Assembly: GCA_017530505.1 (NCBI GenBank)
Contig: JAFXMI010000022.1
Location: 7,283 to 71,282, forward strand
Length of the DNA stretch: 64,000 nt
Direction of reading: 5' to 3'
Source of the DNA: Clostridia bacterium
GTDB lineage: Bacteria > Bacillota > Clostridia > TANB77 > CAG-508
Positions within the stretch are counted from its first letter, which is position 1. The number at the start of each line of letters is the position of its first letter. This document shows, piece after piece, positions 1-64,000 of the stretch. The translations under genes and the position numbers were made by a program. Under the pieces are notes generated by a model. That model was not told where the DNA came from and searched no databases. It saw nothing but the letters and a program-made list of their open reading frames with translations.

Positions 1-968
1 ATATCTACAGTAACATTAGCTCCATCACCCTTTTTAAAAGGTAATCCATCTTCAACTTCTTTTTTTCCATTTGCATATTGTTCTTCTGTAATATAACCAA
101 GCTCTTTCATTTTCCCTAAAACGGTTATTACTCTTTTATTAATTCTTTCCTTCATTTTTCCTTCAGGATCTTCAGCAAACGGTTTATAAAAATTTGGTGA
201 ATGATTAATTCCAGCTAAATATGCACATTCAGCAATACTTAAATCTTTAACATCTTTGTCAAAATAGTAAACAGAACCAAGGGCAACACCATTAATATCA
301 TCGCCACCAACAAAAATAATATTTAAATATAATTCTAATATTTGATCTTTTGAAAGATACTGTTCAATTTGAATGGCTTTTGCCATTTCCTTAACTTTTC
401 TTAAAGCTCCAGCCATACCAGAATCATCTTTATCAGATGTAATATTTTTAACTAATTGCTGGGTTATTGTACTTCCTCCAAAAGATGAATCTCCCGCATG
501 AGTTAAAAACATAAAAGTTGCTGCAGCTGTTCTTTTTAAATCTACCCCTCTATGTGTTTCAAATCTTTCATCTTCTATTGATATGTATGCTTTTGGTAAG
601 TATTCTGCCATTTCAGATAAACTAACAATTTTCCTTTTCGTTCCTCCACTTAAAGTAGCAAGTTCATTTCCATCTTTATCGTATACAGTTGAGTTTTTAA
701 ATTTAATTACTAAATCCTCTTTACTAATTTTTAATTCATCACCAAAAATACCAAAAAAAGTACCAACTAAAACTCCCATTCCAATTATAAAACATAAAAT
801 TAAAACAATTATTGTAATTTTAATACCTGTAGTTAGTCTTGGATGTCTAACACTAAACTTTGCCTTTTTTTCATATACAGATTTTCCTGTAGAAAGTTTT
901 CTAGTTTTTTTATTTAGATTTGAACTTTTAATTCTTTTTGTTTCATCTTTATTATCTTTACTTCCCAT
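1..968 (-). CDS. Class A penicillin-binding protein, N-terminal transglycosylase part (3' end lies outside the window)
   Basis: Absent from the ORF track because it is open to the window edge. My minus-strand translation from ATG at 968 (RBS AAGGAGG at 973-979) gives a basic N-terminus and a TM helix. GT51 motifs EDERFETHRGVD and GGSTITQQLVKN follow. Confidence 0.85.
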   Translation of the reverse strand, partial: MGSKDNKDETKRIKSSNLNKKTRKLSTGKSVYEKKAKFSVRHPRLTTGIKITIIVLILCFIIGMGVLVGTFFGIFGDELKISKEDLVIKFKNSTVYDKDGNELATLSGGTKRKIVSLSEMAEYLPKAYISIEDERFETHRGVDLKRTAAATFMFLTHAGDSSFGGSTITQQLVKNITSDKDDSGMAGALRKVKEMAKAIQIEQYLSKDQILELYLNIIFVGGDDINGVALGSVYYFDKDVKDLSIAECAYLAGINHSPNFYKPFAEDPEGKMKERINKRVITVLGKMKELGYITEEQYANGKKEVEDGLPFKKGDGANVTVD

Positions 969-1069
969 AATTCCTCCTTACGGTAGTTTAAAATTTTACT
1001 TTGTTATTATATCATATTTTAAGAAAATTGAAAGTCTTTTTACTGTATTTTTTTACTAAATCAAATTTT

Positions 1070-1940
1070 CTATAATAAGTCAGATGTCTTAGTAAAAATA
1101 TTTGCTCCTTCAAAAATTAATCTATTTGTACCGCAAAATTTTTCATCATAAATACTTCCGTGGTGCTGCAAAAATGTCTTTTCCTTGATCTAATCCGTAT
1201 CCAACAGTAATCATTGTACCGCTTTTATCTCCAGCTTCTGTTACTAAAATTTTATTAGCTAAACCTGAAACAATTCTGTTTCGTTCTAAAAAATAATATG
1301 GCTTTGCTTTTGTTCCAACAATATATTCTGAAATAACTAATCCATTGTTTTGAATTATTTTATTATAAAGACCAACATTATTTCTAGGATAAATATCCTG
1401 ATTTGATAAACCATTTGCTAGTACAGCAATTGTTTTTCCATATTTTCCTTGTAAACTTCCAAGATGTGCAAAACTATCAACTCCATTTGCCATCCCACTT
1501 ACAGTATTAATATTTAAATTACTAAGTTCTTTTGCAGTTTCAAATGCAATTTTTTTACCATAATTACTAGAATTTCTTGCTCCTATTATTGCAATACATT
1601 CTTTTTTAAGTATTTCAATATTTCCCTTTGCAAAAATATATATAGGTGCATCAAGTATATTTTTTAAGCTATTTGGATATTCTTTACTATTAATAAAAAT
1701 CTGTATTATTTTATTCTGTTCCATATATTTTTGATATTTTTCTAATCCAATTTTATTGTTTTTTTCCAAAAATTTTTCTATTGAAACAGTTTTTAATCCT
1801 AATTTTATATATTTTTCTTCAGTAAAATAAAAAATCTCTCGTGTTGTAAAATTTTCGTATAATTTTGCTTTTATTCTGTTTGCAACTTTAACTCTTGCAA
1901 ACCATATATCATAAATATTATTCAAAATCTCTCCTTCCAT
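1070..1940 (-). CDS. dprA: DNA processing protein DprA; the frame moves +1 at CGG 1158-1160
   Basis: The 264-aa track ORF carries GMANGVDSFAH and ends AAPRKYL* just after CCA CGG AAG. The +1 frame continues GSIYDEKFCGTNRLIFEGANIF...* to TAG at 1070-1072, which is the conserved DprA C-terminus. Confidence 0.85.
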
Positions 1941-2065
1941 TTTATAAAGTTTTCATATTATTACTATTTTTTTCAAATTTAAGCAATAAAAATTTCCTTA
2001 AATACAATTTTTACAAGAATATTTGCTTAAGATTATAAGCAATAAGATAAATTTAGAATTTTTAA

Positions 2066-2096
2066 TAAAATATCATAACTAAGTTATGATATCAAT
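2066..2096 (-). terminator. Putative intrinsic terminator downstream of yvcK
   Basis: 10-bp perfect hairpin atatcataac/gttatgatat, followed on the minus strand by a T-rich run. Confidence 0.45.
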
Positions 2097-2119
2097 AAAT
2101 CTTCTTTTTGTTTAATTTT

Positions 2120-3080
2120 TTATTTCTGTCTCATTAAATATGAAAAAATTAGCGAACTAATTTTTAAACTATTATGTTTTATAGTTCCATCTTGAGTTGT
2201 AACAAGATCATCTTCAATAAGTTCATATTTTTTATTATTTATATTTTGATAATCTATTTTTACTGGTTCTTTTTGTTCCTCATCTGCATATTTTTCAATT
2301 ATTTTATTAGAAAGTTTTGTATTACTTGCAATAACAACATCTATAACATTTTCTCCAATATATTGTTCTAAACAATCCACGTGATCAGAAACACCAAATC
2401 CATCTGTTTCTCCTGGTTGAGTCATAACATTACATATATACATTACTTTTGCTTTTGAATTTTTTATAGCTTCACTAACATCTTTACAAATAATATGTGG
2501 CATTACAGAAGTATACAAACTACCTGTAGAAATAATAATCAAATCTGCTTTGTTTAAAGCATTAGTAACCTCTTTTAATACATGAGGCTCTTCCTTATAA
2601 AAAAACTTTTTATACTTTTTCCCGGCACTTGTAATTTCTTCTTCACCTTCTATAACTTCACCTTCCGTTGTTTCAGCCATTAAGGTTAAATAATCTTCTG
2701 ATAAAGGAAGAACTGTTGCTTTCACATCTAAAATTTTACTTAAATACTCAATACTTGTTTTTAAGCTACCTGTTTCATTTATTAAAGAAGTTAAAACAAG
2801 ATTTCCTAAAGCATGACCGATTTAATTCACTTTTTGCTTTTAATCTATATTCCATAACATCTCTAACTTCATTTGGTAATGTAGAAAGATTGCTTAAAAC
2901 TTTTCTTATATCTCCAACAGCTGGAGTTGAAAATTCTTTCCTTAATCTTCCTGTACTTGAACCATTATCAGAAACAGTAATTACACATGTTAAATCAATA
3001 GGGAAATATTTTAATCCCCTTACTATATAAGATGTTCCAGTTCCACCACCTAAAATAACCACTTTTTTATTTTGTTGCAT
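2120..3080 (-). CDS. yvcK: YvcK/CofD-family gluconeogenesis factor; the frame moves +1 at CGG 2817-2819
   Basis: N-terminal ORF has KVVILGGGTGTSYIVRGLK...VSDNGSSTGRLR. After AAT CGG the +1 frame reads GHALGNLVLTSLINETGSLKTSIEYLSKILDVKATVLPLSED, joining ORF 2120..2725. ATG at 3080. Confidence 0.85.
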
Positions 3081-3146
3081 TTCAAATTCCTTTTCCGCCA
3101 TTGGTTTCGTAAATAAATAACACAACCAAAATAGCCCTATTGTTTT

Positions 3147-3689
3147 TTATTTTAAATAATTTGATAATTCATTATAGCATTCATCTCTTTCAACAAGAAT
3201 TTTTTTAACCCTCATTTCATTTAATTCACTCAAACTAACAAATTTCGTTTTTTGTACTTCATCTTCTTGTAATTTTAGAACATTCTGATTTAAACCTTTT
3301 TTTCTCAATATAAAAAAGTCAGAGTATTGTCTATCTATATGATTTTCATTTACAAATTCTTCTTTTCTAAATGAAAAAATATATCTAAACTTCTTTATTT
3401 CTGTCTCCTCACTTAAATCTAATCCAATTTCCTCATTTATTTCACGTATAGTAGCTTGTAATGAATCTTGACCTGAAATTATATGTCCAGCTACAGATAT
3501 ATCCCACATATCAGGATTTTTATCTTTTTTATGACTTCTTTGCTGAATTAATATTTCATTGTTTTCATTAATAATTGCTACAATAATTATTCTATGCCAT
3601 AAACCTTTTTTATGTACTTCTCTTCTTGGTAATATTTCACCGGTTTTAATTCCATTTTCATCTATAACATCTATCATTTCTTCTTGCAT
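3147..3689 (-). CDS. NUDIX hydrolase
   Basis: Nudix box GHIISGQDSLQATIREINEEIGL in the 180-aa ORF. Confidence 0.8.
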   Translation of the reverse strand: MQEEMIDVIDENGIKTGEILPRREVHKKGLWHRIIIVAIINENNEILIQQRSHKKDKNPDMWDISVAGHIISGQDSLQATIREINEEIGLDLSEETEIKKFRYIFSFRKEEFVNENHIDRQYSDFFILRKKGLNQNVLKLQEDEVQKTKFVSLSELNEMRVKKILVERDECYNELSNYLK

Positions 3690-3906
3690 TTCTTATCTCC
3701 TAAACTATATCTTTAAAAAGCTTTAGTATTTTTCAAAAATTCCTTTAGCCTATCATTTATATTTAGATTTATTTTCCCTCATATAAATCAATATACTTTA
3801 TAATTATATCATAATCTTTTATAAAAGTATAGATAATAAATCTTTTTTTGTATTTTCTCTTGAAGTATTTATAAAAAAATGGTAAAATTCTAATATTAGA
3901 ACATTT

Positions 3907-3981
3907 TGGGGTGTAGCCAAGCGGTAAGGCAGACGGCTCTGACCCGTCGATGCGTAAGTTCGAATCTTACCACCCCAGCCA
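3907..3981 (+). tRNA. tRNA-Gln (anticodon CUG) with encoded CCA
   Basis: Cloverleaf read by hand. Acceptor TGGGGTG/CACCCCA, anticodon stem GACGG/CCGTC with loop CTCTGAC, T-arm GTAAG-TTCGAAT-CTTAC, discriminator G, then CCA. Confidence 0.85.
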
Positions 3982-4055
3982 AAGCTATCTTATTATTAGA
4001 TTTTTTCTGTAATTTATCTATCGCCCCAATTGCACAGAAAGGAATTATTTTAAAG

Positions 4056-4985
4056 ATGTCAAAAATTTCTATAATAGTTTCATGTTATAATGAAGAAAAA
4101 GCTCTTCCTTTATTTTATGAAGAAGTTGAAAAAAACATAAAAGAATTTAAAAATACAGAATTTGAATATATTTTTGTTAATGATGGTTCTCAAGATAAAA
4201 CTTTAGAGGTAATAAAAAAATTAAGAAAAAAGGACAAAAAAATTAAATATTTATCTTTTTCTAGAAATTTTGGAAAAGAATCTGCAATGTATGCAGGTTT
4301 AGAACATACTACAGGAAATTATGTTACTTTTATGGATGCTGATTTACAAGATCCTCCTTCACTATTAAAAGAGATGTACGAAATAGTTACTAAAGAAGAA
4401 TATGATGCAGTTGGTACAAGAAGAGTAACACGTAAAGGTGAACCAATAATTAGAAGTTTTTTTGCTCGAATGTTTTATAAGCTAATAAACAAAATCTCAA
4501 AAGTTCAAATTGTTGATGGAGCTAGAGATTTTATTTTAATGAGTAAACCTGTTGCAGATGCTCTTCTTTCATTAAAAGAATATAATCGCTTTTCAAAAGG
4601 ATTATTTAATTTTGTTGGTTTTAAAGTAAAATGGATTGAATTTGAAAATGTTGAAAGAATAGCTGGAGAAACAAAATGGTCATTTTGGAAACTTTTTAGA
4701 TATGCAATAGAAGGAATAACGGCATTTTCCACAGCACCGCTTGTTTTTTCTTCTTTTATTGGATTGTTTTTCTGTTTAATTTCATTTTTACTAATATTAG
4801 TTATAATTATTAAAACATTAATTATGGGAGATCCAACCAGCGGTTGGCCTAGTTTAGTATGTATAATTTTTATGGTCAGTGGAATTCAATTATTTTCACT
4901 TGGAATAATTGGAAAATATCTATCAACAACATACCTTGAAGTAAAAAAAAGGCCTATTTATATTATTAAAGAAAAAGATATTTAA
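4056..4985 (+). CDS. Family 2 glycosyltransferase, GtrB/CsbB-like polyprenol-phosphate sugar transferase
   Basis: From M51 of the track ORF: MSKISIIVSCYNEEKALP...VNDGSQDKT...FMDADLQDPP, plus two C-terminal TM helices. The upstream part of the track ORF overlaps the tRNA. Confidence 0.85.
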   Translation: MSKISIIVSCYNEEKALPLFYEEVEKNIKEFKNTEFEYIFVNDGSQDKTLEVIKKLRKKDKKIKYLSFSRNFGKESAMYAGLEHTTGNYVTFMDADLQDPPSLLKEMYEIVTKEEYDAVGTRRVTRKGEPIIRSFFARMFYKLINKISKVQIVDGARDFILMSKPVADALLSLKEYNRFSKGLFNFVGFKVKWIEFENVERIAGETKWSFWKLFRYAIEGITAFSTAPLVFSSFIGLFFCLISFLLILVIIIKTLIMGDPTSGWPSLVCIIFMVSGIQLFSLGIIGKYLSTTYLEVKKRPIYIIKEKDI

Positions 4986-4994
4986 ATTGTTGTA

Positions 4995-5384
4995 CTAAAA
5001 AACATTTTTAAATGTTAAATTATATTTTCTTTCGATATGCTTTAGAAGAAGTTTTGTTTCTGCAATATCTTCTAAGGCATTTTGATTTTCCTCATTTTTT
5101 ACATTTTCTACAATTGTTGTTATCTTTAAACTAACTTTTTCGGCTACTTCATGCTCTACAAAAAAGGATAATTTATTTTCAGTTTTTTCCCAATTATTCT
5201 TAAGTTCTTTAGCCATCTTATTAATTTCTTTTTCATTTTTTTCTAAAATTCTATTTTCTAATTTACCTAAATCATTTATTATATCTTCCATTAATTTATT
5301 TGTTTTAAAAAACAAAAATAAGTCTAATAATATAACTATTATTAAAATAAAAAAAATTAAAAACATTTTTTTAGAATTTTCCAA
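4995..5384 (-). CDS. DUF4363-family small membrane protein
   Basis: N-terminal TM helix then a helical Lys/Glu-rich domain. TTG start with RBS AAGGAGA. Paired with a DUF421 gene, as is common in Firmicutes. Confidence 0.65.
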   Translation of the reverse strand: MENSKKMFLIFFILIIVILLDLFLFFKTNKLMEDIINDLGKLENRILEKNEKEINKMAKELKNNWEKTENKLSFFVEHEVAEKVSLKITTIVENVKNEENQNALEDIAETKLLLKHIERKYNLTFKNVF

Positions 5385-5395
5385 AATTAATCTCC

Positions 5396-6071
5396 TTATT
5401 TATTTTCTTTTTTCTGCGCAAAAATACTTTTATCACCGTCCTTGAGCAACTATTAAAGCTTCTTCAGGTTCAAATCCAAATTTTTTTACTTCCTTTTTAA
5501 GCCAATTATAATCTTTACCTAAAATCTTTAAATTTTCATACATAACTTGTCCATCTAAAACTAAATCATAAGCAATTCCTTCGTATTCTGCATTTATATC
5601 CAAATCTTCTGTTTTTAAAGCTCTTTTTTCAGGTTTTAAAATAATATTTAATTGTCCATTAGTTTCTAAAATTGCAAATTCTATATCACCAATATTTGTA
5701 ACGCCATACGCTCTTAATCTTTCTTCTAATTCATTTAAAGACATAGATTCCTTTCTTAATGCTTCTTCAACAATTTTTCCACTATGAATTATAATTCTAG
5801 GTTTTCCGCAAATAATACCTCTTAAAATAATACTTTTTACATTTATAATAGATAAAATCATATGCATAAATAATAAACCTAAAATTGGAACAATTCCATT
5901 TAAAAGAGGAATTCCTGAATCTTGCATTGGAATAGTTGATAAATTTGCAATAATCATAGAAATTACAAATTCAAATGGTTGTAATTGGCTGATTTCACGT
6001 TTTCCCATAAGTCTCATAACTATTAAAACATTTATATATAAAATTATGCTTCTTACAAAAATTAAAAGCAT
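5396..6071 (-). CDS. DUF421 (YetF-like) membrane protein; the 3' end is ambiguous (5433 if CGG is read as a sense codon, 5396 if +1 at CGG 5436-5438)
   Basis: The 212-aa ORF has N-terminal TM helices and a YetF-like C-domain. It ends GGA CGG TGA. The +1 frame adds GDKSIFAQKKENK* and ends inside the RBS of the next gene. Confidence 0.7.
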
Positions 6072-6241
6072 TTTTTACACTCCTTTTTTATTTTTACTTT
6101 CTTTTCATGTATATTTTTTGCAAAAAATATTAAAATATACTTATATTTATTTTTAAAATAAATATACTAGTAGGTTTATAAGTTTTAAAAAACCTTATTT
6201 TCCAAACTAGTTTACAACTTCAGGAAGGAATGTGATTAATA

Positions 6242-6625
6242 ATGGATAATAATAATTCACGTACAAGTTCTAATTCAAATACTGGAATTGGAACTATAGG
6301 ACAAATTATTGGTAGATTTATAGTTGCAACTATTATTCTTGGAATTACTGCATTTTTCACACCTGGTTTTTCAATTAATAATATTTGGGCATTAGGTGTA
6401 GCAGCAGTTGTTTTAACAGTTATGGATTATTTAATTATAAAATTTACAGGTTTACACGCAATGGCCTTTGGTAAAGGTTTTGTAGGCTTTATTTTGGCTG
6501 TAGTTGCACTTTATGCTACTCAATATTTTGTAGCCGGCTATTCAATTTCTTGGTTTGCAGCAATTGTTGGTGCACTAATATATGGTGTTATTGATTATAT
6601 TATGCCAGGCGAGCAAAACATGTAA
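6242..6625 (+). CDS. Small four-TM membrane protein, phage-holin-4/YvlD-like
   Basis: 127 aa with four hydrophobic segments. The family assignment is from memory of YvlD-type proteins only. Confidence 0.5.
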   Translation: MDNNNSRTSSNSNTGIGTIGQIIGRFIVATIILGITAFFTPGFSINNIWALGVAAVVLTVMDYLIIKFTGLHAMAFGKGFVGFILAVVALYATQYFVAGYSISWFAAIVGALIYGVIDYIMPGEQNM

Positions 6626-6670
6626 AAAAATGGAGACTATTTTCTTAAGAGAATAGTCTCCATTTTTTAT
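6624..6670. terminator. Bidirectional intrinsic terminator between convergent genes
   Basis: Stem atggagactatt/aatagtctccat, flanked by an A-run and a T-run. Confidence 0.8.
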
Positions 6671-6734
6671 TATTCAACTACTTTAGTATTGTATTAAAAA
6701 CACTTTGATATATAATCAAAAAATTAGTTTACAT

Positions 6735-7979
6735 TTATTTATTTTTTTTATCTTTATTTATTTGACGTTCTCTAGCAATTCCCATTTTTCCACTAGGTAC
6801 ATCTTCAGTAATTGTTGAGCCAGCAGCTATTAAAACATCATCTCCAATATTAATTGGAGCTACAAGATTCACATTTGAACCTATAAAAGCATTATTACCA
6901 ATACTTGTTTTATGTTTATTAACTCCATCATAATTACACGTAATTGTACCACATCCAATATTTCCATTTGAACCAATTTCACTATCTCCTAAATAAGATA
7001 AATGAGGTATTTTAGTTCCTTCTCCAACCTTAACATTTTTTATTTCAACAAAACTACCAACTTTTACATCATTAGCAATTTCACAATTTTCTCTAATATA
7101 TGCATTTGGACCAATTTCACAGTTATCCCCAATTTTAACATTATTTTTTATTATAGTATTTGGATGAATAATGGTATCAACTCCAATTTCGACATCATCA
7201 TAAATATATGTTGAATTGGAATCTTCTATTGTAACACCATTTCTCATATGTTCAGCATTAATTCTCATTCTGAGAACTCTTGTTAAAAGTTCTAATTGAG
7301 AACGATCATTAACTCCAAGGATTTCGGTATTATCTTCAACAATTACAGCACCAGTTTTTAGTCCTTCTTCATTCATTATTTTAATAACATCTGTTAAATA
7401 GTATTCTCCTTGAACATTATTATTATTAACTTTTTCTAAAGCCTTTAATAATTCTTCAATATCAAAACAATATATTCCAGAATTTATTTCTTTAATCTTT
7501 CTTTGATTTTCATCTGCATCTTTTTCTTCAACAATTGCTTTAATATTACCTCCCTCATCACGGATAATTCTTCCATATCCTGTTGGGTTTTCATATTTTG
7601 CAGTTAATAAAGTTGCATACTCTTTGTTTTTAATACTTTTACTTATCAAATTATGTAAAGTTTCTGGCCTTATAATTGGAACATCACCATATAATATAAT
7701 AACCTTTCCTTTTTTTCCTTCTAAATACTTTCTTGCTTGCATAACAGCATGGCCAGTTCCTAAAAGTTCATCTTGATAAGCATATTTAACACTATCACCT
7801 AAAACTGCTTGGACTTGTTCTCTTAAATGACCTACAACAGCTATAATTTCTTGTGAACCAACTTTTTCTGCTAGTTCAACTGTTCTTCTAACTAATGGTT
7901 TACCGTATATTTCATGAACAAGTTTTGATTTTTTAGATTTCATCCTTGTTCCCTTTCCAGCAGCCATTATTATCGTCAT
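6735..7979 (-). CDS. glmU: Bifunctional UDP-N-acetylglucosamine diphosphorylase / glucosamine-1-phosphate N-acetyltransferase
   Basis: MAAGKGTRMKS nucleotidyltransferase motif and C-terminal left-handed beta-helix hexapeptide repeats. Likely start at M11 of the track ORF. Confidence 0.9.
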   Translation of the reverse strand: MTIIMAAGKGTRMKSKKSKLVHEIYGKPLVRRTVELAEKVGSQEIIAVVGHLREQVQAVLGDSVKYAYQDELLGTGHAVMQARKYLEGKKGKVIILYGDVPIIRPETLHNLISKSIKNKEYATLLTAKYENPTGYGRIIRDEGGNIKAIVEEKDADENQRKIKEINSGIYCFDIEELLKALEKVNNNNVQGEYYLTDVIKIMNEEGLKTGAVIVEDNTEILGVNDRSQLELLTRVLRMRINAEHMRNGVTIEDSNSTYIYDDVEIGVDTIIHPNTIIKNNVKIGDNCEIGPNAYIRENCEIANDVKVGSFVEIKNVKVGEGTKIPHLSYLGDSEIGSNGNIGCGTITCNYDGVNKHKTSIGNNAFIGSNVNLVAPINIGDDVLIAAGSTITEDVPSGKMGIARERQINKDKKNK

Positions 7980-8071
7980 AACATATTCTTCATAATCATA
8001 AAATTCCATAACTATTATCCCTCATAATATATTTTTATTCTATTATTTTCATTTTATTCCTAAGTTATTTT

Positions 8072-8100
8072 ATTTTATTACATTATTCCCTATAAGTCAA
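8072..8100 (-). promoter_or_regulatory. Sigma-A-type promoter for glmU
   Basis: Minus strand reads TTGACT, 17 nt, TAAAAT, about 60 nt upstream of the glmU start. Confidence 0.5.
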
Positions 8101-8379
8101 GGAATTTTCACCAAAACGTAAGGATTAGTATGGATTCTTGTTGTTTTTACTCTCGTTATTATCCGTAAAGAAATACCAATCTGATATAGAAATCTCTATG
8201 TTTCTTTGTGTATCGAAATGCTACGGGCAAAGCACCGTACGGAACACCTCCTGTCGCCACCCGCTTTATATTATAATTATCTTATCTTCAATCTGATGCT
8301 TCGAACTCAAGCTTATTTCAGATTGAAGATACATGCGTTATTAACATAACAATTTTTATGTTTCTAATTTTTTACGAAA

Positions 8380-9646
8380 TTAGAAAGTCGTGCTCAAACG
8401 GACATAGTCGTTACCATCAACATTGATGCAGTTCATAGAGCCACAGTCGAAGCTGACGCTATACACATAGACTGGACTGCCCTGCGAATAAAGCAAGTAC
8501 CATGGACTGCCCTGCGAAGAAGACCAGTACCAGTCACTTAACCCTTTATTTTCATAATTGCTTGAGGTTATTCCAAGTTCTTCGCAGAAAGCACTCCACT
8601 CTGATTTTGATGGAATAAACCATTTTTTACTATCTAATGCTGTACTTACTATGTTATATTGACCATCTTGAATTGCTCCCCATAAATCAATATAATCTTT
8701 TCCAGAAGAAGCTGTTGTTTGTTCTCCATATTTTGCTGTATTGTTATTCCAGTCATTTATCATATCTATTGTTTTTTGCTTTCCTTCGCCAAAGTCATTT
8801 GCAGAACCTTCTATTTGTCTATCTAATTTTCCATTTGCATTATAATACCAATAAAAAATATCATTAGAATTATTTGTAAAATCTTCAAGCGTCATTACAT
8901 AAAATCTATCTTTTGTACCACTTGAATTTGTTGCAGGAACTAGCACCTCTTTTTCTCCAAATCCTTCATTTGCTTTATATATTCCTGCTGTTGTTTGTCC
9001 TGCATAGGTTTTAGTAGATACAACATAATCTTTTACGCTTGTTACATCATCTATTTTCGTAACATTATAATCTGACCATCCTCCAGTATCATTATTCCAA
9101 CGTCCACTTTTTGTATTTCCAACTACCATATCTGCATATATTATTCCATCTACATCTCCATCATTATCTATATCTGCATAATATCCTACATAACTGTCTG
9201 TTTTTTCTGTTGATTTTGCTATAGTCGTTTCTTTTACTTCTTTCTTTATTGTTACGCCATCTAGTACCTCAGATAATTTTACGGTATATTCACCACTTTT
9301 TGTTTTCATTACCTGATTTAAATCTGATAAGTCTTCTGGTATAGTATCTTCTTTAAAATATGTTCCTAAAATTTCTTTTATTTTTGTTTCTGTTGGATCT
9401 TCTCCTTTTTTGTCTGCTAACTCCCCTAATATGTCTAATCTTGTTTGCTCTACTATTTGGTTCTTGTCTGTTATTTCTTTTGCTTCTGTCGCTTTTTGCA
9501 AAATACCATTATCACCAGATAACATTGATATAGAAATTCCGAGCTAAAATAAGTAAAACGATAACTGTAATAACTAATGCAATCAAAGTAATACCAGCAC
9601 TTTGCACGTTTTTATTTTTTCTCTTTTTCAATTGATTTTTTCCCAT
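8380..9646 (-). CDS. Secreted pilin-like-leader protein with a DUF1566-like C-terminal domain; the frame moves +1 at CGG 9539-9541
   Basis: ATG at 9646 gives MGKNQLKKRKNKNVQSAGITLIALVITVIVLLILA, then GCT CGG. The +1 frame gives GISISMLSGDNGILQKATEAKE, joining the 381-aa ORF. The C-terminus (WFIPSKSEW...YWSSS...VRLS) resembles DUF1566. Confidence 0.7.
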
Positions 9647-9700
9647 TTTCTTCCTCTTTCTTGTCTTTGGTTAAAAGACATATAATTAATGTTTATATAA

Positions 9701-9729
9701 TGTATAATATTTTATTATTTATATGTCAA
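9701..9729 (-). promoter_or_regulatory. Sigma-A-type promoter for the pilin-like gene
   Basis: Minus strand reads TTGACA (9729-9724), 17 nt, TATACA (9706-9701). Confidence 0.5.
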
Positions 9730-9844
9730 CATCTCTAAAATACCCGTGTGTGTGCACGTGCGTGCATACAGCCCAAATGGTTTGCTATCTTTTGCTCATA
9801 TTATTACTTTCTCCTTTTTTCTTTTGTATTATTATTTTATAAAT

Positions 9845-9873
9845 AAAAAACACTTTTGGCAAGTGTTTTTTTG
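9845..9873. terminator. Bidirectional intrinsic terminator
   Basis: aaaaaacactt-ttggc-aagtgttttttt: hairpin with an A-run and a T-run. Confidence 0.7.
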
Positions 9874-9899
9874 TTTTTTATTTTTCATTTTTTAAATAT

Positions 9900-10008
9900 T
9901 TGTTACAATTCACGGCCGATGTCTTTTTATTTAGCTGAAACATATACAATTTAGTTTTATATATGTTTCAGTTTTTAATAAATTTATATAAGCCATGAAT
10001 TGTAACTA
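9900..10008. repeat. Intergenic element bounded by inverted GTTACAATTCA arms (copy A), with an inner 12-bp hairpin
   Basis: Left arm ttgttacaattcacgg, right arm ccatgaattgtaac (14-nt inverted repeat, one mismatch). Inner stem ctgaaacatata/tatatgtttcag. The same arms recur at 31738-31861. Confidence 0.6.
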
Positions 10009-10062
10009 TTATAATTGTTTATTATACAATACGAAAGTTATAATTTTTTATGTAATAATAAT

Positions 10063-10113
10063 ATAAAAAGTTCTCAATAAGTGATAAGTTTTACACTTAA
10101 TAGAACTTTTTAT
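10063..10113 (-). terminator. Putative terminator of the cotJ operon
   Basis: 12-bp stem ataaaaagttct/agaactttttat about 30 nt downstream of the cotJC stop. Confidence 0.5.
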
Positions 10114-10144
10114 ATTAAACAATTATATAGCTATTAGTATTTTA

Positions 10145-10384
10145 TTAATTTGTATAAAATTTCTTTTGAGAAAGTTTATCTTGAACACTATTTAAAGCTT
10201 CTCCAAATCTTTGGAAATGAACAATTTCTCTTGCTCTTAAAAATCTCAAAACATTTACAACATCTGGATCATCTTTACAAAGATCTATTAGTTTTTCATA
10301 AGTTGCTCTTGCTTTTTGTTCTGCTGCTAAGTCTTCTGTTAAATCTGCAACAGGATCTCCTTTAACTGCAATTGTAGCTGCTGT
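10145..10384 (-). CDS. cotJC: cotJC 3' segment (C-terminal ~79 codons of a manganese-catalase-family spore coat protein), separated from its 5' segment
   Basis: Not in the track because it has no start codon. Minus-strand translation: (T)AATIAVKGDPVADLTEDLAAEQKARATYEKLIDLCKDDPDVVNVLRFLRAREIVHFQRFGEALNSVQDKLSQKKFYTN*. This matches the C-terminal half of CotJC/Mn-catalase. Confidence 0.85.
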   Translation of the reverse strand, partial: TAATIAVKGDPVADLTEDLAAEQKARATYEKLIDLCKDDPDVVNVLRFLRAREIVHFQRFGEALNSVQDKLSQKKFYTN

Positions 10385-10405
10385 TATTTTAAGGATATAT
10401 TTTTA

Positions 10406-12028
10406 TTAACTAGTAATATTTGAAAAAACAAGCTTTAAATTTATATTATGATTACTATCAAATTCAATTTTATCTATCAATTTACACAATAGCTGTTTAT
10501 TTATATTATTTGATTTTAAAAACTCATCAGATAGCTTTTTTATTTGATCATAGCTTATTTTATATCTTGATCTTTCAGTATTGATTCTTTTATCTAAGTC
10601 AATAATTTGCTTTTTACAATTTTCAATCTCATTTTCTTTTTGTTCTTTTATTGATAAAAATGTTTCATTATTAATTATGTTTTCAAGCTTATCATTATAT
10701 ATAGTTTTAATTTGTTCAATTAGTTTATCCATTTTTAAGCTTAATCTTTGTTTATCTTCTTCTAATCTATGACATTCATAATTAATACTCTTTTCAAGAT
10801 TATCCATAACTGCTTTTATATCATTATCATTAAAAATTATTTTTTTACATTCTTTTTCTATTATTGGAATTATAATTTTATATAATTTTTTACTGCTTAT
10901 AGATTTGGTATTGTTACATTTCTTATTTATACCTTTGTTTGCTTCTGAACATATGTAAGAATTGATTTCACATTTTTTGCCACTTTTAGAAAGCTTTTCT
11001 TTATGTTTTAATGTTGAAATACTACCACAGTCTTTGCAATAAATTAAACCTTTAAAAATATCATCATATTTTCTATTTCTATTGTTCTTAAATCTTTCTT
11101 TTAAACTTTGGCATTTATTAAATGTTTCTATGTCAATTATTGGTTCGTGTGTATTTTCAACAATTATTTGATTTTCTTTTTTATTTATAATTCTTTCTTT
11201 TCTCCTAAAGCTTGGTTTTACTGTTTTCGCTCCTACCATTGTTCCAACATATACAGGATTACTTACAATTCTTGTTATTGTAATTTCTCTCCACCCATCA
11301 AGGTTGGATGAAACTCCTTTTATTTTTAAATATTCTCTAGGTGGTATAATATTTCTCTTATTTAAATTTTTTACAATTTCTGTACGAGTATATCCTTTTG
11401 AATACTTTTCAAAAATTTCCTTAATAATAGATGATACATCATTATCAATTATTAACTTATTTTTATTATTGGGACTTTTTTTATAACCATATGGAGCAGT
11501 ATTGCCTTGAAATAATCCTTGCTTTGCTTTTGCAATTTTTACTGCCTTAATCTTTCTTGATGTTTCTTTTGGATATTGTTCACTCATTACAGCTTTAAAA
11601 GGAATAAAATCATCATCTTCTTTGTAATATGTATCAATTGTATCTTCTGTTGCAGTAATAAATCTAACTTTTTTTAATGGAAAATATTCTTGATAATATC
11701 TAAGAACTTCATTTGTTTTACGACCTAGTCTTGTTAAATCTTTTACAACTACCATATTTATCATTTCGTTTTCAATATCACTAATCATTTCTATAAAACC
11801 TGGTCTATTAAAATTTGTTCCTGTATATCCATCATCTGTATAATCTTTGATAATTATAAATCTATTTTGTGGCTCTTTTTTAGAAAGTTCAGCTACATAT
11901 TGTCTTAATATTTTATCTTGATTAGATATACTTTCACTTTCTTTTTTTCCATCATTATCATCTCTTGATAATCTTTTATATAATCCAACATAGAATTGCT
12001 TTTCATATATGTTGTCTAACTTTTGCAA
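10406..12028 (-). CDS. Large serine recombinase (resolvase domain, recombinase domain, zinc ribbon and coiled-coil)
   Basis: N-terminal YVGLYKRLSRDDNDGKKESESISNQ catalytic-serine motif. Cys clusters CKDCGS...C and a long coiled-coil C-terminus. 540 aa, TTG start with RBS AGAGGGAGG. No CGG codons. Confidence 0.9.
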   Translation of the reverse strand: MQKLDNIYEKQFYVGLYKRLSRDDNDGKKESESISNQDKILRQYVAELSKKEPQNRFIIIKDYTDDGYTGTNFNRPGFIEMISDIENEMINMVVVKDLTRLGRKTNEVLRYYQEYFPLKKVRFITATEDTIDTYYKEDDDFIPFKAVMSEQYPKETSRKIKAVKIAKAKQGLFQGNTAPYGYKKSPNNKNKLIIDNDVSSIIKEIFEKYSKGYTRTEIVKNLNKRNIIPPREYLKIKGVSSNLDGWREITITRIVSNPVYVGTMVGAKTVKPSFRRKERIINKKENQIIVENTHEPIIDIETFNKCQSLKERFKNNRNRKYDDIFKGLIYCKDCGSISTLKHKEKLSKSGKKCEINSYICSEANKGINKKCNNTKSISSKKLYKIIIPIIEKECKKIIFNDNDIKAVMDNLEKSINYECHRLEEDKQRLSLKMDKLIEQIKTIYNDKLENIINNETFLSIKEQKENEIENCKKQIIDLDKRINTERSRYKISYDQIKKLSDEFLKSNNINKQLLCKLIDKIEFDSNHNINLKLVFSNITS

Positions 12029-12073
12029 TTTAACCTCCCTCTCTTAAAGTTTAGACAACCATTTATAATTCAC

Positions 12074-12102
12074 ATTATAACAAACAAATCTCGTTTCGTG
12101 AA
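12074..12102 (-). promoter_or_regulatory. Candidate promoter of the recombinase gene
   Basis: Minus strand reads TTCACG, 17 nt, TGtTATAAT (extended -10), about 45 nt upstream of the TTG start. Confidence 0.4.
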
Positions 12103-12125
12103 GACTTTTCTTTTACTTTAAATTG

Positions 12126-12240
12126 TTCAGTTTTTTAGAAACGTAAAGATTTGTTGTGCGAAAAATTGCAAAGCAATTTTTCTGTGCATTTGTCTTATTC
12201 TTATATAATAGTAAATGAATTTTACTATTATATAAGAATG
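12126..12240. repeat. Structured repeat unit 1 (conserved leader, 10-bp hairpin, CTGTGCA, then a ~19-bp AT-rich hairpin)
   Basis: ..acgtaaagatttgttgtgcGAAAAATTGCaaaGCAATTTTTCtgtgca.. then attcttatataatagtaaa/tttactattatataagaat. Confidence 0.7.
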
Positions 12241-12259
12241 TAAAGTTGTAAATGGCGAC

Positions 12260-12373
12260 CTAAATTTTTTCAAGAATTTTTTTAGCACAATATTCTTCAA
12301 ATATTTCAAGCATAATATTTTTTAAATCTTTATCGTTATATTGAATAGTTATATTGTAATTTTCAGTTTTCAA
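12260..12373 (-). CDS. Hypothetical 37-aa protein lying between repeat units 1 and 2
   Basis: TTG start 9 nt after GAAGAGGTG. Translation (M)KTENYNITIQYNDKDLKNIMLEIFEEYCAKKILEKI*. No recognisable family. Confidence 0.3.
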   Translation of the reverse strand: MKTENYNITIQYNDKDLKNIMLEIFEEYCAKKILEKI

Positions 12374-12432
12374 ATATATACACCTCTTCTAACAAATTTC
12401 GCTTTGAGAGAACTTTATAATATTATTAATTA

Positions 12433-12550
12433 TTCAGCTTTATATCTCGAAAAGCGTAAAAATTTGTTGACGCGAAAATTTACTTTTGTAAATTTTCTGT
12501 GCAACTGTTTTAATTAATTATATGAAAGCATTTTCATATAATTAATTAAA
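12433..12550. repeat. Structured repeat unit 2
   Basis: ..agcgtaaaaatttgttgacgcGAAAATTTACttttGTAAATTTTCtgtgca.. then a 20-bp stem ttaattaattatatgaaa/tttcatataattaattaa. Confidence 0.7.
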
Positions 12551-12610
12551 TATTGTTTAATTTAATGTTTATTCATAAAACCCAAAGTGCAAATATTATT
12601 TTTATGCGCG

Positions 12611-12646
12611 CTAAAAAGCAGAAGCCAATTTTCTTGACTTCTGCTA
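12611..12646 (-). terminator. Intrinsic terminator after the RCC1-like gene
   Basis: Minus strand: agcagaag-loop-cttctgct followed by TTTTT. Confidence 0.6.
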
Positions 12647-12774
12647 AAAATATAATATTTGATAGTAATACTATACCACATAAAAATTGCTATTTAAACT
12701 GCAGGATTTTGCAATGTTTTTGCAAAATATTATGTATATTAATTTCAAAAAATCCTAATTTATATACATATTTT

Positions 12775-14119
12775 AATCAGCCATAGTTGACATACTAGGA
12801 TCAATTACAATATTCTTTTCATACGAATTATCAATATTATTATCTATACCGATTTATGGCATGAAACTCTTTTATTGTTTCATCTTCCTTTATTCCTAAT
12901 GCCCCTTTTTCGCTTTTTCCTAATCTATACATTGTATTATTATTATCAACTATTATCGCATACTTCTTTGCAATAGATACTAATTTTACATTTTCTATAT
13001 TTATTTTTTTGCTTGTATAGTAAAATAATCTGTATATGGCTCTGTTTCTGCTAAGTTATCTATTGTAAATCCCATATTATATAATGTTCCATCTTGTTTA
13101 AGTAATAAATTATTTCTATTTTCTATTCCATTTTCAATACTTTTTATATCATTTAAAATAAATGTATTTTTAAAGTATAAATTATTCTTATCATCAATAA
13201 TAAAATATGTGTAGCCTTCATTTGATTTAATATATTCTGTAAATATTATATCTTTTATATTATTTATATATTTATTAAAATCCGTTTTATTTATTTCATT
13301 ACTCTTTTTTGTTTCTATTGAATATACAATTCCATCATTTTTTATTATAAAATCTTCATCTATGTTAGGATAACCTACAATTTTAGAAACATTACTAATT
13401 TCTATTTCAACAGGCTCTCTAGCCCATCCATTAATTTGTTCTGTTATTCCACCACATGAATGTCCAACTACTAGATATTTATCGTTTTCGTTAGTTTTAA
13501 AATAATATCTATCTCCTGTTAAAAATATATCTATAATCCTATAATTATCAATTTTTAATATTTTATTTTCTCCATTATAATATCTTGAATTAGATGCGTA
13601 TCCAAAGTAATATGCTATATTATTATTGCTTAAAGCAACAACTTGAAAATTATTGACATATATTTTTTTAATGTTTTCTACTTCTAATTGAGTTGGAATA
13701 TCAGATAAACCATCTATAGTATTTCTTCCTAATTGTCCATATTCATTACCACCCCAAGAATATATATGTCCATATTTATCTAAGGCGATAACAAAATTAC
13801 TACCTACTCCAATTTGCTCTATATTATTTAATTTTAACTTTGAAAATTTTTCTACTTGCATTCCATATTGATATCCACTTTTACTTGAATAGTGATAATT
13901 TGCACCTGCTACCCAAACACTCCCATCTTCATATAATATAACTGTATATGTATCTCCTGTTTGTAAATCTTTTATATTTTTATAACCATTTATAAATTTT
14001 TCTTCATCAAAAATTTGTTATTTTTCTTGTTCAGTCTCAATATTTATCATATTTTTCATTATAAAAAAAGCACCTATCAATAATATAAATACAAGTATTA
14101 TTATAATACTTTTCTTCAT
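12775..14119 (-). pseudogene. RCC1/beta-propeller-repeat secreted protein, disrupted
   Basis: Signal/TM start at 14119 (RBS AGGAGAGAG). RCC1-like blades such as YSWGGNEYGQLGRN. Lesions: in-frame TAA near 14020, a frame change in an A7 run near 13008-13016, and a CGG +1 site at 12849-12851. Confidence 0.75.
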
Positions 14120-14149
14120 TCTCTCTCCTAATCCTATCCATCATATACT

Positions 14150-14677
14150 TCAATATCTATTAATGAATGTAACACATTTCCTAAAATAGTCTATCAACCG
14201 TTCTGTTTCATAATACCATATAATATTGTTGTCAGTATCAATTACACCAATAAAATAATACTGTGTAATTGTTCCACCTAATTTTAGATTATTATAATAA
14301 TCATATTGATCATAAACTTTATTGTGATAATCATAATTTTTAAAAAATATATACCCTGTAGATACTGGCTCTATGCCTCTACTAAAATAAAATTTGGTAT
14401 TATCCATATCTTCAATTTTTTTCCAGTGTCCATAATTATTTATTTCTTTAATCAATAATTCCTCTTGTTCATCAGAATAATAATATCTATATAATATTGT
14501 TTTTTTACCTGTGAATGCGTACATGTCCTTAATTATTTCTTTTGAATCATATTTGAAAGAACTCCCTAATCCAATTTTTTCTAATTCTAATTCTCTATCA
14601 TCTTGCATCCACCATAATAGAAACATACTTAATAATGTGATACATATAATTCCTAAAAAAACTATTTTTTTTATCAT
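14150..14677 (-). CDS. Hypothetical single-pass membrane protein (Tyr/Asp-rich ectodomain)
   Basis: Probable start at M17 (RBS TAGGAGA). TM segment IVFLGIICITLLSMFLLWW. In-frame CGG at 14198-14200; the +1 frame would end the protein at ...YYETEG*. Confidence 0.5.
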   Translation of the reverse strand: MIKKIVFLGIICITLLSMFLLWWMQDDRELELEKIGLGSSFKYDSKEIIKDMYAFTGKKTILYRYYYSDEQEELLIKEINNYGHWKKIEDMDNTKFYFSRGIEPVSTGYIFFKNYDYHNKVYDQYDYYNNLKLGGTITQYYFIGVIDTDNNIIWYYETERLIDYFRKCVTFINRY

Positions 14678-14690
14678 TAATATTCTCCTA

Positions 14691-15800
14691 TCAAAATTCA
14701 TTGTATTCAAATTCAATATATACATTGTATGGTCTTATTACTCCATATTGCTGTGATACTACGCCACAATTATTTAAAACGCTTCCTAAAAAAGAGTTCT
14801 TATATTCTTTATCTTTTAATCTAGTTTCAGTAAAGTCATATTTGTCCTTTAAAATAATATTTAAATGCCATTTATCTTCTAGCTTTTCACCTGAAATATT
14901 TATAGTTGCATTATGTAATGAATAAAATAAATCTCCATTTTCAAAATTCACTAATAGTTCATCAGGCAAAACCGTATTTTCATTTATTTCTATTTGTAAT
15001 TGATTTTTAGAATATTTATTCAGTAATTCTTTTACTTTGCTTTGTAATAAAACATCTTCTTTTATTTCTTTAATTCTATCTAAATTTAATACATAATAAT
15101 CTTCTTCATTTTTATTATCAGCAATTAATGATTTTTGCAACAATTCTGATGAAAGATAATATTTCTTTATTAATCCACCTGATATTACTACTTCCCAAAC
15201 TACAACTTGCATAGCATAATAAACCTGATAGTAGGCAGGAACTCCTATTTTAGAACTATTAAAAATAAATTTTAATTCTTCAAGTAGATACTTTTCCATT
15301 ATTGCTTCTATCTCTTCATTATTATCAGCTTCTTTCAATTCTTTCTTAAATAAATTTATTTTTTTTGCAAATTTTAATGTTGTCTTATAAAGTCTGTAAG
15401 CTTTATTTAATGTTATAAATGGAGTAACTGTATCTAAACTATTTACTATATCATTATCTAACAGTTTATCCACTGTTTCTTTTATAGATTTAGAAAATGA
15501 AATATTATTAATTTCTTTTTCTATTTGTTTCTTTTCTTTTGATAAATCTCCATATTTAATTTTATTTAAATATTCCAAGGTTAAATATTTTTCAGCCAAA
15601 TCATATTTTTTATTTTGACTTAATCCATATTTATTATATTTTTTTGCAATTTCATTACAAAAATACTTTTCTTTGTCTTTTTCCTTTTTAGGAATTTTAA
15701 TATTTAATAAATTGCATTCTGCATTAAAACAGCCTCTTCCAAAAAGTTTGTATGAGTATGAATATGTTCTATTGCAAAGTTTACATCTTTTCTTTGACAT
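14691..15800 (-). CDS. Hypothetical protein with an N-terminal Cys4 zinc-ribbon-like motif
   Basis: MSKKRCKLCNRTYSYSYKLFGRGCFNAEC... 369 aa from M10 of the track ORF. No family recognised. Confidence 0.55.
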   Translation of the reverse strand: MSKKRCKLCNRTYSYSYKLFGRGCFNAECNLLNIKIPKKEKDKEKYFCNEIAKKYNKYGLSQNKKYDLAEKYLTLEYLNKIKYGDLSKEKKQIEKEINNISFSKSIKETVDKLLDNDIVNSLDTVTPFITLNKAYRLYKTTLKFAKKINLFKKELKEADNNEEIEAIMEKYLLEELKFIFNSSKIGVPAYYQVYYAMQVVVWEVVISGGLIKKYYLSSELLQKSLIADNKNEEDYYVLNLDRIKEIKEDVLLQSKVKELLNKYSKNQLQIEINENTVLPDELLVNFENGDLFYSLHNATINISGEKLEDKWHLNIILKDKYDFTETRLKDKEYKNSFLGSVLNNCGVVSQQYGVIRPYNVYIEFEYNEF

Positions 15801-16099
15801 ACATCTATCACTTCCTTCACATACCATATTATAACATTTTATTACTAAATATAAAACTATTTAAATTATTTTTTTAATTTTGCAAAATAAAAAATTTATA
15901 TACTATTAGTATTATTTAATAATATAATCATAATTCAAGTGGGGCAGGATAAGAAAAGCAGAGGCTTTCCTATAAACATCTAGAAAGTCAAGCTTTCTAA
16001 ACCTCTTGTTAGTCGTTAATTATGCAGATGTTTTACAGATTGCATACACTGCGGTGTATTTTATTTATGAGAATGCTGTTCTTATAGGGATTACAGCTA

Positions 16100-17128
16100 T
16101 TATTCTGTTTTATTTTTATTAATATTTTCTGTTCCTAAAAGCAATTTGTCAAAATCTGAAATAAATTTTTTATCTTGAACTATTTTATATTTTTCGTATT
16201 CATTTTCTGCTTTTTCAATTGCTTGCTTATGAGAAATCTTTCCAGAATTTTGTAATATTTCTTTTTTTCTAAAATTTAATAAATTATCTGTTTCATTTAT
16301 CCAATCTTTCATTGTCATTACTTGATTTTCCTCAGCCATTGATTCTGCATAGTCTAAAAATAAAGTTGTTAAATTATTTAATTTTTTCAGTTCTGTTTCT
16401 GTTAAATAATTTTTTGCGATTGCTACGTCATATTTATATATCATTCCTTCTGGTGCTTCTTTCCAAGTAGTTAATCCCATATTTTCTTTTTCTGAGTTTG
16501 CTCTTTCATAAATTAATTCAGCTGCAGTATGACTTGTTATAGCATAATGTAATTTATTTTGGATGATTTTAAAAAAAGTATTTGCTTCCTCTGATTTTTT
16601 ATCATAGTCAATAGAAGTTACAATAAATAAATCGGTTATTTTTTGATAAGCCATTCTTTCACTTGTACGAATTACTTTAATTCTTTCTAATAATTCATCA
16701 AAATATTGCTGATTTACTTTTCCGCCTTTTAAAAATCTATCATCATCTAGCACAAAACCTTTTATAATATATTCTTTAATTACTTTACTAGCCCATTGTC
16801 TAAATTTTACTGCTTTTTTTGAATTTACTCTATATCCAATAGAAATAATCATATCTAAGTTATAATATTTGGTTTCATATTTTTGATTTCCCATATTCCC
16901 CATATGTTCCATTTTGGAACATGTGCTTTTCTCTTGAAGTTCTTCCTCCAAATATATATTATTAATATGTTTTGTAATTGCTGGTCTTTGTACATCAAAT
17001 AAATTGGCAATGGCTTGTGTATTAAGCCAAACATCTTCATTCTGCAATATTACTTGTATTTTGGTATTTCCATCTTCATCTGTATAAAATATAATATCGT
17101 TTTCATTTCCAATTAATTTATTATCCAT
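16100..17128 (-). CDS. RhuM-family virulence/DNA-binding protein
   Basis: N-terminal IIFYTDEDGNTKIQVILQNEDVWLNTQAIANLFDVQRPAITKHINNIY and the central region are typical of RhuM-family proteins (assignment from memory). Confidence 0.7.
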   Translation of the reverse strand: MDNKLIGNENDIIFYTDEDGNTKIQVILQNEDVWLNTQAIANLFDVQRPAITKHINNIYLEEELQEKSTCSKMEHMGNMGNQKYETKYYNLDMIISIGYRVNSKKAVKFRQWASKVIKEYIIKGFVLDDDRFLKGGKVNQQYFDELLERIKVIRTSERMAYQKITDLFIVTSIDYDKKSEEANTFFKIIQNKLHYAITSHTAAELIYERANSEKENMGLTTWKEAPEGMIYKYDVAIAKNYLTETELKKLNNLTTLFLDYAESMAEENQVMTMKDWINETDNLLNFRKKEILQNSGKISHKQAIEKAENEYEKYKIVQDKKFISDFDKLLLGTENINKNKTE

Positions 17129-17255
17129 ATTATATCTACCTCATTTCTGTTATATATATTATCAAACATTTGTTTATTTGTCAATTGTTTTTTAAATATT
17201 TTAAATTTAACAAAAGGAATATTAACTATTTAAATAGCTAATATTCCTCTAAAAA

Positions 17256-18011
17256 TCATAAATTTGCATATAAGCTTTCTAAAACTTCTTTAGAATATTG
17301 TCTTCCTTGATAATTATGAAACGCATTATTATTTTTATAATTTTTATTTTTATATTTTAATACATTAACATTTTCTACTATATCATATTGAACTTTTTGA
17401 TTATATCTATATAGAACGTTTTTACAAAAGGTATCATCATTTTTGTGTATAGGTTTAATTTTTCTATATAGAATTTCTTTATGATTATTTTTATAAATAT
17501 ATTCATTTGTTGTATAACCTTTTCTTCTTAGATTATTTACTATTCTTGATATTTGATTTTTAGCTACGCCCAATATATCTTTTAAATTTTCGTTATTCAA
17601 AGTACAAGTTTTACGTAGATTACTATAGTATAATGCAATAGAAAGTATAAATTTTTCTTTGTCATTTAAATTATTATCTGATAATACATTTATAGGTATA
17701 AATAACCCTTTAAATATTCCTTTACATTCATTTATAACAACCAATGGAAACAATTGTCTTTCTTGTATATTATTTTTAGGTTTAATATGTATATATCTTT
17801 TATCTTGTAGAGTATTAATTATACTAGAAATTCTTTTTGTTGATCTATTTAGTAAATTTTCCAAATACTTATTTCTTATACAACAATAGCCTTTATTATT
17901 ACTAAAAAATATAATTAATGAATATATTATTTTTTCTTTATCTCTTAATTTTTTATCTGTTAAAATTTGATAGGGTATCCATAATCCATCTATTTTAAAT
18001 TTGTTTTTCAT
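17256..18011 (-). CDS. Hypothetical protein with two tandem winged-HTH-like repeats
   Basis: Internal duplication: DGLWIPYQILTDKKLRDKEKIIYSLIIFFSN...ISSIINTLQDKRYI versus KGLFIPINVLSDNNLNDKEKFILSIALYYSN...ISRIVNNLRRKGYT. Confidence 0.55.
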   Translation of the reverse strand: MKNKFKIDGLWIPYQILTDKKLRDKEKIIYSLIIFFSNNKGYCCIRNKYLENLLNRSTKRISSIINTLQDKRYIHIKPKNNIQERQLFPLVVINECKGIFKGLFIPINVLSDNNLNDKEKFILSIALYYSNLRKTCTLNNENLKDILGVAKNQISRIVNNLRRKGYTTNEYIYKNNHKEILYRKIKPIHKNDDTFCKNVLYRYNQKVQYDIVENVNVLKYKNKNYKNNNAFHNYQGRQYSKEVLESLYANL

Positions 18012-18191
18012 TGTATTTCTCCTTTGTTTTAAATTTAAAATAGGTTTTATGAATAAAATCTTTGATTATTTAATATGGTGAATGGTTGTCTATTCTAAGC
18101 TTTCATTATTCGCCTTAATATTACAGCATCATATGATGTTGTAATGCTAAGGGTACTTTTTTAATATCTCCTTTGTATTACAACATCAGTT

Positions 18192-18541
18192 GCTGCTGTC
18201 CAAGGGAAACCCGCTGCTGCTTGCGGATATACTCCAAGACCATGATCTGTATAATATGGTTCCATACCTGCTTTTTTTATTTCTTCAATTGAAATTCCTT
18301 CAGTTAATTGATTAACAATACTTCCAACCATTTCCAAATGAGCTAATTCTTCAGTTCCAACATCATTTAGTATTGCTTTTGATTTGTTATCTGGCATTCC
18401 AAATCTTTGTGATAAATATCTTAGTGAAGCTCCAAGTTCTCCATCCGGTCCACCATATTGTGAAATAATAACTTTTGCCATCTCTGGATTACGATTCTTT
18501 ATTTTAACAGGATATTGCATTGTTCTATTATAAATCCACAT
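18192..18541 (-). CDS. cotJC: cotJC 5' segment (N-terminal ~116 codons), running into element-derived sequence and a stop at 18161
   Basis: MWIYNRTMQYPVKIKNRNPEMAKVIISQYGGPDGELGASLRYLSQRF...GTEELAHLEM...GFPWTAAT matches the CotJC/Mn-catalase N-terminal half. After the junction the ORF reads DVVIQRRY*. Confidence 0.85.
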
Positions 18542-18543
18542 AA

Positions 18544-18813
18544 CTACATACCTCCTCTTTCCCATGGCCAAGGATTATTAACCCAATTATCCCAACTATT
18601 TACTGGCGTATAAATTGATAAAGGACCATATTGTGCTTGATACATGTTTTTCAAGTTTTCAAGTTGCACACTATACTGACTATGTGCATTTAATGCTCTC
18701 ATATCACATGGATGAGTATCTAAATATAAAGCAAGATCATTTACCATAAACATTAAAGCTCTTATCTGTTCTAACATTTCATTACAATTCATATTATCTT
18801 GGTTCATAAGCAC
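18544..18813 (-). CDS. cotJB: Spore coat protein CotJB
   Basis: LEQIRALMFMVNDLALYLDTHPCDMRAL...WPWE is typical of CotJB. Its stop overlaps the cotJC start. Confidence 0.85.
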   Translation of the reverse strand: MLMNQDNMNCNEMLEQIRALMFMVNDLALYLDTHPCDMRALNAHSQYSVQLENLKNMYQAQYGPLSIYTPVNSWDNWVNNPWPWERGGM

Positions 18814-19009
18814 AACTCCTTTCTTTATAATCCTTTAAAAACCTTATCGCTTCCATAGACTCTAGTGGTCTATATTGATTATATAGTTCTGGAAACGCTG
18901 TTCCTTTTTCTAAACTTTCTTCCGGAAAATATATTTTCTTCATTACTTGAATTGGAACATAAGCATGCCCAAACATAGGATTAGAAGAAAAAAATTTATT
19001 ATCTTGCAT
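18794..19009 (-). CDS. cotJA: Spore coat-associated protein CotJA
   Basis: GHAYVPIQVMKKIYFPEESLEKGTAFPELY is typical of CotJA. Start at M12 with RBS AAGGAGGAA. Confidence 0.8.
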   Translation of the reverse strand: MQDNKFFSSNPMFGHAYVPIQVMKKIYFPEESLEKGTAFPELYNQYRPLESMEAIRFLKDYKERSCAYEPR

Positions 19010-19148
19010 AATTAATTCCTCCTTAATAAAAATAATATGCAATAATAATAAATTATGTTAACATCTTTCTTATAAAATTAATGAAATACATAGTTCAAAA
19101 ATCTTTTTCTATAATATAAACTCTAATATTGTAAAAAAGCTTTTAATC

Positions 19149-19544
19149 TTATAAATGAAATTGATATGGAAGGAGCTCTTCCATTGTGTATTCTTCAACT
19201 TTATTATCAAAAGCAGTATAAATCTTGAAGTCTTTTTCTACAAACTGACTCATAAATTGTCTACAATAACCACAAGGTAAACACTTTTCTAAATTACTTG
19301 AATCTTTTTTACCTCCTATAACAAGTATACTATCAAATTCCTTCTCTCCTTCTGAAATTGCTTTTGAGAAAGCAACTCTTTCTCCACAAATTGATTGTAT
19401 CCCATCATTTTCAATATTACAACCAGAATATTTTTTGCCATTTTTACAATTTAAGACAACACCAATACTATATCTAGAACATTCACATCTTGAATTACTT
19501 CTAGCTAATTTTGCTATAATTAAATCTTCTTTTATATCTATCAT
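19149..19544 (-). CDS. cdd: Cytidine deaminase
   Basis: Zinc-ligand motifs CGERVAF and CLPCGYCRQF; 131 aa. Confidence 0.85.
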   Translation of the reverse strand: MIDIKEDLIIAKLARSNSRCECSRYSIGVVLNCKNGKKYSGCNIENDGIQSICGERVAFSKAISEGEKEFDSILVIGGKKDSSNLEKCLPCGYCRQFMSQFVEKDFKIYTAFDNKVEEYTMEELLPYQFHL

Positions 19545-19626
19545 AATAGCTTTGTATGATATATTTAATTTCTTAAATATACTATACTCTCCTTTCTTTA
19601 TTTAATTAGTTCTACATTTTTTACAT

Positions 19627-20355
19627 TTATTTTTTTAATCCTTTTTTATCTTTTTTAAACTTTATTAAAAAATTATTCAAATATCCTTTATCATACTTTA
19701 TAGAAATATAACCTATAATTGTAGCAACTAATGCTCCAATACTATCTACTATTAAATCAATTACGGTATCTTTTAAAGCATCTCTTCCAATTAGCTTTAT
19801 TCCAGATTCAAAAGCATACTTCTGCATATTTGTTTTTAATACTCCATCACAAATAAATTCATATATTTCCCAAATTGTACCTAAAGCGAGTGAAAAACAA
19901 AATGCAAAAAAAGCAACAAAAAATGGATTTAATTGAACATGTTCATCTTCATTATTTAAAATATCTACAAAAGAAAATCCAATAAAACCTATCATACCAC
20001 CACTAATCGTATGCAAAAATAAATCCCAATATTTAAATCTATAATAAAAGTTTTGAACTTCACCTAAAAATATAGCAGCCCATAAGAATATTAAATATAA
20101 GTAAAAGACTAAATTAGGTATTTCTAATTTAAACTTTTTACTTATAATACTTGGAAGTCCCATTGCAAAGATTCCTAATAAACATTGAATAAGCATTAAT
20201 ATATAGTCACTTCTTACTCTTCCATCTATATTATTTGGAATAACTAAATTTGACGTAGTAACTATTTTATAAAATAAATATCCAATTGGGATAATGAAAC
20301 TGTAAAAAACAAATCTAGAAATTATTTTTTTCCAATCTCGTTTTCTTTCCTTCAT
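19627..20355 (-). CDS. Polytopic membrane protein of unknown function
   Basis: 242 aa with about 6 TM segments. Family not recognised with confidence. Confidence 0.5.
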   Translation of the reverse strand: MKERKRDWKKIISRFVFYSFIIPIGYLFYKIVTTSNLVIPNNIDGRVRSDYILMLIQCLLGIFAMGLPSIISKKFKLEIPNLVFYLYLIFLWAAIFLGEVQNFYYRFKYWDLFLHTISGGMIGFIGFSFVDILNNEDEHVQLNPFFVAFFAFCFSLALGTIWEIYEFICDGVLKTNMQKYAFESGIKLIGRDALKDTVIDLIVDSIGALVATIIGYISIKYDKGYLNNFLIKFKKDKKGLKK

Positions 20356-20456
20356 ATAATTTCACCCTTATTCCTTGTAACTAAAAAATTTAATACCTGC
20401 ATTTCATAGTATTTTATAAATTAAAATTTTTATTTAGAATATTATTTTTCAAAAAG

Positions 20457-22376
20457 TTAAGTTGATTTAATAAACTTCTTGCCTCTACTCTTTATTTTAA
20501 TTAAAAAATCTTTTTTATTTTTTCCTCTAAAATCTAAAATCGTATTTAACATAGAATTAATACTCATTCCGTATTTTTCTTCTATTTCTTTTTGACTTCC
20601 ATGCTTTATAAACTCATCAGGGTATGCAAATTTTATAAATTTAACATTTTTCAAACAATTTTCTACAATTATATTTTCTACCTCTGTTCCAAGTCCACCT
20701 TTTTCTGTACCATCTTCCATAGTAATAACAAATTTTGTTTTATTTATTGAATCTAAAATTGTTTGTTTATCAATTGGTTTTAAAAATCTAATATTTATTA
20801 CTTCAGCAAAAATCCTATTTTCTTCGAGTCTTTTAGCAATCTCATAAGCTTTATAAACCATCTTACCAATTGCAAAAATACTTATTTCCTTTCCAATTTT
20901 TATAGTTTCTGCTTTTCCAATACTAATATCTGCACAATCCTTAAAACAATACTCTTCTGTTCCTCTTGGATATCTAATTAAAACTGGTTTTTTAAGATTT
21001 ATAGCAAATTCCATCATTTTTTCAAGTTCGTTATAATCTTTTGGAGCCATAATATTTAAATTAGGAATTGTATTTGAAAAAGCCATATCTAAAAGTCCTT
21101 GATGTGTTTCTCCGTCATTTCCAACTATCCCACTCCTATCAGCTATCATTATAACTGGTAATTTTTGTATAGCCACATCATGAATTATTTGATCATAGGC
21201 TCTTTGTAAAAATGAAGAATATATTGGAACTACTGGAATTAATCCTTCCTTAGCAAATCCAGCAGCCATAGCTATTGCATGTTGTTCAGCGATTCCTACA
21301 TCAAAAAATCTTTTAGGGTATTTTTTTGCAAATTCTGTAAGACCTGTACCATCAGTCATTGCAGCAGTTATTGCTACAATGTCTTTATTATATTTCGCAA
21401 GTTCAACTAGCTTATTTCCCATTGTTTTTGAGTAATCTGCTTTACTAACACCAATTTTTTCTCCATCTTCAATATTAAATTTTGATGTACTATGAAATTT
21501 ATCTGGATTATCTTCAGCTGGTTTATACCCTTTACCTTTTTTAGTTAATACATGAATTAAAATTGGTCCTTCTTGTTCTTTAGAAATTCTTAATATTTCT
21601 TCTAATTTTTCAATATCATGACCATCTACTGGTCCTAAATACCTAAATCCAATATCTTCAAAATACATTTTAGGAATAACTAATTGTTTAATTCCTCTTT
21701 TTGTTTTTTGAACTAATTTAACTATTTTTTTTCCAACAATTGGAACTCTTAAGATTTTTGCTTTAACTCTTTTATTACTTTTAATATAAAATTCTCTTGT
21801 TCTAAGCTTTGATAACATTATAGAAATTCCACCAACATTTTTTGAAATGCTCATTTCATTATCATTTAAAATAACAATCATATTTGTTAATGAACTTCCT
21901 GTATCATTTAATGCTTCTAATGCCATCCCCCCAGTTAAAGCACCATCTCCAATTATAGCTATTACTTTATTATTTTCACCTCTAATATCTCTAGTTCTTG
22001 CCATACCTAATGCTACAGATATTGAAGTACTACTATGTCCTGTATTAAAACAATCATATTCACTTTCAGATGTTTTTGGAAATCCCGCTAATCCATCTAA
22101 TTGCCTTAAAGTAGAAAACTTTTCTTTTCTACCAGTTAAAATTTTATGTACATAAGTTTGATGTCCTACATCCCAAACTACCCTATCTTTAGGGGTATCA
22201 AATATACTATGGATTGCGATTGTTAGTTCAACTACTCCTAAATTAGATGCTAAGTGGCCACCAGTATTTGAAACAGTTTTTATAATAAATTCTCTAATTT
22301 CTTTTGCAAAAATTATTTTTTCATCAATATTTAGTTTTTTTAAATCTGTAGGATAGTTTATCTTTTCTAAAATCAT
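20457..22376 (-). CDS. dxs: 1-deoxy-D-xylulose-5-phosphate synthase
   Basis: GGHLASNLGVVELT, GHSSTSIS and GDGALTGGMALEALN TPP-binding motifs. 639 aa with a short Lys-rich C-terminal tail. Confidence 0.92.
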   Translation of the reverse strand: MILEKINYPTDLKKLNIDEKIIFAKEIREFIIKTVSNTGGHLASNLGVVELTIAIHSIFDTPKDRVVWDVGHQTYVHKILTGRKEKFSTLRQLDGLAGFPKTSESEYDCFNTGHSSTSISVALGMARTRDIRGENNKVIAIIGDGALTGGMALEALNDTGSSLTNMIVILNDNEMSISKNVGGISIMLSKLRTREFYIKSNKRVKAKILRVPIVGKKIVKLVQKTKRGIKQLVIPKMYFEDIGFRYLGPVDGHDIEKLEEILRISKEQEGPILIHVLTKKGKGYKPAEDNPDKFHSTSKFNIEDGEKIGVSKADYSKTMGNKLVELAKYNKDIVAITAAMTDGTGLTEFAKKYPKRFFDVGIAEQHAIAMAAGFAKEGLIPVVPIYSSFLQRAYDQIIHDVAIQKLPVIMIADRSGIVGNDGETHQGLLDMAFSNTIPNLNIMAPKDYNELEKMMEFAINLKKPVLIRYPRGTEEYCFKDCADISIGKAETIKIGKEISIFAIGKMVYKAYEIAKRLEENRIFAEVINIRFLKPIDKQTILDSINKTKFVITMEDGTEKGGLGTEVENIIVENCLKNVKFIKFAYPDEFIKHGSQKEIEEKYGMSINSMLNTILDFRGKNKKDFLIKIKSRGKKFIKST

Positions 22377-22614
22377 TAAATACTCCTTATAATTATTTAC
22401 TATTTAATATATTTTATGTTTTATTAATTTTTACTATTATTATAATTATTTTAAACATAAATACTAATTTTCTTAAAAACTATATATTATAATAGAAAAA
22501 AGCTTCGAATTGAGGCTTTTTCTTTTGATAAATATAATTTTAAAACGATTATTAAAAATTATATAATTTACTATATATTATAATTTTCAATCTATAATAA
22601 ATAGTTTATATTTT

Positions 22615-23586
22615 TTATTTCATTAGATAATTTGGATGTTCTAAATACCAATCTATAGTTTTTACAATTCCATCTTCAAATTTTGTCTTTGGAAGCCAGC
22701 CAAGTTCATTATGAATCTTAGTAGGGTCAATTGCATACCTATAATCATGTCCTTTTCTATCTTCAACAAAGGAAATTAAAGTTTCAGGTTTATTTAATCT
22801 CTTCAATATCAATTTAACAATTTCAATATTTCTCATTTCATTGTGTCCACCAATATTATATCTTTCTCCTTTTCTTCCATTATGTAATACTAAATCAATA
22901 GCCTCACAATGATCCTCAACATATAGCCAATCTCTAATATTTAGTCCTTTACCATAAACTGGTAATTTTTCATCTTTTAATGCAATAGAAATCATGTGTG
23001 GAATTAGTTTTTCATGATGCTGATATGGTCCATAATTATTTGAACAATTTGTTACACAAACATTCATTTTATATGTTTCATAATATGCAAAAGCAATTAA
23101 ATCTGAACTAGCTTTAGAAGCAGAATATGGACTATTTGGCTTAATTGGAGATTTTTCTGTAAAATATCCTTCTTCTCCTAAACTTCCAAATACTTCATCA
23201 GTTGAAACATGAACAAATCTATTTTCACTTCCCTCACCCCAATATTGTTTGGCAACTTCTAATAAAGTATGTGTTCCAATAACATTTGTATGTGTAAATA
23301 TAAACGGATTTTTTATACTATTATCAACATGTGATTCTGCAGCAAAATGAACAACAGCATCTATATTATATTTCTTAAAAGTTTCTAATACAAAATTAAA
23401 ATCACAAATATCTCCATTAACAAAAACAATTTTATCCTTTATTTGATCTAAATTATGAATATTCCCAGCATAAGTTAATTTATCAAAAACAATAATGTTA
23501 TATTTTTCATCATATTTTTTTACCATTAATTCTGCAAAATTTGATCCTATAAATCCAGCTGCACCTGTTACTAGTATATTTTTCAT
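22615..23586 (-). CDS. rfbB: dTDP-glucose 4,6-dehydratase
   Basis: TGAAGFIGSNF Rossmann motif, YSASKASSD catalytic motif, 323 aa. Confidence 0.9.
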   Translation of the reverse strand: MKNILVTGAAGFIGSNFAELMVKKYDEKYNIIVFDKLTYAGNIHNLDQIKDKIVFVNGDICDFNFVLETFKKYNIDAVVHFAAESHVDNSIKNPFIFTHTNVIGTHTLLEVAKQYWGEGSENRFVHVSTDEVFGSLGEEGYFTEKSPIKPNSPYSASKASSDLIAFAYYETYKMNVCVTNCSNNYGPYQHHEKLIPHMISIALKDEKLPVYGKGLNIRDWLYVEDHCEAIDLVLHNGRKGERYNIGGHNEMRNIEIVKLILKRLNKPETLISFVEDRKGHDYRYAIDPTKIHNELGWLPKTKFEDGIVKTIDWYLEHPNYLMK

Positions 23587-23673
23587 TTTATCCTCTCCTC
23601 TAGTTTGATTTATAACCTTTTCCTTTCAAACTGAAAGTTCTATGCAATGCACAAATATAAATCAAACTCATTT

Positions 23674-24255
23674 TTATATATTTTTAAATAAATCTGTATT
23701 TTTTAGTTCTTCAAGTGTAGGCCATAATCCATCTTTTTCAGAAGTTAAATATTCTTCAGGTTTCATTCCAGGTACTTCTGGCCAAACAATTCCAATTTGA
23801 GAATCATTCCATTTTAATCCACCTTCTGCTGAATGATTATAAATATCATCACATTTATATGCAAATTCTGCTTCATCAGATAAAACTAAAAATCCATGTG
23901 CAAATCCCTTTGGAATAAAAAACATTTTTTTATTTTCTTCAGAAATTATTACACTTTCCCATTTTCCATACGTACTGCTTCCTGGTCTTAAATCAACTGC
24001 TACATCAAAAACTTCTCCTTTAATACATCTTACAAGTTTTGCTTGAGTGTTTTCTTTTTGAAAATGTAATCCTCTTAATACTCCTTTTTTGGATTTTGAT
24101 TGATTATCTTGTACAAAATCACAAGTAATTCCAATTTCTGCAAAATCATTTTTACTATATGTTTCCATAAAGTATCCTCTATTATCGCCAAAAACAGTAG
24201 GTTCAATTATACATACTCCATCAATACTTGTATTTATTCTTTTAAATTTTCCCAT
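23674..24255 (-). CDS. rfbC: dTDP-4-dehydrorhamnose 3,5-epimerase
   Basis: FGDNRGYFMETY...RGLHFQ...KLVRCIKGEVFDVAVDLR cupin motifs. Confidence 0.9.
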   Translation of the reverse strand: MGKFKRINTSIDGVCIIEPTVFGDNRGYFMETYSKNDFAEIGITCDFVQDNQSKSKKGVLRGLHFQKENTQAKLVRCIKGEVFDVAVDLRPGSSTYGKWESVIISEENKKMFFIPKGFAHGFLVLSDEAEFAYKCDDIYNHSAEGGLKWNDSQIGIVWPEVPGMKPEEYLTSEKDGLWPTLEELKNTDLFKNI

Positions 24256-24262
24256 TTTTATC

Positions 24263-24996
24263 TTAATTCCTTTCTTTAAAATAATTAATTACTTTTTCTA
24301 AACCACTACTAGATAATATCAAAAAAATTGGATATAAGCAATAAATATACCTTGATTTAATCTCCCAAATTAAATAAAAGGAAAAAAATCCAACTATTAT
24401 ATATAAGAATAAATCTCTAACATTATTTTTTTCATTATTATCATCTTTTATAATTAAATCTATTAATGAAAATAATATTATTATAAAATATTCACCTTTC
24501 ATTAAATAGTCTAAGCTATTTCTAAATTTTGAATTTTCATAATCATATAATTACTTTGTAATTATAGTATCATAATCAAAATGTTCTTTCCAGCCTATAC
24601 CAAAAGCATATCTTTCAACTTGATATGTTCCTTCTGTCCATAACCAATATTCCTTTTTAGCTATCAATTTTATTAATCTAGTTGATCCTAATTCTAAAAC
24701 TCTATTTTTAACATCTTTAAAAGTCCAATTTGATGAATGTGAACCATCTTGGAACCCAAATTCAGGTTCATTTATTCCCATTTGTATATAAGACCAAACA
24801 CTAACAAATATAATAAACATGTAATAATCATAATACAAATTGTATCATTATATATTTGATTTGTATATAAAAAAGTTGATAAATGTAAAGTACCAAAAAT
24901 AATTATACTTGTATTCTTATTTTCTATACTACAAATTTTGTACATATAGTATAATGTTACTATAAAACAAACAATATTAAAAATTTTAAAAGACAT
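24263..24996 (-). pseudogene. Decayed remnant of a polytopic membrane glycosyltransferase-like gene
   Basis: Three short ORFs in different frames with hydrophobic content. There is an in-frame TAA at about 24548 (..ITK*LYDYENSKF..) and a frame change near 24800. No CGG is involved and no plausible N-terminus is present. Confidence 0.55.
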
Positions 24997-25157
24997 TATA
25001 CTATAAACTGTTATTCTAAAAATTAAATTAAGTATTATTGTAATTGGTAAATTATTATTACAGCTTTGTAAGTATCTAATATTCTCCTTAAAATCACTAA
25101 GTGCAATTTTAGTAATCTCTGCACTTGTTTATCCTTCTTTTAAAAACAATTAATCTC

Positions 25158-26069
25158 CTATTTAAACAAATCGCTATTATATATTTCTTTATATGTATTC
25201 CAATCTTGATCAGCAATTTTCTTTAAATACTGTCCATATTCTGTCTTTTTGTATTTTTCAGCATATTCTTCCAATATGTCTTTTGAAATCCATTCATTTC
25301 TATAAGCTATTTCTTCTAGACAAGCGATTTGAATACCTTGTCTTAACTCAATTGCTTTAACAAAATCAGAAGCATCAGATAATCTATCAGGAGATCCTGT
25401 ATCAAACCAAGCATATCCATTTCCAAGAGGAATAACTTGTAATTTTCCCATTTCCATATATGCCTTATTTACATCTGTAATTTCTAATTCTCCTCTATTA
25501 GAAGGCTTAATCTGTTTAGCAATTTCTACAACTTGATTATCGTAAAAATAAACTCCAGGAACAGCTAAATTAGATTTTGGAACAGTAGGTTTTTCTTCTA
25601 TTGAAATTGCTTTTCCTGTTTTATCAATTTCAACAACACCATAAGACGTAGGATCAGCAACTTGATAACCAAATATAATTCCACCTTCTTTTAGTTTACT
25701 TGCAGCTCTTAAAACTCTTTCCATTCTAGAGCCATAAAACATATTATCACCTAAAATTAAACAAACATTACTATCTCCAATAAATTCTTCGCCTAAAATA
25801 AAGGCATCTGCAAGTCCAACCGGTTTTTCTTGAATTTTATATTCAAATTTCATACCAAATTCTGAACCATCTCCTAGTAAACTTTGAAAAGCTGGCAAAT
25901 GTACCGGTGTAGAAATTATTAAAACTTCTCTAATTCCTGCCATCATTAATGCTGATAATGGATAGTAAATCATTGGCTTATCATAAACCGGTAACATTTG
26001 CTTTGAAACAGCTAATGTAATTGGGTAAAGTCTAGTAGCACTTCCACCTGCTAAAATAATTCCTTTCAT
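25158..26069 (-). CDS. rfbA: Glucose-1-phosphate thymidylyltransferase
   Basis: [18 protein letters not shown]...; start at M16 of the track ORF, overlapping the rfbD stop (TAATG). Confidence 0.92.
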
Positions 26070-26930
26070 TATTTTATTTCCTCCTTTAAATAATCTTTTA
26101 AAGCATCTTCCCATTTCATAGGATAAATACCTATTGAATGTAATTTTTCTTTAGATAATTGACTATTCTTTGGTCTGTCTGATGAAGCTGGATTCATTTT
26201 TTTATATTCTTCCGAGGTTACAGGGTTAACTTTAGTTGTTTTTCCAGCTAATTCCATAATTTTTACAGTAAAATCATACCATGTAGTAAAACCTTCATTT
26301 GTTGAGTGGTATACACCATATTCTGGTTCTTTTTCCATTATTTTTTCAATTATTTCACAAAGTGTTGTTGTACTAGTAGGGCTTCCATGTTGATCGCAAA
26401 CAACACTTAATGTATCATGATTTTCAGAAAGAGCAAGCATAGTTTTTACAAAGTTTTTTCCCCCTAATCCATATAGCCAAGCTGTTCTTAAAATATAATA
26501 TTTTTCTGCCTTTGCAGCATTTTTCTCTCCTAGTAATTTTGTTTTACCATATGCAGTAACTGGATCCTTTTCCATATCTTCTGTATATGCTTTTTCTACA
26601 TCTAATTTTCCATCAAATACATAATCTGTACTAATATGTATTAAAGTAGCATCAACCTCTTTTGCACTATCTGCAATATTTTCTAGAGCTATTCCATTAA
26701 CTCTATTAGCCAAATCAAAATTTACCTCACAACCATCAACATTTGTATATGCTGCACAATTAATAATATACTCTGGCTTTTTTTTATTTACTGTTGCAAA
26801 AACTGATTCTCTATCACATATATCTAATATTTGTGAAGTTGTCCCGAGTTACATCGTAGTTTTTTTCTAATCTTTTTAATAGTTCACTACCAAGCATACC
26901 ATCTGCTCCAATTAGTAATACTTTCTTCAT
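26069..26930 (-). CDS. rfbD: dTDP-4-dehydrorhamnose reductase; the frame moves +1 at CGG 26844-26846
   Basis: ATG at 26930 gives [28 protein letters not shown], then ACT CGG. The +1 frame gives [46 protein letters not shown], joining ORF 26069..26713. Confidence 0.88.
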
Positions 26931-27076
26931 TTAATATAATTCCTTTCTACATAACATAAACTTGTTTTTCATACAAAGCTATGCTCTATTTTTAAACTAT
27001 CGTAATTATATCACAGAAATAAAACTTAGCAAGTAATTTCACACATAAACCACAAATATAATACAAAAATTCACAT

Positions 27077-29203
27077 TTATTTCACAAACTTATAAATATA
27101 AATTCCTGAAACTTCTTTACCTTCGATTATTGTTTTATTATCTATTTTATTTTCATATATCTTTTCCATAGACAATCCATTAATCCATATTTCTTCTAAA
27201 TTGCTATATGAAACCAAATAATCTAAATCTAATTGTTTTATTCTACTTGGTGTTAAATATAGTAATATATAATCATTTGAAATTAATTCAACATAGGGCT
27301 CTTTACTATCATCAATAATTTTTACATTAATGTTAGCATATCTATTCCATATTTTTTTATATTCTTTTGCTTTATCTCCTAATATTAATTTCCAAAGCTC
27401 GTCTTGAGGATAAGTTTGAGTAGCATTTAAAGTTTTTGCTCCCTGCCCTGCTAAATAATTTGATACAACAAATCCAGTATCTTCTGTTATCCATATTTTA
27501 TTTGGACTTTTTGTAACTTCTTTTTGAACAAATTTTGCAAAATCTGTTTCCAACATTGGCTTTATTCCAATTGAAATTGGATTAACTGTAAGACCAGAAA
27601 TAATAGTAAAAACTACTGCAAAAATCATAAATATTTTTTCATATTTTTTATTTCCAAGATTAAATAATAAAAATCCTCCTATGCATTCAAATATAGCAAA
27701 AATATATAAATATTTCTTTGTATTTAATTCATTAGGAAATGGAATAAAAATTAATAAAGCCAAAAAAAATAATACAATATATGCACAAATAGATTGCTTT
27801 ATAATTCTTTCTTTTACATGTTCAAAAAGATACAATGTAATATATATTGAACCAAGTCCAATTGATACAGCGCATCTTTGTACTGGAACCATTTGTAAAA
27901 AAGTTATCTTTGAAATAATATTTGGTAAACCAGATAAACAAAAAATAGATTCAAAAACTAATATTAGAAGTATTGGCAATAGAAACTCTATATGGTTTTC
28001 TTTTTTATAAAGATATATTATCGCTATTATAATTGGAAAGGGATAAAATGATAAAAAATTTGCAACTTCTTTTACATCAAAATTTTGCTTAAAAGGAAGT
28101 AAATATGAATATAAATAACTAAATAAATATTTTATTCCTTCTTTTCCACCAGTTTCAATTCTTGCTCCCGGATATGCAGATTTTATAATACTTTTTATCG
28201 CTGTGTTACATGTTAAATAAAAATACAAACCAAATAAACTACAAATTATAAATATACTAATAAAACATATAATATCAATTTTTTCAAATTTATAAACTTT
28301 TCTATTTTTTAATATAACCCATATTGCTAAGCTTAAAAAAATATATCCAAAGCTTATTATCCAAGCTGGGTACAAAGTTAAAATATATGAAATAACAGAA
28401 TATGAAAATAAAACAGACCAAATTATTTTACTTTTCTTATTTTTAGATTGCATAAATTTATCAATACAAATAATTGCAAGTTGTCCAAATATTATAAACT
28501 GAACTGACATCCACCAATTTACAAAAGATGAACATGATATTAATATTGTACCACATAATGATAAATACTTATTTTCATTTGTTAAAATCCTTAAAAATTC
28601 ATAAGTTACTAAAATAGTTAAAATTATTTTTAAATTCCATGCAAAACTTAATGCCATTCTAGAACTTAAAAATAAATAACCAATATTGTAAATTCTGAAA
28701 AGAGTAATCAATGTTAATGTTGGAGAATGAATACTAATATTCATATCTGTTTTAGTTTTTCCATTTATATTTGAAAAATGATTGATTCCTGTTTCTTTTT
28801 GTAAAATTGCAAATGGTGTTTCTATACCATATTCATCTGAATTAATAAACCTAACGTTTCCTAAAATAACATTGTTCTTTTCATTCTCTAAAATCCAAGA
28901 AGTAACTGCTCCATTAGATGAACCACTTATTCCAAACACAGTAAATAACGCTAATATGATTAGCGCTATAATATATCTTTTCTTTATTATATAATCCCAT
29001 AATTTTTTAATTCCTATAATAATATTTAAACCAATAAATTCTACAATTAAAAATACAAACACTATTCTTTCAAAATATAAGGTATTTTTGTATATACCTA
29101 TTTTTTTACAAACAATTACATAAGCTAATGCAAAAATAAGCGATAAAAATGACCAAATAATTATACTTGTTTTTTTGTTTAATTCTTTCATTTGTTTCTC
29201 CAT
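27077..29203 (-). CDS. Large polytopic membrane protein with a C-terminal extracytoplasmic domain; possible GT-C-type glycosyltransferase linked to the rfb cluster
   Basis: 708 aa with more than 12 TM segments then a ~170-aa soluble tail. Function inferred only from architecture and neighbourhood. Confidence 0.5.
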   Translation of the reverse strand: MEKQMKELNKKTSIIIWSFLSLIFALAYVIVCKKIGIYKNTLYFERIVFVFLIVEFIGLNIIIGIKKLWDYIIKKRYIIALIILALFTVFGISGSSNGAVTSWILENEKNNVILGNVRFINSDEYGIETPFAILQKETGINHFSNINGKTKTDMNISIHSPTLTLITLFRIYNIGYLFLSSRMALSFAWNLKIILTILVTYEFLRILTNENKYLSLCGTILISCSSFVNWWMSVQFIIFGQLAIICIDKFMQSKNKKSKIIWSVLFSYSVISYILTLYPAWIISFGYIFLSLAIWVILKNRKVYKFEKIDIICFISIFIICSLFGLYFYLTCNTAIKSIIKSAYPGARIETGGKEGIKYLFSYLYSYLLPFKQNFDVKEVANFLSFYPFPIIIAIIYLYKKENHIEFLLPILLILVFESIFCLSGLPNIISKITFLQMVPVQRCAVSIGLGSIYITLYLFEHVKERIIKQSICAYIVLFFLALLIFIPFPNELNTKKYLYIFAIFECIGGFLLFNLGNKKYEKIFMIFAVVFTIISGLTVNPISIGIKPMLETDFAKFVQKEVTKSPNKIWITEDTGFVVSNYLAGQGAKTLNATQTYPQDELWKLILGDKAKEYKKIWNRYANINVKIIDDSKEPYVELISNDYILLYLTPSRIKQLDLDYLVSYSNLEEIWINGLSMEKIYENKIDNKTIIEGKEVSGIYIYKFVK

Positions 29204-29209
29204 TTACAA

Positions 29210-41085: not shown

Positions 41086-41922
41086 TTATACAACAAAGTT
41101 ACTTAAATAAAGAATTAGATATGCAAAAGGTGCAATAAATATAACTGAATCTATTCTGTCTAACATACCACCATGACCTGGAAATAAATTGCTATAATCC
41201 TTCACATCAAAATATCTTTTAACAACACTTGCTGAAAAATCACCAAGCTGTCCTATTACACTTAAAGTAATTAAAAAAATAGTTGCAAAATAATAAGGCA
41301 CTGTAGTTCCAAGATTTTTATTTATACAAAAAGTAAATATTAGACCACCAATTAATGATCCTAAAATTCCACTTATACATCCTTCAATTGTCTTATTAGG
41401 ACTTACTTTACTAAATTTATGTTTTCCAAAATTCTTACCAATAAAATATGCAACCGTATCTGAACCCCACGAAGCAAACAATAAATACCAAATTGCTGTT
41501 TTTCCAGTTAAATTCCATGAAAAAGTTTCTGACCCATATATTAAAACAAAAAATAGATTAAAACCAACTATATATAAATATCCAAATAGTGAAAAACTAA
41601 TATCTTTAAAATTTATTTTCATATCAGTAAATATTGTATGTAAAAATAGTATAAAAATAAGTAATGGATAGCCTATTACAATAGTTTTTAAAATAAAGTT
41701 TTGATTAAATATATGTACTATAGCAATTAGCAGACATGAAAAATATCCTAACCATGAAATAATTTTAATATCTTTTTTCTTTGCGCAGTTGCTATATTCA
41801 TAAATAGCTATCATAGCAACAATTGACATTCCAATATCTATTGCATATTTATTAGCAAATATAAGAATTGTTAAAACAATAGGAAATCCAATTATTCCAG
41901 TTAATAGTCTCTTTAAACTCAT
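41086..41922 (-). CDS. cdsA: Phosphatidate cytidylyltransferase
   Basis: Polytopic protein with the C-terminal signature SVVKRYFDVKDYSNLFPGHGGMLDRIDS. Confidence 0.9.
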   Translation of the reverse strand: MSLKRLLTGIIGFPIVLTILIFANKYAIDIGMSIVAMIAIYEYSNCAKKKDIKIISWLGYFSCLLIAIVHIFNQNFILKTIVIGYPLLIFILFLHTIFTDMKINFKDISFSLFGYLYIVGFNLFFVLIYGSETFSWNLTGKTAIWYLLFASWGSDTVAYFIGKNFGKHKFSKVSPNKTIEGCISGILGSLIGGLIFTFCINKNLGTTVPYYFATIFLITLSVIGQLGDFSASVVKRYFDVKDYSNLFPGHGGMLDRIDSVIFIAPFAYLILYLSNFVV

Positions 41923-41943
41923 ATTTTATATTCCTATTCTTTT

Positions 41944-42651
41944 TTAATTTGCGCCAAATCTTCTATTTCTTTTTTTAAATTCTTCAATTGCATAATCTAT
42001 ATCCTTCTCATCAAAATCTGGCCAATACTTATTCATAAATATAAGTTCTGAATATGATGATTGCCATAATAAAAATCCACTTAGCCTTAATTCTCCACCT
42101 ACTCTTATTAATAAATCTGGATCTGGTATATCATATGTATAAATCTCTTTTGAAATAAAATCTTCTGTTATATCATTAATAGTTATTTCTTCTCGCTTAA
42201 TTTTCTCTGCAATTTTTCTAGTAGCTTTAACAATTTCATCTCTTCCACCATAATTAATTGCAAGATTTAGGCTAACTCCAGTATTATCTCTAGTTTTTGC
42301 CTCAATTTTATTTATACTATCTTGTAAATCCTTTGATAATCGTGAAATGTCACCTAAAACCCTTACTCTAATATTTTCAGAATTGGCTTTATTCAAACTT
42401 TCATCTAGATATTGTCTAAATAAAAACATTAAAGCAGAAATTTCTTCTTCACTTCTTTTCCAATTCTCGGTTGAAAAAGCATAAACTGTAAGGTATTTTA
42501 ATCCAATTTTATTAACATATCTAACAATTTTTTTTAGAGTTTCAGCTCCGCTTTTATGTCCTAAAGGAATTGTCATTTTATGTTCTCTAGCCCACCTTCT
42601 ATTTCCATCCATTATAATAGCAATATGGTTTGGCATATTTTCGTTATTCAT
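41944..42651 (-). CDS. uppS: Isoprenyl transferase (undecaprenyl diphosphate synthase)
   Basis: HIAIIMDGNRRWA and FSTENWKRS motifs. Confidence 0.92.
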   Translation of the reverse strand: MNNENMPNHIAIIMDGNRRWAREHKMTIPLGHKSGAETLKKIVRYVNKIGLKYLTVYAFSTENWKRSEEEISALMFLFRQYLDESLNKANSENIRVRVLGDISRLSKDLQDSINKIEAKTRDNTGVSLNLAINYGGRDEIVKATRKIAEKIKREEITINDITEDFISKEIYTYDIPDPDLLIRVGGELRLSGFLLWQSSYSELIFMNKYWPDFDEKDIDYAIEEFKKRNRRFGAN

Positions 42652-42860
42652 ATGAACTCACTTCACTTTCTTTATAATAAAAACTTTTCACACACATATA
42701 CTTCTTACTTATAAATCTTATATAATATTATAAAAAATAAATTGGTATTTTTAAATTATTTTAAATAAATTATTTTAAAAAAATACTATTATTAAATAAT
42801 TAAAAATAAATTTCTATTATTTAAAAAAATTTACTACTAATATTAAATAATATTCTATAA

Positions 42861-43403
42861 CTAAATACTCATAATTTCTTTTTCTTTATTATCTAACATT
42901 TTATCTATTTCAGCAACATATTTATCTGTTAATTTTTGAATATTATCTTCTCCTCTAGTTTTCTCGTCTTCAGTAATTTCAGAATTTTTTTGCTTTGCTT
43001 TTAAATCTTCCATTCCGTCTCTTCTAATTGAACGAATACTAACTTTGGCATCTTCAGCCATTTTTCTAATATCTTTTACTAATTCTTTTCTTCTTTCTTC
43101 CGTAAGTTCTGGAAAATTAAGTCTAATTACTTTTCCATCATTATTTGGGTTTAATCCAATATCAGAAGCTAAAATAGCTTTTTCTATATCTTTTAAAATA
43201 CTAGCATCCCAAGGTTGAATAACAATCATTCTAGCTTCTGGAACCGAAATTCCAGCAATTTGATTAATTGGAGTTGAAACACCATAATAATCAACTGTAA
43301 TTTTGTTTAATATTGCTGGATTAGCTCTTCCAGCTCTAACTTCAGATAGATTTTCTTGATATACGCTTATTGATTTAAGCATTCTTTCTTCTAAATCTTC
43401 CAT
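42861..43403 (-). CDS. frr: Ribosome recycling factor
   Basis: VRAGRANPAILNKITVDYYG.. and gene order pyrH-frr-uppS-cdsA. Confidence 0.92.
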   Translation of the reverse strand: MEDLEERMLKSISVYQENLSEVRAGRANPAILNKITVDYYGVSTPINQIAGISVPEARMIVIQPWDASILKDIEKAILASDIGLNPNNDGKVIRLNFPELTEERRKELVKDIRKMAEDAKVSIRSIRRDGMEDLKAKQKNSEITEDEKTRGEDNIQKLTDKYVAEIDKMLDNKEKEIMSI

Positions 43404-43429
43404 TTTTTTTATCCTTTCTCTTAATAAAA

Positions 43430-44134
43430 TTATTTAACTATTGTTCCAATACGCTCTCCTTTAACAGCTTTTACAATGTTTTCAGGTTCACTAATTGCAA
43501 AAACTAAAAGTGGCATATGATTATCTCTACAAAGAGATGTAGCAGTAGAATCCATTACTTTTAAATCTTTATTTAATATATCTATATAACTAATTTCATT
43601 ATATTTTTCAGCAGAACTATCTAATTTAGGATCAGCTGAATACACACCATCAATAGTTTTTGCAAGAAGAATAACTTCTGATTCTGTTTCAATTGCTCTT
43701 AAAGCAGCTGCTGTATCCGTTGAAAAATAAGGGTGCCCTGTACCACAAGCAAATATTACAACTCTTCCTCTTTGTAAATGTTTTATTGCTTTTCTTTTTA
43801 TATATGGTTCAGCAATCTCTCTCATTTCTATTGCGGTTTGTACTCTAGTTTGAATACCTTTAGTTTCTAAGGTATCTTGAAGAGCTAAAGCATTCATTGT
43901 AGTAGCAAGCATTCCCATATAATCTGCTGCAGCTCTATCCATCATTTTTCCATTTCTAGGACCTCTCCAAAAATTTCCTCCACCTACAACTATAGATACT
44001 TCAACACCCATTTCTACAATTTCTTTTACTTTGTCACAAATACTATTAATAATATCAGGATTAATTCCATGAATATCCTCTCCAGCCAAAGCTTCTCCGC
44101 TTAATTTTAATAAAACTCTCTTATATGCTAACAT
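43430..44134 (-). CDS. pyrH: UMP kinase
   Basis: [13 protein letters not shown] and [10 protein letters not shown] motifs. Confidence 0.92.
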
Positions 44135-44247
44135 TTTTATACTCCTTGTTCTTTCATATATTTAGTATATTTTTTAAGCAATTTATAATAAAAATAATAT
44201 TATTTATAATACCATAAAAAGTTTTTTTTATCAATACATTTTTTCCT

Positions 44248-44430
44248 TTACATCGAATCTAATTCTAATTGTTCATAATATGGATTTGATCCTCTAGCAG
44301 AACCTTGATTTACCTGTTTACCAACTGCGTGACTTGTTTCCATAGTTGACATTTCTTCTGTATTAATAACATTTTTCCATTTAAAATTATGTGGGAAGTT
44401 TACCCATTCATTATTTAACATTATACTCAT
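44248..44430 (-). CDS. Hypothetical 60-aa protein
   Basis: RBS AAAGGGA upstream; no family recognised. Confidence 0.4.
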   Translation of the reverse strand: MSIMLNNEWVNFPHNFKWKNVINTEEMSTMETSHAVGKQVNQGSARGSNPYYEQLELDSM

Positions 44431-44476
44431 TTATTATAATTATCCCTTTAATCTATATTTTCAAATACCTTTTATA

Positions 44477-44935
44477 TTATATTTTTCCATTATTAATATC
44501 TTGAATTAGTTGCTCTTTGAATTCTATTGGAATTAGATTAATATTATTAATTTTTTCAGGATCAATTAATTCAGGAATAAAATTTCCTCGATGTACATAT
44601 TTAGGATCTCCTGAAAATTCTGGTCCTTCTCCTGTACCAAAATTACCTGATATATATTCACACAGAAATACATATTCATCTTGCGTTTTATTAACTTCCT
44701 TATAATACAATTCTTTTTTAGCCTTTACAACTATTCCCAATTCTTCTTTTAGTTCCCTTTCAGTTGTATCAAACATAGACTCTTCACCCTCTAATCCACC
44801 TCCAGGAAAAACATAGTATTCACCATAAGGTTTACTTGGATCATCTATACTTTTTTTAACATTAGTTCTATGCATTAATGCAATTTTCCCATCAATTTTA
44901 ACCAATCCTGCACAACGTATTCTTTTTAATTCCAT
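44477..44935 (-). CDS. NUDIX hydrolase
   Basis: Nudix box GGGLEGEESMFDTTERELKEELG. Confidence 0.8.
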   Translation of the reverse strand: MELKRIRCAGLVKIDGKIALMHRTNVKKSIDDPSKPYGEYYVFPGGGLEGEESMFDTTERELKEELGIVVKAKKELYYKEVNKTQDEYVFLCEYISGNFGTGEGPEFSGDPKYVHRGNFIPELIDPEKINNINLIPIEFKEQLIQDINNGKI

Positions 44936-44972
44936 ATTACCCTCTTAATTAGTTTTTAATATACACAAATAC

Positions 44973-45016
44973 GAGGCACATAACTTCTCTAAAATAGAGT
45001 ATGTAAAATGTGCCTC
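44973..45016 (-). repeat. Conserved post-gene hairpin (copy 1), immediately 3' of greA
   Basis: 9-bp GC-containing stem gaggcacat/atgtgcctc with a ~26-nt loop. About 85% identical, in reverse complement, to 50448-50494. Confidence 0.65.
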
Positions 45017-45025
45017 ATCTACATC

Positions 45026-45514
45026 TTATTTTTTAATTGATAAAATTTTTAATTTTATAACTCCAACAGGTGCTTGAACTTCAACTACATTTCTAACTTT
45101 TTTACCAAGAAGCGCTGATCCAATTGGTGATTCATTAGAAATCTTATTGTTAGCTAAATCAACCTCAGTAGAGCCAACTATTGTATATTCAATATCTTCA
45201 TCAAATTCCATATCATGTACTTTTACAATATTTCCAACTTGTACAATTTCAGTATCAATTTCAGATTCATCAATTATTTTAGCATATTTGATTTTCATTT
45301 CTATTTCAGCAATTTTAGCTTCATTTTGTGCTTGTGCGTTTTTAGCCTCATCGTATTCAGAGTTTTCAGATAAATCTCCAAATCCAAGAGCTACTTTAAT
45401 TCTTTCTGCTATTTCATTTCTTTTATTAGTTTTTAAGTCTTCTAATTGGGCTTCTAAATTATCATATCCCTCTTGTGTTAATAAAAATTCTTTTTCTGCC
45501 ATATTTTCTGCCAT
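45026..45514 (-). CDS. greA: Transcription elongation factor GreA
   Basis: [17 protein letters not shown]...[13 protein letters not shown] coiled-coil and a C-terminal FKBP-like domain. Confidence 0.92.
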
Positions 45515-45582
45515 AAAAATAAACTCCTTCCATTTGAAAAATTTAATAATATAATAATTTTTTTTTTCTTATTTGTCAAGTA

Positions 45583-46488
45583 TTATTTTGCAAACTCTGT
45601 TTTTCTTATAATGCCTTTTTGTCCAATTAAATTTTCTATACTTATATTATCCTTTTTTATCTGATTTAAAATATTTTTAGGACTAGTATTTTTATATAAA
45701 TAACTTTCATATAGTATTTCTTTTCTGAAGCTATCACAATTTAATTCATCACTTAAATACTTATTTGGAATAACAACACTATAGTCTAATACATTAATTC
45801 CATCAAACCCCTTAAAATTTATATTTACGTTTTTTCCAATATTTATAATTGTTGCACGTCTAGGGATAACAAACTTGTTTATCTCTTCTTCCTGAAAATC
45901 AATATTAATAATTATATTGCTTTTAGTTAGACTCTTTTTAAAATTATTTGTAATATTTAAAATTATTCCATTTTCTTTATATAACTTTTCTGATAAATGA
46001 TTAATTCTATTAATAGAGTTTGTTACGACATTAACACATCTAACCATTTTAGCAGTTTCTTCAATATTATCAATATCTAATTCTGAAACTTTATTTATTA
46101 AAAACGAGATTTCTAATTCATGCGAATTTAATTCTTGTAAATTAGCAATATATTTTATATAGTTTAAAATTAAATACTTATAAAGCCATTTCCCATTTAA
46201 TATATTTATATTTGATTTTTCAAAAAAATTACACCTTTCTATTTCTTTTGAAATACAAATTGTTTTTATATTATATACTTTAAAAAAATTTAATAAATTT
46301 CTTTTAACAGTTTGGCTTGTACATGGTAAAAGAATTAATTCACCATTTGAAATCTTTTTAATAAAAAACTTTCCAAAAATTGCTTTTACTTTAAAAACAA
46401 TTTTTTTAATCCAATTTGGAAGATTTGAATTATTTTTAAAAACCTCTTTATAATCTTTTGTATATTTTATATAAATCAATAAAACCAC
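45583..46488 (-). CDS. Hypothetical protein
   Basis: 301-aa ORF, Asn/Lys/Ile-rich, no motif recognised. Confidence 0.45.
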   Translation of the reverse strand: MVLLIYIKYTKDYKEVFKNNSNLPNWIKKIVFKVKAIFGKFFIKKISNGELILLPCTSQTVKRNLLNFFKVYNIKTICISKEIERCNFFEKSNINILNGKWLYKYLILNYIKYIANLQELNSHELEISFLINKVSELDIDNIEETAKMVRCVNVVTNSINRINHLSEKLYKENGIILNITNNFKKSLTKSNIIINIDFQEEEINKFVIPRRATIINIGKNVNINFKGFDGINVLDYSVVIPNKYLSDELNCDSFRKEILYESYLYKNTSPKNILNQIKKDNISIENLIGQKGIIRKTEFAK

Positions 46489-46538
46489 CTCTTTTATATA
46501 TATGAGAAAGTTTATATTTTTAGAACAGTTTTAACTTT

Positions 46539-47613
46539 TTAGTAGGTAAACCAAAGTCCTTCTTTTTTTAATTCTGTAATTTTTTTATTATGTTCATCAT
46601 TGGATTTTGTAAAATAAACTTTGCCAGTTTTGTCTGCAACAAAATAAAGTGCTTCTGTATTTGAAGGATTTAATGTTGCCTCTATAGCATTTCTACTAGG
46701 ATTGCATATTGGACCAACTGGTAGTTTACCAATCATATCTGGTCCTCTTGTATTATATGGATTATATGTATTAATTTGTTCTTTCGTTAAATTACTATCA
46801 GCCATATTTACCTTAAACGCATAATATGCTGTAACATCACTCCCTAAGCTCATATTTTGAGCTATTCTATTTAAAAAAACTCCAACAATTTCTTTTCTAT
46901 CTTCCAATGATTTTCCTTCTAATTCTGTCATAGAAGCTAAAGTTAAAGTTTGATGATATGTATATTTAAACTCCTCTTTTTTAGTAGTTAAATATTTATC
47001 CATATAATTTAAAATTACATTAAAAATTGTTTTTACTGAAACATCTTCATTTTCAAATGTATATGTGTCTGGTAATAAATATCCTTCCAAAGGATAGTAA
47101 ATTCTATCATCATTTATTATTTCTTCTAAGAACCAATATTTTTCTATTAATGAATTAATATATTCTTCGTCTTTTAATAAATTGTAAACATCTTCCTCTT
47201 TATTGTTTGTTTTTTTTGCAATTTCTTTTGCATACCAATTAATATTTTTCCCTTCAATAAAAGTAATTGTTACTTCATCTGGTGCAACATCACCATTTGC
47301 AATATGTTCTGCTATAATTATTGCACTATCTCCAGGAATAAGTTCATACTTACCTGCTTGAAGATTTGTAATACTATTTAATTTACAATATATTTTAAAT
47401 GCTAAAGCACTTTTTATTATTTCATTTTCTTCCAATAATTTCGCTATTCCTGATACACCTATCCCCTCTTTAATTTCTACTCTAATTCCGTCTTTAGAAG
47501 AATTTAATGGCTTTAAACTAGTATTGTACCATACAAAAATTCCGTACAATAACTATAATTAAAAATATTATTAAAATCATTAATACTAATCCAACTTTTT
47601 TTCCTATACTCAT
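46539..47613 (-). CDS. mltG: Endolytic murein transglycosylase MltG; the frame moves +1 at CGG 47542-47544
   Basis: ATG at 47613 gives MSIGKKVGLVLMILIIFLIIVIV, then GTA CGG. The +1 frame gives GIFVWYNTSLKP.., joining the YceG-like ORF (..YNPYNTRGPDMIGKLPVGPICNP..). Confidence 0.85.
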
Positions 47614-47639
47614 CCTTTTATTATCCTTTTATTATCCTT

Positions 47640-48858
47640 TTATTTAATTATAATATCAACAATATCTTTTAATTTTTCTGTATCAATATTTTTGTTAGTT
47701 GTTATAGCAACTTTTAATCCTAATTCTTTTAGCTTAGGAGCAAGTTCAATAATAAATCTATTAAAACTATTTACATCATCAATTTTCTCAAAGTTAATAT
47801 TAACTCCCTGAAATTCATATTCAACTAAAATATAATACAAATCATTTATTACTTTATTCCTATCTGTATATGTTCTTAAACTATTAGAAACCTCACTGTT
47901 ATTTGAGAGAGTAGCCCAAACTTCAATATTATTTTCTTTAACCCAATTCATATATTTTATATAATCTTCTGTTTTACTTTTAGTTTTATCTAAAATTTGT
48001 ACACCATTTTCTCCTATATCCACATAAAAAAATGTAGGTATTACAACATTTAATTCTTCTTTGACAATTTCTACTTTTGAATAATCTTTGTTTAAATCGG
48101 AAGAATTTTTTAAAATATTAGCTTCTATTTTTTGATTTTCCCAATTGTCTCTAATTTTTTCAACACTAGATAATTTACTTTTTTTAACATACCCTATACT
48201 ACCATTAATTGATCTAACTTTATAATATTTTCCTATTTCTTCAATTACAATTAAGTTTTCTCCTTCTTCTATTTTTTCATCTTTTTTAGAAAACAATATC
48301 GGTTTATTTTTTAATTTGAATTTCTTTAATGCAGTAGCTATTTTTTTTTCTTTAGAAGTTGAATCAGCAATAAATATATTGTTTTCTCCGAGAATAAGAA
48401 AATTCTAAATCATAAACAATTCCCATTTCTGATAATGGTAAATAAACAACTTTGTTTTTTTCAATCATCTGACTTTTTAATTCAACATTACTATCATTTA
48501 CTAACATAAAATTTTCTCCGACTTTTAATAATGCAATATGTTTATTATATGTAGTAATTAATTCTTTTTCCGCTTCATTATAATAAAGTGTTTTATCAAA
48601 AATATTTGTAATATCATCTTTAGATATATAAATAGTTCCATTATCGTCTAAAAATATTTCCTGCTTTAAATCGACAAACTCATTATTTAATAAAAAAGAT
48701 AATTTATTATTATTATTTTCTTTTGATAATACTATAAGTATTAAAATTAAAATAAATAAAACTAATCCTATAACAAAAAAAGTTCTCCTTCTAGCATATT
48801 TATCCTTAAATCCAAAAAGCTTAACTTTATTTTTTACTTTTCTCATTAAATTCTCCAA
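47640..48858 (-). CDS. Membrane-anchored protein with an SH3b-like segment and a short GH18-like C-terminal region; the frame moves +1 at CGG 48388-48390
   Basis: ORF 48364..48858 ends ..FSYSRRKQYIYC*. The +1 frame after TCT CGG gives GENNIFIADSTSKEKKIATALKKFKLKNKPILFSKKDEK.., joining ORF 47640..48296 (..FQGVNINFEKID.. is GH18-like). Confidence 0.65.
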
Positions 48859-49018
48859 AATATTAAAATTATATATTTATTTTAATATCATAAAATATAA
48901 ATAAAGTAAAGATATATAAAAAATTTTTGTTAAACCCCTTTTATTTTTTTCTCAATTATAGTATAATTAAATGGTAGATTATATTTTAAGTTATATACTT
49001 AAGGAATAGGAGGAAAAC

Positions 49019-49447
49019 ATGTGGAAATTTTGGTTAATTCTTTCTGGTTTCTTTCTCATAATAGAAATTATTAGTGTAGGCTTTTTAATTTTTTGGTTTT
49101 CAATTGGAGCATTAATTGCTATGATTATAAGCCTATTTATTTCTAATGTTATTGTTCAAGCTACAGTATTTTTGATTTCTTCAATAATACTACTTTTTAC
49201 TACAAGGTCTTTTGTACAAAAAGTTATGGGAACAAATAAAGAAGTTAAAACTAATGCATATTCTGTTGAGGGAAAAATAGGAAAAGTTATAGAAGAAATT
49301 AATCCATTAGATGCCAAAGGACAAGTAAGAGTTGATGGAGAACTATGGTCTGCAATCTCTTATAATAACCTACCAATTTCTAAGGATACAGATGTAATCA
49401 TTGAAAAAATAAATGGAGTAAAATTAATTGTTAAGCCATTAAATTAG
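49019..49447 (+). CDS. NfeD-family membrane protein
   Basis: Three TM helices plus a C-terminal OB-like domain (GKIGKVIEEI..GQVRVDGELWSA). Immediately upstream of an SPFH gene. Confidence 0.8.
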   Translation: MWKFWLILSGFFLIIEIISVGFLIFWFSIGALIAMIISLFISNVIVQATVFLISSIILLFTTRSFVQKVMGTNKEVKTNAYSVEGKIGKVIEEINPLDAKGQVRVDGELWSAISYNNLPISKDTDVIIEKINGVKLIVKPLN

Positions 49448-49456
49448 GAGGGAAAA

Positions 49457-50368
49457 ATGTTAGGAATATTTTTTGTACTTTTTGTTATTATTGTTTTTGT
49501 TGCATATAAAACAATAAAAATAGTTAGACAATCTGAAGTTTACATTATTGAAAGATTAGGAAGATTCCATAAGGTAGCTGATGCTGGACTTACTATTATA
49601 GTACCTTTTATTGATACAGTTAGATCAGTTGTTAGCTTAAAACAACAAACCATGGATATTCCACCACAAAGCGTTATTACAACAGATAACGTTACAATTA
49701 CTATAGATACTGTTGTATTCTATAAGATTACAGATCCTGCAAAAGCAGTTTATGAAATTCAAAGTTTAAAAAAAGGTATCGAATATTTAGCTATTACAAC
49801 AATTCGTGATATTGTTGGTAAAATGGAATTAGATGAGACTTTTAGTTCTAGAGATATTATTAATACAAAATTAAGAACAGTACTTGATGAAGCTACCGAC
49901 GTATGGGGATGTAAAATTGATAGAGTTGAAATAAAAGATATTACACCTCCAGCAGATATTCGTGATACAATGGAAAAGCAAATGAATGCTGAAAGAAATA
50001 AGAGAGCTTTAATTCTTCAAGCAGAAGGAGAAAGACAATCTGCAATTACTCTTGCTGAAGGTAGAAAAGAAGCTGCTATTTTGGATGCTGAAGCAGATAA
50101 AGAATCTCGTATGAGAAGAGCATCTGGTGAGGCCGCTGCTATTAAAGAAGTTGCTGAAGCTAAAGCAAAAGAAATTCAAATGGTATATGATGCAATTAAA
50201 AAATCTGATCCAGATGAAAAACTAGTTCAATTAAAATCTTTAGAAGCATTACAAGAAGTTGCTAAAGGTGAAGCTAATAAAGTCTTTATTCCATTTGAAG
50301 CTACATCAGCTTTAAGCTCTTTAGGTGCTATAAAAGAAGTTTTAAAAGAAGACAAAAAAAATAAATAA
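49457..50368 (+). CDS. SPFH/band-7 (stomatin-like) protein
   Basis: VRQSEVYIIERLGRFHKVADAGL.., PPQSVITTDNVTITIDTVVFYKI and a C-terminal Ala/Glu-rich coiled coil. Confidence 0.88.
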   Translation: MLGIFFVLFVIIVFVAYKTIKIVRQSEVYIIERLGRFHKVADAGLTIIVPFIDTVRSVVSLKQQTMDIPPQSVITTDNVTITIDTVVFYKITDPAKAVYEIQSLKKGIEYLAITTIRDIVGKMELDETFSSRDIINTKLRTVLDEATDVWGCKIDRVEIKDITPPADIRDTMEKQMNAERNKRALILQAEGERQSAITLAEGRKEAAILDAEADKESRMRRASGEAAAIKEVAEAKAKEIQMVYDAIKKSDPDEKLVQLKSLEALQEVAKGEANKVFIPFEATSALSSLGAIKEVLKEDKKNK

Positions 50369-50447
50369 TCTAATAAGTATATAGCAAAAATGTTAATATA
50401 TTATTTATTAAAAAATTTTTGTCTGATATTTAGTATAAAGAACAAAA

Positions 50448-50494
50448 GAGGCACATTTAAAATACTCTATCATTTTTGAAAAGTTATGTGCCTC
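50448..50494 (+). repeat. Conserved post-gene hairpin (copy 2), 3' of the SPFH gene
   Basis: gaggcacat...atgtgcctc. Same orientation relative to its upstream gene as copy 1. Confidence 0.65.
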
Positions 50495-50496
50495 GT

Positions 50497-50599
50497 CTTT
50501 GTTCGCCCGCGAAAAATTCTTTAGAATTTTTCTGTGGAAATTTGGCGAAGCCTTTATATTATAGGAAGTTCGGGGAACTTTCCTATAATATAAAAAAGG
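50497..50599. repeat. Structured repeat unit 3 (same family as 12126-12240 and 12433-12550)
   Basis: tctttgttcgcccgcGAAAAATTCtttaGAATTTTTCtgtgga.. then a long hairpin tttatattataggaagttc/gaactttcctataatataaa. Confidence 0.65.
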
Positions 50600-50632
50600 A
50601 ATTTCTTAGATTACAAGAAATTTCCTTTTTTG
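50592..50632. terminator. Bidirectional intrinsic terminator between convergent genes
   Basis: aaaaaaggaatttctt-agattac-aagaaatttcctttttt. Confidence 0.75.
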
Positions 50633-50637
50633 TTTTA

Positions 50638-51766
50638 TTAATAAATTATAATTTCTTTAAGAGCTTTTATAAATTCTCTTACTTCTTCAATAGTATTATA
50701 TTTACCAAAAGTAATTCTAATTGAACTTTTAGCAAGACTTATAGGTACCCCTATTTCTAATAATACTGGTGATGCTTTTATAAATCCAGCACTACAAGCT
50801 GATCCACTTGATACACATATTTCTCTTTTATCTAACTCTTCTAAAAGCTTTGCTCCATCTACTCCGTGGAAAAGAAACATTTAAATTCCCTGGTAATCTA
50901 TTTTCCATGTCTCCATTTATTCTAATATTTGGAAAATTATCTTTTAGTTCTTTTAAACAATAATCTCTTAAATTTTTTAAATAAATTTGATGTTCTTTTA
51001 AATTTTTTGTTGCAATTTCTAAAGCTTTTCCTGTTCCTATAATTCCTGCAACGTTTTCTGTTCCAGCTCTCATCTCTTTTTCTTGGTGTCCACCATCTTG
51101 AATACGCATAAAATTAACATTTGATTTCATATATAAAACGCCTATCCCTTTGGGACCATAAAACTTATGAGAAGACATTGAAAGGCTAGATATATTCATC
51201 TCTTTTACATCAATTTTTACATTTCCAACTGCCTGAACGCTATCTGTATGAAAATAAATACTATATTTTTTAGCAATCTCGCCTATTTCCTTTATTCTCT
51301 GAATAGTTCCAATCTCATTATTTGCAAACATAATTGATATTAAAATTGTTTTTTTAGTAATAGCTTTCTCTATATCTTTAGGATCTACTATTCCATTTGC
51401 TCTAGGTTTTATATAAGTTACTCTAAAACCAAATCTTTCAAGAAATTTACACGTATTCAAGATTGCTGGATGTTCAAAACTAGAAGTAATTATATGATTA
51501 CCAAATTTTGAATTTGCAAATGCAATCCCCTTTAATGCTAAATTATCACTTTCGCTTCCACCACTTGTAAAATAAATCTCATTAACATTTGCATTTATAC
51601 AATTAGCAACCCTCATTCTTGCAAGCGTAATTGCTTCTTTATTTTTTTTACCAATTGAATAGAGTGCTGATGGATTTGCATAATTATCTACTAAATATGG
51701 TACCATTTCTGCTAATACATTTTCATCAAGCCTTGTAGTAGCGCTATTATCAAAGTATTTTATCAT
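50638..51766 (-). CDS. Cysteine desulfurase (NifS/IscS-like); the frame moves +1 at CGG 50864-50866
   Basis: The 312-aa ORF has SGGSESDN and SMSSHKFYGPKGIG PLP motifs and ends ..NLNVSFPRSRW..*. The +1 frame after CCA CGG gives GVDGAKLLEELDKREICVSSGSACSAG.., which contains the catalytic Cys loop. Confidence 0.88.
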
Positions 51767-51981
51767 TTAGTTCACTTCTTTCTTTTTCTGATTAACTTCT
51801 TCTATATTTTATGATTTAATAATTTTTTTGTGATTCAGTTGTTTGTAATATTTTTGTAACATTGTAACGCAAATTTTATACAATAATGTCAAATTATTTC
51901 ATTTTTTGCTTGAATTTAAAATATTTTATAATTATAATAGATATAGAATTGTATTTTGTTTTTAGAAAGGGTTTTATAAAA

Positions 51982-64000: not shown

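Follow-up and report, generated by a model that had tools for sequence, protein, structure and literature searches.

A family of large serine recombinase elements interrupts the spore-coat gene cotJC of gut Clostridia at one codon

Introduction

Can a spore-coat gene whose two parts lie 7.8 kb apart on the chromosome still be made whole? The question is raised by a 64-kb stretch of DNA from a Clostridia bacterium, here called the window, in which the gene cotJC is split by an element carrying a large serine recombinase (LSR). A structural spore-coat gene, together with an LSR family of more than 20 uncultured gut Clostridia, thereby joins the interrupted sporulation genes sigK, spsM, spoVFB, spoVR, gerE and yabG.

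The interrupted gene

The features of the locus are listed in Table 1. The genes cotJA and cotJB are followed by codons 1–117 of cotJC only, and codons 118–193 follow on that strand, 7,815 bp further downstream. An earlier note on this DNA had described the locus in these terms, including the missing C-terminus 7.8 kb away and the intact 540-aa LSR by the junction, and all of this is confirmed. The 5′ part corresponds to positions 1–130 of the Mn_catalase profile (Pfam, E = 1e-29), and after ..GFPWTAA(T) its reading frame enters element DNA and reaches a stop at 18161; the ORF at 10384-10145 corresponds to profile positions 130–197 (E = 2e-18). The two halves abut exactly on the profile, which counts in favour of the explanation preferred below. 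The window contains no second copy of cotJC. In the existing annotation the truncated N-terminal ORF, of 126 aa, appears as a stand-alone ‘manganese catalase family protein’.

Table 1. Features of the split cotJC locus, in window coordinates.
Feature	Position	Strand	Basis
cotJC 3′ part, codons 118–193 + stop	10145–10375	−	Pfam Mn_catalase, translation
attR: P arm 10394-10376, centre AC 10375-10374, B′ arm 10373-10355	10355–10394	−	half-site scans, junction comparison
LSR, 540 aa, catalytic Ser21 in RLSRDD	10406–12028	−	Pfam, TnpX alignment, dN/dS
Sigma-A-type promoter of LSR, TTCACG-17-TGTTATAAT, then conserved 5′ leader and TTG start	12074–12102	−	sequence
Conserved 37-aa gene, TTG start, MKTENYNITIQYNDKDLKNIMLEIFEEYCAKKILEKI; candidate recombination directionality factor (RDF)	12260–12373	−	conservation, pN/pS
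Terminator hairpin, then conserved block upstream of the 37-aa gene (..TAATATTTGCAC..TTTATGAATAAAC..), putative promoter/operator	12561–12645	−	by-eye alignment, 23 loci
RCC1-repeat protein, cargo	13001–13861	−	Pfam RCC1 / WD40_RLD
Two overlapping cargo ORFs, 378 aa and 191 aa	14150–15827	−	ORFs
RhuM-family protein, candidate defence gene (PADLOC PDC-S05)	16100–17128	−	Pfam E = 2e-101; PADLOC E = 8e-136
Replication-initiator-like (Rep-like) protein, two HTH_36 domains	17256–18011	−	Pfam HTH_36; PHROG replication initiation / DnaD-like
Second complete, unused attP-type site CCTTAGCATTACAACATCA-TA-TGATGCTGTAATATTAAGG, 17 nt inside attL	18113–18152	.	half-site scans
attL: B arm 18209-18191, centre AC 18190-18189, P′ arm 18188-18170	18170–18209	−	half-site scans, junction comparison
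cotJC 5′ part, codons 1–117 + crossover dinucleotide	18189–18541	−	Pfam Mn_catalase, tblastn
cotJB, 87 aa	18544–18807	−	Pfam CotJB E = 3e-25; also gene calls in L048
cotJA, 71 aa	18794–19009	−	Pfam CotJA match, sequence

A motif scan with a published mother-cell −10 consensus (PMC3789822) finds a canonical box, CATATTAT, at 19039-19032, 22 nt upstream of the cotJA ATG and with AC/ATA upstream of it. On the basis of the Pfam matches to cotJABC and of this box, the element sits in the coding sequence of a sporulation gene of mother-cell type; mother-cell expression of cotJABC is expected by analogy with B. subtilis and C. difficile.

When the halves are rejoined, the coding sequence is 582 nt long (193 codons plus stop). 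Over its full length the predicted protein is 92–95% identical to intact counterparts in related organisms, whose genes stand in the syntenic context dxs-DUF2238-cotJABC, and is 100% identical to that of an intact allele of the same species (L057), the two genes differing by a single synonymous nucleotide. The earlier note had held that the halves join to a 193-aa protein and that exact excision would restore the full-length gene, and had proposed a comparison with genomes carrying an uninterrupted cotJC; this comparison bears out both statements, the second in silico. The intact same-species alleles derive from other strains, and presence or absence of the element varies between strains of one species.

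Recombination sites

The element measures 7,815 bp from crossover to crossover. Its junctions share a common core, an 11-nt near-identity ACAGCAGC(A/T)AC, which accounts for the duplicated ‘TAAT’ noted at the junction. Half-sites are enriched, with six observed in the window against 0.88 expected. The attP is symmetric (19+2+19) with ends CCTTA..TAAGG, whereas in both attB arms the motif CC(A/T)TT is at positions 5–9 rather than 1–5, a shift of 4 bp nearer the centre. In the general rule for LSR att sites the outer motif of attB is shifted 5 bp toward the centre (Rutherford 2013, PMC3783163), and the anatomy read from the sequence fits this rule, which further expects a pseudo-palindromic attP of about 40–50 bp around a 2-bp crossover. 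The predicted junctions after excision are ..GGACAGCAGC[A/T]ACAATTGCAG.. for attB and ..AACAGCAGC[T/A]ACTGATGTTG.. for attP.

The crossover dinucleotide tracks codon 118 of the host gene, being TA where the codon is Tyr, AC for Thr, GT for Val and TG for Cys. Many elements, including the one in the window, have a pair of attP-type sites, each of 40 bp, that lie in tandem and differ in their centres. Here the recombinase-proximal AC site is used and the complete TA site is spare, and the reverse is seen in seven other lineages; the tandem layout of the window is also present in L009, and is mirrored in L002, 10, 11, 15, 17, 24 and 29. Orientation was considered as a test of the rule that the central dinucleotide sets polarity, and was abandoned because attP and the LSR gene do not keep one relative polarity in all elements. 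Read in the direction of the LSR, the dinucleotide is TG in L093 and CA in L065, which is compatible with the rule.

Recombinase, accessory gene and cargo

The stop codon of the LSR gene is only 11 bp from attR, so that the recombinase gene adjoins one end of the element, with the short common core at both junctions. All three LSR domains are present: Resolvase (PF00239, E = 5e-19), Recombinase (PF07508, E = 9e-21) and Zn_ribbon_recom (PF13408, E = 5e-7). The segment LYKRLSRDD aligns with LYERLSRDD of TnpX and contains the serine nucleophile, and the closest solved catalytic domain is that of TnpX (PDB 2mhc, E = 5e-21). The recombinase is under purifying selection, with dN/dS of 0.05–0.19 across the family. 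Phage and plasmid collections contain no close relative (at most 30% identity), the best phage LSR match being 30% identical. The promoter of the recombinase gene is kept in relatives as TTTACA-17-TATAAT.

Upstream of the LSR in all loci is a gene of 37 codons, the sole gene besides the LSR that is common to all elements, down to a minimal element of 3.1 kb (L007). It is evidently coding, since pN/pS is 0.29 in frame versus 0.94 and 0.91 out of frame, and its homologues adjoin LSRs of 48% and 39% identity, so that the linkage is kept down to 39%. The protein has no match in Pfam, PHROG or PADLOC; its conservation and position suggest that it may be a directionality factor. Upstream of it are weak sigma-E-like matches, and no convincing sigma-E or sigma-K promoter was found in the window for either this gene or the LSR. 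The sequence CATATAAT stands at 12524-12517, 144 nt upstream, but with 43 occurrences of this motif in 64 kb it is compatible with chance. The conserved block G(C/A)ATAAA-N13-AATA(C/T)T resembles a sigma-E promoter, although its −10 box is without the initial C that is otherwise conserved.

The remaining genes are cargo. The Rep-like protein has no close relative in the phage and plasmid collections, and the 378-aa and 191-aa proteins have no Pfam, PHROG or PADLOC match. No phage structural genes are present in the element, PHROG matches being limited to the integrase, the replication initiator and the RCC1 protein. The term ‘skin-like’ used in the earlier note is therefore not appropriate in the sense of prophage-like: with a Rep-like gene, candidate defence cargo and no phage structural genes, the element has its nearer parallel in gin of gerE, which is likewise non-phage. 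Nor is it a mobilisable transposon of the Tn4451 type, since all 21 of 21 insertions are at one codon and no Mob gene is found in it by Pfam.

A mobile family and a crowded gene

LSRs 74–92% identical to that of the window are found in 24 species-level genomes of gut Clostridia, and the 21 informative integrated copies among these all occupy the same cotJC codon, as does an LSR of only 48% identity. Together with the mapped attL and attR, this establishes what the earlier note had proposed, a site-specific LSR element interrupting cotJC at a defined att site. The split architecture recurs in more than 20 other species; a scan of metagenome contigs added four further close loci only. One relative (L020) was assembled from a metagenome as a free 5.6-kb circle with an intact attP. 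Among the relatives both orientations of the element with respect to cotJC are found, and for this reason read-through from the cotJ promoter was rejected as a general trigger.

The divergences of LSR and cotJC are uncorrelated (Mantel rho −0.11, p = 0.81), and among close hosts dS is lower for the LSR than for cotJC. Horizontal movement of the elements follows from this. The same correlation led to the rejection of shared divergence with the host as a sign of long residence. The element belongs to a mobile family and is not one domesticated by its host.

Of 17 promoter-less 3′ fragments of cotJC, 16 are intact; their dN/dS is 0.01–0.3, at dS of 0.3–1.2. Every cotJC fragment examined is free of stops and abuts its neighbour perfectly, even the middle pieces of 18–40 codons in L087. 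At least three other recombinase families enter cotJC at other positions: insertions are found near CotJC residues 61/62, 100, 117/118 and 135, and as many as four elements divide one gene into five perfectly abutting pieces. We consider it quite possible, if somewhat short of probable, that cotJC is a dedicated and contested landing pad for at least four unrelated LSR families, each with its own codon, and that the family at codon 118 follows host variation by means of the matching dinucleotide and the tandem attP sites. Two such sites with different centres would allow one element to enter hosts with different cotJC alleles. If this is true, the family provides a natural multi-attP device for host range, and the gene an example of multi-step developmental reassembly.

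Discussion

On the basis of these observations, we think it rather probable that the non-phage integrative element in cotJC is excised by its LSR and that the gene is thereby rebuilt, most likely in the sporulating mother cell. The sequences themselves show the anatomy, the site specificity, the exact restorability of cotJC, the mobility of the family and, in a relative, the free circle; the part played by the 37-aa protein, and when and in which cell excision takes place, are inferred. The 7,815-bp element has entered codon 117/118 of cotJC, the last gene of cotJABC, by site-specific serine-recombinase recombination. Its core is a cassette of 37-aa gene, LSR and attP region, with the rest (Rep-like, RhuM and unknown genes) as exchangeable cargo. 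The LSR is predicted to bind 40-bp pseudo-palindromic sites CCTTA-N14-[2-nt centre]-N14-TAAGG and to make its strand exchange at bases 1 and 2 of host codon 118, here AC. In the integrated state cotJC would consist of two silent halves, and recombination of attL with attR would release the circle and make the gene intact again, the 37-aa protein probably acting as directionality factor. The analogy with skin(Cd), SPbeta and gin points to the sporulating mother cell as the most likely place of excision, and makes specificity for this cell plausible; the mother cell would then make CotJC while the spore keeps the element, and the same recombination system would spread it between species.

Some points count against this explanation. 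The one nucleotide that separates the rejoined gene from the intact allele of its species is immediately 5′ of the assumed AC centre, which calls for a polymorphism or for a crossover within the 8-bp core. A collection of 15 billion proteins does not contain the exact rejoined protein, and the intact same-species alleles are those of other strains. Upstream of the 37-aa gene no convincing sigma-E or sigma-K promoter was found. Mutants of cotJ in B. subtilis still sporulate, so that cotJC may be a tolerated landing site, and given horizontal movement, intact fragments could simply reflect recent insertion. The N-terminal domain of the LSR is most like that of TnpX, an enzyme not known to need an RDF or to be under developmental control in excision and integration.

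A different explanation is that the element is purely selfish and uses cotJC as a safe harbour, being a gene that is conserved, silent in growth and dispensable. Excision would serve only transfer or replication, in a Tn4451-like and RDF-independent manner outside any sporulation programme, and the spores of carriers would be without CotJC. We regard this as possible but doubtful. The horizontal mobility, the free circle of L020, the differing carriage among same-species strains and the Rep-like gene adjoining attP all suit it, as do the TnpX-like catalytic domain and a sigma-A-type LSR promoter with no significant sporulation promoter found. Even the four elements in the cotJC of one genome could be read as the mark of a dispensable landing pad; yet their fragments, down to the shortest in L087, are stop-free and abutting, and the dN/dS of the 3′ fragments goes as low as 0.01. 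The conserved 37-aa gene next to the LSR moreover resembles an RDF–integrase unit, and all characterised precedents with such anatomy excise in the mother cell (PMC4191935, PMC5595907, PMC5025042).

It is very improbable that cotJC is a dead pseudogene and the element an immobile fossil. The stand-alone annotation of the N-terminal ORF would agree with this, but none of the LSR, the 37-aa gene and the two att sites is damaged, purifying selection acts on them, only one nucleotide in 582, a synonymous one, separates the halves from the intact allele of the species, and the family is mobile. An assembly or binning artefact, conceivable in principle as the window is from a metagenome-assembled genome (NCBI ‘Clostridia bacterium’, MBR36971xx), can be dismissed with near certainty, because both junctions and the gene order are reproduced in at least four independent assemblies (ENA and Logan; several other samples, different assemblers; 2 mismatches in 8.5 kb) and the same architecture is seen in the other species.

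If excision of the element from cotJC is indeed developmental, the coat composition of abundant gut anaerobes depends on mobile DNA, and in some species up to four independent excisions are needed in one gene. The LSR family also supplies a natural set of serine integrases that are closely related, have 40-bp sites of defined sequence, and offer four crossover dinucleotides, tandem alternative attP sites and a 37-aa candidate directionality factor. It is directly useful to integrase engineering and to work on how such enzymes keep up with a drifting target site.

Comparison with known systems

The gin element in gerE of Bacillus cereus ATCC10987 (GirC LSR and GirX RDF; PMC5595907) is likewise small, non-phage and located in a short mother-cell gene. 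Both elements have an LSR with a small accessory protein and imperfect inverted-repeat att sites with a short common core, and relatives of gin, like the cotJC insertions, form composites with further serine recombinases. They differ in target gene and recombinase lineage, and no tandem alternative attP sites or Rep-like gene are reported for gin; excision of gin in sporulation was shown by experiment, whereas the cotJC element is known from sequence.

The skin(Cd) element in sigK of Clostridioides difficile (CD1231 LSR and CD1234 RDF; PMC5025042) also has a clostridial host, and its excision restores a mother-cell gene. It shares with the cotJC element a sigma-A-type LSR promoter and a small unrelated protein as actual or candidate directionality factor; CD1231 is constitutive, and the RDF alone confers mother-cell specificity (PMC5025042). 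However, skin(Cd) is prophage-like, 14.6 kb long, and interrupts a regulator essential for sporulation, whereas cotJC encodes a structural protein of the coat. For the RDF of skin(Cd) a sigma-E/SpoIIID promoter has been mapped; none could be shown for the cotJC element.

SPbeta in spsM of Bacillus subtilis (SprA/SprB; PMC4191935, PMC6957869) has the same ‘site-specific recombination unit’ attL-rdf-int-attR. It too interrupts a late gene of the mother cell that serves the spore surface, and is still horizontally mobile; its att core encodes a short peptide overlap, but it is a functional phage of 134 kb, compared with 7.8 kb and no virion genes here.

The earlier note did not count cotJC among the classic interrupted genes. 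This is correct for Clostridia, in which an interrupted cotJC is undescribed, as is any recombinase family that interrupts the gene, but one sentence in Galperin et al. (bioRxiv 10.1101/2022.02.25.481979) mentions a cotJC interrupted by a ‘skin-like element’ in Laceyella sacchari. The target gene is the same, in a host of another class (Bacilli, Thermoactinomycetaceae), with no site, recombinase family or distribution described. What is new here is the dinucleotide that tracks codon 118, the tandem attP-type sites, and the presence of at least three other recombinase families in cotJC.

Tn4451 and Tn4453, which encode TnpX, are likewise clostridial elements with a circular intermediate. They have many insertion sites, a GA core and mob/oriT, and are not known to need an RDF, whereas the cotJC family is strictly specific for one cotJC codon. 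Finally, in heterocysts of Anabaena the genes nifD, fdxN and hupL are interrupted by elements each with its own recombinase, partly tyrosine recombinases, several per genome. Like the cotJC elements they interrupt genes needed only in a terminally differentiated cell; the hosts are cyanobacteria, and the interruptions are in different genes, compared with up to four in a single gene of 193 codons.

The split cotJC gene

The cotJC gene of the window is divided by an element of 7,815 bp, measured crossover to crossover, as the earlier note had proposed from the sequence alone. The 5' ORF departs from the family following ..GFPWTAA(T), and the two parts match complementary stretches of the family profile (see table). 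When rejoined they give a 193-aa protein, which is 92–95% identical to intact proteins of 193–197 aa, end to end and with no gap at the joint. An intact cotJC lies in the same dxs-DUF2238-cotJA-cotJB-cotJC context in a relative (L001; L numbers denote contigs or loci of relatives and same-species strains). The large serine recombinase (LSR) that the note had placed near the junction is indeed there, its ORF ending 11 bp short of the distal junction. Just 3' of cotJC, on the minus strand at window 9646-8380, the start of a 381-aa ORF is overlapped in another frame by a 44-aa ORF whose hydrophobic leader (..GITLIALVITVIVLLILA..) is prepilin-like; this may be a frameshifted pilin-like gene.

Features of the split cotJC locus and its element in the window
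Feature	Position	Strand	Description
cotJA	19009-18794	minus	
cotJB	18807-18544	minus	
cotJC 5' ORF	start 18541, stop 18161	minus	Mn-catalase/CotJC profile positions 1-130
attL	18209-18170		..GGACAGCAGCA-AC-TGATGTTGTAATACAAAGG
Small gene	12373-12260		TTG start
LSR promoter, sigma-A-type	12102-12074		TTCACG-17-TGTTATAAT
LSR, 540 aa	12028-10406		Resolvase, Recombinase and zinc-ribbon domains
attR	10394-10355		CCTTAAAATAACAGCAGCT-AC-AATTGCAGTTAAAGG
cotJC 3' part	10384-10145	minus, as 5' part	profile positions 130-197
Predicted attB (rejoined host junction)			CCCTTGGACAGCAGC[A/T]ACAATTGCAGTTAAAGG
Predicted attP (circle junction)			CCTTAAAATAACAGCAGC[T/A]ACTGATGTTGTAATACAAAGG

The window comes from an NCBI metagenome-assembled 'Clostridia bacterium' (proteins MBR3697133-44), and the earlier note had raised the possibility of a chimera. 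An assembly artefact is ruled out, because the identical recombinase and both junctions recur in ENA and Logan assemblies from other samples, with 2 mismatches in 8.5 kb. Carrier samples include SRR12529271, SRR31077517 and the runs that underlie ERZ28653672 and ERZ27256878.

Contigs with an identical neighbouring cytidine deaminase fall into two classes. In one, cotJC is interrupted as in the window (L052, L053, L056, L059); in the other it is uninterrupted, being complete in L057 and reading through the site in L055, L058 and L061. The comparison with uninterrupted genomes that the note had suggested is therefore available within the species: across 582 nt the rejoined window gene has a single difference from the L057 allele, and the proteins are identical. 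The downstream flank of L057 is unlike that of the window, which marks it as another strain, and it therefore represents an empty site rather than an excision product.

Attachment sites and crossover point

Comparison of the junctions in the window and its relatives gave a 19-nt half-site, CCTTA-N5-ACAGCA-N-CA, which is present six times in the window against 0.88 expected, four of the six at the element ends. The attP consists of two half-site arms flanking a 2-nt centre, 40 bp in total, while the host attB is CC(A/T)TT-N10-[NN]-N10-AA(A/T)GG and encodes P-(F/W)-T-A-A/S-x-I/L-A-x-K-G. The outer motif is 4 bp closer to the centre in attB than in attP; from serine-integrase structures one would expect about 5 bp (PMC3783163).

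The single nucleotide difference from the uninterrupted allele of the species falls directly 5' of the AC (window 18191), where attL has A, and attR and the empty sites (L055, L057, L058, L061) have T. The difference is synonymous (GCA/GCT), and the encoded protein is the same under either crossover. It could be a chance polymorphism at this synonymous position, it could result from strands crossing within the identical 8-bp core ACAGCAGC, or it could be an attB variant that affects integration. Crossover at the AC centre is favoured, because in L002 and L093, relatives whose cores are short, the exchange can be placed only at the symmetric centre.

The recombinase family and its target codon

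Relatives of the LSR at 74–90% identity form about 95 clusters in the protein collection. In the species-representative genome set 24 genomes carry one, all from uncultured Clostridium/Clostridia of the human, mouse or rabbit gut. Searches by tblastn and half-site scans placed every one of the 21 informative integrated copies at the same cotJC codon. Of the remaining three, L016 is unintegrated and has an intact attP, L020 is a circular contig, and one contig is too short. The LSR of L097, at only 48% identity, also targets this site. The elements are inserted in either orientation with respect to cotJC and are 3.1 to >10 kb long, with cargo that varies across the family (MNT/HepT toxin-antitoxin, NUDIX, DUF2207, methyltransferase, RhuM, Fic). 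L020 is a 5,580-bp circle (99-nt terminal overlap) with attP intact, and free circular copies therefore occur in nature. On the 22.9-kb contig L016 the TA attP of the unintegrated copy (11635-11720) is intact; a half-decayed proximal site lies before it and the Rep-like gene after it.

The crossover dinucleotide is the first two bases of host codon 118: TA in most hosts, where the codon is Tyr (TAT/TAC), AC in the window (Thr, ACA), GT in L009, L062 and L063 (Val, GTC), and TG in L093-96 and L065 (Cys, TGT). This match goes beyond the earlier note, as do the tandem attP sites and the other recombinase families in cotJC described below.

Many elements have two complete attP-type sites, 16–17 nt apart, directly 3' of the LSR gene. 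The distal TA site has been used, leaving intact beside the LSR a proximal site with a GT centre (L002, L010/L087, L015, L017, L024, L029) or a GC centre (L011, L064). In the window and L009 the proximal site has been used, and a TA site, also complete, remains at window 18152-18113, 17 nt inside attL. Both positions are therefore used in nature. We read the tandem arrangement as alternative sites, which would widen the host range to different cotJC alleles. The spare site could also act as a recombinase-binding operator or a terminator hairpin; the RNA fold has z = -4.6.

Other recombinase families in cotJC

Further LSR families, 23–40% identical to each other and to the window LSR, are also inserted in cotJC. 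Family C lies near residue 61/62 (..ILND(I/V)|GTEELAHLE..), in L028 (685-5941) and L007 (5477-8559), with LSRs of 519 and 463 aa respectively that are 59% identical; fragments starting from residue 62 are also found in L018, L021 and L026. Family B lies near residue 100 (L004, L010, L019, and the same break in L017), and a further family near residue 135 (L015, with an LSR pair at the same break in L087). At L087 1940-19238, and also in L088-L092, cotJC is in four perfectly abutting visible pieces (about aa 63-101, 100-118, 118-135 and 136-193). Between these lie three elements, all encoding one or more serine recombinases of their own. A further LSR gene stands right before the abrupt start of the first piece, from which we deduce that this gene of 193 codons contains four elements. 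In L012 (3984-3986) the frame is shifted by a single extra C exactly at the residue-61/62 site (..GATGTA-C-GGTACTGAAGAA..), which may be a genuine att-site lesion or an error of sequencing.

Small gene, promoters and cargo

The only genes common to all the elements are the LSR and a small gene of 36–37 aa just upstream of it. The small gene has a good ribosome-binding site and bears the signature of a coding sequence: its variability peaks at third positions, and pN/pS is 0.29 in its own frame but 0.94 and 0.91 in the two others. LSRs of 48% and 39% identity are preceded by recognisable homologues of it, 54 and 45 aa long respectively, and the 39% LSR has a target other than the cotJC site. 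The cassette of the 39% LSR (L098 2538-4506, and L099) adjoins a CxxCxxCC-domain gene, near yabP-yqfD. We infer that the small protein is a candidate recombination directionality factor, since SPbeta, gin and skin(Cd) have a 'recombination unit' of the same layout, rdf-int-attP (PMC6957869, PMC5595907, PMC5025042).

The LSR has a conserved leader, a TTG start and a conserved sigma-A-type promoter (TTTACA-17-TATAAT in relatives); CD1231 of skin(Cd), which is constitutively expressed, resembles it. No significant sporulation-type promoter was found in the region upstream of the small gene. Two copies of a structured, roughly 110-nt module (GCACAGAAAA..TTTTCGC..CAACAAAT.TTTACG..), which contains an internal inverted repeat, lie on the minus strand, one upstream of the small gene (window 12500-12390) and the other upstream of the LSR (about 12250-12139). 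The module also precedes the small gene in L013, L019 and L026; a miniature mobile repeat and a regulatory element are the two readings. A near-perfect 37-nt palindrome, AATTAATTATATGAAAATGCTTTCATATAATTAATT, holding CATATAAT on both strands, lies between a conserved upstream block and the small gene in the window (12542-12510), L020 and L021.

The window cargo consists of a replication-initiator-like protein adjoining attP, a RhuM protein with a match to PDC-S05, a candidate defence family in PADLOC, an RCC1-repeat protein, and two ORFs without assigned function.

Excision and mobility

Several observations speak for continued use of cotJC. cotJA has a canonical clostridial mother-cell -10 box (CATATTAT), with AC 17 nt upstream and ATA upstream; 16 of the 17 3' fragments, which lack a promoter, continue unbroken as far as the natural stop, with pairwise dN/dS of 0.01–0.3 at dS 0.3–1.2; no internal stop was found in any cotJC fragment examined; and the LSR is under purifying selection. 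Two 3' fragments end early, after about aa 177 (L013, ~2689) and aa 136 (L022, ~2502), and these ends may be additional insertion sites, not signs of decay.

Other results argue against a simply 'domesticated' element: distances between LSRs do not correlate with those between cotJC genes (Mantel rho -0.11, p = 0.81), the LSR is younger than the divergence of its close hosts (dS 0.21–0.33, against 0.33–0.86 for cotJC), and occupancy varies between strains of a single species. It follows that the family moves actively, and intact cotJC fragments by themselves are no proof of developmental excision. L093 and L094/L095, which have the same LSR protein, differ in an extra element, with an LSR of 532 aa, that directly precedes the 5' fragment of cotJC, a sign of ongoing gain or loss within the species.

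The catalytic domain of the LSR is closest to that of TnpX of Tn4451, an enzyme that is not known to need a directionality factor. We estimate that precise LSR-mediated excision is nearly certain and that its confinement to the mother cell is about as likely as not.

Comparison with known systems

No description of this clostridial LSR family, its att sites, small gene, tandem sites or multiple occupancy was found in the open-access literature, and these family-level features deserve experimental follow-up. Excising elements are known in the mother-cell genes sigK, spsM, spoVFB, spoVR, gerE and yabG (PMC4191935, PMC5595907, PMC5025042, PMC10747680), and a skin-like element in cotJC of Laceyella sacchari has been mentioned in one sentence (bioRxiv 10.1101/2022.02.25.481979). 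The split cotJC is real, and its element belongs with these known elements that interrupt sporulation genes. The element is horizontally mobile and not of phage type, and may be excised developmentally. The label 'skin-like' used in the earlier note was not borne out: skin is prophage-like, whereas the window element has no virion genes, and the best phage match to its recombinase is only 30% identical. For these reasons the element is better described as gin-like, gin being likewise non-phage.

Follow-up and report, generated by a model that had tools for sequence, protein, structure and literature searches.

The most probable reading of the window, by which we mean the whole 64,000-nucleotide stretch of DNA analyzed here, is that two identical 8-mers, GCTGCTGT at 10377-10384 and 18192-18199 with a spacing of 7815 bp, are parts of the attL and attR sites of a 7.8-kb non-phage large serine recombinase (LSR) element inserted in the spore-coat gene cotJC, and that cleavage takes place at an AC dinucleotide beside the 8-mer.

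An 8-bp repeat at the junctions of a divided cotJC

On the plus strand, 10371-10390 is attgtaGCTGCTGTtatttt and 18187-18205 is cagttGCTGCTGTccaagg; on the minus (coding) strand both 8-mers are read as ACA GCA GC in an identical codon phase; joining the two halves of cotJC through the 8-mer produces an open frame of 193 codons. The original prediction, that identical 8-mers in one codon phase mark both junctions and that recombination at them restores the reading frame, was thus borne out, and the joint that it implied was found in four uninterrupted contigs of the same species (L095, L097, L098, and L101), which read ..ACAGCAGC-T-ACAATT... Across both strands of the window the 8-mer occurs three times in total, the third copy lying at 43707. 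The chance of eight consecutive matches beside a shared junction was P ~1e-4 at the base composition of the window, and the identity is therefore more than chance. An inner half-site motif, ACAGCA(G/T)CA, was found in most of eight attL/attR pairs of the element family, and the 8-mer is repeated at both junctions because the element-side and gene-side arms carry this same motif; the same recombinase domain would bind both arms, which would account for what they have in common.

The interrupted gene belongs to a cotJA-cotJB-cotJC operon on the minus strand, a sporulation locus that was identified by Pfam. It comprises cotJA (18797..19042; CotJA, 1.8e-11), cotJB (18547..18813; CotJB, 3.2e-25), a 5' segment of cotJC at 18191..18541 that covers codons 1 to ~117 and ends ..GFPWTAA (Mn_catalase positions 1-131, 6.9e-30), and, on the far side of the 7.8-kb element, a 3' segment at 10145..10373 with the last ~76 codons, ..IAVKGDPVADL..FYTN and a stop codon (Mn_catalase positions 129-197, 1.4e-18). 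Relatives possess an uninterrupted cotJC of 191-193 aa, and most genomes of the same genus carry the gene without interruption at a protein identity of 75-84%. Precise joining of the halves in the window gives an ORF of 193 aa, matched by the intact 193-aa gene of the same species in L097. In B. subtilis, which is a different organism from the one studied here, cotJ is expressed in the mother cell under sigma-E.

The genes of the element lie on the minus strand. An intact LSR of 540 aa at 10406..12028 displayed Pfam matches to Resolvase (PF00239, 4.6e-19, residues 16-171), Recombinase (PF07508, 8.8e-21), and Zn_ribbon_recom (PF13408, 4.6e-7), with both C-terminal matches over their cut-offs, along with a PHROG integrase match (4e-86) and a YKRLSRDD motif that holds the serine at position 21, YKRLS(21)RDD. 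Its stop codon is 11 nt from the P arm of attL, and the 8-mers sit within the attL and attR of an element that encodes an intact recombinase, in agreement with the prediction that the junctions are att sites. The remaining cargo consists of an RCC1-repeat protein fragment (13004..13861; Pfam RCC1, 1e-8), two overlapping ORFs of 378 aa and 191 aa (14153..15827) with no match in Pfam, PHROGs, or NCBIfam, a RhuM-family protein of 342 aa (16103..17128; Virulence_RhuM, 1.7e-101), and an HTH_36/replication-initiator-like protein of 251 aa (17259..18011; Pfam HTH_36, 1.5e-16; PHROG replication initiation, 1e-15). Phage structural, lysis, and packaging families were absent from the element in Pfam and PHROGs, and its matches, limited to integrase, replication-initiator-like, RhuM, and RCC1 families, do not amount to the content of a prophage.

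Directly upstream of the recombinase lies a conserved 37-codon ORF (12260..12373, minus strand; LKTENYNITIQYNDKDLKNIMLEIFEEYCAKKILEKI) with its own ribosome-binding site, AGAGGTG, which recurs in ~20 related elements at 59-100% aa identity. Its variable columns number 19, 14, and 27 by codon position; the ORF is conserved at the protein level, and it had zero family matches in Pfam, PHROGs, and NCBIfam; we regard its product as a candidate directionality factor or regulator. Between this ORF and the recombinase, the window holds ~130 extra bases (12083-12260) that are absent from the related elements L071, L076, and L047. A further block at ~12540-12750 (minus strand) is kept in all related elements whatever the neighbouring cargo. 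It contains an inverted repeat, TTTTGCAAAAAC.TTGCAAAA, a promoter-like site, TTTAAA-17-TGnTATAGT, and then a hairpin, AGCAGAAGTC..GGCTTCTGCT, with five T after it; the block could be the operator and a short transcript or attenuator of the recombination module. Elsewhere in the 1.26-Mb genome to which the window belongs (G000), at least seven further serine-recombinase matches were observed (contigs C34, C10, C29, C19, and C44), and other genes may be interrupted there too.

Position of the strand exchange

The central dinucleotide was placed by half-site alignment, an approach that has been experimentally validated (PMC12286644), using eight attL/attR pairs (the window, L047, L044 of G088, L071, L087, L076, L081, and L090) written on the cotJC coding strand. 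In all eight pairs, the N-side junction consists of a 15-nt gene arm beginning CC(A/T)T, two bases, and a 19-nt element arm ending AAGG, and the C-side junction is the mirror image of this layout. The reconstructed attP accordingly measures 19+2+19 and attB 15+2+15, the former being the longer imperfect inverted repeat and the latter the shorter one, of which empty examples were seen. The CCTT/AAGG outer motif is located 4 bp farther out in the element arms of attP than in the gene arms, a hallmark of LSRs that arises from the shifted second DNA-binding domain. In the window, attR (18170..18205, minus strand) is made up of the B arm CCTTGGACAGCAGCA (18191-18205), the centre AC (18189-18190), and the P' arm TGATGTTGTAATACAAAGG (18170-18188), and attL (10359..10394, minus strand) of the P arm CCTTAAAATAACAGCAGCT (10376-10394), the centre AC (10374-10375), and the B' arm AATTGCAGTTAAAGG (10359-10373). 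In each arm the 8-mer takes up the inner portion: its right copy (18192..18199) lies in the B arm of attR, on the gene side, and its left copy (10377..10384) in the P arm of attL, on the element side. The repeat, which the original prediction took for the crossover core, is thus part of attL and attR, but the eight-pair alignment revealed that it is not a symmetric core.

A blind dyad scan of the attB and attP of the window returned as its top centre the AC that, on the coding strand, follows the 8-mer after a single base (GT on the plus strand, at 10374-75 and 18189-90), with 13/22 and 15/22 matches, respectively. The central dinucleotide was the same in attL and attR in every one of the eight pairs (AC, GT, TA in five pairs, and TG), and it was the sole position identical in all of them. 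Exchange at a central dinucleotide, as predicted, holds for the family; in the window, this dinucleotide would most likely be the AC just past the 8-mer and not a pair of bases inside it.

Relatives of the element allowed this position to be mapped independently of the window. The recombinase of L047 is 89% identical, and its attP matches that of the window at ~37/41 positions; it is inserted in reversed orientation in a cotJC allele centred on GT (Val), the complement of AC, and element homology between the two insertions starts and stops exactly at AC. In the inverted insertions L047 and L087, both hybrid sites measure 36 bp (36+36), which places the exchange at the dyad centre since a cut off-centre by d would give sites of 36-2d and 36+2d. 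In the sister species represented by L071, whose recombinase is 87% identical and whose inner arms differ at 7/9 positions, five empty-site contigs equal the attR gene arm, TG, and the attL gene arm, and the overlap of the flanks is TGT alone; on these sequences, the exchange in that species maps to TG(T) at the centre. The orientation of insertion tracks AC and GT, as seen in the window versus L047, and the palindromic TA occurs in both orientations. Together, these comparisons showed that the element family exchanges at the central dinucleotide. Family-wide exchange at offsets 3-4, 4-5, or 6-7 of the 8-mer was rejected, as L047 or L071 would then show mismatches. A mismatched overlap at offsets 8-9 would, after replication, give the base swap observed in the window's species (described below), but a cut there was likewise discarded: it predicts hybrids of 34/38 bp and not 36/36 bp in the inverted insertions.

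By this scheme, the recombinase would cut at the dyad-centre AC one base past the 8-mer, joining the cotJC halves in frame and freeing a circle that carries attP; the corresponding sites would be attB ..TTGGACAGCAGCA-AC-AATTGCAG and attP ..AATAACAGCAGCT-AC-TGATGTTG. At offset 8, the base between the 8-mer and AC, the scheme predicts A in attB (..GCAGCA-AC-AATTG) and T in attP (..GCAGCT-AC-TGATG), and exchange inside the 8-mer predicts the opposite.

Contigs from the window's own species, retrieved by exact look-up of the neighbouring cytidine deaminase, conflict with the expectation for AC. Empty-site contigs with an intact 193-aa cotJC came from two lineages (L095/L097 and L098/L101), their flanks being 99.5-99.8% identical to the window, against 99.97-100% for occupied contigs. 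All four read ..ACAGCAGC-T-AC-AATTG, whereas in the occupied strain offset 8 is A on the attR side (18191) and T on the attL side (10376). In the empty alleles, offset 8 thus goes with the right-hand side, which fits exchange inside the 8-mer and not at AC. Apart from offset 8, the occupied and empty cotJC halves differ only at 10120 and, in one empty lineage, at 18206. To explain these alleles, exchange at AC would need a synonymous GCT/GCA polymorphism at offset 8 together with an attP arm ending in T; alternatively, the empty alleles would derive from deletion through the 8-bp repeat. Among relatives in the genus, about half carry A and half T at this position, and site-1 variants ending in T (site 1 being the attP-type site used in the window) were seen in 2 of ~6 related ones. 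The empty contigs were ruled out as excision products of the occupied strain, given the 7-12 SNPs per 2-5 kb that separate them from the window. Along the flank, SNPs between the occupied strain and the four empty contigs (window 18191-19173; L095, L097, L098, and L101) numbered 5 in 1 kb by the junction versus 3 in 3.7 kb farther out, roughly a fivefold difference in density; homologous exchange may have brought in the element along with flanking DNA.

We consider it unlikely, though by no means negligible, that strands are exchanged at a dinucleotide inside ACAGCAGC, such as its 3'-terminal GC, and not at AC. With such a cut, the T at offset 8 in four empty contigs of two lineages is the exact joint with zero extra mutation, the reconstructed attP ends ..GCAGCA-AC like that of the closest relative L047 (..GCAACA-AC), and the dyads of attB and attP each score one match better; the GC at offsets 6-7 is moreover the second-best dyad centre, with 10/22 in both sites. 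Against this, no position of the 8-mer is identical between attL and attR across the pairs, L071 and L047 between them exclude all candidates, the 36+36-bp hybrids of L047 and L087 are impossible with an off-centre cut, and the empty sites of the sister species put the cut at the centre. SprA of SPbeta was observed to cleave in vitro at the centre of the inverted repeat (PMC5499854), and by this established mechanism an LSR with a matched central AC is not expected to cut elsewhere (PMC5499854). Weighting the family-level mapping somewhat higher, we favour exchange at AC with moderate confidence. As judged from the sequences, the exchange in the copy carried by the window is bracketed to 11 bp, ACAGCAGC-N-AC, and the frame is restored under either exchange point because GCT and GCA both encode Ala. 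If the cut is at AC, as we favour, this case illustrates that the crossover point can lie outside a long stretch of identity shared by both junctions.

Proposed excision and the distribution of elements in cotJC

If the element behaves as skin, SPbeta, gin, and yin do (PMC4191935, PMC5595907, PMC10747680), cotJC would be made whole when the element is excised during sporulation in the mother cell, and the product of the 37-aa ORF would possibly act as the directionality factor for excision. A fairly improbable alternative is that this is a plain integrative element which prefers the cotJC sequence and inactivates the gene, with no excision linked to sporulation; intact alleles would then represent never-occupied strains or rare deletions, an account compatible with either exchange point. 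Several observations are in line with such an element. Exact look-ups of the recombinase and the HTH protein of the window gave occupied contigs only, with no excised circle or excision joint, and pattern scans of genome contigs, viral contigs, and 75 genus genomes yielded no intact attP of the window type. No recognizable sporulation promoter emerged: by-eye inspection of the conserved block upstream of the 37-aa ORF found no conserved sigma-E or sigma-K consensus, and a sigma-70 plus terminator scan gave 30 sites versus 27.7 expected from shuffles, which is no enrichment. Empty-site strains coexist within the species, and B. subtilis cotJ mutants still form spores. Other features argue against a plain element. 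No part of the system is visibly broken, be it the recombinase, either att site, or either half of cotJC, and the halves are nearly identical to those of empty strains, as described above for offset 8, 10120, and 18206; the family is old, with recombinases 74-90% identical in many host species, and the cotJC pieces are open in all translated loci (the window, L044, L047, and L081). At least four other LSR elements, furthermore, hit the same mother-cell gene, following the pattern of skin, SPbeta, and gin (PMC5595907, PMC4191935).

More than 90 homologues of the recombinase, at 74-90% identity, were found in gut metagenomes and in metagenome-assembled genomes bearing the label uncultured Clostridium or Clostridia, with humans, rabbits, and mice as the sources, and nearly all of the loci inspected occupy this same position in cotJC. 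In one sub-lineage, to which the element in the window belongs, each element carries two complete attP-type sites, site 1 and then site 2, with their centres 57 bp apart. Site 2 of the window (18113..18152) is a near-perfect palindrome, CCTTAGCATTACAACATCA-TA-TGATGCTGTAATATTAAGG, centred 57 bp inward from attR. Dual sites downstream of the recombinase stop are also present in L048, L049, L081, L044, L108, L114, L121, and L126, and single-site relatives (L071, L076, L087, L110, and others) have only the homologue of site 2, directly after the recombinase stop codon. The elements of the window and L047 integrated via site 1 (centred on AC in the window), and L044, L048, L049, L081, L108, and others via site 2 (TA, or CA in L049) with site 1 kept intact. 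The tandem sites look like a duplicated attP with different central dinucleotides. This dinucleotide supplies bases 1 and 2 of a variable codon in cotJC, which encodes Thr, Val, Tyr, or Cys when occupied and Ser, Val, or Ala in 16 unoccupied alleles of the genus. A dual attP would allow entry into Tyr TA alleles by site 2 and into Thr AC or Val GT alleles by site 1, in either orientation, and an adaptive role for this arrangement is a conjecture.

Two loci depart from the usual picture. In L113 (CANQXD010000034.1), site 1 and a complete, palindromic site 2 come just after the recombinase and lead into the sequence with which the far end of the element usually starts; an unintegrated circle, a tandem arrangement of copies, or insertion at some other place would give such a layout. 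Genome G004 has an intact cotJC (the contigs concerned being C83/L026 and C5/L045) together with a 1.6-kb contig bearing a recombinase fragment of 88% identity, and the element may be present in part of the population only or elsewhere in the genome.

The gene cotJC is an insertion hot spot in these uncultured low-GC gut Clostridia. Of 75 genus genomes, between about one quarter and one third hold kilobase insertions in it (genomes G008, G011, G013, G020, G026, G027, G033, G061, G062, G067, G069, G086, G088, and G094-G097; loci L015-L023, L044, L072, L081, and L086), at no fewer than four positions, that is, near codons 62-67, 97-108, 117, and 133-138, and possibly 77-93. Each insertion inspected for genes encodes its own serine recombinase, 23-32% identical to that of the window. 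The cotJC of G088 houses at least two elements, probably three, and contig L081 carries four in one cotJC, the pieces of which still form one open frame. In G072, G009, G003, G014, G017, G090, and G091, cotJC lies in adjacent pieces in different frames without an insertion, and these splits could be frameshifts. We propose only tentatively that cotJC serves as a multi-site landing pad for unrelated LSRs, with at least 4-5 positions and up to four occupied at once, and that the tandem attP widens the range of alleles that can be entered.

Comparison with known sporulation elements

Interruption of cotJC is already on record, and the element belongs to the class of skin, SPbeta, and gin, in which the att sites of a serine-recombinase element in a sporulation gene are an ordinary feature. 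What the window adds is a compact and delimited set of recombinase, attP, and attB (7.8 kb, and 3.4 kb in relatives) from uncultured human-gut Clostridia, whose natural variants, with four central dinucleotides and both orientations, are of practical interest for serine-integrase tools. Repeated and multiple interruption of cotJC in this clade would also mean that sporulation genes of gut anaerobes exist as "genes in pieces" far more often than one would expect from the small number of cultured cases. The gene was reported as split by a skin-like element in Laceyella sacchari (bioRxiv 10.1101/2022.02.25.481979), and another preprint (bioRxiv 10.1101/2021.11.22.469490) names it among integration targets with reference to Abe et al. 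2013. The target gene is the same, but the hosts are Bacilli and not gut Clostridia, and in the accessible passages cotJC is mentioned with neither att sites nor a recombinase family nor a position of the insertion.

The best-known member of the class is skin, which resides in sigK of B. subtilis and Clostridioides difficile and depends on the recombinase SpoIVCA and the directionality factors Skr and CD1234. In both cases a sporulation gene of the mother cell is interrupted by an LSR element whose recombinase gene adjoins one att site, and the frame is regained by precise excision, which is predicted for the element described here; the latter differs in its target, cotJC instead of sigK, and in its 7.8-kb size without phage genes, and its excision timing and directionality factor are putative. 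SPbeta, a prophage in spsM recombined by SprA and SprB (PMC5499854, PMC4191935), likewise has LSR att sites with inverted-repeat arms and a crossover inside a codon; its cleavage, as is probable here, takes place at a central dinucleotide within a longer stretch that is conserved among all four att sites. That stretch is a 16-bp identity symmetric about AA, whereas the identity in the window is one-sided and broken by one mismatch, and SPbeta is an active phage, unlike the element here. Outside this group, the Anabaena fdxN element also employs a serine recombinase, XisF, to restore a gene, there in a terminally differentiated cell. The LSR of the window matched XisF in NCBIfam at 1.2e-22, far under the cut-off, and is not an equivalog, and the phylum and the cell type are different.

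The content of the element resembles that of gin and not that of skin. Located in gerE of Bacillus cereus ATCC 10987 and recombined by GirC and GirX (PMC5595907), gin is likewise a non-prophage element with a serine recombinase and a short overlap at both gene segments (9 bp in gin). It needs a small accessory factor, GirX, and in the window a small ORF adjoins the recombinase; gin is larger, with 28.6 kb and three recombinases, compared with one recombinase and the candidate 37-aa ORF in the element that divides cotJC.

Follow-up and report, generated by a model that had tools for sequence, protein, structure and literature searches.

The three structured units in the window, by which we mean the whole 64,000-nt stretch of Clostridia DNA analyzed here, belong to a mobile repeat family; each copy is non-coding and forms three hairpins, and dozens of copies are dispersed through the genomes of low-GC uncultured gut Clostridia. 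The units have no specific tie to the large serine recombinase whose gene lies beside two of them. The repeat belongs to an ordinary class, that of interspersed structured repeats, with one unusual and testable feature: its terminal hairpin is completed by target DNA.

Architecture of the units in the window

The initial annotation gave each unit a leader followed by two hairpins. The elements that it listed are all present in the sequence, together with a 37-codon ORF between units 1 and 2, and the common layout is real. The extents, however, were too small, as seen from the folds and from the boundaries given by empty sites, and a third hairpin had been missed. Once the extended sequences were folded, units 1 to 3 each contained three hairpins instead of two. 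P1 is a long bulged stem with outer arms (G)AACAAA…/…TTTGTT(C), a 3-nt bulge on the 3' side and a copy-specific inner stem. P2 is a 10-bp hairpin, CG-GAAAA…TTTTC-U-GUG, closed by CG…C-U-GUG, and P3 is a long AT-rich palindrome. The element starts with GAACAAA… and ends with …CCTATAATA; P1 (GAACAAA…) and P3 (TATAGGAAA…) have no sequence in common. What was first described as an inverted partial copy of the leader at 12083-12100 does exist, but folding identifies it as the 5' arm of the P1 hairpin of unit 1.

The units are about 151-153 nt long in the window, and the family ranges from about 150 to 175 nt with 22-34% GC. All three lie on the + strand. Unit 1 (12082-12232, 151 nt) is composed of P1 at 12083-12155, P2 at 12156-12187 and P3 with its core from 12204, as assigned by folding and a 56.6-bit match to the covariance model described below; its boundaries were taken from unit-free homologous cassettes (L172 and L176). 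Unit 2 (12390-12542, about 153 nt, ends ±2 nt) has P1 at 12390-12469, P2 at 12471-12501 and P3 at 12509-12550 by folding and a 45-bit match, with boundaries from the comparison with L176 and L160, and its P1 end adjoins the ribosome-binding site of the 37-codon ORF. Unit 3 (50440-50590, 151 nt) has P1 at 50440-50504, P2 at 50507-50537 and P3 at 50553-50594 by folding and a 133-bit match, and an empty allele (L147) lacks exactly these 151 nt. It is located in the 3' UTR of an SPFH gene, immediately before its target, the host bidirectional terminator TAAAAAA-GGAATTTCTT…AAGAAATTTCC-TTTTTT (50591-50631), which is intact in the empty allele.

A covariance-model scan at full sensitivity with the filters off found exactly three copies in the window. 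The pattern GAAAA-N-TTTTCTGTG likewise had three matches, all on the + strand, as compared with 0.01 expected, and no shuffled sequence reached three. The folding energies of units 1, 2 and 3 were well below those of shuffled sequences, with z values of -8.1, -8.0 and -6.4, respectively. The inner stem of P1 covaries across the three units (CGTTTC/GAAACG, CGCTTT/AAAGCG and GAGGCACAT/ATGTGCCTC). The long hairpins had been described as self-complementary and different in sequence in each copy. Self-complementarity holds and the outer base pairs do vary, but the copies share a common P3 core, TATAG[G/T]AAA…TTT[C/A]CTATA. The outer 4-8 bp of P3 in the window units consist of element sequence paired with host flank, which is why the hairpin differs from copy to copy and yet is always self-complementary.

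Family size and covariation

A pattern scan with one genome per species returned at least 119 stretches, 103 of which were backed by the covariance model, while 16 were chance matches without model support. The model itself was built from 25 diverse copies with the structure set manually. A lack of further copies and of covariation would have counted against the initial annotation, but the model revealed both, with 143 matches in 100 sources among the matches listed. Also among the matches listed, the family members come from the gut of rabbit, human, mouse and goat, in about 30 MAGs labeled as Clostridium sp. or as uncultured Clostridia. In the MAG CANRGE01, 17 loci together carry at least 22 copies. 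Many of these are near-identical and stand in different contexts.

An all-subfamily MAFFT alignment mis-registered P1, with the result that RNAalifold showed P2 and P3 only, and a subfamily alignment with a manually set structure was used instead. In the MAFFT alignment of 25 copies, 94.1% of the cells were paired as compared with 45-55% in slid controls, 18 pairs showed double changes, and 0 of 500 shuffles did as well. The 143-copy alignment, which was fitted to the model and therefore leans towards the structure, gave 93.5% paired cells against 40-53% in slid controls, double changes in 37 of 41 pairs and again 0/500 for the shuffles. Both alignments uphold the original argument that stems which stay paired while their sequence changes are better explained by a folded single strand than by a duplex protein-binding site. 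The stems of P1 and P3 are almost purely Watson-Crick, with 1 G·T and 1 A·C beside 295 pairs in P1 (G·U 1/305) and 4 G·T and 8 A·C beside 1031 pairs in P3 (G·U 4/1047). The base of P2 has a conserved G·U in 116 of 133 copies, plus U·G variants.

Solo P3-like hairpins and deletion derivatives also occur. Copies with P2 and without P3 are truncations beside host genes, and the apparent cases of a short P2-P3 form turned out to be contig edges or copies with a degraded P1.

At the gathering score, Rfam 15 matched a tRNA alone in the window and none of the units, and at E ≤ 10 it gave chance-level matches only between 11900 and 12900. A description of the family was not found in Rfam or in the literature searched, which is no proof that none exists. 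Promoter and terminator consensus scans detected nothing conserved inside the repeat. Phage records contained no DNA match to the units, and the relatives of the window recombinase in them were distant, with at most 38% identity. The four pattern matches in viral contigs were all chance matches without model support, and recombinase relatives there were only about 25% identical. The scan of metagenome contigs found no further copies of the unit 1 lineage; some exact-protein look-ups had no match or returned the same contigs only.

Empty sites and insertion target

The presence of a unit differed between species in all four orthologous intergenic regions compared (4/4). The most informative case is L147, a contig from another sample that is otherwise 99% identical to the window at unit 3 and from which exactly 151 nt are absent. 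Its empty site reads ..GTATAA(A)^TAAAAAAGGAATTTCTT…AAGAAATTTCCTTTTTT, and the insert in the filled site is GAACAAAAG…CCTATAATA. The junction is ambiguous by one A (1 nt), and the insertion is seamless with no target duplication. The exact empty allele indicates that unit 3 landed directly before the A-tract of the host bidirectional terminator. Models based on target duplication or on recombination at a shared core are both incompatible with this site. At site 1, the unit-free sequence (L172) is ..CATTATAAC^TAAAGAATGTAAAG and the window carries the insert AAACAAATC…CTATTATA; at site 2, the unit-free sequence (L176) is ..CACCTCTT^TAAATAAATATTGTT and the insert is TAACAAAT…TTTCATATAAT. One of these empty sites is exact (L147), and the two others come from relatives with a recombinase 82-90% identical to that of the window.

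The flanks of 75 distinct copies define the target. Position -1 on the left is A in 83% of the copies, and the right flank after …CCTAT(A/T)ATA reads T-A-A-A-A-A-A at 83, 87, 93, 75, 85, 85 and 75%, respectively. Written in the orientation of the unit, the target is ..(A)TA^TAAA(AAA), and the orientation of the insert is fixed with respect to this asymmetric sequence; all three window sites conform (3/3). The TAAA consensus of the right flank means that, on the other strand, the element stands right after TTTA or a T-run. On that strand, such a target usually belongs to an intrinsic terminator, on the side of its U-tract. This preference would account for the orientation bias of the copies and for their closeness to terminators. 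Each insertion also restores an ATA^TAAA junction at its 3' end, which would account for the head-to-tail arrays found at L018, L081 and L099 with CCTATAATA joined directly to GAACAAA.

Three roles had been offered for the units at the outset: a small-RNA family, hairpins of a non-autonomous element, and sites for the recombinase. The second fits best with a multicopy repeat that has near-identical copies within a MAG, varies in presence and absence, and leaves a seamless empty site. A classical MITE is not the answer, as the units have no terminal inverted repeats and the exact empty site has no duplication.

Pairing of P3 with the host flank

The P3 palindrome regularly runs past the insertion boundary, with its inner arm formed by element sequence just 5' of the P3 core and its outer arm by the host flank. 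In unit 1, the internal ATTCTTA (12197-12203) pairs over 7 nt with the host flank TAAGAAT (12233-12239), making a 19-bp hairpin at 12197-12239. The corresponding segments are TTTAATTA (12509-12516) and TAATTAAA (12543-12550) in unit 2, with 8 nt, and TTTA and TAAA in unit 3, with 4 nt. Units 1 and 2 have perfect 19-nt P3 arms at 12197-12215/12221-12239 and 12509-12527/12532-12550, respectively. For all three window units the paired flank pre-exists in unit-free or empty relatives; the flank of unit 1 reads TAAAGAAT or TATAGAAT in its unit-free relatives.

The same tendency was measured across the family. Pairing past the boundary extended over a mean of 4.9 bp as compared with 3.15 bp for permuted flanks (maximum 3.84 in 2000 permutations). 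For flank bases that deviate from the TAAAAAAA consensus, the inner arm matched in 24/75 cases against 12.7±2.9 expected. Guide-flank pairing is exemplified by L040+, L047, L058, L059 and L074. At L014, a 27-bp stem reaches into the host terminator, and an internal T-to-C change perfects the pairing. The unit-3-like subfamilies (P1 start GAACAAAAG) have 4-nt pairing only and yet stand before long A-runs, which indicates that the guide does not fully explain the target preference. Complementarity of the left flank to internal segments gave no signal. In some copies (L014 and L081), the inner arm may have been rewritten to match the flank after insertion and not chosen beforehand. Guide-directed targeting, annealing of a 3' tail and rewriting of the arm after insertion would all fit the pairing seen between internal arm and flank.

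Genomic context and orientation

The copies are intergenic, with only 2 of 75 overlapping an ORF of at least 120 aa. Relative to the unit strand, both neighboring genes were opposite in 39 cases and in the same direction in 7, with 10 convergent and 5 divergent pairs. The + strand of the unit was on the C-rich strand in 60 of 75 copies, including 3/3 in the window, although gene direction and GC skew are confounded in these orientation counts. At least 23% of the copies had a terminator-like hairpin in the 45 nt following P3, as compared with 1% in controls and 4.5% upstream of P1; among the near-identical copies in one MAG, about half had one there. For unit 3 and L114, the stop codon of a gene precedes the unit and the terminator of that gene follows it.

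No recurrent neighbor protein family was found near the copies (119 loci, among the matches listed), a motif screen of about 1.1 Mb around the copies found no Y1-like ORFs, and no reverse transcriptase was seen near the copies. Candidates for autonomous copies were rejected: the units with P2 and without P3 are truncated beside host genes, no protein recurs and the Y1 motif is absent.

The window itself is ordinary chromosome of about 25% GC (Dxs, PolC, UvrC, UppS, PyrH and others) with a small island around the recombinase. A prophage at 12-48 kb with units at its ends was ruled out, as the genes in question are these chromosomal housekeeping genes.

The recombinase and its promoter

The large serine recombinase gene (10406-12028, - strand), with Resolvase, Recombinase and Zn_ribbon_recom domains, is a neighbor and not a partner of the units. 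Homologues with 74-90% identity are common, and all of the cassettes compared (L160-L176, recombinase 82-90% identical) have zero units. Relatives of the window recombinase form skin-like intervening elements in a cotJC-like gene. The 37-codon ORF (12260-12373, - strand) is outside the repeat and corresponds to a conserved small gene 81-152 nt upstream of homologous recombinase genes. It is called as a gene in most unit-free cassettes (L166-L176); in the L160 group no gene is called, but the 37-aa reading frame is present in the DNA. The relatives read MEKVNYKIKIEY..QIFEEYCAN.ILRKV and the window reads LKTENYNITIQY..EIFEEYCAKKILEKI. The ORF, being conserved in unit-free cassettes, is a genuine partner gene of the recombinase, and the units were inserted later. 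The two genes make up a conserved operon, and its regulatory region has received units 1 and 2 independently of each other.

The ancestral promoter in L172, L176 and L160 is TTTACA-N17-TATAAT/TATACT. In the window, unit 1 interrupts this promoter, with the -35 TTTACA on one side and the -10 TATAAT on the other when read in the direction of the recombinase gene, and the ancestral TTTACA is now at 12252-12247, about 150 nt further off. A consensus scan predicted a candidate hybrid promoter, TTCACG-N17-TGnTATAAT, at 12074-12102 on the - strand. Its -10 TATAAT (12079-12074) with the TGn extension is host sequence, and its -35-like TTCACG (12102-12097) comes from the P1 arm of unit 1, in line with the overlap between 12083-12100 and a candidate recombinase promoter already pointed out in the initial annotation. 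Unit 1 splits the old -35 from the -10 and probably replaces the former promoter with a weaker hybrid one.

Discussion

We think it likely, on balance, that the units are copies of a non-autonomous mobile element of about 150-175 nt that has spread through the chromosomes of a clade of uncultured gut Clostridia with about 25-30% GC. The element would move as a folded single strand, most likely of DNA, and its hairpins would be recognized by an enzyme supplied in trans. Base pairing of the internal guide with the target would choose or fix the site, following the logic of IS200/IS605 "peel-and-paste", and re-use of the regenerated ATA^TAAA junction would produce the head-to-tail arrays. The evidence on the strand is split: the G·U and U·G variants of P2 favor folding of the + strand, whereas the logic of the target favors the other strand. 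A further proposal, which we advance only tentatively, is that the insertion site is chosen or locked by Watson-Crick pairing between a 4-9-nt segment beside P3 and the target strand, with host DNA completing the terminal hairpin. Insertion of this kind would be programmable and free of duplication and would depend on a trans-acting enzyme, either a divergent HUH enzyme or an undescribed one, with a geometry and a guide length unlike those of IS608.

By mechanism, the closest analogues are the derivatives of IS200/IS605. In IS608, the paradigm of these elements, cleavage is strand-specific at subterminal hairpins, guide sequences at the foot of the hairpins read the cleavage and target sites, a single-strand circle with abutted ends is inserted 3' of a tetranucleotide, no DNA is gained or lost, and the lagging-strand template is targeted (PMC3201880). 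Like IS200/IS605 and its PATE-type derivatives (PMC3201880, PMC5027513), the element has hairpins at both ends and lacks inverted terminal repeats and target duplications. Insertion is strand- and orientation-specific, directly 3' of a short T-rich target (here TTTA^ on one strand), and internal sequence beside the foot of the terminal hairpin appears to pair with the target or cleavage region. The orientation bias would fit targeting of the lagging-strand template, and the array junctions resemble abutted right and left ends. On the other hand, the end hairpins of IS608 are similar to each other and are bound by one TnpA dimer, whereas P1 and P3 of the element are unrelated in sequence. The guide also differs from that of IS608, being 4-9 nt long and a plain Watson-Crick extension of the stem, with the hairpin standing between it and the target. 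The element departs further from IS200/IS605 in that it has a third hairpin (P2), central and conserved, and a preference for A/T-runs that exceeds the reach of the guide, and in that no Y1 transposase or autonomous copy was found in the roughly 1.1 Mb around the copies. Given the unrelated end hairpins, the different guide geometry and length, and the lack of a Y1 transposase or autonomous copy in that search, membership in IS200/IS605 is not established.

By phenotype, the closest described analogue is bcr1 of the Bacillus cereus group, the target of which is TTTAT and thus T-rich like that of the element. The bcr1 repeat is about 155 bp long and has been called a special class of mobile sequence (PMC3184786). 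The two are alike as non-coding Firmicute repeats of about 150 nt with a distribution that is not conserved between strains and with compensatory changes that keep independent stem-loops (PMC3184786). On the other hand, bcr1 has 5-bp flanking direct repeats, of which the exact empty site of the element has none, and two stem-loops against the three found here (PMC3184786). Transcription is also reported for bcr1 (PMC3184786). The BOX, RUP and SPRITE repeats and the REP/BIME sequences with their RAYT transposases are also multicopy intergenic hairpin repeats with partial and mosaic forms near terminators (PMC3184786, PMC3333891, PMC3733652). REP sequences are described as 20-40 nt long and GC-rich with a GTAG or CGTC tag (PMC3733652), whereas the element is 150-175 nt long with 22-34% GC and has neither tag. 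The element also lacks both the terminal inverted repeats and the duplications that characterize RUP and classical MITEs. None of the BOX, RUP, SPRITE and REP/BIME repeats is reported to build part of a hairpin from the flank of its insertion.

The units could instead belong to a functional RNA family, either multicopy small RNAs or cis-acting UTR elements, with the fold under selection and the copies made by duplication. This would account for the strong covariation of the three hairpins, and the conserved G·U and the one-sided U·G and A·U variants of P2 fit pairing of the + strand. Unit 3 and L114, being placed between a stop codon and its terminator, would be transcribed in + orientation, many copies are followed by a host terminator able to end a + strand transcript, and transcription is reported for the analogous bcr1 repeat of Bacillus cereus (PMC3184786). 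We nevertheless regard this explanation as unlikely. The repeat has no conserved promoter or terminator of its own, and the divergence of the flanks begins precisely where it ends. In most cases the copy is antisense to the genes on both sides, and presence differs among orthologous intergenic regions. Moreover, the stems of P1 and P3 are almost without G·U, P3 is in part host sequence and no Rfam family matches. The role of a small-RNA family, as first suggested, is possible for some copies, such as unit 3 in its 3' UTR, but for a polymorphic repeat with neither promoter nor terminator and no Rfam match it is disfavored.

A domesticated repeat of the REP/BIME or SPRITE type, serving terminator reinforcement, mRNA stabilization or insulation, would be compatible with a mobile origin. 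The intergenic position near terminators, the long stable palindrome beside U/A tracts and the existence of solo P3-like hairpins are all in keeping with it. However, the hairpin has no T-run after it on either strand and is thus not a canonical terminator, a function required at particular sites is hard to reconcile with the presence and absence among strains, and one copy (unit 1) disrupts a promoter. We consider domestication improbable as the explanation of the repeat.

The chances are slim that the element is RNA-mediated and SINE-like, with a + strand transcript that anneals to the target by its 3' end and is reverse-transcribed from the 3'-OH of a nicked T-tract. Such a process could explain the T-tract target on the opposite strand, the annealing-like overlap or microhomology with the target at the 3' junction, and the precise 5' end without an obligatory duplication, and positions of the unit 3 type would be transcribed in + orientation. 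Yet no reverse transcriptase was seen near the copies, an internal promoter and target duplications are absent, and there is no 5'-truncated series, the short matches being contig edges or copies with a degraded P1. The A-run at unit 3 is host sequence in the exact empty site and therefore not a poly(A) tail. We know of no bacterial precedent for this reading.

The last of the roles originally offered, that of accessory, regulatory or recombination sites for the adjacent recombinase, is essentially refuted: two copies are indeed found just upstream of the gene, one on each side of its small partner ORF, and a promoter-like site and the P1 arm of unit 1 overlap, but the cassettes with a recombinase 82-90% identical and the 37-aa ORF (L160-L176) carry no unit, a recombinase homologue is present in only 2/119 family loci among the matches listed and adjoins a unit in neither, and unit 3 and about 140 other copies lie in ordinary chromosomal intergenic regions.

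Recognizing these repeats as copies of a mobile element would keep them from being annotated as small-RNA genes, recombinase sites or terminators. Metagenome assemblies are also broken by them, several contigs ending inside a unit (for example L026, L060, L087, L157 and L158). The splitting of the recombinase promoter by unit 1 implies that the control of excision may differ in the lineage of the window. With dozens of copies per genome, polymorphism between strains and a part of the hairpin supplied by the target, the family offers a natural data set for single-strand, hairpin-guided insertion. A dedicated enzyme, if there is one, would make for a compact insertion system of uncultured gut bacteria that can be programmed by sequence.

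The 37-codon ORF and its recombinase gene

The 37-codon ORF that units 1 and 2 flank (12260-12373, minus strand) is conserved in related genomes, where ORFs alike in size, sequence and position immediately precede the homologues of the large serine recombinase gene, as seen in cassettes L166 (3295-3408), L172 (3304-3417), L175 (1235-1348) and L176 (1306-1419). No Pfam family was found for the ORF, and its product may be a directionality factor or a regulator of the recombinase. Upstream of the cassette lies an intrinsic terminator on the minus strand (12613-12649), which consists of AGCAGAAG…CTTCTGCT followed by a T-run. Both this terminator and the cassette promoter region are kept across all the homologous recombinase cassettes.

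In related genomes, the cassette formed by the 37-aa ORF and the recombinase gene sits within or against a Mn-catalase (cotJC-like) gene, with cotJA and cotJB adjoining (L166 and L167, 1373-5405; L176, 3106-3912). This arrangement is reminiscent of 'skin'-type intervening elements of sporulation. In the window, the recombinase gene is followed on its downstream side by 880 nt devoid of ORFs (9526-10405). The stretch may represent an attachment site or some other element, and it holds a GC-rich patch, …cccgtgtgtgtgcacgtgcgtgcatacagccc…, near 9.74 kb, which is striking against a genome of 25% GC.

Genes read as two ORFs in the window

A class-V aminotransferase (cysteine desulfurase-like) gene adjoins unit 3 (50638-51766, minus strand). 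In every strain retrieved, gene calling divides it into two ORFs that overlap, one of 312 aa and the other of about 80 aa. The two-ORF arrangement could reflect a frameshift, a pseudogene or recoding. PolC appears as two adjacent ORFs (34776-39153, minus strand). N-terminal domain II of PolC lies in the 324-aa ORF, and the PHP, exonuclease and polymerase domains lie in the 1125-aa ORF.

Variant repeats and contig ends

Deletion derivatives of the repeat, in which hairpin P1 is fused directly to P3, occur along with solo P3-like palindromes (L006, ~6089; L014, ~4167; L011, 1413-1440; L072, 6762/6915; L047, 2243). Some of the solo palindromes are flanked by two repeat units in head-to-head orientation. 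Because many metagenome contigs terminate within a repeat unit (L026, L060, L087, L090, L100, L102, L157 and L158), the repeat family breaks up the assemblies of its host species.
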